Below are positions 1 to 64,000 of a DNA stretch of 64,000 nt, piece after piece. The stretch spans positions 34,720,001 to 34,784,000 of the forward strand of contig OX597816.1 in NCBI GenBank assembly GCA_951406725.2. The letters run 5' to 3'. The position numbers and the translations under genes are program-made. The notes below the pieces were generated by a model that was not told the origin of the DNA, did not search any database, and saw only the letters and a program-made list of their open reading frames with translations. Every line of letters begins with the position of its first letter. Position 1 is the first letter of the stretch. The stretch comes from Octopus vulgaris (taxonomy: Eukaryota).

Positions 1-219
1 GTGTCAATGTTGAAAGTGCGAGCGTAATTTTGTATCAAAAATATCTGCTAATGTAGGAATTTGCACTTTATATACACGAAACTCTCAGTCCGTCTACGCT
101 TTGAAACTCCTGCCAAATGAACATTATGCGTATATATAAATATATATATCAGAATTTTTTGTGTAATAAGATAAAAAAAACCAAGGCTGTGTAGTTATTA
201 GAGCATTTATAGATAGAAT

Positions 220-271
220 GTCTTACAGCTGTTTCTAGGATAATTATTAATAATATCCCTTCATCGGAGAC
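220..271 (-). ncRNA. Degenerate minimal type I hammerhead ribozyme in a PLE-type terminal repeat
   Basis: Reverse complement reads gtct-CCGATGA-a-gggata..tatcct-a-GAAA-cagctg-TA-agac. Stems are present and stem III is palindromic; U4 is changed to C. A related copy lies at 34336-34383. Confidence 0.65.
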
Positions 272-617
272 GGTGTCAGAGAATAGTTATGTCATAGTTA
301 GTTTAGATGTGATACAAAATAGAGAGTGAGGTGGAGGAAATAAAATAGATGCAAGATATGTATGGGTATTGAATTTGTAAATCCATTTTATAAGCATAAT
401 GGTATACATGCAATATTCCAATATCCTATGAGGAAAGTCCAAAAGTCCAACAGAGTTTAAAATGAGTCCTTCCAAATATAGAGTTTATAAGCAATGTAAG
501 AGTCCCTTATGAGTGAGATCCAGCAGATGTACTTTTAACGGTCAACATTAATTTCCTGAATCTGAGCTGCCCTGAGGGCAATATCCGCTCTCATGTCTCT
601 AAACAACTATAAAGAAG

Positions 618-709
<92 letters not shown>

Positions 710-719
710 TTCACAGAAA

Positions 720-2800
720 GAACAGACACAAATAACACTAAACATGATTCACCCTTCATGAACATAAATTTCTGTAAGGCCAGTTTAAAGGGATTTCAAA
801 CTGAAATCATGAAATTAAACTGGTCTCAGCATATTTGCAACCTCAAGGGTAACGCGGAAATGAAGTTTTTGTTAGAAATATTTCGAAAGCATGCCTCATA
901 CAAACTCATCTATTAATGCAAGAACTTGATTCCATGGGGTAGATGAATAATAATGTGTAACAGAATCAAACTAACAAAACAATCTCCCTCCACATGTGAG
1001 ATTGAGAAGAAAATAAAAGAAAAAATCATTCAACTGGACCTAAAAATATCATTTGAAGGAACAGAGCGCAATGTAGAATATGAAGTATAATCCCAAGTTT
1101 TTTTTTCCACTTTCCTAATCAAAAATCATTTACACATAACAATATTGGTCCTCTAATGAACCTAAGATATATCATATGATAATGAGGAATCACAAACATG
1201 CACACTCTTGTGTTAAGATACAGCATTTTCCCAACACATTATCAAGAAATTCCTAAATAATGCAAACGAATTCTTTGATCCTAAGAATTCAGCTACAGAG
1301 ACACTTCTAAAAAGTAAGGAAATTACCGAAGTTGATATTCTTACATTTATTAATGACCTACTTTCAAACTCGATATCAAGATCAGATGGTGTACGAGCAA
1401 TATTGCTAAAAACGTGCAATAACAGCCTTAAAGTTGTTATTTCAAAATCGATAACTACCGACATATTACCAGAAATAATGAATTATGCAATACTAATTCC
1501 TATACAGAAAGGAGGTAGCAGGGCTGAAACAACAAATTATAGACCTGCTTTACTCACATGCCATACATCTGAAATTGTCCTCCGAAATTGTGCCTGAAAA
1601 AGAAAAGTTATGTATCTTGATGAAACAACCTCTTAGCTAATGCAGAATATGGCTTTGAGACAAGGTGAAGTTACCTCCCGCAACTACTACAATAACATAA
1701 TAATAGTTTTGGACAATATTGACCTTGGAATCTCCTATCGTAGGCTAAAGAGTGTTGTTTTCACAGGAAAACTCGGAGAATAATTCTTTGACTTCCTACA
1801 GGGCACGAACTAATCTGTTACTGCATACAGTTTACTCTCTACAAAGTCACCTGTAGTAAGTGGTATAGGGCCATTCTCATTTATCATCACACTATTAGGT
1901 ATAAGCTATGAAGTACACTCGACTAACATGACGAACTACGCCGATGTCACAAAAAATCAATGGTTATCAATAATGATGCCGTCATAACCCAAAAGGAACT
2001 AAACAATATATATCAATGGGCAGATAAAATCAAATCGAATACGCATTAATCCTATTATTTCATACCTGATAAAACAATGATTAAGTGGACAAATAACACA
2101 CGGAAGTAATCTTGTTAAATGATGCCCCTTTCATTAGCCACATCATGAAAAATACCTGTAAATGCAGATATTTCATAGGACGGATCCTAAGAAAATTCGT
2201 AATATGAGAACCGGGCGTTACGCTTACACTAGCAGAACTTTGTTCTGAGCAGATTAGATTACTTCCCTTTTTCTCACCTAATTTATCCACTATCATAGAG
2301 AAGATTGAAGAATTGCAAAGAAAGTTCATCAGCAAAATAACTTTGCTTATTATCCTTAATTATTGGGAACGTCAGAAAACACTGAACAGGGAGATATAAT
2401 ATTATATGTGTATGCACTATCCTGGAGGATCATGTTCCAAACTTCTTGCGCGAATTGGTAGATACTCTGAACTTCCAAACATAACACCTTCGAAAACATG
2501 AGCAAAAACGCTCTGATACCCCTCTTTGATATTCAGAAGTCCTCAATTGTTCAACTGCCTACTCAGAGAAATCACAAATATAAAAAGGACTTCTACTAAA
2601 ACATTACAAAAATATATTGATTAAAATCCTAAAGGTGATACGGACCAGCCAATCATTGAAGTTTACATTCAAGGACGTTTCGCTATTACACAGTCAATCA
2701 TAGACCAAACTGCCAACCATAAAGCTACAACAATTCCTTAAAAGAATTAACTAACGTGGTGCCCTTATATGGCAGCAGCCCTACGATAGCAAACTAAACT
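720..2800 (+). mobile_element. Old, heavily decayed CR1-type LINE (RT region and 3' end)
   Basis: Fragments AILLKTC, IPIQKGGSRAETTNYRP, TNYADVTK, YQWADK, IEELQRKF and NYWER are collinear with the intact LINE at 61954-63958. The 3' end gtggtgcccttatatggcagcagcc resembles that LINE's tail. Confidence 0.85.
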
Positions 2801-3606
2801 AACAGACTTGAATAACTCTAAAATAATTTACGGCAGTTAGATATGCATGTTTGGGTCGAGAAAATTTTCTAGGGAAAAAAGACTACGGAATAAGTATACA
2901 ATAGGAGCTAAGCTTGTGCGGTAAGAACTTTGCTTCCAAAGAGAGTAGATTTGAGCAGGCATGAATATATCAAGAAAGAATAAGAGAAAACGAAGAAATA
3001 TTGAATGGAGCCGTGAAGGAATGGATATGTATAAAAAAGGCATGAATTATGAACCACACAGATAGGTAGGGATAGGGAGAGTAATGGTACTTTAAGTGTT
3101 TCTATAGTAACAAGCTCTTTCCTCTAACTATAGTTAGACTCTCCTATCGCTGCTGAAATATAAAATATGAAATTTTCCTGATAATTTTCACGCAATAACA
3201 TAGTTTGTTTCTTTTCTTTCAAAGGCTGTGTGCACTTGTCCGCCATTTTAATATTCTAGTAAATCCTGAAAGTGATAACGTCGTTGCGCATACGTTTCAT
3301 GAATGGGTCTTAATTTAATATTCACCCGTGACATAACGACTGTTCCAAGATTACATAGTATTATCTTTACATGGGTAACTATCTTCATCGGCGAGTTAGA
3401 TTTGTGTGAATCATACTTTTGGATGTGAAACTGAGAGCAGTTTTGTGTGTGTGTGTGTGTGTGTGTGAGTGAGCGTGTGTGTGTGCGTGTGTGTGTGCGT
3501 GTGTATAACAGATATGTCCTAAAATTACGTGTGAGAGTAAAATAAATCTCTCCCTCATTCTTTTTATCTTTTTCGTTCCGATGTTATATATGCATGCATA
3601 AATGTA

Positions 3607-3660
<54 letters not shown>

Positions 3661-3663
<3 letters not shown>

Positions 3664-3873
3664 TTTACACTAACTCTTCCAGTTGTTTCAGTCATTTGAC
3701 TGTGGCCATGCTGGACCACCGCCTTTAGTCGAGCAAATCTTATTCTTTGTAAGCCTAGTACTTATTCTATTGGGTTATTTTGCCGAACCGCTAAGTTACG
3801 GTGACGTAAACACACAGCATCAGTTGTCAAGTGATGTTGCGGGGACAATCACAGACACACAAACATATACATG

Positions 3874-3913
<40 letters not shown>

Positions 3914-4074
3914 CGACGGGCTTCTTTCAGTTTCCGTCTACCAACTCCACTCACAAGGTTTTGGTCGACCCGAGTCTAGAGTAGAAGACACTTGCCCAAA
4001 GTGCCACGCAGTGGGACTGAACCCGGAGCCATGTAGTTGGTAAACAAACTACTTACCACACACCACTCCTACGC

Positions 4075-4075
<1 letters not shown>
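3661..4075 (-). mobile_element. tRNA-derived SINE, family B (with internal CA/TA microsatellite)
   Basis: Homologous along its length to 57197-57600 and 58365-58762. It has a tRNA-like head with B-box-like ggttcagtccc. Confidence 0.9.
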
Positions 4076-4159
<84 letters not shown>

Positions 4160-4788
4160 TGCGCATGTGTGTGTCAATCTGAATGAGTACACGTGAGTTA
4201 TAATATTTCTTCATACCTCTCAAGCTCTAGTATTTATAGCTGATCTCTCTACAACAAATGCCGTGTTGTTTGTCTGAAACGAAAAGTGTATATGTGTCAC
4301 CTAAATAGGATTTGCCGATTAGTCTTAGAGAGCAACGGAAACATAAGTATGTAACATTGATTACATTTTATAGCCTAGAAGAGAAACAATATCGGAAATT
4401 CGCCAGAGATTATATTTTATAGCATGTAACCATAGAGACGACATGGAGCTTTGAATATTGAAATAAAAGTGCATTAAACTGTGAACTCTCCGTATTTCCT
4501 CGTGGTTAACATATATGGACGGTTGAGCATAATGTGTAAAATATTGAGCGTAGGGAGAAAGTTCGGTGATGGGAATAAGCTCTTTACGATATCTTCCGCA
4601 TTTATATTGCAAATTGCATTATAAGTATCGACATACATTTAGAAATATACACATGCAGACATGTCCAACTCCATACTTACAGACAACTATATATACTTGT
4701 ATGTATGTTCATATGTGTCTGGGAAGTGGCGGTGGATATGTGTGTAGTGTTAAAAGGGACACTCCATTTATGGTTAAATATATGCATA

Positions 4789-4826
<38 letters not shown>

Positions 4827-5308
4827 TGTGTGAGTAGATGATAGATATTGATATATACGCCATTATACACACAATGAATAGAAGTATATATTATAATGCC
4901 CATATTTACATATTTTAATATACATTTTATCGAATTTTATTCTGTGGTGCAATCAAGTACATTATCTGTTCATTCAACTAATGCGTATTTGTCTAAGAAT
5001 TCTATTGCCGCTTGCACTCTTAATGTAATTCTGATGCAAAGAGACCGTCCTATAGGTTTTTCAGCTGTTTCTTTCTACTCAATTTTCATGCAGCGCTTGA
5101 CCGGAAGTAAAGTATAGAAAATGAAATTTATCCTTGATTTATCGCAGATACTTGATGCTGGAATCTTATGGTAGCAAGGCTAAGATCTAAACCATTCGGC
5201 CACAGTGCATTGATATATACGTGTCTGTATGCGTGTTAGTATATACATATATATATATATATGGCTGTCCACATAGTGCTTTTTTAACCCTTTAAATACA
5301 CACACACA

Positions 5309-5402
<94 letters not shown>

Positions 5403-5406
5403 TACG

Positions 5407-5680
5407 TGGAGGCGCAATAGCCCCGTGGTTAGGGCAGCGGACTCGCGGTCGTTGTGTGTGTTTATTGAGCGAAATCACCTAAAAGATCCACGAGGTTCCG
5501 GCAGGGGGTGGTGATCCCTGTTGTACTCCTTCACCACTCTTTCTCTCACTCTTTCTTCTCTTGGCCTGCTCGCTTAGCCAGCGGGGTGGCGTCGTTCGAA
5601 GGCTAAAACAATGCGAACGCATTGTGACCAGCGATGTGTAGCAACATCTGATGGTCTGGTCGGTCACGTGATCACGTGAT
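5407..5680 (+). mobile_element. tRNA-derived SINE, family C head with alternative tail ending in cacgtgatcacgtg
   Basis: The head ggaggcgcaatagccccgtggttagggcagcggactcgcggtc matches 9369 and 60934. The tail matches 46831-46946. Confidence 0.85.
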
Positions 5681-5696
5681 ATATGAATACATTCTT

Positions 5697-5950
5697 GTGG
5701 AGGCGCGTGGCTTAGTGGATAGAGCGTCAGCATCATGAGCGTGAGATTGTGGTTTCGATTCCTGGAACGGGCAACGCGTTGTGTTCTTGAACAAAACACT
5801 TCATTTCACGTTACCCCAGTTCACTCAGCTGGCAAGAATGAGTGACCCTGTGATGGACTGGCGTCCTTGTCCAGATGGGGAACACATACGCCATTGGAAC
5901 CGGGAAACCGGGCCCATGAGCCTGGCTAGGCTTTAAAAGGGTGCATTTAT
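5697..5950 (+). mobile_element. tRNA-derived SINE, family D (CORE-like and V-domain-like segments)
   Basis: A-box tggcttagtgg and B-box ggtttcgattcc are present. gtgttcttgaacaaaacactt resembles the CORE motif and ccctgtgatggactggcgtccttgtccag resembles the V-SINE motif (from recall, not searched). Confidence 0.75.
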
Positions 5951-6869
5951 TTATTTTATGTATAAATGCTTACATACATACACATATGACTGTGTGTATA
6001 CTTACATATGTGTGTTTTTCTGCACATGTATTTGTGCGTGCATGTGTGTTATAGTGTGTGTTTTTGTATGTATGTGTGTTGGACTGAAAAATTATGTGTT
6101 TTGTTATAGCTTTCTTGAGATAATCGTATTATGCTCCGTAACGCAGCAACGATATATCCTGTATATCATACAGGGATATTTTTCAAGACGTTGATGTTTC
6201 TTGACATTCACGTATAAATATATCGCTGGTCTGGCTAACCTAACTCGTTGCACTAGCTTCTGTAAAGGACAGATTCAAAACATCGTAGAAAAGGAATGAG
6301 GAAATTTAGAAACGTAGATATTCCATTTCGAATTATTACTGTTTTATATTTCCAGGCCATCACCAAGGAATTCCTGCATAGAACAGCATTAATTCAAAAG
6401 AACTAAGATATGTTTTGCTTGTAGTAAAAAATGTAATTGAAAAGTTGTTTGTTATATTACACACGAGGAAACTGCTAGTGTATATGCTGCCTAAAACTTC
6501 ATTGATGACCATATTCTTTTTCAAATACAGCACAATAGAACACCTAGATAACACTTCTCTTTCTCTGCATCTCTCTCTCTCTCTCACTCTCTCACTCTCA
6601 CACTTACACAAACATACATGTTCTCTCTCTCTCTCTAACTCTCTCTGCAGCTCACTGTCTATCTCTTTCTATTTTCCCTCTCAAACAATAGCACAACGGT
6701 GAAAGGATTGTAAACATTTTCTTTTATAGATCATCTCTCACCCCAGAGCTAAGAGTATTTACAGAGAGAATGATGTGATTTAGTTCCGAAACATATACGA
6801 CATGATCAGAAAATGCCAAAACAAAAATACTTCAAACTTTTTAATAACAAGAGATATCTTAAGTTCAAT

Positions 6870-7125
6870 ATTTGCGAAATGAGGAATTGTGTACATTATT
6901 TATATTATTTACATTTGACGGATATTTGTCCTCGTGTAGTTTTTTGTTAACACAACGTTTCGGCTGATATACTGAGAGGACAAACGAGGACAGACAAACG
7001 GATTAAGTCGATTATATCGACCCCAGTGCGTAACTGGTACTTATTTGATCGACCCCGAACGGATGAAAGTCGACCTCGGCGGAATTTGAACTCAGAACGT
7101 AGCGGCAGACGAAATACCGCTACGC
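6870..7125 (-). mobile_element. SINE family A fragment joined to a PLE-like tail
   Basis: 6974-7122 matches 44255-44485. The adjacent tail has the 3' half of an HHR-like motif (cagccGAAAcgTTgtgtt on the minus strand). Confidence 0.75.
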
Positions 7126-8620
7126 ATGTTCCCAGAGTGCCAATGATTCTGGAAGCATGCAGCCCTAAAATCCACACGATTACAGAAAAGCAATGCCCTA
7201 CAAAAGGTTGTCATTATGACCAAAACAGAATTCGGGGAAAGAAAAAGAAATAGTTTTAATATAAGAAACAGAGGAGGCGACACACCGTGTTGCATAAATT
7301 TGTACTGTTTGGTGTACTTCTCAAAATCCAGCTATAAAACAAATATTCCTAATGTAAGATGATATGTTTGACAAACATCTGATCAAATGTATGTTCGTTC
7401 CACACAAATAAGCTATTAGAGTATGACTGTGATACGTATTACAACAAGTTTTTTTTTTTGTATCAGAACTATTGCAGAAATGAACGGGCCGCAATTGTGC
7501 GAGACGGGCTTTGTATTGGCCTTTATTTCTGTGGACATAATTGCAAACATTACGTAGATTGTAGTGTTGTTTGTAATTATAGATCGGTAAATCAAAGCCT
7601 TAACGCTATACGAATGTTTTAAGCCTGAGCTTAGGAATTGCAATTGGACTTGATACCTGCAGCTTTTGCTATCGTGATTTAAAATCATATCTCTACGAGT
7701 TGCTAAGCCTTACAGTATGCACTATGAAATGTATTTGTATACCAAAGATAGAGAAAATAATAATTAGTCACATTTTATGTTATTCATCGAGTGGGCGTTG
7801 TTGGATTGTGCGTTCTAGAACATATAATTTTAGCTAATTTAATTAATTTTATGCTCTTATAAGTAAACGGCATACAGTAGAAATATTCATTTTATGACGG
7901 CCAAAGCAAAATAGAAAATGTCAGTTACGCAGGTGTTTGTGTTAATACCAGTATTGATTATTAGTCTTCCCTTGCTGGGAAAGTTTTAAAGATGCACTCA
8001 TTGGAAAGTAGTTACATTTTTTAGCGGAACACTCTTCATTATATTTAAAATAGCCATTTAGAATAAAAGGAGTCATGAAATATTATACATAAACGTGTAA
8101 TGGATATTAATTTATTCACGTACCATATGTGCATCGTCAGTTGTGAAACTTCGAATCATTTATATTAAGAAACACCTTTCTAGAGTTAACATTGAAAAGG
8201 AAAAGGTTCTGTAAAACTTCCTTATAAATAACAGTCCACAAATAGCGGGCGAAAAATTGGAAGGGGAAGAAATGCAGTGTTTTGAGAGAGAAACAAAATA
8301 ATCTGCTCTTCCTGGGTTATTGAAATTTTTTCTAGAATTTTAACCTAGGACAACACTTGGTTAGAAAAGTTAAATTACTTACGACCGAACTGTGACAACC
8401 AGGCGCACATAAACACCTAAGACATGTGTTTGCTTGTTCGGTAAGATTGCTCTACGACAAAAGAGAAATTAATTCGGTATTTTGCCCAATGTTTACATAA
8501 CACAAATATATTTAAAAATTAAGTTTAAATATACAAATGAAGAATAAATGTGCATAAACAATATAGTGTTCCTATATGTTCGTAATTGATGACTCGGAGT
8601 GCATACATACTAATGTATAC

Positions 8621-8688
<68 letters not shown>

Positions 8689-8699
8689 TATATATATAT

Positions 8700-10069
8700 A
8701 TTCTTTATGCATTCCAAAACCGAGTTACAGGTTTTGACGTATGGGATATCAACAGATTCAGTACTATTTCGGCTACAAATTAAACTTAATTTCCATTCAC
8801 ATATTTGCATTTCAAAATGTTAACATAATGTCTTCCATAAATCAACTAGCGTAGACATATTATACGAAGACGTCACATTTTCTATAAGTGTGTGTACCTT
8901 AAGAGACATCAATCATCACGACACACACCTTCACTCACTTAGTCTATCTCTCTTTTTCACTCTCCTTTCTCTCTCACACATATTCGCGCACACGCAAACA
9001 CGTGACCATTTCATACAGGCGTACATACATATTTCACTTACTTTCTCTGTCCTTTTCGCTTTCTCTTCCAGTTTCTACTCTCTTCAAATAAAGTTTTACG
9101 GAATGAGAGTGAGAAACACAGAAAAGACGTAATCTCTCCAGAAACAAGTATAAAGCAAGGAGAATGGTAGAAAACCGAAAGCAAGACTCTGAAGAGAGAT
9201 GAGATTTTCTGAAGATCAGCAAATGCATGTTGCAGCACATAATGCCGGATCATTACGCCGACGTCAAAGTACAAGGGCAAGTCTATAACCTATTTGGTTC
9301 CCTCTTACCTACACATGAACAACCACAATTTCTCTAAATTTACTTTATGAGTGATGTAGTACAACAAAGAGGCGCAATGGCCCAGCGGTTAGGGCAGCGG
9401 ACTCGCGGTCATAGGATCGCGGTTTCGATTCCCAGACCGGGCGTTGTGAGTGTTTATTGAGCGACAACATCTAAAAGTTCCACGAGGCTCCGGCAGGGGA
9501 TGGTGGTGATCCTTGCTGTACTCTTTCACCACAACTTTCTCTCACTCTTATTTTTTCCTGTTTCTGTTGTACCTGTATTTCAAAGGGCCGGCCTTGTCAC
9601 TCTCTGTGTCACGCTGAATATCCCCTGAACTACGTTAAGGGTACACGTGTCTCTGGAGTGCTCAGCCACTTACACGTTAATTTCACGAGCAGGCTGTTCC
9701 GTTGATACGGATCAACCGGAATCCTCGTCGTTGTAACCGACGGAGTGCTTCCGCAGTACAAGAAACCCGATGATGGGTCGTGTTAGACAAAGCGATGACT
9801 GCTGCAAAAGAGAGTATATCCACTGACAGATTTTCGGTGCGTTAAAAAAAGGCATAACCCCACCTCTAATTTTCCATGACAGTTTAGGGCCTGAAATACT
9901 CCAAACGGACGCATAGCATGTTGCTTAGTCGAATTAGTCCAGCATTTACCTTACAAATGTTTTGTTGTCAATGCTGCACTTTCCCATACCACCTGTTTCA
10001 ACATAACTGTAATATATTATCTACAAACTATGCGATTTTGCTCCCGAACAAAGCCGGGTATCTTGCTAG
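8700..10069 (+). mobile_element. Probable degenerate non-autonomous Helitron interrupted by a SINE
   Basis: The 3' end cccg-aacaaagc-cggg-tatcttgCTAG|t is like 29809-29835. The 5' block 8700-8820 is homologous to about 33560-33680. Confidence 0.5.
9369..9753 (+). mobile_element. Full-length tRNA-derived SINE, family C
   Basis: A and B boxes (tggcccagcggtta, ggtttcgattccc) are present and it is colinear with 60551-60934. Probable TSD is agtacaa(c/g)aaa. Confidence 0.92.
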
Positions 10070-10358
10070 TATATACAGACACGCGCGCGCACACACAGAC
10101 ACACACACAAGTATATATATATATATATATATATATAGTCCCTTCCACACACACCAGCTTAACTTAATTCGTCGTTAGTCGAAAGACACTTGTTAACGTC
10201 CTGTTGTTTGCATTTTGTATTAGTGTACCATTTCTCCGTTTTTTCCGTCCTTGTGTTTTTTTCCTTTTTCTTGTTCCTTTTTGTATCATCTGTCTCGATG
10301 ATTTGTTTTTGCTTCTTGCTTTCTTGTTCCATTTTTTGTGTTCTTTTATATATACATA

Positions 10359-10449
<91 letters not shown>

Positions 10450-11199
10450 ATATGTGTATATGTATATGTTTGTAAACGTGCATGCATGGTGTCATTAGGC
10501 TGGTAGGTAGGAAAGTAAGTAGATATATGAAAAGCAGATATATTTAACCTTCAGCATAGTCACATCTCTACATTCTTTTCTCAAACATAGTGTTAATATA
10601 TACTTAGAAGTAGAGAAATAAGTACTGTTCGATACTGAATATGAATAACATCACATATCGAGATAAAGATAAAATAAAAAGCTTAGAATATAAATACATG
10701 TCAAAGTGTTGCAATGAACAAAAACACGATTTTATATTTTATTATAAACGCAAAATTCACGCCCTCTTTGAGAAAAAATACACTTCAAAGCAGCATTGAA
10801 CAGTATAGTCAATGAAAATGGGTGTGCTCAGATAACACGATTTCATTTGGATGCTATTAAACAGCGATGTCAATCAGCGTATTTCTCATAATCCTGATAA
10901 TACTAAAAAACAAATCAATAATTTTTATTGCTTGAACATGAAGGAAAATCAGAGATTCAATATACAAGGATAATATTCGAGAGATAGGTACTGAATTAAA
11001 CCTGTTCTCAGTGATCAGTATTCCTTCGTTTTGCAGTTGGCATTCATTATTCTAATTATTGATTTTTGACCGATGTGCAAATGAGATTCTGTTGCATTTA
11101 AGTAATCCTGCTATCTAGGTTTGCCCTTTCATCTTTCTTTTATGCCTTCTGTAAAGGCTGCAACCTCTTTACCTCGCCATATATGACAAAAAAAGGCAA

Positions 11200-12300
11200 T
11201 TGTTGAAAAGCCATATGTAAACTTTGTAGATGTCACAAAGAGCATTGTACGAATGATATTCTATAATGTTGCATGCCATTCAATATTCGTCGGAAATATG
11301 AGCAGATTCTCGAACAATTACCTGTTGGACAAGTCATATTTAGAACGCATAACAAAAATTACATTTCAGTTATATCTTATACATGAATTCCATCGTTTAT
11401 CGTGAAAACATCAGCTGCTGGGTTACCCACACAATTGCTCAGTTGGGCGTCGAAACTGTTTCTCGATTCAAAATAGATTGTAATATTAAAAAATAAAAGT
11501 AAGGTAGCTACAAATGCTTCAGAAATTATTATGGAGTCTCCTTCAAATACTTATTCCGCCATTAGTTTGTTCAAAGACAATTCACACCAAACGAAGCAAT
11601 TTTATCGACAGACTAAATATGAGAGTATAAGGATAAAATGTATAAACCTGTCATTTAAAGGAATAAATCATTTGTATTTTTAATAATATAGGAGAGGCAT
11701 ATATATTAAATGCTGATAAAAATGAATTAACTGGGAATAAAGCAGTTGAAATTTCACTGAAGATATAGTATCAGAAATTATGATGCCGAGAATTGTCTGG
11801 CAAACTTGCCGAAAGGATTGAAATAATATTATACAGACATAAAAAGTCTCCTTCTCACTACAAAATTATTTGTAATTGGATTTTAATGTTCGCTATATTC
11901 AAAATATTACTATCCATTAAGTAACAGAGTAACGAACTGAAAGCTGCACACAAAAACCGCTTAATTACTTAAATTTATGTGTACGTCTATGAAATATATT
12001 TAAGAAGTTGCAACAAAGGTTTTGGACTCTAAAAGGAAAGAGGAGACATAATCAAGACATTACAAATTCGGATTCTAGTGTCGACTTGTTATCTTAAGTA
12101 ATTACAGAGAGGGTAGATAGCTGTTTCTAGACAACAGCCAATTTCGTTGTATGTTTCAGTCTAATCGATGTCCTCAGTATATTCAAGACTGAAAAGAGAC
12201 TGAAGAACAGTGAATGAATGTCTTCATATTCATAAATGTTTCATAAGACACTTCAAAAATTTACCTATTGGAAAATTAAAACGAACGGAAATAAATCAGA
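11200..12300 (+). mobile_element. Possible highly decayed Penelope-like RT/GIY-YIG relic
   Basis: Frameshifted echoes of VNFVDV (11217), VYR (11395) and a VY.F..C..YI.KT.KRL.NR pattern (12145-12215). Confidence 0.35.
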
Positions 12301-12728
12301 TGGACAAGTTGTATCAATTTCTGCAATGTTTTTCGAAAGTGATGTAGAAAGTTCCGGTCACAAAAATATCTTAAGTTAATTAAACACTAATTATGCTTTA
12401 TAGCTGACTTTCTTTTCTCCCTTTAACATTAAATATACATGTCGAGTGACACTTTCCTTAATTAAACACAAGTATAAGTAAAGATTGGCCTGGACGGAAT
12501 TCTTTAGGCAGATTTTTCGGGGTTTTTTTTCTTTTTTGAGAGCCATCATAGACCATGATATAGTTTTAGATTTAGATAGAATTGTGATTTTAATTGAAAT
12601 AGGTTAGTTGTACTGCATTACACAAAGTAGAATCTCAATGACCCGTCGTATGAAACATTCCCTAAATACTCAAATGGGGTATGCATTTTGCAACACAAAA
12701 ACGAATATTAGTAATGTAGGTAGTACAA

Positions 12729-13065
12729 GTGAAGGCGCATGGCACAGTGGCTAGAGTGTCGGGCTCACAATCATGAGGTAATGAATTCGATTAACGGACA
12801 ATAGCTTTGTGATGTGTTTTTGAGTAAGACTTCACGTTGCTCCAATTCCTGCATCTGTAGAATTGAGTTGCAATGTCACTGGTGTCAAACTGTATCGGAC
12901 TTTGCTTTACTCTGGATGGCATTGGTGATGTGGAGAGGGGCAGATGATATACATGGGTGAATGCTGATTTTTCATAAGCAACCTTGCCTAGACTTGTGCC
13001 TCGGACGAAAACTTTGTAGGGGCAATCCCATGGTCATGCATGACCGAAGGGTGTCTTTACACTTT
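12729..13065 (+). mobile_element. Diverged tRNA-derived SINE (family D-like head)
   Basis: The head gaaggcgcatggcacagtggctagagtgtcgggctcacaatcatgagg is related to 5697. Confidence 0.75.
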
Positions 13066-15080
13066 AACCTAGTTAGTAAAAACAACTATTATTTTATTTT
13101 ATAAGCCACACAGTCACTACCTATCTACAGATTTATTATCAATTTAGATTTAATCATATTAGATTTAACGTTATATAAATTGCTTTGCTTTCAAGCAAAG
13201 ACTATAAAATTACAACGGAAAATTACCTTCACGTACAGTTATGGGTCCCTATAAAATATAATTGTTGAGAGTTGTATGTATTTTACATGTTAAGCACATC
13301 TAAATTTGAATTGTCTACAGTTACAAATTGAACTTTCAAACATATATGGATAAATGGTCGTTATAAAGGTTCCATTTAAATTGTAACATGACTATAAACA
13401 AGACCGCTTCTTTAAAAGTATTTTGGTAAATATTATAAAAGAAGATGACAACTCTAGAAGCATTTTTCTTAGAACATACTTTCATAAATACTGTTAATGA
13501 AATGAGTTAGTAGTTTTTTCAGTAATACGTAAAAGAAATAAGACATTTTGTTTTCATTGTATCACAAATATCAAGAGAGCCCTATATTTCAACTGATGCG
13601 AATTTCTAAAGTATATAAATAAACAAGAGGAACCTATGGAGAGTGTGATAAATTCTCATAGCAGCTATAACTTTCCATCTTGTCAAACTTCGCGGCTTAT
13701 CTGTTATGATTGCGGATTAAGCTACATTATCTCTGAGTAAATCCCAAATAAACTTTGGTAAATATTATTCATAACCAACCCGTATAATTTCGCGGAACAT
13801 ATATCTGCTGTCATATCGGTTATATCTGAGCCATCAGTTTATTCATGATAGCAATTACAAAGCATTCTTAGCAAATGGCAACATTATATATGCAAAAGCA
13901 TTCAGTGTGAATTTCATAGAAATTCCGACAAATCGACTCATGTCATGCAGTTCCTAGGGTAATAAGTAGATATAGACTGACAGATTCACGAAAATAAAAG
14001 CCAGTTACTTTGTTGCTACACATTTCCTCATTTTAGTATATAAACGTTCCATTCCGCCATTTCCAATGCATACAATGATCACAGCTTTGACAGTCACAGT
14101 TTGGAGTAAAGAGTTACAAACTGGAAATCATTTATCTTTTATTTTATCTTTTCCTACCGCTTTTAGAGAGTGGGCTCAATACATATGCAAAACACGCTTT
14201 TTAAAAATTTCAATCATGTTTAGTTGTACAGATTTGTATATAATGTCTCCTCATGGCATTAAGCCGCTTTTAACACTAATGTATCAAGTATGAACGCTTG
14301 CACAGAGAGAGAGAGAGAGAGAGATGTGGAGAAAGAGACAGAAAGAGACAGCGAGTAAGACATATAGACACACAGACAGACGCACAGATACAGAAATACT
14401 TTTTTTTCAGTTTAAAACATCTTCTTTAACAATCGTTTTATACCTGTTCTGCTTGCTCCATGCATATAGATATATAATCATTTTTTTAACATTGAATGCA
14501 AGGTCTTTATCTTAGGACAAGATAGTATTTTAAGAGAAAGCGCATATTTTCATGATATTGAAAGCAGAGTTCTTATAATTTGAAGAAGAATGTGTTTATG
14601 AACTCAACTTCACTGATTGAAATATATTTCTGTAATATTAACATGCATTATATCGATAAATCTGCAAAGTTGATGCAGAAACACATCTGTCACATATATG
14701 CACGAACCCACACAATTTTACAAATGCACACGTCCACACATATTCTTTTTTATCATTCTCATTATATATATGTATATATATATATATATATGAAACAACA
14801 TACAGCTTACATCCGCACACACACATATATACATGGATGCAGTGACCGTGCATTTGTACGCGAGTGCATATGCACATATGTTTCTTAACTAAAAGCAGAC
14901 AAATACATAAAACAGAATTATATAATGTATAACGGAATGCAGTGACACTAAAAAACTTTGTATATGTACTTGTGTGTTTGTGTGTGTACAAATGTATGTA
15001 TGTGGCATATATGTGTGTATGTGGATAAATGCATGCTCACACATACATACATATATATATATATACATATATTTACAGAA

Positions 15081-15260
15081 AAACAAACGATGAAGACAGG
15101 TGTATAAACAACTAGCAGGTGTATTAGTTTAACACTCGAGAAGGTGAGAAAGTATTTTACGTTTCGTGCCTACACTCTTCAACGGAAAGCAATACGAGAA
15201 AATAAACAGAGAGAGAATATAAAAAAAAAGCTTTAGCGGTTAGTGGTCATTCATGGTGGC
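15081..15260 (-). mobile_element. Short PLE-derived repeat with degenerate HHR core
   Basis: Homologous to 41430-41580 and 61540-61700. The minus strand reads TTGAAGA-gtg-tagg-cac-GAAA-cg-TA, but stem I is lost. Confidence 0.6.
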
Positions 15261-15264
15261 TGCC

Positions 15265-15336
<72 letters not shown>

Positions 15337-15513
15337 ATGTATGTATGTATGTATATATTGACAGGGCAAGACTGCTAGGTGGTTGACCGTATGCAAGAAA
15401 TAGATCATCAACGATCAAACTACGAAGAACGTTCTCTAGAGGAAAAGTTCAGCGAACACCAGAAACAAATTAGGCGGGTAAGATAGATGAAAATTTATAT
15501 AAAAAACAGAATT

Positions 15514-15592
15514 GATCGCATACCTAGGTTTCAACTATTAACAAAAGAATTACTTACATAATTCAAATGTCCGTAGTTTCGTCAGTACGATC
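15514..15592 (-). ncRNA. Type I hammerhead ribozyme, canonical core
   Basis: Reverse complement reads gatcgta-CTGACGA-aacta..tagtt-GAAA-cctagg-TA-tgcgatc: 7-bp stem I, long stem II, palindromic stem III, GUA site. Confidence 0.85.
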
Positions 15593-15628
15593 GCCCAGAC
15601 CAAATGTAATCTGAAAAACTAACCCCTG

Positions 15629-15700
<72 letters not shown>

Positions 15701-15719
15701 TGTATGTATGTATGTATGT

Positions 15720-15751
<32 letters not shown>

Positions 15752-17170
15752 CAAAATCAGAAATTAGTGCCGAAAATACCAAGAACTGCAGATTGTATCT
15801 TCATAAATTCTATCTTTGTACATGGAGCAAAAACATAAATCCGTATCACATAGTGTGAGAGAGAATAACTATATGCAATTGTATTTGAGTGAGTGTTGTG
15901 GTTGTTTGTGTGTGCGAGGTGAAATTGGTAAAAGTTAAACCCAATGGCTGTGGGTACGGTTGAAGAAAATTTTCGTTTTGTCCAACACATTGACGCATAA
16001 CAATAACTCAAGTAGCAGCTGAGCGAAAATTTGCTCAGCAGTATTATGTGTTTATCACATGCTCCCACACTTTCTGTTATTGCTTACTATCGTCTTTTGC
16101 AGTTTGCGGCTTCCTCTACTTTTTAAGCGTTTTCTTTGTGGCGGTAACATGCCCCATTATGGCAAATGGACGATTTCAACAGCTAGACACTGAGAATATG
16201 TTAACAAAACACGCGGTAATAAGTATGAGAATTTTTGCCACAGACGCTGCCAGTAGCACATACTCCATGTTCAGCAAATATCACCGAATAGCCAGTATCT
16301 CTGTTTTTGAGGATGCGTTGCATCTTGGATCGCATCAGCGAAAGACCCACCTTGTTCGTTTTACATAAATCAAAATGAACTTGCGCCGGGCTCCAAAATT
16401 AATCAAAACGTCAACTTGTTTATTATGGCAACGTTCATTCGACTAGTAAAACACTGACTAAAAAATTTAAAGGCTCAATCTAGCAATGCGTAGTAGCAGT
16501 GGGGATGCAGAAAAGGTTTGGAGTATGAGTGCATTTGTCTCGCCTTCGTTCCGTACAAATTTATTTGCCAGATGTTTTCGACAAGGAGTTCAAGAAAATT
16601 GAAAAGTCAAAGAAGTGAACTTGTATTTGATTGAATAGCAATTAACTGAATTATAGTAAATATTGTAAATACGAATATTACGCCTAAAGTAAAATGTAAT
16701 ACAGTCATGATTTATTAATAAAATTGTTATTATAACAAAATTGCTATTATATCATAATTGTTATTATACCAAAATACTATTAATATGTTGGGTTTATGTT
16801 TATGCTACACACAGAAAACCTATATGCTCTAACAAATATATTCCGTCTTTATCAATATTTTGTTCAAATTAAGAGACAATGAAATCAATATTTAAAACGG
16901 ATGCTATTTTTTGACTACACGAAGTAATTAGCAGATCAAGAAAAAATAACGTGACAAAATGACATATTAAAATTGTAAAAATATATATATATATATTTAG
17001 TCAAGTTGGATTAAATGGTGATTTCAACAACTGTCAGTTCATGCCTATTGATATTTCATAAAATATATTTCGGTCAACTACTATGAAATCAAGAATGGAA
17101 GGATTCCGAAATGCACTGAAAGTAGCAAAATGTGTATATGTGTATGAATGTGACAGAGTACGCGTTTAGT

Positions 17171-17212
<42 letters not shown>

Positions 17213-17296
17213 CATATATACACACAGACACATATATGAAATTGAGATTTTCTATTATAATAGGATGTATATGTCTGTGTGTATGTGTGAATAAAT

Positions 17297-17896
17297 TGTA
17301 TGATTAATTTATAAAATGCAGTTATACAAATCCAAACATATTTGTCAAAATTGGAGGAGATAAGATGTTAAAAAGTTGTATGTTTATTCAGGCATGCAAT
17401 CGTTTCGTACACAGATATAAATTTATTTTAGAATTTGCATATCTCAATGTAATCACCAGTACAGAACAAATAATAGGAACTTAATAAAAGAGCACAGAAT
17501 TTGGATCTGTGAGTTTCATGTTTATCTATTCATATCCATGTGTGTTAGTGATAGGATTCACGTCAATTATGAAACCACAATTCGAGTTGTGGTTTAATAA
17601 ATGACATGAGATGTGGTTTAATAATATACATGACTCCCATCACTATCACACATAAATAGGAACAAATACATATGAAACTCATAGATCCAACTTCTCTGCT
17701 TCTTATTTATAGTTCCTATTATTTTTCTGCAATGATGAGCACTTCGAAATATGCAAATCCTAAAATGAATTCATATTTATATGTACGAAATGAGTGTATG
17801 CATGAATAAACTTCTTACATTTTAATATCTTATCTCCTCCATTTTTGACAAATATGATTGGATTTATAGAACTTCATACTATAAATCAATAATACA
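17297..17896. mobile_element. About 600-bp foldback palindrome (MITE-like)
   Basis: Arms of about 290 bp are diverged inverted copies, e.g. catatttgtcaaaattggaggagataagat versus atcttatctcctccatttttgacaaatatg. Confidence 0.8.
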
Positions 17897-18120
17897 CTTA
17901 ATAAACTAATACTATTTTTCATATCTACGCAAATTTACACCAGTAACTTCTCTGCAAAGAATGAAGAATCAACTTTAGAAATCATTTTGGAAACCACTCC
18001 AAGTAAGGTACGGAAGGACATTCAGTCTTTTACACACATATATACGTGCATATGTATATATGTGTACATACATACGTACATACATACATACATACACATA
18101 TATATATATATATATATATG

Positions 18121-18158
<38 letters not shown>

Positions 18159-18208
18159 GTATATATATTTATATATATACATATATATATATATATATTA
18201 TGTATATA

Positions 18209-18260
<52 letters not shown>

Positions 18261-18334
18261 TTTGTATAAATATATATGTGTGTGTGTTTATACATACATA
18301 TGTGTATACATATGTGTATATGTGTATATGAGTG

Positions 18335-18750
18335 TGTGCTGAAAATTTCATAGGCTGACTATGGAATTACGTCACAAATGTGTAACTGATCCTGTATTAA
18401 TTTCAGCGATTCCTATTAAAATTTGCATAGTTTCTTTCCTAGTAAATTTGTATAAGACTACTAAAAAGAGGGCTTCAAAAGTAACTAGTTGCAGATTCTC
18501 ATGATATTATGGACACAATTTGGCATCGTTCTGTTATCAAATACCTACAGTTACAGGGTTTCACCCGCAATGACATTCATGCTTACCCAGTTAGTACATT
18601 TATGGATGACGATCGAGCTATTGCGACAGCGCAAAAGCAGGCTGTTCAATTTGGAGGGGAAGTGAGAGTGTTGAAGACGACTGAGTTTCTAGACGTTTGG
18701 CAACTGTCACCACTGAGGTAAAACATCGATAACATGCACCACATAGTGCT
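18335..18750 (+). mobile_element. Mariner transposon 5' fragment
   Basis: MDTIWHRSVIKYLQLQGFTRNDIH is a mariner N-terminal HTH. The terminal ttcataggctg is shared with 38220. Confidence 0.8.
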
Positions 18751-19026
18751 GAATTACATATATACACATGATCCCTATGTAGGTTCGCCTATCGTGGTCT
18801 TTTATTCAAGGTTTTGTTGAGTCTACCGTGGTATCGTTTTGCATTTATATTAAAAGATATATATACAAATTATAAAAATAATTTTAAAATATATACTGCA
18901 CAGGTATTGTTTCTACTTCGCGAATTTTCAACTTTTGCAAACGTATTACCCAAGATAGTCGAGGGATTACTGTAATAGATAATATAATACAATATATATT
19001 TTATATATACATAAGTACGTACATAA

Positions 19027-19119
<93 letters not shown>

Positions 19120-19140
19120 GTTTGTGTATTTATGTATATG

Positions 19141-19178
<38 letters not shown>

Positions 19179-19239
19179 TGCATATATATAATATGATTTA
19201 AACTTTTACCATAAGGGCATCCATTTTGGAAGAGTGGAT

Positions 19240-19407
19240 ACGTCGATTATATCGACCCCAGTAATATCACTGGCACATAATTTACCGACCCCGAAAGAAT
19301 GAAAGGTAAAGTCGACCTCAGTGGAATTTGAACTCAGAACGTAGTGACGGGCGAAATACCGCTAAATATTTCGCCCTTTCTGCTAATGTATCTGCCAGCT
19401 CGCCCCA
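19240..19407 (-). mobile_element. SINE family A
   Basis: tcgaccccgaaagaatgaaaggtaaagtcgacctcagtggaatttgaactcagaacgta matches 44360-44420. Confidence 0.85.
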
Positions 19408-19964
19408 TATTGCATAATGCACAATCCGTTTATTTTTCAGTAGCGAAGTTGAATAATTTAAAAGTTATCTGTAAGGCCTGTAAGCTCATAAATATCAGTG
19501 TAGTCTTTTATTTTCTTCTTTTCTTTTTATGGGTTTGGGAGAAGGATGTTCCTGTATCCACATTTTTTTTATTTCCATTTTGAAACATAGGCATATTTTC
19601 TAAAATGGGAGAATACATGTCCTGATGTTAGGATATAAATTACGTGGGGAATCATTTATTCAGATAAGGTGACACATATTCAAATTTAAAGAGCAATTCC
19701 TATATATTCTATGAATACATTTCTGTATAACCATTCATCTGAAGTGTGAATATCTTTTTAACATTTCTAAGAAAACCTATTTCCGTTTATGCACAAAATC
19801 ATTAAAAATTACGTTGAAGATATCGTCACTTATCTAATATTTCCTCCATTACTTTTTTTTCCAATTAATTAGCTTTTTACGAGAACTTTTTCGTATATTC
19901 CGCTGAAAGTTATGTATTCTTCTTCACTTGTTTCATTTAATTATATTTTTTTTTTCCATTAGTA

Positions 19965-20160
19965 AGGCGGCATGATGGCAAAATCGTTTTTACGCCGATC
20001 AAAATGTTTAGCATCATTTCGTCCATTTTTACGTTCAGAGGTCGACTTTACATTACAACCGTTTAGGGGTCGATAAAATAAGTATTAGTGGAACACTGGG
20101 GTCGATCTGATCGACTTTTAGCCTGCCTTGAACAAGCTGGCCTTGTGCCAAAATTTGAAA
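19965..20160 (+). mobile_element. SINE family A, diverged
   Basis: ggcggcatgatggcaaaatcg..gaggtcgacttt..ggggtcgataaaataagta is the opposite-strand form of the family A sequence. Confidence 0.75.
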
Positions 20161-21197
20161 TCTATATCTTTCCTTAGTTTTGGTATAACTCATTTTTAAA
20201 TTCTAAGTCTATTCCGTGTCAATAGGATTCCATTTAATATTTGTCGGATTATTTCGTTTGAACATGCCAACGAAAATATTTCGACAGCGAAAGCACTTCA
20301 TTGTGTTCTATATAATTATGATATGTTATATGTTGTCAAAAGAATGGTTGATCTTACTGTAGACAAATAGTTGGAAAAGAGTGCTAATAACATTTTGAAG
20401 ATAAAACTGAAGAGAATTACAAACTTTTCCTCTGGGAGTTTATCAGTTAAAGACTAAACATTATAAAAACTTAAATATTGTAATAACCAAAGAAAAATTG
20501 CTCGTTTGTCTCATCTGTCTGGCTTTTGATGCAAATAAGCTGTAAGAGTATAGTGAAACACCATGCGCACTATAACACTGTTTTGAACTGAAAGAAACAC
20601 GAAGAAAGTACGTATGTATGTAGAGTCACCAGTTGGTTGTGCGTGCTTATAGATAAATACGGATAGCCAAATGCCGTCCCGCGTCTGGACAAAATACGGC
20701 AGTGTAACTGTATGAATTGTTTGGGTGGTATGATTATGTAGTATGGCTCTGGATGTTGGATCTATAATAATCCAAAATGCATCATTCATTCTTACAATCT
20801 ATAAGTATCGGCTTGAACTTTAGCTTAAAGCAGCGAAAAGAGTGAATAAGATGCGATTTGTTTCTTATTGTGCAGAATAACTTGCATGGTCGAGCAGGTG
20901 TTTCTCCAACTCGGAGAACTTGTTCAGTATAAAGTTGAACTTCTCAAATCATTCTCTATTATTATTATTAATTCTGTGCTATGAGATCGCTTTCTACTTG
21001 TATGCATATTATGTATCAAACTAGATGGTGTGAATTTTGGCTCTTTTGCATAATTGAACGGGAGTCGTATCTCATAACTTACTCTGACTTGGTAGCATGT
21101 GCCTTGATTTCACTAATTATAATTATATGCCAAAACAGTTATGATCAGAGAAATAAACTACGAATTTATCCGCTATTTCTAAATGATTGATGATATG

Positions 21198-21410
21198 TAC
21201 CTATTTCTTTACTACCCACAAGGGGCTAAACAAAGAGTGGACAAACAAGGACAGACAAACGGATTAAGTGCGTAACAGGTACTTAATTTATTGACCTCGA
21301 AAGGATGAAAGGCAAAGTCGACCTCGACGGAATTTGAACTCAGAACGTAACGGCAGACGAAATACCGCTAAGCATTTCACCCGGCGTGCTAACGATTCTG
21401 CCAGCTCGAC
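21198..21410 (-). mobile_element. SINE family A with internal deletion
   Basis: Colinear with 44255-44485. A decayed family D-like SINE follows at about 21420-21570. Confidence 0.88.
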
Positions 21411-21946
21411 GTACCACCTATCGCTCAGTGTCCATTGCAGCTGAGTTCACTGGAGTAACGTGAAAACGATTATGCTGATCAAAATAAAAACGTACCGCTC
21501 AGTCCGGAAACACTCCACAACATTATGATTCTGACTCCTGACCCCTAACCACAATTCTACGCACCTTCTCATAGCTGTCGTATAACAGTGCATAGATTGA
21601 TAATCGTCACGCAAAAACATAATTTATGTAACCAATAATTTTCAAAATACGCAACAAAACAATAATGTATATCTTACTTGTGTCTTTCTAATGCTAATAA
21701 AAATTTTGAATACTTGTTCAAGTAACCAGATGTAACACATGGGTTTATTTATTTATCTACAGCTATGATTGCATTATAAATAATAATACATTGGTTCATC
21801 AAACAAGAATAATTATCTTCACCATTCCTTTCTCACAATATACATCTGCTAACATTGACATAACGTCTCATCTGTTCATTATACTTTCCGTTTCATGATG
21901 GTTTTATAATATTTTTGTAGTAGTCTTCATTAGGTGATAGTTGGTG

Positions 21947-22078
21947 TTAGTATTGATGTTGTGAACATATCTCACCGAGTTCCACATCCTTTTGCTCTTC
22001 TACCCCAGAAGTATTAAAATAAGCACGGGTCAAACATTCAATTCGATGTAAATTGTCAATATACAACCAAGCGGTTTC
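21947..22078 (-). CDS. Candidate spliced exon of an unidentified gene (ETAWLYIDNLHRIECLTRAYFNTSGVEEQKDVELGEICSQHQY*)
   Basis: Acceptor-like attttccctgcaacAG, 43 open codons in unique sequence, an internal G|GTGAG donor option and AATAAA about 200 nt downstream. No homology recognised. Confidence 0.3.
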   Translation of the reverse strand, partial: ETAWLYIDNLHRIECLTRAYFNTSGVEEQKDVELGEICSQHQY

Positions 22079-22759
22079 CTGTTGCAGGGAAAATACCTCA
22101 TATAGAAAAGATTCCATAAATCCAGTTATGTCGTTCTCAGAATTTATATAACATTAAAAACATCTTCAGGTGGGAACCAGTGAAAATATACATTAAACAA
22201 TTACTAAGGAGATAAATACCCACAGTCTGATAAACATTTGAAATGTGATAAATTATTTATATTTATTTTGGTTATATAGACAATCCAAGAAGCATGAAAT
22301 AATTTGACTTTTCTACAAGGCACAGAGCAATTTTGTCGATGCAAAAATGATAATTACAAAGAAGTGAGCACAAAAGATTTTATAATCAGAAAGAAAATAA
22401 CTAGAAAACAGGTTATATGGTTATTATACGGGTTTGGTTTAATACCCTCAGTGGATGGCAAGTTAATTGCTTTTACATTATCAATATATTTTTTTAAAGT
22501 TCCAGCTGGGTTTTTTTAAAGAAAAATCGATAACCGTTTATCTATTTTGCCCGATACATTTCCGCCTCTTTTTCATGTTTCTTCTTTTTTTTCTATTAAA
22601 TAGAGGTTTTCTGATTCACAAATGTTACTAAAACATAACTAGAAGAATTTTCTCAAATGTTGTTTCACATTCAGTTAGTGTATCCATGTGTGTTATACTA
22701 TTTCAGTATGCGTGTTTATGGTGTGGTGTGTGCGCGCAATATGTGCGTATACGTACATA

Positions 22760-22837
<78 letters not shown>

Positions 22838-22972
22838 TGTGTGTATATGTGGGTGTGTGCGTGAGTGTGCGAGTGTATGTCTGTGTATATATATATATAT
22901 ATATGCATACGTGTATATGTATACACACACGCATACACACACACAGAAGCACACAAACACACACACGCACAC

Positions 22973-23052
<80 letters not shown>

Positions 23053-23808
23053 TGATGTCTCACAATAGATACCTTCCTATAGTAACGTGTTTCTATGTTA
23101 TATATATGCCTGCGTAAATCTCTATACAGTTTCTCTGAGAGAAACAACGACGGTTGTGCTTTCTCATAGACTAAACGGTCACAGCTATATATCTGCCAAT
23201 GTCAAACGGAGATCTTGCTGATAACTGTTATCTATAACTTCTCTTTGACAGGCAAGACACTTTCTAGCATTTTAAGAGCCATGGGCATAACAAGACTGTA
23301 AATCTATTATCTTAGAAATTACATTTCTTTCGAAACGATTCGTTCATTTCAAATATTCTACTATTAAAGTATAACAATATCGGTTTTACTCCTAACCTTA
23401 TGGGTGGTGTTGCTGCAGTTATTATGGTATTTTTTGTAGTCATTGCTATGTCTGAGATGATTACGCTTTTTTCTATCTTATCGATTTTCGTTGTTTTTGC
23501 AAACTATTGCACATTTTCTAATGTATAACAGATATAAATTTCTATTCTGGAAGAAGCACCTACGCAAACACATATATATATATCCACACACCTATGTATA
23601 TATACATAGGAGTGTGAATGTGTATGTATGTGCTTATGTATGCATGCATGTATGTGTGTGTATGTATGTATGTACGCATGTATTATGTATGTATACACGT
23701 ATCCATGCATGTATGTATATGTGTATGTATATATGTATATCTGTATATGTCTCTGTGTGAGTGTTAGAGTGAGTATGTGTGTGGACCTCTATATGGGTGC
23801 ATGCGTGT

Positions 23809-23868
<60 letters not shown>

Positions 23869-24180
23869 CTATCTATCTATCTATCTACCTATATAGATAG
23901 ATATATCACTGCAAGTAAAAGTATTGTGCAATTGAGTGAGTACGGGTTTGTATGTGCTCTTATATATGTGCAAATGTGTCTACATGTACATGTATACATA
24001 AATGTGTATGACCATGTACGCATAGCTGTGTGAACCTATATTTATACATCCACTCGCTACGCGTTTATATCGCTTTCTGGATGCTTATATGATTGGATAT
24101 ATGCAACATACTAATGCTCATGTCACGATAATTGTGCAGCAACCTGCGGTTACTATGTATTTAAACAACATACATCCAAC

Positions 24181-24241
<61 letters not shown>

Positions 24242-24269
24242 ATATGTATGTATGTATCTATGTATTAAT

Positions 24270-24984
24270 CCGCAACCATAGGATGAATTGGATCAGATAA
24301 AAGGCTTAAGTAGTCTTGACTATTAATTTTGCCATGAAGGGAAACTATTGGAACGGCGGATTTCCAAGATATAGCCCCCCACCAATCACCACAGATCCTC
24401 CTCTATTTTTAACAGTTGGAAGCAGGCTGTCTGGGTCAAATGCTTCTTTTGGCTGTCTCCGCACTTATACTTCCCAGGGGATCGAAAATATGTTAAGGAT
24501 GAATCGTCCGAGAAAATAACATTTTTCCACTGCTCTAGAGGACCAAATATGTAGGCTTTTATTCCACTCTAATCGCTTTGCAACGTTTGTTTTGAAAATA
24601 GTGTTTTTTTCTGATTGCAGCCCTCCCGTGAAATCTGGCTTTGTGCAGCTCCCAGCGAACACTATTTGTGGAAACTGGTTTCTCGAGGTGATCATTAAGC
24701 TCTGCAGTAATTTTGGGAGCGGGCCATTTCTAACAATTGTGGTAAGAGTCCGACGAGCACCAACAATGTGACCTCTTTGAAAGTCCGATAGATCTATCAT
24801 TTTATTGAATTTTAATGACCTTTTTCTGGTGATATCTGAAAAGAAACAGCAATTTTAGAAAAAAACGTATTAAGTAACACTAATAAGAAATGAAAGCAGA
24901 AAAAAAGGTTTTGATGGTTTTCTTGATATTTCATAATTATGATGCTATGATGCTTGTTGTTTACATTATTTTGTCTAACTCTCG
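24270..24984 (-). mobile_element. Internally deleted Tc1-family relic
   Basis: MIDLSDFQRGHIVGAR and TVKNRGGSVVI..SLHGKINSQDY fragments. The end resembles the TIR at 45659. Confidence 0.85.
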
Positions 24985-25012
24985 TACATATATGTATTGT
25001 GTGTGTGTGTGT

Positions 25013-25062
<50 letters not shown>

Positions 25063-25091
25063 AGAGACAGACGGACAGACTGATAGACAGG

Positions 25092-25159
<68 letters not shown>

Positions 25160-27561
25160 TACATATACATATGTATGTATATAATAAATCACACGATTAT
25201 AAACAGAATAAATACATTTTAATAACATTATCTACCGTGTATAGACATTCTAAAACATTTTATTTCTATTTTTTTAAATCGAAGCTAATAAAGACCAACA
25301 CTAGCACCCACCTCCGTATGTTCCATACTTTGTGAAAGACTGAAAACGTCAGCTAAAATATACATATGTGAACACAAAATAGCAAAAAATCAAACACACT
25401 TACAAATTAGATGTTTGATAGTCATAGGAGAAGTTTTCAACCAAATTAAATTGTGATCTAGATGTAACACAAGGGTTTAGTTATTTACCTATATCTATGG
25501 TTGTATTATAAATAGTACATTGGGCTATCAAAGAATAATAAATATCTTCACCATTCCTTTCTCACAATATACATCTGCTAAAATTGACATAACGTCCCAT
25601 CTGTTCATTATACTTTCCGTTTCCTTTTGGTTTTACATATTTGTAGTTCTGTATGTTACATATTTTTGTATAGGTTTTCGTATTTAAGAAGATTAAGTTA
25701 TTGGTCTCACATTAAACTATTGTTTCCAATTCAAATGTATTTTTATAGCAACTCTTAAGATTTTCAAACATTAATCTTAAGTTTTCATTTCAATATTTTT
25801 TCTGCGCTTGTTTCCGTTTCATTTTCTTTCCTTGCCTTTCATTTTATTTGCATCCTACATCTAATTTCTCAATATATTTAACGGTTTCTAATCTCATCTG
25901 TTTTCTTTTGTTCCTGTATTTTGTGTGTGTGTGTGTGTATAGATAGATACATAGACAGGCAGACAGACATACATATATACACACATGCATACATACATAA
26001 ATACATCCATGTAAATAGATATAGGTATAAATATGTGTACCTTTATACACATTTGATTTTTCATCCTTTGATATTTCATGAATTACTTTTAGGATGTATC
26101 CTTCTTGAATTATTAATCCCTACAGCAATATTTGATTAATGTGCTAAAATAGCCATGCTCATATGCGACAAGTGTTATTAAATTTTATTCGACATTTATT
26201 CTTAAATCTGATATCAATTTTCGCTAACACTGCATCACATTTTCCAGCGGATAAAATTAATTCTGAAACGTCACGATAAACTTTCGAATTGCCTTTCATT
26301 ATTTACTTTTGCGATGTATCAATTACATATGCGTGTAAAATTTATACACATTTATACAGTAACGAATTATTGCAAAATTTGACTTCTGTCTGATGATCTG
26401 TTACGTCAGACTCAGAATAACTATCTTAGAGCTTCGATTAAACACTCACATGAACGTGTATGCACATATGTGTATCTATGTCTATAGGTATAAATATATA
26501 CACATTATATACATTAAAACAAATATTCATATGTATATATACATATACATACTCACAAATAGATATCCATATGTGTATACATTCACACACACGTATATAT
26601 ACATACATATATATATATATATATATATGTATATGTATATATACATATATATATATGTATGTATGTATGTATATGCATCGTGTATGGGATATGTTTAGAT
26701 ATATTATTTTTTCTTTATGCGTTGAGTTATTTGCATTTACTTTTCAAAAAGTTTCCATGCTAATATATATATCAAAAAAATTTTTGATGTTTATTATTGA
26801 GATGAAATATATTTAATCGTTTTGTTAAACGAAAATAGAATTCCAGCAAATGCTTTCAAACTGTCATGTACGACAATGGATATTAAATATTTGAAATGCG
26901 TATTTAAATTTAGACACACATGTATACATTGATGTGTTATTGACACATTAGGAAATAAACTTCTTATCACTGAATATTTCTTTTACTTCGATTCTTTTCA
27001 CTTTTGTCTTTGCTATTTACTCTAGTTGACGGAATGGCAATATAGAATTCGTTAAGCAAACTCATATTTGTGTCGAAATGAGCAAAAATTTCAGCAGCTC
27101 AAATGTTACTTCCCTTAACAAATGATCAGGCAACATGTATAATTTGTAACGTGACCTACAAACACATTCCTCAGTGTTTGCGATATAAAGGAATTTTAAA
27201 ATTATATAAATATTATTATATCTCATCTTCAATATGATCATAATCTTTTTCATGGTTTCCGTCATTGCATTCTTATATACGACACTGCACATTGAACGGA
27301 ATTCAGTGATATCATAAAGCCCAGTGTGATTTATTCCGATGACTTGGGAAATAGTAACATACAAGGACACTATATGTGCAATTCTAATGAAAATACACTC
27401 TGTTTTCTCTGGAACAATTCGCAAATAATTATAGTCCAAGCGTGATTATGTTTACATTATTAAGCCCTACGTGCCTCAAGTTCAGTGAAAATATTGAAAT
27501 ACCAATAATGGCTTTAATAGATATATATGAGTGTGTCTACGTTTATCTATCTATCTATTTG

Positions 27562-27607
<46 letters not shown>

Positions 27608-27608
<1 letters not shown>

Positions 27609-28754
27609 TAGCATTAAAGACCCGTCGTTGCCGGGTCATAGTGCTAGTGCATGTATATATGTGTATATATATGTGTACATATTACATGTACATCTATATA
27701 TATACATCTACACATAAAATACAAAATACAAAGTTATATCGCTAGTGATAACAATACTCAAAATATATAACAGACTGGAATTGTTAGCCCGTCTCTTGTA
27801 ATTTCGATCAATTGTATCTTGTCCTCCCTCTTGTATAGAAGTGTGGCTACAATCCAGCCTACCTCTACTTCGGGGGTGGGGTACATTTTTTTCCGGGACG
27901 ACCTACGTCCCAGATTTAAAGGTAAAAATAAAATATTCCCACTTTGCAAGTTCGAGTACTCCCTTTCACGCTCCGTTGACTCGGACCTTGCTTCTATTGT
28001 AGCGAATTTACCGCCTCTGATTAGATACCTTTCATAGTAGCACCAAGACACTTTTCGAAGGTGCTTTCCTCCATGTGTTCAAATCTTTTTTCTCTACATT
28101 GTATACTTCATAGACGATAGTCTTTTCTTTAATTTAATTTTTTATTTTCCATCTGGACTATTCCATTTCTACACGCTAATCTTATTTTTACTTTATTCCC
28201 ATTCATGTGAAACCACTTATTCAAGTTCAAATCATCGATGCAATTTTATATCAATTGCTATTTTTATTTTTATCATGTTACTTTAGTTTGATTTTAATTA
28301 TTACTTACTACATATAATTCAATTCTTTTTATTTTTATTGTTAAAGTGAAAGTATCTGACATAAAATAGAGAAACGTTTTTGTTTCACCTTTAACACGTA
28401 ATACTGAAATAGTGGAGAAGATATGATATTGCTATGGGCTTGCTCTAGGCAAGAAGTTGAAAATGTTTTTTGCCCATGAAACTACAAGGACCCTAAGTAA
28501 GGCATGTGTGAAATTTGAATGGAATTGGTTGTGTAGTTCTCAAGTTTTAGGGAATCGTAGTGGAGAAGATATGATATTGCTGTGGGCTCGCCCTAGGCAA
28601 AAAGTTTAAAATGTTTTTGTCGATGATACTCCCCGGACCCTAAGTAAGGCATGTGTAAAATTTGAATGAAATTGGTTGTGTAGTTCTCAAGTTTTAGGGA
28701 AACACACAGACACACAGACACACAGACACACATTCTCTGGTTTATATATAAAGA
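27608..28754 (-). mobile_element. Non-autonomous Helitron with internal tandem duplication of about 150 bp
   Basis: The minus strand starts A|TCtttatatataaa and ends acccggcaacgacgggt-ctttaatgCTAG|T (subterminal hairpin). Repeats are at 28410-28555 and 28558-28700. Confidence 0.85.
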
Positions 28755-28907
28755 TATATATATATATTACGGAGATGTACTCGCATAGCAAGTAATTTGA
28801 TCTGAGATCGTGTGCTGAAACGAAAACAATTGCAGCGTGGGAGGTGTTTATAAGCCATTTAAGAAACACACAAAAGCCGTTCGATTCACTCCAACATTTA
28901 AGTTTAA

Positions 28908-28957
28908 TTTGTCAAAATATTTTCGTCGCTAAAATCCGCGACCTGTTCACTGACAAA
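28908..28957 (-). ncRNA. Hammerhead-like motif with G3-C8 core swap
   Basis: Reverse complement reads tttgtca-GTGAACA-g-gtcgc-ggatttta-gcgac-GAAA-atat-TT-tgacaaa. It lies in a short repeat at about 28767-28970. Confidence 0.6.
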
Positions 28958-28965
28958 GTCCGTGC

Positions 28966-29024
<59 letters not shown>

Positions 29025-29444
29025 TAATGAGTACATACACGTGCGTGTGTGAATTTGTTTTTGCGTGTGTGTGAGTGAGAGAAAGAGAGAGAGTATATGA
29101 TATATGCGTATATTTGTGTGAGTGTGTATGTATCCCTGCCGTATGGAAAACAAAATCCTTATGGAGCAGAGGAATCCATGTGAGTCAATGGTGATTCCAA
29201 CCTTGGGTGTTTATACGCATGTATATTTACAGGCCCAGCCTGGTTTAACCTCTTAGTCTTCTTAAAACAGACATTCGAAGACGTAACGTCGTACTGCCTA
29301 ACAATTTCAGTACCGGGGATATAAAACTCCGTGATAAGAAGACATGTCGCCTTCATAATTATTCTTTTACCTTCTTTCAGCTGCTCAGTGAATATAGGAT
29401 TGTGTGAGGGGATTGCTATGCCGTGCAGCAATGTAGTATTGTCA

Positions 29445-29835
29445 TCTTTATATATAAAAGTGAAGTTGTGTGTCTGTCTCCTACGATTTAGATTCCTAAC
29501 TACTCCCACATTTTGCGGTGCAGTTTAACCAAAACCGGGTATCTTATAGTCGTGATTCATATCGAGCCCTTCTGCGTATTAGCGCACGTCTACGATGAGT
29601 CTACGATTTTAAAAAAAAATTACCATCAATTTTTCCCATTTTTTAATGCATTTTTGGAATATATAAGGGAAGTAACTCTCTAAAAATGTATTATTAAATC
29701 TCAGAATGTAAAAAGCTTCAGTAACCCCCGTTTGTGGTTAGCCATATTAAGATGGCTATTATACTTTACATTTCTAAAACTGCTTCTATAGTTATTGCCC
29801 TTACAAACCCGAGCAACGCCGGGCGATACTGCTAG
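29445..29835 (+). mobile_element. Non-autonomous Helitron, 391 bp
   Basis: A|TCtttatatataaaag ... cccgagcaacgccggg-cgatactgCTAG|T: canonical TC/CTAG ends, 3' hairpin and AT target. Confidence 0.9.
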
Positions 29836-29869
29836 TATAATATATATGTATGCATGTATGTGTGTGTGT

Positions 29870-31450
29870 GTATTTATCCAAATCCAACAGCGACGAAAGA
29901 ATGGGAACATGTGCGGGCTTTGGACCATCCTTGGACAATCTTTGGACCATCCTTGGTAACTTGGACGTCAATGTTAAGCAATTTTATGCGACACCATCAA
30001 GCCATGAGAGTCCGTTTCAACTTCACTGGTATACTCGAAGAACCAATTTCCATCGATAACATAGTTAAACAAAATGATATTCCTAAGCGACCTATTTTTG
30101 CATATATTTTGGTTTAACTGCTTCGTTTTGCTTCAGAATCATAGACAGAGTATTTGATATGACATGTTTCAAAACAGACTCGGATATTTTCCATAATATT
30201 GTTCATGATCTTTATTATGCTGAAAATACAGATCTCTTTGTTCAATGGAAATCTCCGTATTATGCGATGCTTTTAGGCTTACCATCAAAATGAAGAAGAC
30301 TAAATCATGTTCTCCTTGTCTCCATGTCTGCCCTGTGTCGAACCTAACATTTTTATCAAATGTACACTCCTGAGTCCAGCTTGGCAGCGCTAGAAATGCT
30401 TCTTTCGTTTCCGAAATAATACAGATTTGGAAGCTTAAAAATTGCGTATGGCCTGAAAGAGAGACCTTACTATCAAGACCAATCTCCTCAGTGTCTATAA
30501 ATCGTGCATCTTATCGGGTCGTTTTAATCTTCTGAGCCTTGTAATATGCATGGTCGTCATATCAAATTCGTGGAAAGCTAGTATGAAGGTTGACTTAAGT
30601 GGATCATAAATATTAAAAAAGCATTTTCTTACAAGGGATACTGTTGGTCACCAGTGAGACAACGTCTCCAATATTAATCTGCTCCCTACATGCAATCATA
30701 TGTGTCGGTTGTCTTAGGTAGGATAAAGGATTACAGGTTACATAAGCGGTTTTACGGAGATTAGCAGGGTGGCAAATGTCATTTATAGAGTCATAAACAG
30801 AATCTTTTGAGAGATGTCATAAATCATAAATCTCTTAACATTGATGCCGAAGAGCGAAAGTACATGTCGGAAACTTGATTCGTCAGGAAAGAAATGATCT
30901 ACGATGGCTGTGAAGCAATTGAAATACTAAGAATCGAACATTCCATCTTGAAACGAGATTTACGTAAATGATACTTCACCTCAATTACAGACATTTTTCA
31001 ACCTGATTATATTTGTAACATCTTCAGTAGTGTCTGTTTGTCTGTAGCCGAACTAGAAAATCATGACAGCAAGGAAATAATAATTGATTGTTCACATGAC
31101 CTTCCTGAGCAATATACAGGCATTTTCTGTCAATTCTGTGACAAGGTACACGTGTTAGCAGACGGAATGAAAAATCTCATAAGTGTACGCAAAAGCAAGG
31201 TTAACAAGAACAGTCATTTGTTTGTCACATTCACAGGAAGACTTCGAAATTTGCAGCACGCCGGAAGAAGAGCTATATGCATGCGTACATGGGCTTTTCT
31301 AAGACTAAAGAGAGGTTCTTCCTTCTATTACAAAGAGCAAATACTAACTTCATACACACAAACACACACACACACGCAACCTCTGTTTCTGAATTTGGTT
31401 TGCAAGATGCTTTATATGAATTTGTATGCTGAAGCAAATGTTGTTGTCTT
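29870..31450 (+). mobile_element. Possible decayed DNA-transposon (piggyBac-like) coding relic
   Basis: Coding-like composition with faint frameshifted motif echoes only; no intact motif. Confidence 0.25.
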
Positions 31451-32099
31451 GAGAGAATCATTTCGGCATTAATAACACACATATCGGTTCATTTCCGCTT
31501 TTTTAGTCAATTAGTCAATTGGATAAATATCAAATCCAACTGAGTAAATACTCGGTAAATTAAATAATCTAATAAACTAATACAATAAACTAAATAATCG
31601 ATTATTTATTTAACTTGTTAGTTATATATAATCCATTAACATATTTTTTTGTTCGTCATAGTTCTTTCGTTGCCATTCGCAAACTTTACAGTGACAGCGA
31701 ACTCCACCTTGGTTTGAAGACTGCTATCGTCCGAAAATCTCACGGAATACATATATGCATATATGTGTGTGTGTGCGCGCGCGCGCGTGTGCTTGCGTGT
31801 GTGTGCGCGCGCGCGTGTGTGCTTGCGTGTGTGCGCGCGTGCGTGTGTGTTATGTGTGTGTTCTGTGTATAGTGTGTATTTTGTATTGGTTGTGTATTTG
31901 TGCGTGTTTCTGTGTGTGCGTGCGTGTGTGTACGTGTGTGTTGTATGTGAGTTTCTATTTTGTGTGGGCAGTGTGTGTGTTTGTATTTTGTGTGGGAAGT
32001 GTGTGTGTGTGTGTATATGTGTGTGTATACCATTGAATATAATGTTCTGTATAATGTATGTGCATAACATTTAACTGTTGGGATACATACAGTTTAGTT

Positions 32100-32515
32100 C
32101 TTTATTGCCCACAGTGGGGATGAACATAGGTGGGGGCAAACAAGGACAGACAAAGGAATTAAGTCGAATCCACCGACCACAGTGCGTAACTGGTAATTAT
32201 TTAATCGAACCCGAAAGGATAAAAGGCAATGTCGACTCAGAATTTGAATTTGAACTCAGAACATAACACCTGACGAAATACCTATTTTTTTAGTACCCAC
32301 AAGGGGCTAAACACAGAGGGGACAAACAAGGACAGACATAGGTATTATGTCGATTACATCGACCCCAGTGCGTAACTGGTACTTAATTTATCGACCCCGA
32401 AAGGATGAAAGGAAAAGTCGACCTCGGCGGAATTTGAACTCAGAACGTAACACCTGACGAAATACCGCTAAGCATTTCGCCTGTCGTGCTAACAATTCTG
32501 CCAGCTTGCCGCCCT
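32100..32515 (-). mobile_element. SINE family A, head-to-tail partial tandem
   Basis: Full copy at 32281-32515 plus a headless copy at 32100-32280. Both carry the variant aacacctgacgaaata. Confidence 0.88.
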
Positions 32516-32932
32516 CGGATACATACAATTACTAGAAGTAAAATACTATAAGTATGTTAGCTTCATAACCACAACAAAACAACTTGGGACAATTTATGTA
32601 TTCCAGCATTCGTACTACTTAGTTGTATGAACTAGCCTTCGATAATTTAATACATTTTTTCTGTAACATCACATAACTCCAGTCGTGTTTTCACTATATA
32701 TATGATTTTATATAATCACAAATTCTGTGCATTGTGTAATTGTTATCATAGGCAGAGATGTGGATATGTAATTACCAATACAACTATTGAAATAATTTCA
32801 GATACTTGCAGATTTACATATAGTCATGAACTCCATTATACATTATTTCTCAGAGGAATGGTATTGGATTTTAGAGCGGAAATACGTATCATATTTCCTT
32901 AGCCACACACGCACACTCACACATACACAGTT

Positions 32933-33018
<86 letters not shown>

Positions 33019-33257
33019 CACATATGTAATTATTTATATATGTACATGCTTATACATACGTACAATCACACACGCACGCACGAACACACACACGCACACA
33101 CTGATATATATATATAGAGAGAGAGAAAGAGTGAAATAGAGAGAGAGCCATATATATGTATATCAGAATGACATGCGCATTTATGACTATATGGACAAAC
33201 CTACATATTTATATATGTATATACGTATTTATGGTAACTACACGTAAAATCGAACAT

Positions 33258-33302
<45 letters not shown>

Positions 33303-33394
33303 TATATAATTAGGGTTCAGCAACGATTTTTTTACTGCTATTTCTAAACTTCGGTATGTGGTGAAGCAAATCGTTCCTGAACCCTAATTATATA
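33303..33394. repeat. 27-bp inverted repeat (hairpin)
   Basis: tatataattagggttcagcaacgattt ... aaatcgttcctgaaccctaattatata. Confidence 0.8.
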
Positions 33395-33490
33395 GTATTA
33401 CTTAAACTTACCATGAATGGTCCTTTTCATGCCGAATTCTACTTGGTGAAATTACTGATTACTTCTTAATTAATTAATTTCACCCTTTGT

Positions 33491-33521
<31 letters not shown>

Positions 33522-34223
33522 ACTATAAAAAAGAGTTTTATGTGTGTATGTGCGTACTTCCCTTGTGCATTCCAAACCGAGACGTCGATTTTGGCGCAAG
33601 GGGTAACAAAAGATTCAGTAAGCTTTTGGCTACCATATAATCTACATTTTCATTACATATTTGAATTACAAAAAAATTAATATTAGTTTTTTTTAGTTAT
33701 TTATCGTAAACGACAATTTATATCACCGCTACACTGACGGTGAAGTCACATTTTCTATATGAGTGTGTTCGCACGTTCGTTACCCACGTTAGGTCGATGA
33801 TTAACAATTATATATGTGTGACGGTGTATGTGTCAGTCAGTATAAATACATTTTCTCATCAGGGAAAGAAAAAAGAAACCAAACACAACAATAAAACATT
33901 TAAACAGAATGTGTTGAATGTGTATAGTGATGGACGGAACGCTATGAAGTTTTTTTTAAAAAAAGAAAACTAGAAAATATATCACCAAAGGTAGCCTCTA
34001 GAAAGAGGAGGGGTAAAAGAAAGAAATAAGCAAAATACTAATAAACGAGAAATATAGAGCGGTATGTGAATTAAAATAAAAGCTTAAAGACTTGGAAATA
34101 GATATATCTATTGGAAGTGAAATGTAAGATGAAAATCAATCTTCAAATTATATAGAATGGTAGATATCAATTATATGAAATAACAGTATGTTTCTGCCAA
34201 TTTTTACATCGATAAGTACGCTC

Positions 34224-34276
34224 TATAAACGTGTTTACAAGGCGATTCCTATAATCTCCTTGTAAACACGTTTATA
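34224..34276. repeat. 53-nt near-perfect hairpin
   Basis: tataaacgtgtttacaagg-c-gatt-cctat-aatc-t-ccttgtaaacacgtttata. Confidence 0.85.
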
Positions 34277-34309
34277 TACATACACGTATGTATGTATATA
34301 AATTGACAG

Positions 34310-34990
34310 AATGAGATTTTTAAAAATCCAAAGTGGTCTTACAGCTGTTTCCGGGATATTTTATATATCCCTTCATCAAAAACGGTGCGAGAAAATGTTT
34401 AAAAGTAATAGTTATTATAAAGATATGAAATACAGAGTGAAGTGGAAGAATGAAAACAGACGTGAGATACGTAAGGATACTCTATCTGCAGTTTCATAAT
34501 TTAAGCAGAATGGTGTATATATGTTTCCTGTATCTTTGTGTGTGAGTTCCAGTGATGTTTATAGTTGGTCATTCCAAGCATAGAGTCCTGTAAGCGGTGT
34601 TATTCGATCGAGCGTTTCTTTTAAGTGACTTAAAAGTCGGGAATGCGTTTGTGAGATCAAATCAAAAATAGGAAGAGAAAAAAAGAGGGAGAGTGACAAT
34701 AAACAAGTGAAGAAAGAGAAGGTGTGTTAGCTAGTGGTTAGGATAAAATGACAGAAGGAAGAGAGAGATAAGGGAATGAGAGAGGATGAGATGAGAGGAT
34801 ATAGAGATGAGAGGGTAAAGAGTAAAAGAGTGTGAGGTATGTTAGCAGGGGTGTTTTGACAGAGCTTAAGAGATTGGCATAGAAAGTGTAGAGAGAAGGT
34901 AAGAGTAGTAAGATTTAGGTGGAATGAAGAATTAAGAATATAAGACAAGCTGCTTAAATGAACAGGTTCGCGGTGAGTAGTAGAAGAAAT
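34310..34990 (-). mobile_element. PLE-type relic with degenerate HHR at 34336-34383
   Basis: Reverse complement reads gttt-TTGATGA-a-gggatat..atatccc-g-GAAA-cagctg-TA-agac. The flank is homologous to 220-360. Confidence 0.6.
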
Positions 34991-35807
34991 AAAGAATTTA
35001 TATTTGTGAAGATGTATACATACATACGTATCCACACATGCATATAGGCATTTACATACATCAACACACATATTTGCATATAAACTCTTATTTTACACGC
35101 ATTTACGCATATACACACTTATATGTATCTATATTTGTATTTAAAAATTCTTGCATACATAAATGCATGCGTGGAGATTCACACACTCGCATAAACGTAT
35201 GCAAGTGTGTGCATCTACACACGCACCCACGCACAGACACACACAGAGGCAGGTATTCGTACAATATATATCTACAGATAGTCATATACAAATCTGTATA
35301 TATATATATAAAATATATATACTTATAATAATGTATATTCACATGTAACAGCTTGTATGTTCGTATATGCATGCATACAGCCGTATATACACAAGCTCAT
35401 GCATACGTGTATCTATATGTACATACACCATGCATACATACATATATAAATACATACATACATACATAATACATACATACGTACGTACGTTCGTACATGT
35501 ATATACATATAGATATATACTTATATAATTAAATGTTTGTGATCCTCAAGTATGAAAGGGGTATTAGATAAGGATTAGAAGTTAAAATATAGATTTATAA
35601 GGTTATTAGGGATTACCTAAGGGGTATTGTGGAAATACCCCTGTGTGGTTATTGACGCATTTGGATTAGTGGTAGTAATTGAATATATGTAAAAAGCGGT
35701 GGTTTCATGAACTTAGGGCCTCATTATGTTTATTTAGCAGTGTTGAAGTGATGTGGTACAATTTGTGAAGTGCCTCTTTCAGGCAAAGCTTGCAGTTTGA
35801 GCTTATA

Positions 35808-35862
<55 letters not shown>

Positions 35863-35925
35863 GTATGTGTGTATGTATATATATATATGTGTGTGTGTGT
35901 GTGTATGTATGTGTGTGAATATATA

Positions 35926-35987
<62 letters not shown>

Positions 35988-36756
35988 AAGAGTTAGATAG
36001 ATAGACAAATGGAAAGATTGATATATAGATAGACAGAAGTATACACTTTCTGTCTTTCTCTCTCTTTCCCTCTCTTTCTCTCTCTATCTATCTATCTCTC
36101 ACACATATACAAACACAAACGTTTCAGGTGCGTTTCAAGAGAGGGAGAAGAAAAAAAATGAGAAATACTGTTTTTACATTGATAGATAGATATAAATAAA
36201 ATTATATGTCTAGCTGTTATATAATGTGTATTCATATATTTCGGAACACGTTTAGACTATTAATGTATAATATTAGTATTCATTGTATTTAATATATGCA
36301 TTGATGCAAAGGAAGGGAAAAACTACATGTGAATTTATTCCATTCACGTTCCATTCATCTGAATGTTGAGGTCATGATATGGAGGTGTTCCACGTGACAT
36401 AAATATATGATGACAACAATTGGCCGTTCGATTTAGTTATGGAGCTGTTGGAGTAAATAATATAAGAGTAGGTGGCGAGGGTGTAATGGAAGTAGTACTG
36501 GAATAATAAGGAAAAAGAATGAAGGCAATCCGAAAGAAAAAAAAAGAGCATCTACGAAAGATAAATAACTGAAAGAAAAGTAAATGTAACAATCGGATGA
36601 AGGAAATAAAGAAGAGGCTGAAAGAAGCTGGGGAAGAATGTGACACAATTTGACATCAGAATGAAACGAAGATAGCTTGATTAGCATACCTGAAATTTAC
36701 TTTGATTCTACGAATGCTAATGATTCTAGAAAACAGCAGACACACTCACGTCATGA

Positions 36757-36852
<96 letters not shown>

Positions 36853-37086
36853 TGTGTGTGTGTGTGTGTGTGGACGCATATAGCGTTTTCAAGGTTTCTC
36901 GAGGTACGCACAAGACTTTTTTTAATTTTATTTTAGTGTGCTACTCTGTTTCTTGGCGTTTTCTCATGTGTATTCGGGTATGCATAAGTGTACGTACACA
37001 CTCAAAATCATCTTTATGAATAGATATCTATAAGTATATAGGTAAGCTTTTTGGTGTATACATGTGGGTGCGCGTGTGTCTGTTTT

Positions 37087-37130
<44 letters not shown>

Positions 37131-37387
37131 TAGAAAAAAAAAAACACATTTTATCAATTCAAAATGAATAATTAAATTACACCATCTAGAAAATTACATA
37201 TAACAGAAAAGTTAAAATTAAAATAACAACAAAAAGTAACAATAAATTATTCATCTTGAATTGATAAAAGGTGGGGTTTATTTTCTAATATTTTATATAT
37301 ATATTATATTGTGTGGAATTTTATTTAGTATTTCTAAATTGAATTATTTTTCCTTGTAAGGTTGGATTTTATTCCCTCAAATAATAA

Positions 37388-37438
<51 letters not shown>

Positions 37439-37859
37439 CCTCGTGTGAATGTGTCTATGTGCATGTATGTAAGTGTGTATGTCAATGGTTTAACTCGTGC
37501 CATATACATATACATTTGGTTTTGAATATCTGCATGTCATTATATGGAACTTTGTGTGAGTACAGTAAGAGATTCTCCAGAAAAGAGATAATGAAATCAA
37601 TAGAGATTCGGAAACTAATAGATATTTTGAGATAGATTCATAAAATATGATTTCTTTTAACGGATATAAGCATTCGTGCTTGTATGTCGTGTTACTGGAG
37701 ATGTCGGTCCATGTAATAGATGCTCTCTTCTGGATACGTCAAATTTTATTGTAGTTAAATAAATTACGTTGGTGCAAATACTTCTCAGGTGTCACTGTAC
37801 GGAGTAAAGAGAATGAAATGACGAACTTGTATAAGTATATACACACACACACACATATA

Positions 37860-37907
<48 letters not shown>

Positions 37908-37918
37908 TATTTATTTAT

Positions 37919-37954
<36 letters not shown>

Positions 37955-37986
37955 TTATTTATTTATCAATATATATATATATATAT

Positions 37987-38068
37987 AAAATAGAAAGGAG
38001 TGAAAAAACTACAGAAGGCTTGTTTTATAAAACAAGCCTTCTGTAGTTTTTTCACTCTTTTCTATTTT
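37987..38068. repeat. 82-bp loopless palindrome
   Basis: Centre gtttta|taaaac at 38027/38028 with one mismatch in the 41-bp arms. The arm matches the PLE end at 49953-49990. Confidence 0.9.
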
Positions 38069-38110
38069 TTATACATCCACCACGTGCTTTCACACATCAG
38101 CTTTCTCACC

Positions 38111-38177
<67 letters not shown>

Positions 38178-38200
38178 TCACACACACACACACACACACA

Positions 38201-38720
38201 GACGAGAATAAACTAGGAAGTTCATAGGCTGCCTATGAATATTTGATGCTAGATTTGTCAAGTCTTGCATACATTAGTTTCAAATGCATTTGTTTTTCAA
38301 CTCAACTGACATCTTACAGCCCAAAGAAGATTTCACAATGAACTTGTAGAAATTTTGCTGAATATAGACAAAATTTGACATCGTTGGTCTATGAACTAAC
38401 TGCAGGAAAACTGTTTAGTCCCAATGACGATCCAGTTTTATCAACAGATTAAAAGTGGGCAGCTGAATTTAGGAGGTGGAAGAAGATCCCTAAAGATGAC
38501 CCTATTTTTGGTCGTCCTGCAGCTGTCACCACCAAGGTAAATATGGATCGTATTCCCCACATGGTGATAGATGATAGGCGATTGACTATAAATCAAATAA
38601 TCAATGCAATTAGAGTTGAGAATATTCTGCACAATGAACTTAGCACTACGAAGGTTTCTGTCCAAGGGGTGTCTCGTCTTCTGACACCTGATTAAAGCAG
38701 TACCAGCTGATCACATTGGA
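38201..38720 (+). mobile_element. Mariner 5' fragment (same family as 18335)
   Basis: Frameshifted KWAAEFRR..DD..GRPA..TT..N.DR..HMVIDDRRLTINQI. Confidence 0.8.
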
Positions 38721-39033
38721 CATTGAGAAGCAGTCATTATAATAACGGCATTTTGATACCCTGCGCTAAACATCATGACTCTTATAATTCTTTTTCCCTA
38801 TTCTGATATCCTTTGAATCCTGTAATTCAGCAAAAGTTTTCCGACTACAAATTTAATTGTTATGGTCCCCAACGCTGTTAGCTGTTTATCAATGTATGAT
38901 TCGGTTCTTGAAGAAAGGAGACATAAAATATCATCAAGTTTAGCCCGAACGTCTTATATATATATATATATATGTATGGTTGTATGATTGTATGTATATG
39001 TATATATGCATGCATACACACACACAGACACAC

Positions 39034-39066
<33 letters not shown>

Positions 39067-40279
39067 ATTAAACACAAATTGTGGAGAGTTATGTTTTGAG
39101 TAACTTTATTCTGTTACGAAAATACGAAAATTTCTTAACGATTTAGGAATAGTTTTCGTGCTATGCAATTCATCGTATTCATAATCATTAATCAATTAAT
39201 CATTTAATTACAGGAATATTTATCTTAGTAACTTATAGTTATTGATGTAAATCTTCAAATTCTGTTACAGACTTATGGAAGAAGGATTGTAGAGAATTGC
39301 GTATCAAATAGCTTTGTTTAAATTATTATACATTTCCAAAATTCGCAATCTCAGGTCACATTATATAATCAAATGTTGCACCATATTAACCTGTCGGAAC
39401 TTCGCTCAGTGACGATTATTAATATCTAAGAAATATGTAGGGTGGTATTTAAGGTGACTAGAAGTAGTTGAAACGGAGGATAGTTGTTTAGTAACTCTAT
39501 GTAAATTTTATCATTTTATTATCTGCTTTGATATTCCGTTGAAGAAATATCAAGTATTCTACGGTTTAAGTGAATTCAATAAAATAAATTGTGTACAAAT
39601 TAATTGAAATATATGTGATATGCAACAGACAAAGGAAAGATTAAATATTAAATATTAGTAAATGTGTATATGGTATATCTCAGAATAGATGATTTAAGAA
39701 GGAGGAGGGGTGAGAATCACTAAAGAGATGATCTACCATCAATTTATTTGATACCGATGTAAGCTGATTATGTGGGATTTAGTGTGAACATTTTCAGAAT
39801 GTCCTGTTAAATAAGTGAGAAGAACGAATTAATAACTCATTACATTTGTTAATAGCTTGGATGCACAGATGAGTATCGTAACCACTTCTGCCATACACAA
39901 ATTACATCTTGCACCATATCCTCTGTAAACAAGGGTTTTACCTATCATGTACTCTTTGTCATCCTTGAAGAACTTCGTCAACGAAGTGCACTTTTAGCTT
40001 ATTTTGTATTTAAAAGAGTGAATATTGTTATATAGTCAAACATTTAAAGACAAAGCTGAACAGCTTATTTAATAATAGAAACTCTCAGGTATTTTGATCA
40101 AGCAATTACGTATTACATTCTTCTTTTGACTATCCAGGGATTCATTTGCAAGTCTCCAACATATATACTTTCCAATATTCATAAGATACCTTATTTATTT
40201 AATTAGTGTTATTGCTACAACTCAGAAGAGACACTAAAAGGCCATCATTCCCGTTGTTTGCATCTCAAACATGCGTATC

Positions 40280-41130
40280 TAAATGTAAATGTAGATTACT
40301 TTATAACCCATGAGTATAGACGCGTTCGTTTATTCTTTCTGAACATGTTCGGTTTCCTAATGTTAATAGCCGATATGTTAGGTATAGTAAAATATGTCTA
40401 TTGAATATTTTGCAATGTCTGCAAGATGGTGGGATATGTCTGTATAACGTCTTATGTTTCCTGTGAAGAATTCAAACATAACAATATGCTACGTAATATT
40501 TTTATTACGAGCTATGTTCCACTTAAACTTTTGATCATAACTAATATTTGTATAGGTATTTCAATGTATATCACTTGCTACATGCTTGCATGAAATTTTG
40601 CGAATATTAGTGCAATCAAATTAAATTCTATATAGTTAGATCGAATCCAGTGAACTCAATCTTAAAATTATCGAAATATTTTTCTGGACACTGACAAGAG
40701 GCAGTATAGTTACTGGACATTATTTTCTTTTTCATTCGACGGTAATCTGTATTTCTCGCTATATGGAGAGATTTTAACTTATTTTCCTACCACCATTCAT
40801 GTTATAAGCAATTCTCTTTCTTTCACGATTATTATAGTAATGTGTATACCTTGCTTTTATAAATTCTATACACCGACTAGTATATTCTACTTTTCATAGA
40901 TCTTTCACAGTACTTGCCTCGGAAAATTTCCTCCGTATCTAAAAACTTTGGTACTGAAGATGGCATAATATTAACTATTGAAATAAAGAGGGTTCTTTGA
41001 CGATTAGCTTTTCGATTGCCCAACAGTGAGTTTTCATTGGGTTTATGGTACAGATGATATATTCTAGTACCAAGATCTAGCGTCACATCCAGGAAATTCA
41101 CAAATTTCATTGTGACTGTAAGGAGCTACA
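40280..41130 (-). mobile_element. Penelope-like element RT C-terminal relic
   Basis: ORF 40877-41110 VNFLDVTLDLGTRIYHLYHKPN matches the PLE RT FLD..Y.KP motif. Confidence 0.75.
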
Positions 41131-41429
41131 TATTACTACGTTTTTTCTTATTTCTCTCTAATACTATATAATCATTATTATTAAAGATAGGGAAAAGAGT
41201 GTCAAACCTATAGAGTTAACTATTCTTGATACATACGTATTGGTGCAAATTGTACAGACAAATCTGGTATTGATAGCACACATGCATTCTTGCGCATATA
41301 ATTGAGATAATAGTTTAGTATTTCCTATGAATACAGAAAGTGCTTATGAAAAGAATAATGTCTTTAACGACTACATGTATAATGTAATATGTAACTCTAA
41401 GAAACATTACATTTTCCCTCGGGGCAACC

Positions 41430-41580
41430 ACTGCCTTTTTTTTCGTTCTCTCCATTATTTTCTCTCAATCTTTTCTAGTCACGAGCGTAGACTCGAAACG
41501 TCAGAGACTTTTCCATTCTTCCCGAGCATTAAACTAATACACCTGTTTGTTGTTCCTTCACCTGTTTTCGCTTTTTGTTA
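41430..41580 (+). mobile_element. Short PLE-derived repeat (family of 15081 and 61540)
   Basis: gagcgtagactcgaaacgtc..cccgagcattaaactaatacacctg. Confidence 0.65.
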
Positions 41581-41589
41581 TACACAAAT

Positions 41590-43275
<1,686 letters not shown>

Positions 43276-43934
43276 GACTTCTAGTTGTTACCGAATATAA
43301 ATTATTCAAAAATTGTAAGAGACGGTGTCGAGCTTTGTGTGATATATTTATTAAAAAATGAAAGTACGAATTATATTAATTTTACCCTTTATGTTATCTA
43401 TGACATTTTTAAAAGCCAACAAAACGAATTGCAAAATACACTTTCAGCAATATTTCAGACATTCACATATATATTCATGGCAAATCAGTTGAACAGACCG
43501 ATTGCAATAGGCACAGCATAAAATAGATTTTCGAAGGATTATATATATGTATGTTTCTTTTCTTTCTGTTTGTTGGTTTTTTTTTGTTTTGTTTTGTGTT
43601 TTTTTTCTTTTTTGTAATACGTTTCAATATGTTTAAGAAAAGAACATATTGTACTGAAAGTAGCTCATATATATGGTCAATTTCATACGTAGTTTATATG
43701 CTAAAGAGAAGATCATCATTCGCGGGATCAAAATATTCTGTGAAAATCTTGAATTATCAGATTTATTCACGGTTTTCCCTACTTCTAAACCTTCTTTTAA
43801 TGTCACAATATCTCTCTGCACTATCACAATTATTTACCAATTTTTAGATTTTGTATAGAAACATGATACGAAGTGAACACTATTTAGAAGGTAATACACA
43901 AAATATGCTACATACTCATACAACTCATACAACT

Positions 43935-44212
43935 CTTTCTCTCCCGTCGAAGACGACGTATGAGTGTTCGGCTTTTGCCGAACGACCTGCACAAATGACT
44001 TTCTTATTGTGATGAAATGTTTGTTCCGAACATTAGCTCATTCTCTCCATTAAATCGAAATTATCTGAACAGCTGTACTGTGTACCACGTGTAATGTGTC
44101 GCAAGGATCACGAAGCAGCTTGAGGTGAATTATTTTACTCAAAAACACAACGCACCGCGAAAACACGATCTCTAGATCGTGAGTGCCATACCCTAACCAC
44201 TAAGCCATGCGC
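43935..44212 (-). mobile_element. tRNA-derived SINE (family D-like head)
   Basis: The minus-strand head is gcgcatggcttagtggttagggtatggcactcacgatc. Confidence 0.75.
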
Positions 44213-44250
44213 TCTAATTCTGTGTGTGTGTGTGTGTGTGTGTGCATATA

Positions 44251-44485
44251 TACTTATTTCTTTACTACCCACAATGGGCTAAACACAGAGAGGACAGACA
44301 AGGACAGACAAACGGATTAAGTCGATTATATCGACCCCAGTGCGTAACTGGTACTTATTTAATCGACCCCTAAAGGATGAAAGGCAAAGTCGACCTCGGC
44401 GGAATTTGAACTCAGAACGTAGCGGCAGACGAAATACCGCTAAGCATTTCGCCCGGCGTGCTAACGCTTCTGCCAGCTCGTCGCC
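44251..44485 (-). mobile_element. Full-length SINE family A
   Basis: Head ggcgacgagctggcagaagcgttagc, B-box gagttcaaattcc and core gcctttcatcctttaggggtcgattaaataagtacc. Confidence 0.92.
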
Positions 44486-44599
44486 TATATACTAAAACAC
44501 ACATTCATACATACAGACATACACATATATATAAAAAATATGATAGCCGAAAAGGCTTTTCTCTGATTGTTTTGTATTCTGTATACGTAGTCTACTTAC

Positions 44600-45645
44600 T
44601 AACTGTGCAGCCGGAAGACATTTTCTATTGTTCATTACCATTTCTTGTCTGTTACAACTTTTCATTATTTCTTATTGTACACCCAATATTATTTTGTCCT
44701 ATACTCACATTCGTCAGCTTTTTATTGTAGCTCTATCCTCTGGGACCCCCGTTAGATAACAGTTGCCTTGGATTAAATAACATGAAACCACTATGACGTC
44801 ACGGATACCAGTCGGTGAGAAAGTCAGCTGCGAAAGTTCTTTGTATTGTGTTTTTGTCTCCCTATTCTGTCCGTTATATTTTCTCCTAGTTTTCATCTAT
44901 TTTTTTCTTGCTTTTATGAAATTCATTGCAGCGCAACGTACACCCGCGTGTTTACTGAAATGTAAAATGTCCCTGAATTAGTGCGAATTTTGACTCTTTG
45001 TTCTTTCTCTATTTTTCCAACCCTCCTTAATTGACTTTCTTTGAAACTGTTCTCCCTCCTTCCCTCACTCTCTTACTCATCTACCACTTTCTTTCCCTCT
45101 TTCGTCCCTTAATCCTACCACCACACTTCCTGTATCCTACCAAGTGACCGGTGTCCAGTCAAAGTGGGTCGTTCTTTAACGGCCAGCTGCTGACTCAGCC
45201 AGAAACGATTGTGTTCCGTCCGACAAGGACTTTTACCATTTTTTGCGCTACTTCACTACGTCTCCCTTCGTAGCTAAAATTGTTTTCTGTTTGTATTGTA
45301 TTGTTTTATTATTGTATACGTATAATTATGCCCTCTGCTTATTGTACAGTCGTAGAGCATTTTCTATTGTATATGTACCATTTCTTGTCTGTTCTTGTCC
45401 TTATTTCTTATTGTAAATGCAATGTTAATTTGCTCTGTCCTCACATTCGTCAGCTCATTCCTGTGTCTGTGCTCTGGCATAACCATAACCTTAGCTTAAA
45501 TAGCGTGAAAACACTATGACGTCTCGGATACCAACTGAGGAGAAAATTAGCTGGAAAAGTTCCCTGTATCACTTTTTTGTCTCCCTTTTCTGTCCGCTGT
45601 GTTTTCGCCTGGTTTTCGTCTATTTTCCCTTTTCTGTCTCACATT
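44600..45645 (+). mobile_element. Diverged direct repeats of about 300 bp (PLE pseudo-LTR-like)
   Basis: 44620-44900 versus 45360-45625 share taccatttcttgtctgtt, tcacattcgtcagct and actatgacgtc.cggatacca. Confidence 0.6.
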
Positions 45646-45658
45646 TGAAATATATATA

Positions 45659-46212
45659 CAGGGGTTGGACAAAATAATGGAAACACCTAGCATCCTAGCA
45701 TAATAATTTTGAAATATCTATAAAATCGTCGAAGGCATGTTTATTTTCATGTTTTTTTTTATTATTTATGTTGCTTAATATTATTTGCTAACACTGCTGT
45801 TTCTTTTCAGATATCATCAGAGAAAGGTAGTTAAAATTCCTTAAAATAACAGATTTATTGGACCTTCAAATAGGTGCTCGTATGGCAGGCGCTAGCGTGA
45901 CGACAACAGCCGAAATGTTTGATGTATCAAGAAGTATTGACTCAAAAGTAATGACAGGCTTTAAGACAGAGATGAAAACCCCTCGTTGAAACAAATCTTC
46001 AGAAGAAAACCAAAGCACTCAGATAGGGACCGTCGGACTCTTACGCGAATTGTTAGAGGGGATCACAAAAGTACAGCTCCCAAAATTGCTGCAGAGTTTA
46101 ATAACCACCTCGAGAAACCAGTTTCCACAAAAACTGTACACTGGGAGCTGCATGAAGCCGGATTTCACGGGAGGGCTGAAAAAAGAAAGTCACTTCTTTC
46201 AAAAACAAAGTT
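45659..46212 (+). mobile_element. Tc1-family 5' fragment
   Basis: TA|caggggttggacaaaataatggaaacacc TIR and RKPKHSDRDRRTLTRIV..PVSTKTVHWELHEAGFHGR HTH. Confidence 0.88.
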
Positions 46213-46481
46213 AGGGCATAAGCAACTTATAATGAACCCATTTTGGAAATTTGATACATTAGTGCATCACTGAGAGAAAGGAACCAGGAGAGGCCAAACC
46301 GCGATGTTAGTGTTTGTTACTTTTTTGTTGATCAACGAGTCTCGAAATCACTGTGTAGTGGGGTGGGGTCATGGCTAGTCCTACAATTTTGGAAGTGTTG
46401 GCTGGATATCTGTTACATGATGTCGCTCTATTGTGTGCATATTCGACCATAGCAATTTCAAATTTTATAAAAATTGTAAAT

Positions 46482-46544
46482 ATTATACTGAAGAGACATG
46501 TATGTAAAACTTACATTACTTTTTTCTCGAAACGCGTATATAAT
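46482..46544 (+). ncRNA. Type I hammerhead ribozyme, canonical core
   Basis: attata-CTGAAGA-ga..tc-GAAA-cgcg-TA-tataat: 6-bp stem I, palindromic stem III, GUA site (cut after 46538). Confidence 0.8.
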
Positions 46545-46830
46545 TAATCCTGGTCGTGTTGATTCATTGTTTTTCTCTTTGCCTTCGTAAAAAATGTATG
46601 TTTACCGTCATGGAGATTCTTATAGTAGTAGAAAAGGAATTTTAAACTCCTTTTTCTCATTTCAGTACGTAGGGAAGCAGTTAGCTGAAACCTACTCATA
46701 ATTATGTGGATAATTTTACCTATAGAGGTTACTTTAACATACCGATCTACTTGGTAAAATTGTTAATTAATTAATTAATAAATTTTAACTTTCTATTATT
46801 AATTGAAAATTATATATATATATATATATA

Positions 46831-46939
46831 TTGGCCTGCTCGCTTAGCCAGCGGGGTGGCGTCATTCAAAGGCTAAAACAACGCAAACACATTTTGACCA
46901 GCGATGTGTAATATCTGATGGCCTGGTCGGTCACGTGAT

Positions 46940-46946
<7 letters not shown>
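46831..46946 (+). mobile_element. 5'-truncated SINE tail (as 5561-5680)
   Basis: ttggcctgctcgcttagccagcggggtggcgtc..ggtcggtcacgtgatcacgtga. Confidence 0.85.
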
Positions 46947-47001
<55 letters not shown>

Positions 47002-47065
47002 ATGTGTGTGTGTAAATATATATATAAAGAGAGAGAGAGAGAGAGAGATAGACAGATAGATAGAC

Positions 47066-47139
<74 letters not shown>

Positions 47140-47225
47140 TTATATACACAGACATAATGGAATGTTTACCGGCCGATACCTGTCGATTTTATATCCTCTT
47201 CACTTTCTTATTTGCATATATATAC

Positions 47226-47268
<43 letters not shown>

Positions 47269-47447
47269 TATATAATCATTCTTATATATTATTCAGACTG
47301 TGTTACACCATCTTCCACTATCGCAAACAGTGTTGACAGGTGCAATTCTTTCACAACTGGTGAGAATCATTAGCTTCTTCTTGATAGCAATATATTATTT
47401 CAGTGAATTGTTCTGTATGTAAGTATGTAAATACACACACACACACA

Positions 47448-47485
<38 letters not shown>

Positions 47486-48736
47486 CACACACCATATATA
47501 TATTTATATGTATATATATTATCCATGATGAATAGTTTCCATGATAGATTTGATTTCGAGAAGATAGTAAACTTTAAATCGCAATGTGCACATAACCTTG
47601 CAATTCCTATGTAAATCACACATGACTTTCTCAAAATTGTAGAATTTGAAGAATGCAGTAAATTTAATGAATATTCCATAAGTGCTATTCCGTTGAAATG
47701 GAGATTTTATCAAATCTTATTCATTTGTCACCATGGATTAAATTACGTATGACTTTGTTTAATAGGGAGTGGATGTTGTATCTCATAAATTACCATAAGT
47801 TTTACCCCTGCAAGCTCGAATTCAGTTAGTGCCCAAGAGTAACTTACCTATTTGTTATAAGAACACAATGTCGCGAGTGGGAAAATAATTTCAAATAATA
47901 TTTAGGGAACTGAAAAAATTAACCTGTGGTGCAAGATGCATCAACAATTAGTGATGTAAAAAGTTGTAACTAGAACCAATCCTAAATTCTTGCATACATC
48001 CTGAATTGATCCCATGGATTGTCTCAAGATCAATATGCACCCCACATGAACACAATTTTCCTCATAGAAACCTACAAAAGACTAACTACACCAATCGTAG
48101 ATTTCCCTGTCTACGAAAGAGATCTTCTTGAATTCTACTTTTGCCCTATATGTACATATTCAGAGCAGATCCATCCATGTAAACCTTGCTCGATACTCAT
48201 ATTTTCCTTTCTATATGGGTAATACAAAACATCTTCATTTTATATTTGTATTTATCATTCATATGTTGTGCTATCAAAATTAAGACTTAGACCAAATATG
48301 ATCACCACACCGCAAGCTTTCAATTGATTTGAAATGGTTATATTTACACCTAATTCGTATGACATATAATTTGTCTTAACATATTCATTTTTTTTTCTGA
48401 GTAGTTTCTTGTGTTTGAAGTCAAAATATAAAATATGATAGCAGGATAACGCGAATAAAATTTCTTTTGATATGCTTTAGATTTAGTAACTACTAAATTC
48501 AGCTTGTAGCTTCATCGGAGACGCAAACATAAAATGTAATCTATTTAGAAAAACAATTCCATGTATGTAAACACAGAAAAGCATAGCAAATGAGAATGCA
48601 TACAGGCATGTGAGGGATGAAATTCAAGCTAATATTATGATCAGATTCATTTTAAAGTGTGTATAAATATAAGCATGCTAAAATGTAGAGAAACAGTGAA
48701 AAGAACTGGAAATTTATATGTGTATAAATGTATATG

Positions 48737-48802
<66 letters not shown>

Positions 48803-48804
<2 letters not shown>

Positions 48805-49396
48805 AGTCCATATTTTAAATGTCTTACTTTGGAAAATTGCATTCGGTGGGATTAGTAAAATTTTTGGTAGAAATGACTAATTTTGTCCCTCTTAGCGTGT
48901 GGCATGTATGTATAATAATGCCCTCTATATATAAATTAATATGTTCAATAAGAAAGAATTATTTTCGAAATTTTTTCTTTTATGAGGTTTTTCACGCTAT
49001 CTACCCGATAATTTCTTGTTAAGTTTTCCTTATTAAGAAGTTGTCCTTAATCGCTAAATTTTTATTCCGAAAAAACTTTTCCTTTCCCGAAATGCAATTC
49101 GTAAAAGTCTGCCATTTACCGGATGTAATATATGTAAACCAACCCATGTGCTTCGTTGGAGTCGGTCAGTTAGCTGCTCGGCTTGGACGATGGACGAGAT
49201 GGGTTCGTTTATTTATGATACATCCAGACTTGCTGATGAATACAGAGGTATGAAATCACAGGTGATACAAGTCCATATTTTTAAATGTCTTATTTTGGAA
49301 AATTGCATTCGGTGGGATTAGTGAAATTTTTGGTAGAAATGACTAATTTTGTCCCTCTTAGCGTGTGGCATGTATGTATAATAATGCCCTCTATAT

Positions 49397-49403
<7 letters not shown>
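48803..49403 (+). mobile_element. Retrozyme-like / non-autonomous PLE insertion: 465-nt unit plus about 135-nt terminal direct repeat
   Basis: 48803-48936 is almost identical to 49268-49402, an HHR sits at the junction, and both flanks are (TA)n. Confidence 0.8.
49227..49273 (+). ncRNA. Type I hammerhead ribozyme, canonical core
   Basis: gacttg-CTGATGA-atac-agag-gtat-GAAA-tcac-ag-gtga-TA-caagtc; AUA site, cut between 49267 and 49268. Confidence 0.9.
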
Positions 49404-49462
<59 letters not shown>

Positions 49463-49468
49463 TGTATT

Positions 49469-49859
49469 TATGTATCAAATGAAATAAATGAAAAACAGGA
49501 TACAGAGGATGTTGCGGTACGTATGTTTCGAGCTTTATAGTACAACTTATTGTTACATCAATGCATAATCGACATAACAGATAGTTCAACAGCCCTCTGT
49601 GAAGTTTTACAAACATACATTCCCAATCATACTCGGTTTACCGACCATTATAAACAATACCAAATGTTTTTTTCTCCAACCTTTTATAATGTGATACAAG
49701 TCTTTGGTGTAGCAATTGCATGCGGCTGAAGAGGGATTTTGAACTATCTGTTATGTCGATTATGCATTGATGTAAGAATAAGTTGTTCTATAAAGCTCGA
49801 AACATATGTACCGCAACATCCTCTGTATCCTGTTTTTCATTCATTTCATTTGATACATA
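49469..49859. mobile_element. PLE-type end with 130-bp inverted repeat (49469-49598 / 49730-49859)
   Basis: The arms are near-identical reverse complements, and the right arm carries most of an HHR. Confidence 0.85.
49721..49815 (+). ncRNA. Type I hammerhead ribozyme with long stem II
   Basis: tgcgg-CTGAAGA-ggg..ctc-GAAA-catatg-TA-ccgca; GUA site, cut after 49810. Confidence 0.85.
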
Positions 49860-49950
49860 TATCCTCTCACCTATGCCACTAGCTGACATATACAGAGGCT
49901 TACATTTATCAAGTATTCACCCTGAATTTATATATATATATATATATATA

Positions 49951-50410
49951 TAAGAAAATAGTAAAGTGTGAAAAAATGACAGAAGGCTTAAATGTTAAAA
50001 AATATATATATTTGTGTCAAAATGTCTGGAGAATATTGGAAAAATTTTTTTCCCTTTCCTTAAAATGACATAATTTTAAAATTTTTAAAGAAATTACCGG
50101 TTTCGCGTGTAGCTTTTCAAATTTCTTGTGACGTTATGTTTATATTGCATGGAATTATCGTTGTTTTTATTTCCAGGAGATTTCTAAATAAGGAGAGGTA
50201 GTGAGTGATTTTTTCCGGTGTAGGGGAGATAATCGCTTAAAATTTTTTTTTCCCTTTTCCTTGTTAATTTCTCTGTGTCAGTATGTTCGGATGGTTGAGT
50301 CTGGGTTTGTACTTTTCAATGAAGAATGTTTCCTTGTTCAGTCTCATTTGTGTTGATGATCCGAAAGCACATTGGTAAAATGGGAAGATTAAAAATTGTG
50401 GCAGTAGTTG

Positions 50411-50412
<2 letters not shown>
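49951..50412 (-). mobile_element. Penelope-like element 3' end (GIY-YIG C-terminus plus UTR)
   Basis: The minus strand translates QFLIFPFYQCAFGSSTQMRLNKETFFIEKYKPRLNHPN, the E..FI...KP.LN GIY-YIG end, followed by an HHR. Confidence 0.8.
50088..50127 (-). ncRNA. Minimal hammerhead with U3-A8 core variant
   Basis: Reverse complement reads aagaaat-TTGAAAA-gc-tacac-gc-GAAA-ccgg-TA-atttctt. Confidence 0.7.
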
Positions 50413-50454
<42 letters not shown>

Positions 50455-50457
50455 GTA

Positions 50458-50761
50458 CAAGTACCTGAGCACTCCGCAGACACGTATATCCATAACGTAG
50501 TTTTCGGGGAGATTTTAGCGTGATACAAGTGTGACAAGGCTGGATCTTTGAAATAGAGGTACAACAGGAAAAGAAAGAAAGAGTGAGTGAAAGTTGTGGT
50601 GAAAGAGTACAGTAAAGTTCACCTCAGGCCCACTGCCGGAGCCTCGTTATGCTTTAAGTGTTTTCGCTCAATAGAGACTCAGAACGCCTGTTCTGGGAAG
50701 CCAAACCGTAGTCCTACGACCGCGAGCCCGCTGCCCTAACCACTGTGGCGTTACACCTCCA
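50458..50761 (-). mobile_element. SINE family C, diverged
   Basis: Colinear with 60630-60934. Confidence 0.85.
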
Positions 50762-50779
50762 TATGTGTGCCTGTGTACA

Positions 50780-50822
<43 letters not shown>

Positions 50823-50840
50823 ACATGCATATATAGATGT

Positions 50841-50932
<92 letters not shown>

Positions 50933-50979
50933 GTATATATATATATGTATACATATATGTATATTTATATATATACATA

Positions 50980-51017
<38 letters not shown>

Positions 51018-52029
51018 CATATATCATATGTAAAGCATGTATATCATAGAAAGCCTGCTAATCTACGGTGAGTATATACATACAGACATGTGTTTACAAA
51101 TATATGTATCTGTGTGTGTGTACGTATGTATTTACACATAAACACACCCACAGCCACACACGTCCAAGAACACACATTTACATGTACGCAAAAACACATA
51201 TATCTGGTGAGTATTAATATCCGGATATGTGTATGTGGTTACGTGAACACACATGCGTGTTCACACACTCACAGAGACAAAGCCGGAGTAACGGAGAAGA
51301 AAAGAGAGACATAACGTTTTCTCTTAAAGAATACTTTTTTTCGCAAACTTTCTTGGTTACTACCACAGATATTTCAAAGTATATTTGAAGCCAAAATAGT
51401 ACACAGCGAAGACAGTAAATATTTGTCGTTCGTCTGAATGGCACGAACTATAGTTTATCGATCTTTACAGATTTCTTTTTCTTATTAGTACGGCACGTCA
51501 GCGTGCTATCAAAAAATATAGGTATATTATTGAAGTTACAAATTGGACATTTTAGAAGATCGTGACGTTTTTAAAACAACTTTCAGGTTATTTTTCTTTT
51601 ACTGAAGAAGCTTTCAACTAACTCAAGAAGCTATATATCACATCTCAATTATGATGATTTGCTAGCGTTAGTTTTGCTTTCTCGTTTCCGTTTGCAGCAT
51701 TCTGCTCAACAGCTATATATATATTATATATATATTATATATATAAACATACATACATATATGCGAGCGAATTGCGAAGTTGTATTTTAAATGCAATCAT
51801 GAACATTTAACTTTTCACATACTTAAAATTCTGGAAATGATATAAAATATACTTATTGTTATGAAAAGTTCAAAATTACAAATTTAACTGGAATATCCCC
51901 GAAATATCTATGTATACGTGTGCTTGTGAGAGTTGAATATATATGTACACATACTTAAAATATAAATAAAATATAAATCTGTATATACACATATATGCAT
52001 TTATATATGTATGCATATTCATATGTATG

Positions 52030-52083
<54 letters not shown>

Positions 52084-52147
52084 TGTGTGTGTGTGTGTGT
52101 GTGTGTACGTATGTATGCATTTATATGAGGATATATATATATATACT

Positions 52148-52185
<38 letters not shown>

Positions 52186-52449
52186 TATAGATAGATTAAT
52201 GTAGACACTCTCTGGAATATTATATAAATAATATAGCATTTTAAATTACTTTAGTTTTTCTTGAAGTGCTCTAAATAGAATTAAATGGAAATGTTAGAAC
52301 CCTTGAAATTTATTTAATATCTAGAATATAATCTAAAACCTCATCTGAATATAATTTAAAACATTATCTGAAGACTTAAAATTTAGCGCGCACTGTTTCA
52401 AAAAACAAAAACATATACTTCATTCATAAATATACTCTATCAAAAACCA

Positions 52450-53480
52450 TTTGTTTCGCATTGTGACACGAAAATTTCAAGATTTACATTCGAAATAAGG
52501 ATGCAACATCAGCTTCATGAATTTTTCTATATAACCGCAGTGAGGCCAGAACGCCAGATCATTTGATATCCAATTAATTGCTACCATACTTTATGAAATT
52601 TGTTGTATCTATCCGCGTTCGAAATGCGGTCAGTAATCCACAGTGAGCATGTAGGAGTTTCAAGATATAACAGTCTGTGCACAGTAGCAGTTTCGCTTTT
52701 GTCTCATGATTTCAGTTTATTTGCGTAAGTCCACTGTTCTTTTGTTGGGGATGACAGAACATGGATACAGAGGTTCGATATCGTTCATGTAAAGTCTCCA
52801 GAAAGGAGACATTTTTCCCATTCGAGCATCCTTTATGTTACAATGTTTGTTTTAGTGATGCATAGAAGATTCTCTTTATCTTATTCTGTTGGTGGTGGAG
52901 GTTGCGTCATAATTCTAGATTGTGACATTATTTGCAAAAGCTAAGAGTACACTGAATCCGGTATTCGGACGACGTGTCAGTGTTGATTCTAGAAGCCAGA
53001 GCTCCAAAGAAGAACTAATAAACTGTCCAACGAAGAACAAAAAGCGCATCCATGAAGGTACAAATCATATGTAGAAAACGAAAATTACAATAAATTATAT
53101 AAAATATAATTATAAAGCATAGTAAGACGTAGCTTTTAGTTATAACACATTATAACACGTAATGGCTTATCTAAGCTAATTCTAGCAAAGTCGGAGTGCT
53201 CTGTTAAGCAGATAACTCAAAGTTGATTTTGAGTTCAGATAAATTTATATATCGACCGAGAAGATTAATCCAGCATCTCTTTGCTAACTAGGAGAAAGGA
53301 AATCAAAGATATCTAGTTTCACAGTTGAAAACGAACACTGATTTTGCTCCCTGTTTCCCATCTCTAGCATTATTTTCTAGGCGTAAATGCTGTCCCGTTT
53401 ATAGTACAATTGGAAGCTTACGGAAAACATAAGTGCTAAGACACGCGCTTTACAAAGTGCTATATCATGATAAGTGGTAG
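52450..53480 (+). mobile_element. Possible ancient Tc1 transposase relic
   Basis: GGGGCVII (about 52891) and QDN-like (about 53209) echoes in Tc1 order. Confidence 0.3.
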
Positions 53481-54105
53481 AATAATATAGATCTCGTTGG
53501 GTGTTCTTGGTATGTTGTAAGCTGCGAAATCGATATTGAACACATCCTTTCGCAAGGACATACCTGTATGAGATCTTACGACGAGTTAATCAATAATAAT
53601 CCTGTGTTACTGTATATACATGTGGATTTACTATTTCTGCATTGTGTCCTACGATAGGTCTCTAGAACATGATATTTCTCAACCCACAACGACATACATA
53701 TTTAGTCAACATATAATTGTACACACTTGAGCTGTTTCATATTACACAGAGGTATAAACAATTTCGTTATTCGTACATAAATCTTAACTTCCTCTTATAC
53801 TTTCTACCATAATATGTCAACGAATGTTTTGTATTCACACAAAAACATATCTCATAATTTTGTTTAATTCAAATACTTAATAAATATATCTTGGATATTA
53901 AGACATTAACCCAATTGCTCATATATGACAGTAGACAAATGTGAGTGTCTGTTAGTGTGTATACTGATGTATGTGAATGCATAAACGAATAAATATATGT
54001 GCGTGTGTTTGTATACAAACATGTATATATATACACGCATATATATATATAAACACACAAACAAACACACACACACACACACACATACACACACACACAC
54101 ACACA

Positions 54106-54145
<40 letters not shown>

Positions 54146-54491
54146 ATGTGGATTCAAGTAATTCGGTAGCACTCATAAGAAGCTCCTTAATGTATCATTC
54201 CGTAACTCATAGAGTATGTAACACCATACAAAAGGAAACGATGGAGTGTAACAAATCAAAAAATGACAGAGAAATAGTTTCTATTTCTCTATCATTTTGA
54301 ACTTATATATTTATATACAACTATATATATACATATATATGTACACACACACACATATATATATATATACACATATATACATATATTTATATAAATTTAT
54401 ATATACATATACATATATAAATATACATGTAAATATACATATATATACACATGCATATAAATAAATAAATAAATAAATAAACATATATATA

Positions 54492-55945
54492 CAGTTGCGG
54501 CCAAAATGTTCAGAACGGTATTGTTTTCGCCAGAACAGTAGATATAATTTTTATCAAAGTTGTTTTATAATTCTATAATTTTCACACACAATAAATACGA
54601 TATTAATTATTATTGTTCGAAATTTTGGTGTAATTTGAGTGGATAATACAAAAGTTATGGATGATTTAGTGATTTACTGCAAAACCCATGGCGGCCAAAA
54701 TGATCAGAATTGTTGCTTTTACTCCGTGTTTTAGTATATTTAACCGGCGATGTTTTGAATTTGTTTACGTGATTGTTCGTTTACTAAACATTAGTAAGAA
54801 TATCTGCAGTGTACTTTGTTAATATAATGCCACTTACTCCGTTACCAATTCGTCAGCAGATTATTAAGCTTCGAAGGAAGGATAATTTAAGTATTGGGTC
54901 TATTGCTAAGACTGTTAACAAGTCAAAAATTGCTGTTCACGGTATACTTAAGGTCTTCGATGATTGTGGTTCATGTGAAGCAAGAAAGTCTACAGGTAGG
55001 CCAAGAAAAATAATCAAGAGAGAAGATCGTGCTATGGTAAAGTTGGTTAAAAAGGACAGATTTAAAACTGCTGCTGCTGTTTCTCGGGAAATGAGCATGG
55101 TACTGAAGAAAACCTTATCTCGAAAAACTGTGTCTCATCGTTTAGTTGAACATAACCTACAAGCAAGATCACCTGCAGTGAAGCCACTGATCAGCTCCCA
55201 AAGTAAAAAGTATCGTCTTACCTTTGCAAACGAACATGTGTTGTGGTCTCAAGAAAAATGGCAAACAGTGCATTTCAGTGATGAATCTAATTTTATGCTA
55301 TTTGGCTCAGATGGGAAAAGGTACGTTCGTGTAAAAGTAGGTGAAAATTGTCGCCTAAATGCCTTAAGACTAGTGTTAAATTCGGTGGAGGAAGTGACAT
55401 GGTTTGGGGAATGATCTCTGGAGATGGTGTGGGCTCTTTGGTGCGATTACATGGAAAGGTAAATGCAGGAGTTTATAAACAACTTGTAAAAGATCATGTC
55501 TTGCCTGTGCTGAGAAGTTCAACTAAGCGACCACCCATATTCATGCAGGACAATGCCCCATGTAACAAGGCTAAGGTGGTCATGAACTTCCTCAAGGCTG
55601 AAAAGGCTATTATTATGGATTGGCCTGCTAAAAGCCCAGATCTCAATCCTATTGAAAATGTGTGGAATATTCTAGGAGAACGTTTGAAAGCCAGAAATCC
55701 TAAAACAACCGAGCTATTATGGAATGCCCTTCAGGAAGAATGGAATAAGATCACCTAGCAAGAAATTGAAAATTTAACTTCCTTATGCAGTCTAAGATGT
55801 CAAAGTGGGATTGAAGCTAAAGGGCTTCACACTAAATATTTAATAATTCCAGTATTCTCTGTCATTTTTTGATTATTTTGTTATTTTTTCAACCATTGTG
55901 ATCATTTTGGCCGCCATGGGTTTTGCAGTAAATCACTAAATCACT
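54492..55945 (+). mobile_element. Tc1 (DD34E, IR/DR type) transposon copy 1, right TIR truncated
   Basis: TA|cagttgcggccaaaatgttcagaa start with inner DR ggcggccaaaatgatcagaa at about 54690. Only the inner part of the right IR is present (55890-55942). Confidence 0.95.
54827..55842 (+). pseudogene. Tc1 transposase pseudogene
   Basis: GRPRK linker, FSDES, MQDNAP and SPDLNPIEN with D-34-E spacing, TKY end. There is a frameshift at about 55345 and a TAG at 55756. Confidence 0.95.
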
Positions 55946-55967
55946 AAATATATATATATTTATATAC

Positions 55968-56038
<71 letters not shown>

Positions 56039-56041
<3 letters not shown>

Positions 56042-57042
56042 TTGTTTATAAACTCCTGCATTTAACTTTCCATGTAATCGCACCAAAGGGCCCACACCAT
56101 CTCCAGATATCATTCCCCAAACCATGACACTTCCTCCACCGAATTTAACACTAGTCTTAAGGCATTTAGGCAACAATTTTTCACCTACTTTTCAACGAAC
56201 GTACCTTTTCCCATCTGACACAAATAGCATAAACTTAGATTCATCACTGAAATGCACCGTTTGCCATTTTTTTTTGAGACCACAACACATGTTCGCTTGC
56301 AAAGGTAAGACGACACTTTTTAGTTTTGGAGCTGATCAGTGGCTTCACTGCAGGTGCTGTTGCTTGTAGGTCATGGTCAACTAAACGACGATACACAGTT
56401 TTTCGAGATAAAGTTTTCTTCAATACAATGCTCATTTCCCGAGAAACAGCAGCAGCAGTTTTAAATCTGTCCTTTTTAACCAACTTTACCATAGCACGAT
56501 CTTCTCTCTTGGTCGTTTTTCTTGGCCTACCTGTAACCTTTCTTGCTTCACACGAACCACAATCATCGTAGACCTTAAGAATACCGTGTACAACACTTTT
56601 TGACTTGTTAACAATCTTTGCAATAGATCCAATACTTAAATTATCCTTCCTTCGAAGCGTAATAAACTGCTGACGAATTGGTAATGGAGTAAGTGGCATT
56701 ATATTATCAAAGTCCACTGCAAATATTCTTACTAATGTTTAGTAAACGAACCGTCACGTAAACAAATTCAAAACATTAGAGCTCGCCGGTTAAATATACT
56801 AAAACACGGAGTAAAAGCAACAATTCTGATCATTTTGGCCGCCATGGGTTTTGCAGTAAATCACTAAATCATCCATAACTTTTGTATTATCCACTCAAAT
56901 TACAATAAAATCTCAGGCAATAACAGATAATATCGTATCTATTGTCTGTGAAAATTATAGATTTATAAAACAACTTTGATAAAAAATTATATCTACTTTT
57001 CTGACGAAAATAATGCCGTTCTGAACATTTTGGCCGCAATTG
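56039..57042 (-). mobile_element. Tc1 copy 2, inverted, 3'-deleted
   Basis: Left TIR at 57042 followed by TA. ORF pieces 56244-56717 and 56039-56176 are highly similar to copy 1 and end at GVYKQL. Confidence 0.95.
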
Positions 57043-57065
57043 TATATAAACGTATGTACATATAA

Positions 57066-57605
<540 letters not shown>

Positions 57606-57826
57606 AATATACATATATAAATACAAATATATACATATGCATACATATATATATATATATACAATTATATACATATATATATATACATCTATATATATAC
57701 ACATATATATATACTTATACATATATGTATATACATATATATATGCATATATATACATACATACATACATATAATTATATATGAATATATAAATAAATAA
57801 ATATATATAAATATATATATATACAG

Positions 57827-57857
<31 letters not shown>

Positions 57858-58073
57858 TGTATGTATGTATGTATAATTGAATAGAAGTGGCTTTTCTGAT
57901 AATTTTACACTGAAATAAGATGTTTAGAAGTTACTTGTTTACTTGTTTATATCTAATTATTAAAGTGCAAACATTATCAGAAAAGCCATTTCTGTTCTTG
58001 TTTACAGTTATATAATACTGCACCAAGTACCGTCTATTTCTTATTCGACTCACGTACACACAGACACAGACAT

Positions 58074-58107
<34 letters not shown>

Positions 58108-58321
58108 TTGTATTTGTATTTAAATCATAATACATGGATGCAATTAAATCGGTAGCGCTCATAAAAAGATCCTTAATGTATCACTCTGCAAATCAAAGAA
58201 TACATAATTCGATACAAGAGGAAACGGTAAAGAGTGTTTAAACATCAAATATTGACAGAGATATGGTTTCTATTTCTCTGCAATTTGGAATTTATATATA
58301 TGTATGTATATATATGTGTGT

Positions 58322-58364
<43 letters not shown>

Positions 58365-58365
<1 letters not shown>

Positions 58366-58762
58366 CTCTTTCTCTTTTACTTGTTTCAGTCATTTGACTG
58401 CGGCCATCCTAGAGCACCGCCTTCAGTCGAGCAAATCGACCCCGGGACTTATTCTTTGTAAGCCCAGTACTTATTCTATCGGTCTCTTTTGCAGAACCGC
58501 TAAGAGACAGGGACGTAAACACACCAGCATCGGTTGTCAAGCAATGCTAGGGGGACAAACACAGACACACAAGCACACACATATATATATATATACATAT
58601 ATACGACAGGCTTCTTTCAGTTTCCGTCTACCAAATCCACTCACAAGGCATTGGTCGGCCCGGGGCTATAGTAGAAGTCACTTGCGCAAGATGCCACGCA
58701 GTGGGACTGAACCCGGAACCATGTGGTTGGTTAGCAAGCTACTTACCACACGGCCACTCCTA
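58365..58762 (-). mobile_element. Full-length SINE family B, inverted relative to 57197
   Basis: Reverse-complement match to 57197-57600. Confidence 0.92.
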
Positions 58763-58784
58763 CACACACACACACACAAACAAC

Positions 58785-58923
<139 letters not shown>

Positions 58924-59396
58924 GTTAAAAAAACACAAACTGGGACAAGAGCGTGAAACATTTAGAAGACGACATATATATATATATATATATATATATG
59001 AATGAATATATATAGCTTTCTTGCTAATTTTTACACTTAAATACTATCTTCATTTCTCGCTTGCTTTTTTACCTCTTAACTCAGTATAGCCGAACCTTTA
59101 GTCTTCCACATTTCCTATCGATCACATTATTGAATTTTAAATCTTTATACAAGATGATCCCCGTTCTTTATATACTTGAACGATGTGAACATTTAAACCA
59201 TATTTATAGTATAAAATCTTAGAAGCATTGTATCTTTTAAGCATGTTGTCTACTTCACAATTTTTAATTCTTGCCATTGATAAACAACAAAAAATTATTG
59301 TTGAAAAGTAGTTTGGTATGTAAGTAAATAAATTTATTTAAAACATTTACAAGTTTATCAATTTCAGGTGCATTTTCAACAATATGTTTTACTACG

Positions 59397-59450
<54 letters not shown>

Positions 59451-59879
59451 CAAAAATGCTAGTTCTAAAATTATTTTAGAAGATCAATGCAGTAGTTGTA
59501 GTAACAAGTAACGTTCGTAGCCACTTCAACATGACTGTCCATTCGAACGGACTTTGCTGCGATTTTATAACGCCGTGAGAATATCTCCTATGGCTGGTTA
59601 ACTATCCACAGCTGCATCCGAGATATTGCGAGCAGGGGAGCGAACCCCTACCACCTTCTAGTGACGGGACAATCAGACCAGCCTGGTTTCGGGCTATTTT
59701 TGTTTCTCTTCAGTACTGGACATCTCGTCAGCTAGAGACGAATTTTACATTACGATGTATATTATCATACACAGAAGGGACAAAACAGGACAATACAAAC
59801 AGTTATCGATATTGTGAGTTCGAATGATACTTAGGTTTAAAAATTATGAATGATATATAAAAAAAAAATGTTGGTGTTT

Positions 59880-60432
59880 TTTTTTACTTTAACCTGATGG
59901 GCTGGAAAGCCCAGCAACTACACCTTTTCCTTTTCCCATGAAGGAACAAGCTGGGTCAACTGCACCCACCGTTCTTACCACAGCTTACCTTCTGGGTCTA
60001 AAATGACTGTAGTTACCTGTACATCCAAGTTCTTCCTGAATAAGACCACCACTCGTCCTCCTCCTTGTCGGCTAGGAGAAATAAATTTCTCATAGCCATT
60101 TAGAAGAGGCGAGAACGCTTGTGGTCCGCTCATCTTGGACTCAGTTACAATGCACTCATCTATATCACGTGACATGAGGTCATCCAGGAGACAAGCTTGT
60201 TTCCATTTCGACCCCAGCCCACGCGCATTTATACTCCCTAACTTAATCACCATGGTAAAAAATGGAAAAAGGAAGAACTTACATTTGGAATTTGGAGAGG
60301 GGCTGCACTAATTCGGTTACCTCCTCATCTTTTACTTGCATTAGTGTAGCCGCTGGGCTTATTAATAATTTCTTTTCGGCCATTTCGGAGCTGACGTCCC
60401 TGATATCTTCTGGATACCTTTCCTTCAGCCCC
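59880..60432 (-). mobile_element. L1/Tx1-type LINE fragment (ORF1 end and APE endonuclease N-terminus)
   Basis: MVIKLGSINARGL..DIDECIVTESK..GGGRVVVLFRK..DPEGKL are APE motifs (NxxGL, E, GG.VA.L, D..GR). Confidence 0.8.
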
Positions 60433-60454
60433 TAAAATAGGCCTGCGTCCATAC

Positions 60455-60514
<60 letters not shown>

Positions 60515-60550
60515 GCGTGTGTGTGTATGTGTGTATGTGTGTGCGCAGTA

Positions 60551-60934
60551 TAGGAGCACTCCGTCGTTTGCGGCGATGAGGGTCCCAGCTGATACGATCA
60601 ACGGAAGAGCTTGCTCGTGATATTAACGTGCAAGTGGCTGAGCACTCCACAGACACGTGTACCCTTAACGTAGTTCTCGAGGAGATTCAGCGTGACACAG
60701 AGTGTGACACGGCTGGCCCTTTGAAATACAGGTACAAGAGAAACAGGAAGAAAGAGTGAGAGAAAGTTGTGGTGAAAGATTACAGCAGGGTTCACCACTA
60801 CCCCCTGCCGGAGCCTCGTGGAGCTTTAGGTGTTTTCGCTCAATAAACATTCACAATGCCCGGTCTGGGAATCGAAACCGCGATCCTCCGACCGCGAGTC
60901 CGCTGCCCTAACCACTGGGCCATTGCGCCTCCAC
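60551..60934 (-). mobile_element. Full-length SINE family C with perfect 10-bp TSD
   Basis: gtgcgcagta at 60541-60550 and 60935-60944; colinear with 9369-9753. Confidence 0.95.
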
Positions 60935-61450
60935 GTGCGCAGTACGTGTGTGTGCACATATATATAAATTAGGGCGGTGTCTCACTCGCACTCGTACACA
61001 AATACAACAGTGTTCTGTCTGCATATATTATATGCGTCCAGCAAATGTCATCAAAATTACTAGATTAAAAGCAGTTGGTAGATTTAAAAAAAGTTTCTAA
61101 TGACAAAATATAGTGGAAACATTCGATTGTATAATTAGCATTTACAGCAGAGACGAGAAAACCAACTACAAATGTAAGCAAAAGTAACATTGGAGGAATA
61201 TAATGATTATAATGTCAAGTAATAAATACCTTGCACGATTGGAGCAAAAAATATTACCTAACCAACTAGCTAATGAGATATCTACCTAGGTATCAGTTTA
61301 TCTATCAAATATATTTCCTTTATTTTTACCTGTATGCTTTACTACATTTCTTTCTTTCTCTCTCCATCTAAGCATTAGGGCCCACACACACGCACACTCT
61401 CACCAAATTATGCCTTTATGTTTATGCATACATACGTATCTCTATGTGTG

Positions 61451-61504
<54 letters not shown>

Positions 61505-61539
61505 ATATGAAAGAGTTATTCCCTACACATATTCTTTCT

Positions 61540-61700
61540 CTCTCCGTTATGTTTTTCGTTCTTTCTCAATGTTTTCCTCTCAACACTTACTATCGAAGAG
61601 CGCAGGCTAGAAAACTTTTATATTCTTTCCGAGCGTGAAACTAATCACCAGCTTGTTATTTCCTCAACTGTCTTCGTCTTTTGTTTTCTGTAAATTCTGA
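61540..61700 (+). mobile_element. Short PLE-derived repeat (family of 15081 and 41430)
   Basis: tcgaagagcgcaggctagaaa..ccgagcgtgaaactaat..ctgtcttcgtcttttg. Confidence 0.6.
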
Positions 61701-61723
61701 ATAAACAAATATATAAATATAAA

Positions 61724-61860
<137 letters not shown>

Positions 61861-61863
61861 ATA

Positions 61864-64000
61864 TTTGATTTTGATTTTGATTTTTCCAGTTTCAGCTTAT
61901 GAGCTGTGGCCATGCTGGGGCACCGCCATTTGGTGTTGCTACTTGGTTTCACTTCATGAAGGCTTTCTAGCAGCTGCTATTTGGTGCATGAGGGAGTTCG
62001 ATGCAGCTGCCCTCATCTGCCCCTCCTGCCGTGAAGTTGGTTCATCTGGGACACCTGACAGGAAGAGATCCAGCTTCATTTTAAAGACATCTGTATCCAC
62101 CCCATGCAGGTCTCTCGGGTTCTTCGGGAGGATATTGAAGAGCTGTGGGCCTCGGAAGCCCAGGCTATCACAGAATCTTGTCCTACATCTTGATGGCAAG
62201 ATTGGAGTCCTAGGCACCACGCAGTGGCGCCCAGTTCTGGCATTTGCGTAACTCTCGATGCCAAAGTTCAGGACACTTCCCTCCAGGATCTTCCAGATGT
62301 ATATTATGGCATATCTTTCCCGCCTACGCTCCAGGGAATATAATTTTAATTTCCTGAGTCTTTCCCAGTAGCTTACATTCTGCATAGAGGCTATCTTCTT
62401 CGTGTAGCTACGTTGGATCGCCTCGAGCTCTGTGATCAACTTGACACTGGATGGTGACCATAACTGAGAGCAGTAGTCAAAGTGGCTTAGGACAAGTGTC
62501 CTCCAGAGGACCATCATGGTTTCTTGTTCTCTTGTTCTAAAGGTTCTGAGGATCCATCCGGCCAGTCGTCTACATTTCATTGCCAATTTAGCAACATGTA
62601 CACGAAAGGTCGCGTCATCACTCATGTAAATACCTAGGTCACGCACTGATTGTGCCTCTGGGATTGCTATTCCTCCGGGTCCAGTGTATTCATTGGGTAT
62701 TGCATTTAGTTTTGCATGCTGATAGTATAGAGCTTGAAACTTTTCAGCATTGAACTGCATGCTATTCTTTTCGGCCCACTTGTATATTTTGTCTAGCTCA
62801 CATTGCAGGTGTTTAGTGTCCTCAGGGTTCTGTATTGCCTGTGAGACTTTTGTATCATCTGCATAATTTGTGATCGTGGCTCTCTGCGTGGCTGAGGGCA
62901 TGTCTGAGAGGGCCATTATGAACAGTAGTGGTCCCAGAACAGTGCCCTGCGGAACACCGCTCACTATTTGCGTGTTAATGGAAGTGGCCCCATTGGCCAC
63001 TACCACCTGACTTCTATCTTTCAGAAAGTCATGAAGCCATTCTCCCAGTTTTCCAACTATGTTGAGATCACGCAGTTTGTGACATATCATTCCATGATCG
63101 ACTTTATCAAAGGCCTTTGCAAAGTCGAGATATATCACTTCCACATTTGAGTGGTTGAGCAGCCGTTTCAGCACCCAGTCATAGTGTTAAACAGCTTCTC
63201 CCTGGTCGGAAACCATGTTGGGTGTCGGGCAGCAAGTCATTTTCTTCAAGGAAGGTGATCAGCTTCCTTCTGACTATTCGTTCCATGACCTTGCTGATGT
63301 GTGAGGTCAGAGAGATAGGTCTATAGTTCTTGGCTTCCGCTGTGCTACCTCCTTTATGAATGGGGCATATTTTACCTTCCTTCAGTTTTCCTGGAAGTTT
63401 GCCAGCTGCAAGGAAGCTCTGAAAGAGGAACTGCAGTGGTCTTGCTAGGACTCTCTTACATGCTTTTAGGAGGATTGCCGGGAATCCATCGGGGCCAGTA
63501 GCTGAGTCTGTTTTCATTTCATCTATAGCCTTGATTACATCGTCTTCCTTTATATCGATGTAATCTATCGTCGCCGCCTCTGATTTTATATCTGCAGTGG
63601 TAAAAAAGTCAGTTGGATTGGTGATTTGGAGATGCCCAAGGGGTGGAGTGAAAACACTCTTGAATTGCTCATTCAGTATTTCACTTACCCTCATTGGTTT
63701 TCCTGTAAGTGTGCCATCCTTTTCGAGGAGTGGCCCTATTCTACAGTGCACCGTAGCCGTTTCTTTGGCATACCTGTAGAAAGCTTTGGGGTTAGATTTT
63801 ATGTTGTCTATAGCCCAGGCTTCTTTGTCTGCTCTTTCCTTTTCATGGGAGAGTTTCAGACATTTTTCGATTTCCAACAGTTTTATTTTTAGGCGGGACT
63901 TTTCACTGCTTTCAATCTGTTTGTTTAGGCGATTTGAAAATTTTGTACGCCGTCTCATTAGAATTTTCCTCTCTCTGGGGATTTTGTTCTTGTGTACAGT
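61864..64000 (-). mobile_element. Young CR1-type LINE, 3' part (runs off the window)
   Basis: RT ORF, short 3' UTR with stem-loop, (AAAATC)n tail, inserted in (TA)n. Confidence 0.95.
61954..64000 (-). pseudogene. LINE ORF2 reverse transcriptase with a single frameshift
   Basis: GPDG, NYRPISLTS, QHGFRPGRSC, YLDFAKAFDKV, GVPQGTVLGPLLF, YADD and SLERRR. A frameshifting deletion lies at about 63185. Confidence 0.95.

Follow-up and report, generated by a model that had tools for sequence, protein, structure and literature searches.

The closest described relatives of the locus reported here are the non-LTR retrozymes of animals and the pseudo-LTRs and tails of endonuclease-bearing Penelope-like elements. 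In the accessible parts of the published accounts, the former are non-coding, low-GC units with one type I hammerhead per lap, which are arranged in head-to-tail laps, coexist with Penelope-like elements, and are proposed to move through circular RNA with the Penelope reverse transcriptase (PMC7229834; 10.64898/2026.07.22.740005). Movement as circular RNA by means of Penelope enzymes has been put forward before (PMC7229834, PMC4209133), with RtcB as the ligase that closes the retrozyme circles (PMC7229834), and support for this proposal has so far consisted of co-occurrence and sequence kinship. In the Penelope-like elements the hammerhead lies upstream of two internal starts of reverse transcription, the targets are AT-rich or (TA)n, and uncut ribozymes are read through (PAc, PMC11167929; 10.1101/2021.04.23.441226; PMC3846280; PMC4209133). 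Their 'tail' is an optional extension on one end only and is accompanied by an inverted, 5'-truncated partner arm (10.1101/2021.04.23.441226, PMC3846280). It has been traced to the two internal start sites downstream of the hammerhead (PMC11167929). For the one Penelope protein purified so far, uncut linear RNA was reported in vitro to be the substrate and the ribozyme was not needed (PMC11167929); furthermore, eight of nine retrozyme dimers that were tested did not cleave (10.64898/2026.07.22.740005).

Retrozymes are further characterised by two or more hammerheads in an active locus, by the lack of a PBS and a PPT, and by expression as monomeric linear and circular RNA. The family of the locus is likewise non-coding and low in GC, with one type I hammerhead per lap, head-to-tail laps and Penelope-like elements in the same genome, and shows in addition the insertion anatomy of the Penelope-like elements. 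It is located in the window, i.e. the whole stretch of 64,000 nucleotides of Octopus vulgaris DNA that was analysed, and is laid out as follows.

48742 to 48802, no strand: left part of the (TA)n target tract, which ends in ATA, the same three bases that precede the cut site
48803 to 49267, + strand: lap 1, one cut-to-cut monomer of 465 nt, non-coding and strongly folded
48893 to 48999, + strand: the most conserved domain, with a 7-bp stem (48893-48899 with 48993-48999) around a hairpin (48901-48922)
48926 to 48937, + strand: site A in lap 1, read through; the first of two fixed 3' ends in the family, with 124 of 241 arms in its bin
49055 to 49061, + strand: site B, read through; the second fixed 3' end (104 of 241 arms end in the B bin)
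49227 to 49273, + strand: type I hammerhead motif, intact across the lap junction, with a predicted cut after 49267
49268 to 49404, + strand: partial lap 2 up to site A, where copying likely began
49403 to 49459, no strand: right part of the (TA)n target tract

We read this copy as a 5'-truncated non-LTR retrozyme that likely arose when a Penelope-type reverse transcriptase copied a likely circular monomer RNA into a TA microsatellite, and give this reading a probability of about 0.62. The sequence bears out the first-pass annotation of the window in so far as it described a 465-nt cut-to-cut unit followed by some 135 nt of a second lap inside (TA)n; the second lap differs from the first at 3 places. 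The length of 465 nt is peculiar to this copy and due to a 7-nt insertion, its close relatives measuring 456-460 nt. The annotation had also cautioned that the TA before the cut blends into the microsatellite. Indeed, the ATA is common to the target and the bases preceding the cut, and the left junction can be placed anywhere in 48800-48803. The unit is far more structured than shuffled versions of itself (z -7.3 as a linear molecule, -5.9 as a circle). Its most conserved domain is likely a recognition site for a Penelope protein, a putative role suggested by the sequence, and site A would represent a start of reverse transcription, with the stretch of ~125 nt from A to B as the optional tail. 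The window locus has one ribozyme only, so that it cannot release the 465-nt monomer by double cleavage, and this copy is probably a dead end.

There are also differences from the known systems. Compared with the animal retrozymes, the units described here measure 456-498 nt and occur as dispersed partial tandems with at most three ribozymes, not as long arrays, whereas the fixed A and B ends, the head-to-head arms and the targeting of TA are absent from the accessible parts of the retrozyme descriptions. Compared with the endonuclease-bearing Penelope-like elements, for which the sources are likewise partial, the unit has no ORF, its tail is ~110-125 nt rather than 30-40 nt long, and its hammerhead has the full core and a helix III of 4-5 bp rather than the minimal form.

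The unit belongs to a dispersed, multi-copy repeat. Exact patterns of core plus stem III matched the genome 496 + 169 = 665 times and the reversed control 0 times, so the sequence is not single-copy; a 16-mer from the 3' strand of the conserved domain had 2165 exact matches. A set of 43 natural cut-to-cut monomers measure 456-498 nt; they form 11 clusters at 93% identity and are 67-95% identical to the window monomer. The GC content of the unit is 0.34. A protein-coding reading was rejected, in agreement with the annotation, which had seen no credible protein: the longest ATG-initiated ORF on either strand of the doubled unit encodes 67 aa and its length is not conserved across families, and an ORF with a reverse transcriptase and a GIY-YIG domain was not found in the unit. 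Part of the stretch occurs in 20 of 24 listed sequencing records, none of them registered as RNA. The assembled contigs of four of these runs, three of which can only be guessed to be RNA, contain pieces that cover most bins of the unit, and one contig of 204 nt spans an intact ribozyme junction; contigs are unable to show ends, strand or circles, and they speak neither for nor against expression. The earlier suggestion of a possibly undescribed retrozyme family stands with regard to its kind (non-coding, hammerhead-bearing and multi-copy). As to novelty, a literature search that had most subscription papers, supplements, Repbase and Dfam outside its scope turned up neither an account of this family nor one of A/B ends in any retrozyme. 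Judged by its sequence the family is a non-LTR retrozyme of known kind, without known host function, and its value lies in the insertion anatomy.

The hammerhead motif contains the conserved core (CUGANGA, GAAA and NUH) and helices I-III. Stem I is formed by 6 bp (49227-49232 with 49268-49273) and followed by the core CUGAUGA (49233-49239), a stem II of 4 bp with a 4-nt loop (49240-49251), GAAA (49252-49255) and stem III (49256-49265); the cleavage triplet is AUA. A stem-checked descriptor returned three motifs in the window, this one among them, whereas 30 block-shuffled windows gave none, and a search of Rfam gave no match at gathering score for the motif. The position of the motif and the predicted cut at 49267/49268 agree with the annotation. 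It called the hammerhead well-formed, which does not amount to activity: the predicted active fold (-5.8 kcal/mol) lies 4.5 kcal/mol above an inactive alternative (-10.3 kcal/mol) in which stem III pairs with the core and the 5' strand of stem I, and the small size of loop III leaves no room for a clean monomeric helix. In the circle, too, the prediction is a misfolded ribozyme; in most circles of animal retrozymes the ribozyme is predicted to stay free (PMC7229834). Relative to its sisters, the window subfamily has moreover been shortened by 6 nt on either side of stem I and by the greater part of stem II. Given these losses and an active fold that is not of minimal energy, its ribozyme may cleave poorly. 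Across the subfamilies the ribozyme shrinks stepwise, with stem II going from ~30 to 12 nt and stem I losing 6 nt per strand (alignment A1, columns 1-13 and 468-511).

The search pattern fixed stem III and left stem I outside. Among 39 distinct combinations, the first four pairs of stem I were kept in 37, 35, 38 and 36 cases, with changes on both sides (pair 1 is GC in 18 and AU in 18; pair 2 is UA in 24 and CG in 10; pair 4 is CG in 18 and UA in 17), and the base of stem II likewise varies in pairs. An alignment of 18 monomers has 73 predicted pairs, 18 of which show a compensatory change, a count that comes from related sequences and carries no tree-based control. The covariation of stem I across sister families suggests that the motif has been under selection and is likely a real ribozyme.

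The fixed ends of the family are its 3' ends. The collected copies provided 251 distinct arms, 241 of which were kept at an identity of at least 80% to one of six natural references. Their 3' ends fall at site A, ~130 nt past the cut (124 arms), at site B, ~255 nt past the cut (104), or elsewhere (13), where the bins for A and B are wide since the alignments run into TA. In nearly all arms (228 of 241) the end is followed by four or more TA units. The arms include 83 head-to-head pairs, which comprise 66 of type A+B, 1 of type A+A, 3 of type B+B and 13 with an unclassified end; in other words, 66 of the 70 classifiable pairs combine one A with one B end and carry the tail on one arm only. Some three pairs appear to be duplicated from a single insertion (L140/L165/L166, L086/L087). 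In the consensus fold, sites A and B each lie just 3' of a hairpin. Two fixed 3' ends that pair as A with B match the tail signature of Penelope, and the copies also show 5' truncation, partial tandems, an inverted partner arm and an AT-rich target. The annotation had attributed the insertion into microsatellites to machinery of the Penelope type, and both the TA runs and the tails and inverted arms speak for it. We are confident that the unit is a non-autonomous element mobilised by Penelope machinery.

The proposed sequence of events is as follows. Loci with two ribozymes would be transcribed and cut twice, and the monomer of 456-498 nt would be ligated into a circle. A Penelope protein would then nick both strands of (TA)n, one nick priming at A and the other at B, as is suggested by the ends of the copies and by the available part of PMC11167929. 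Copying would continue across the ribozyme junction, now sealed, in some cases over more than two laps, and end at scattered places, whereupon two cDNAs would join head-to-head or a single one would join the target; the traces of these last steps are seen as DNA anatomy. For the window copy, the enzyme would have started at A (49404), gone through the junction and, after another full lap, come off at the following cut position, most likely by chance and at the ATA microhomology.

Whether the template was a circle or a linear RNA can be approached through the laps. At least one intact ribozyme junction is crossed by 93 of 128 arms in a first sample that was partly chosen for crossing. Of 184 internal junctions, 183 are free of indels next to the cut. 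At 24 polymorphic sites of the main subfamily, agreement was seen in 260 of 265 comparisons (98%) between laps within an arm and in 438 of 445 between the two arms at a locus, as compared to 61% between loci. In 75 lap overlaps (18,296 nt), 9 of the 446 differing columns recur in two loci and the lap differences are otherwise private; three of the recurrent ones fall within one family cluster each (L091/L093, L244/L249 and L255/L261). Twelve of 15 arms have the same T-run behind the cut in their laps; the window copy is one exception, and another is common to L091 and L093. That the laps arose when a copy was seamlessly inserted into an older one at the TA-rich site A is unlikely, as they would then differ at polymorphic sites. 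Tandem ribozyme pairs number 31 + 13 = 44 genome-wide and there is one locus with three ribozymes. A longer tandem array that could act as master was not found with exact patterns at spacings of 454-515 genome-wide, a search that degenerate or collapsed arrays would escape. The concordant laps, the exact junctions and the lack of such an array imply that each variant passed a single-unit stage and was then exactly re-multiplied, for which a ligated circle would be the simplest route. The template RNA was probably circular, to judge from these sequence patterns. The fuller reading, in which the Penelope reverse transcriptase primes twice, once per target strand, at two fixed sites of a ribozyme-made circular RNA and then copies it as a rolling circle, has in our view slightly better than even odds.

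The strongest competitor is a linear, uncut RNA of several laps, primed in the same Penelope fashion at A and B, with a ribozyme that rarely acts. It has the precedent of the PAc element of the anole, ribozyme mutants of which were reported to insert normally, with uncut RNA as the main substrate (PMC11167929, as far as accessible), and it fits the 4.5 kcal/mol by which the inactive fold is favoured. The additional laps would in that case go back to a parent locus of great length or to template jumping within one molecule. Jumps do occur: the two arms of L169 come from different sequence variants and the laps of L172 from two subfamilies, which implies that two RNA templates contributed to one insertion. 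In addition, the three lap differences that recur within a family are what a linear parent of two laps would give. However, linear lineages can only become shorter by truncation, but there are arms of up to 1070 nt and of three ribozymes, and a longer array was not found with the patterns used. The 98% agreement between laps and the near-absence of indels at the junctions also argue against it, as does the covariation of stem I across families that are 67-90% alike, which indicates that cleavage or ligation has mattered. We consider an uncut linear template unlikely.

A rolling-circle origin of these copies would, if true, provide direct genomic evidence for the proposed life cycle of retrozymes, and would assign to the Penelope hammerhead a function that stayed hidden in the linear system in vitro. 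The family offers hundreds of young insertions with a strict two-site end rule and with laps that derive from a single variant, in a genome that also harbours an autonomous element of active appearance. It makes the choice between a circular and a linear template testable with an RNA of 460 nt.

The first-pass annotation had seen that the window copy starts at the cut site and had taken it for a cDNA of a self-cleaved or circular RNA. Read as a rule, the template would be a self-cleaved RNA whose 5' end is set by the ribozyme. This did not hold for the family. All 74 exact genomic matches of the 20-mer following the cut are preceded by a ribozyme, where the 20-mer represents the variant with five T and so leaves aside the first lap of the window, which has four. 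The sequence TATATA followed by the post-cut 14-mer occurs once in the genome, namely in this window. The 5' stops were sampled from the first 100 of 241 matches of an anchor 95 nt downstream together with the arms that are long enough for a second cut; within 3 nt of a cut we found 2 stops among 82 arms at risk, against 2.3 expected, and these two are the window copy and one arm of L204. The plot of 5' ends relative to the cut largely gave scattered ends, the outcome that the annotation itself had named as speaking against it, and a start at the cut was rejected as a family rule. There are some indications on the other side. In the wider zone from -3 to +17 lie 13 of 93 stops against a background of 8.5% (one-sided p 0.05), a weak excess just 3' of the cut, and 5 head-to-head pairs out of 83 have both of their stops within 25 nt of a cut, where permutation expects 1.3; in ten further pairs, however, the two stops correspond to each other in other parts of the unit. 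Some copies, a minority, may therefore derive from cleaved linear templates, but that self-cleaved RNA should set the starts of copies seems improbable and would concern at most a minority of insertions. The ATA before the cut, being identical to the target, is a natural joining place for a truncated cDNA, and the start of the window copy at the cut is probably a coincidence; we allow about one chance in three that this copy belongs to such a minority.

It is very improbable, and largely refuted, that the copies form no independent unit and are just the 5'-truncated ends, or pseudo-LTR remnants, left by an autonomous Penelope-like element, since, although pseudo-LTRs are described in the sources at hand as carrying type I hammerheads, tails and inverted arms and our sample is a fraction of at least 2165 motif matches, a previous lap of the same unit lies upstream of the ribozyme, none of 281 arms continues into a shared longer body in an all-against-all comparison of flanks, and the 30 GIY-YIG loci sampled from 6136 candidates share no ribozyme with the unit (best patch E 0.075, no significant alignment). 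The annotation had reckoned with the possibility that the unit is merely the UTR of such an element, which none of the 281 arms suggests. Matches of four ORFs in a tblastn search against the retrieved loci were neighbours, and the three that were inspected are not contiguous with the unit.

A candidate helper for a Penelope-mobilised retrozyme is present in the same genome. The young autonomous element of L129 (768-4471) and L137 encodes a reverse transcriptase with a C-terminal GIY-YIG domain in an ORF of 781 aa, which is overlapped in another frame by an upstream ORF of 479 aa without a Pfam hit; the linker has a Zn-finger as in Neptune/Nematis. Its pseudo-LTRs of 504 nt are 100% identical. 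Similar to the unit, the element inserts into (TA)n and obeys a rule of one short and one longer end, the latter by 30 nt, in 7 of 7 pairs, all in (TA)n, as derived from 20 of the 610 exact matches of a 30-mer from its end. In contrast to the unit, its tail is ~30 nt long, its hammerhead-like motif is degenerate, and there is no significant alignment between the two. The long end resembles site B of older families over ~13 AT-rich bases (AUCCUAUU...UAAAU), a likeness in sequence that we regard as a lead only.

Hammerhead or hammerhead-like motifs of other families were encountered near Penelope ORFs in L107 (- strand) and in L133 (4970-5050). Within the window, a third hammerhead motif is located at 15515-15592 on the - strand and combines a 7-bp stem I with a long stem II and a palindromic stem III. 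The fragments at 54788-56738 and 61954-63186 presumably resemble Tc1-type transposases and a LINE reverse transcriptase. Finally, the element next door to the retrozyme copy (49466-49862) lies in the same TA tract and is an inverted repeat with 133-nt arms that are 95% identical. It has a type I hammerhead motif of its own (49721-49815, + strand, cut after 49810) with a long stem II and a palindromic stem III, and is likely a head-to-head insertion of another family of the Penelope type.
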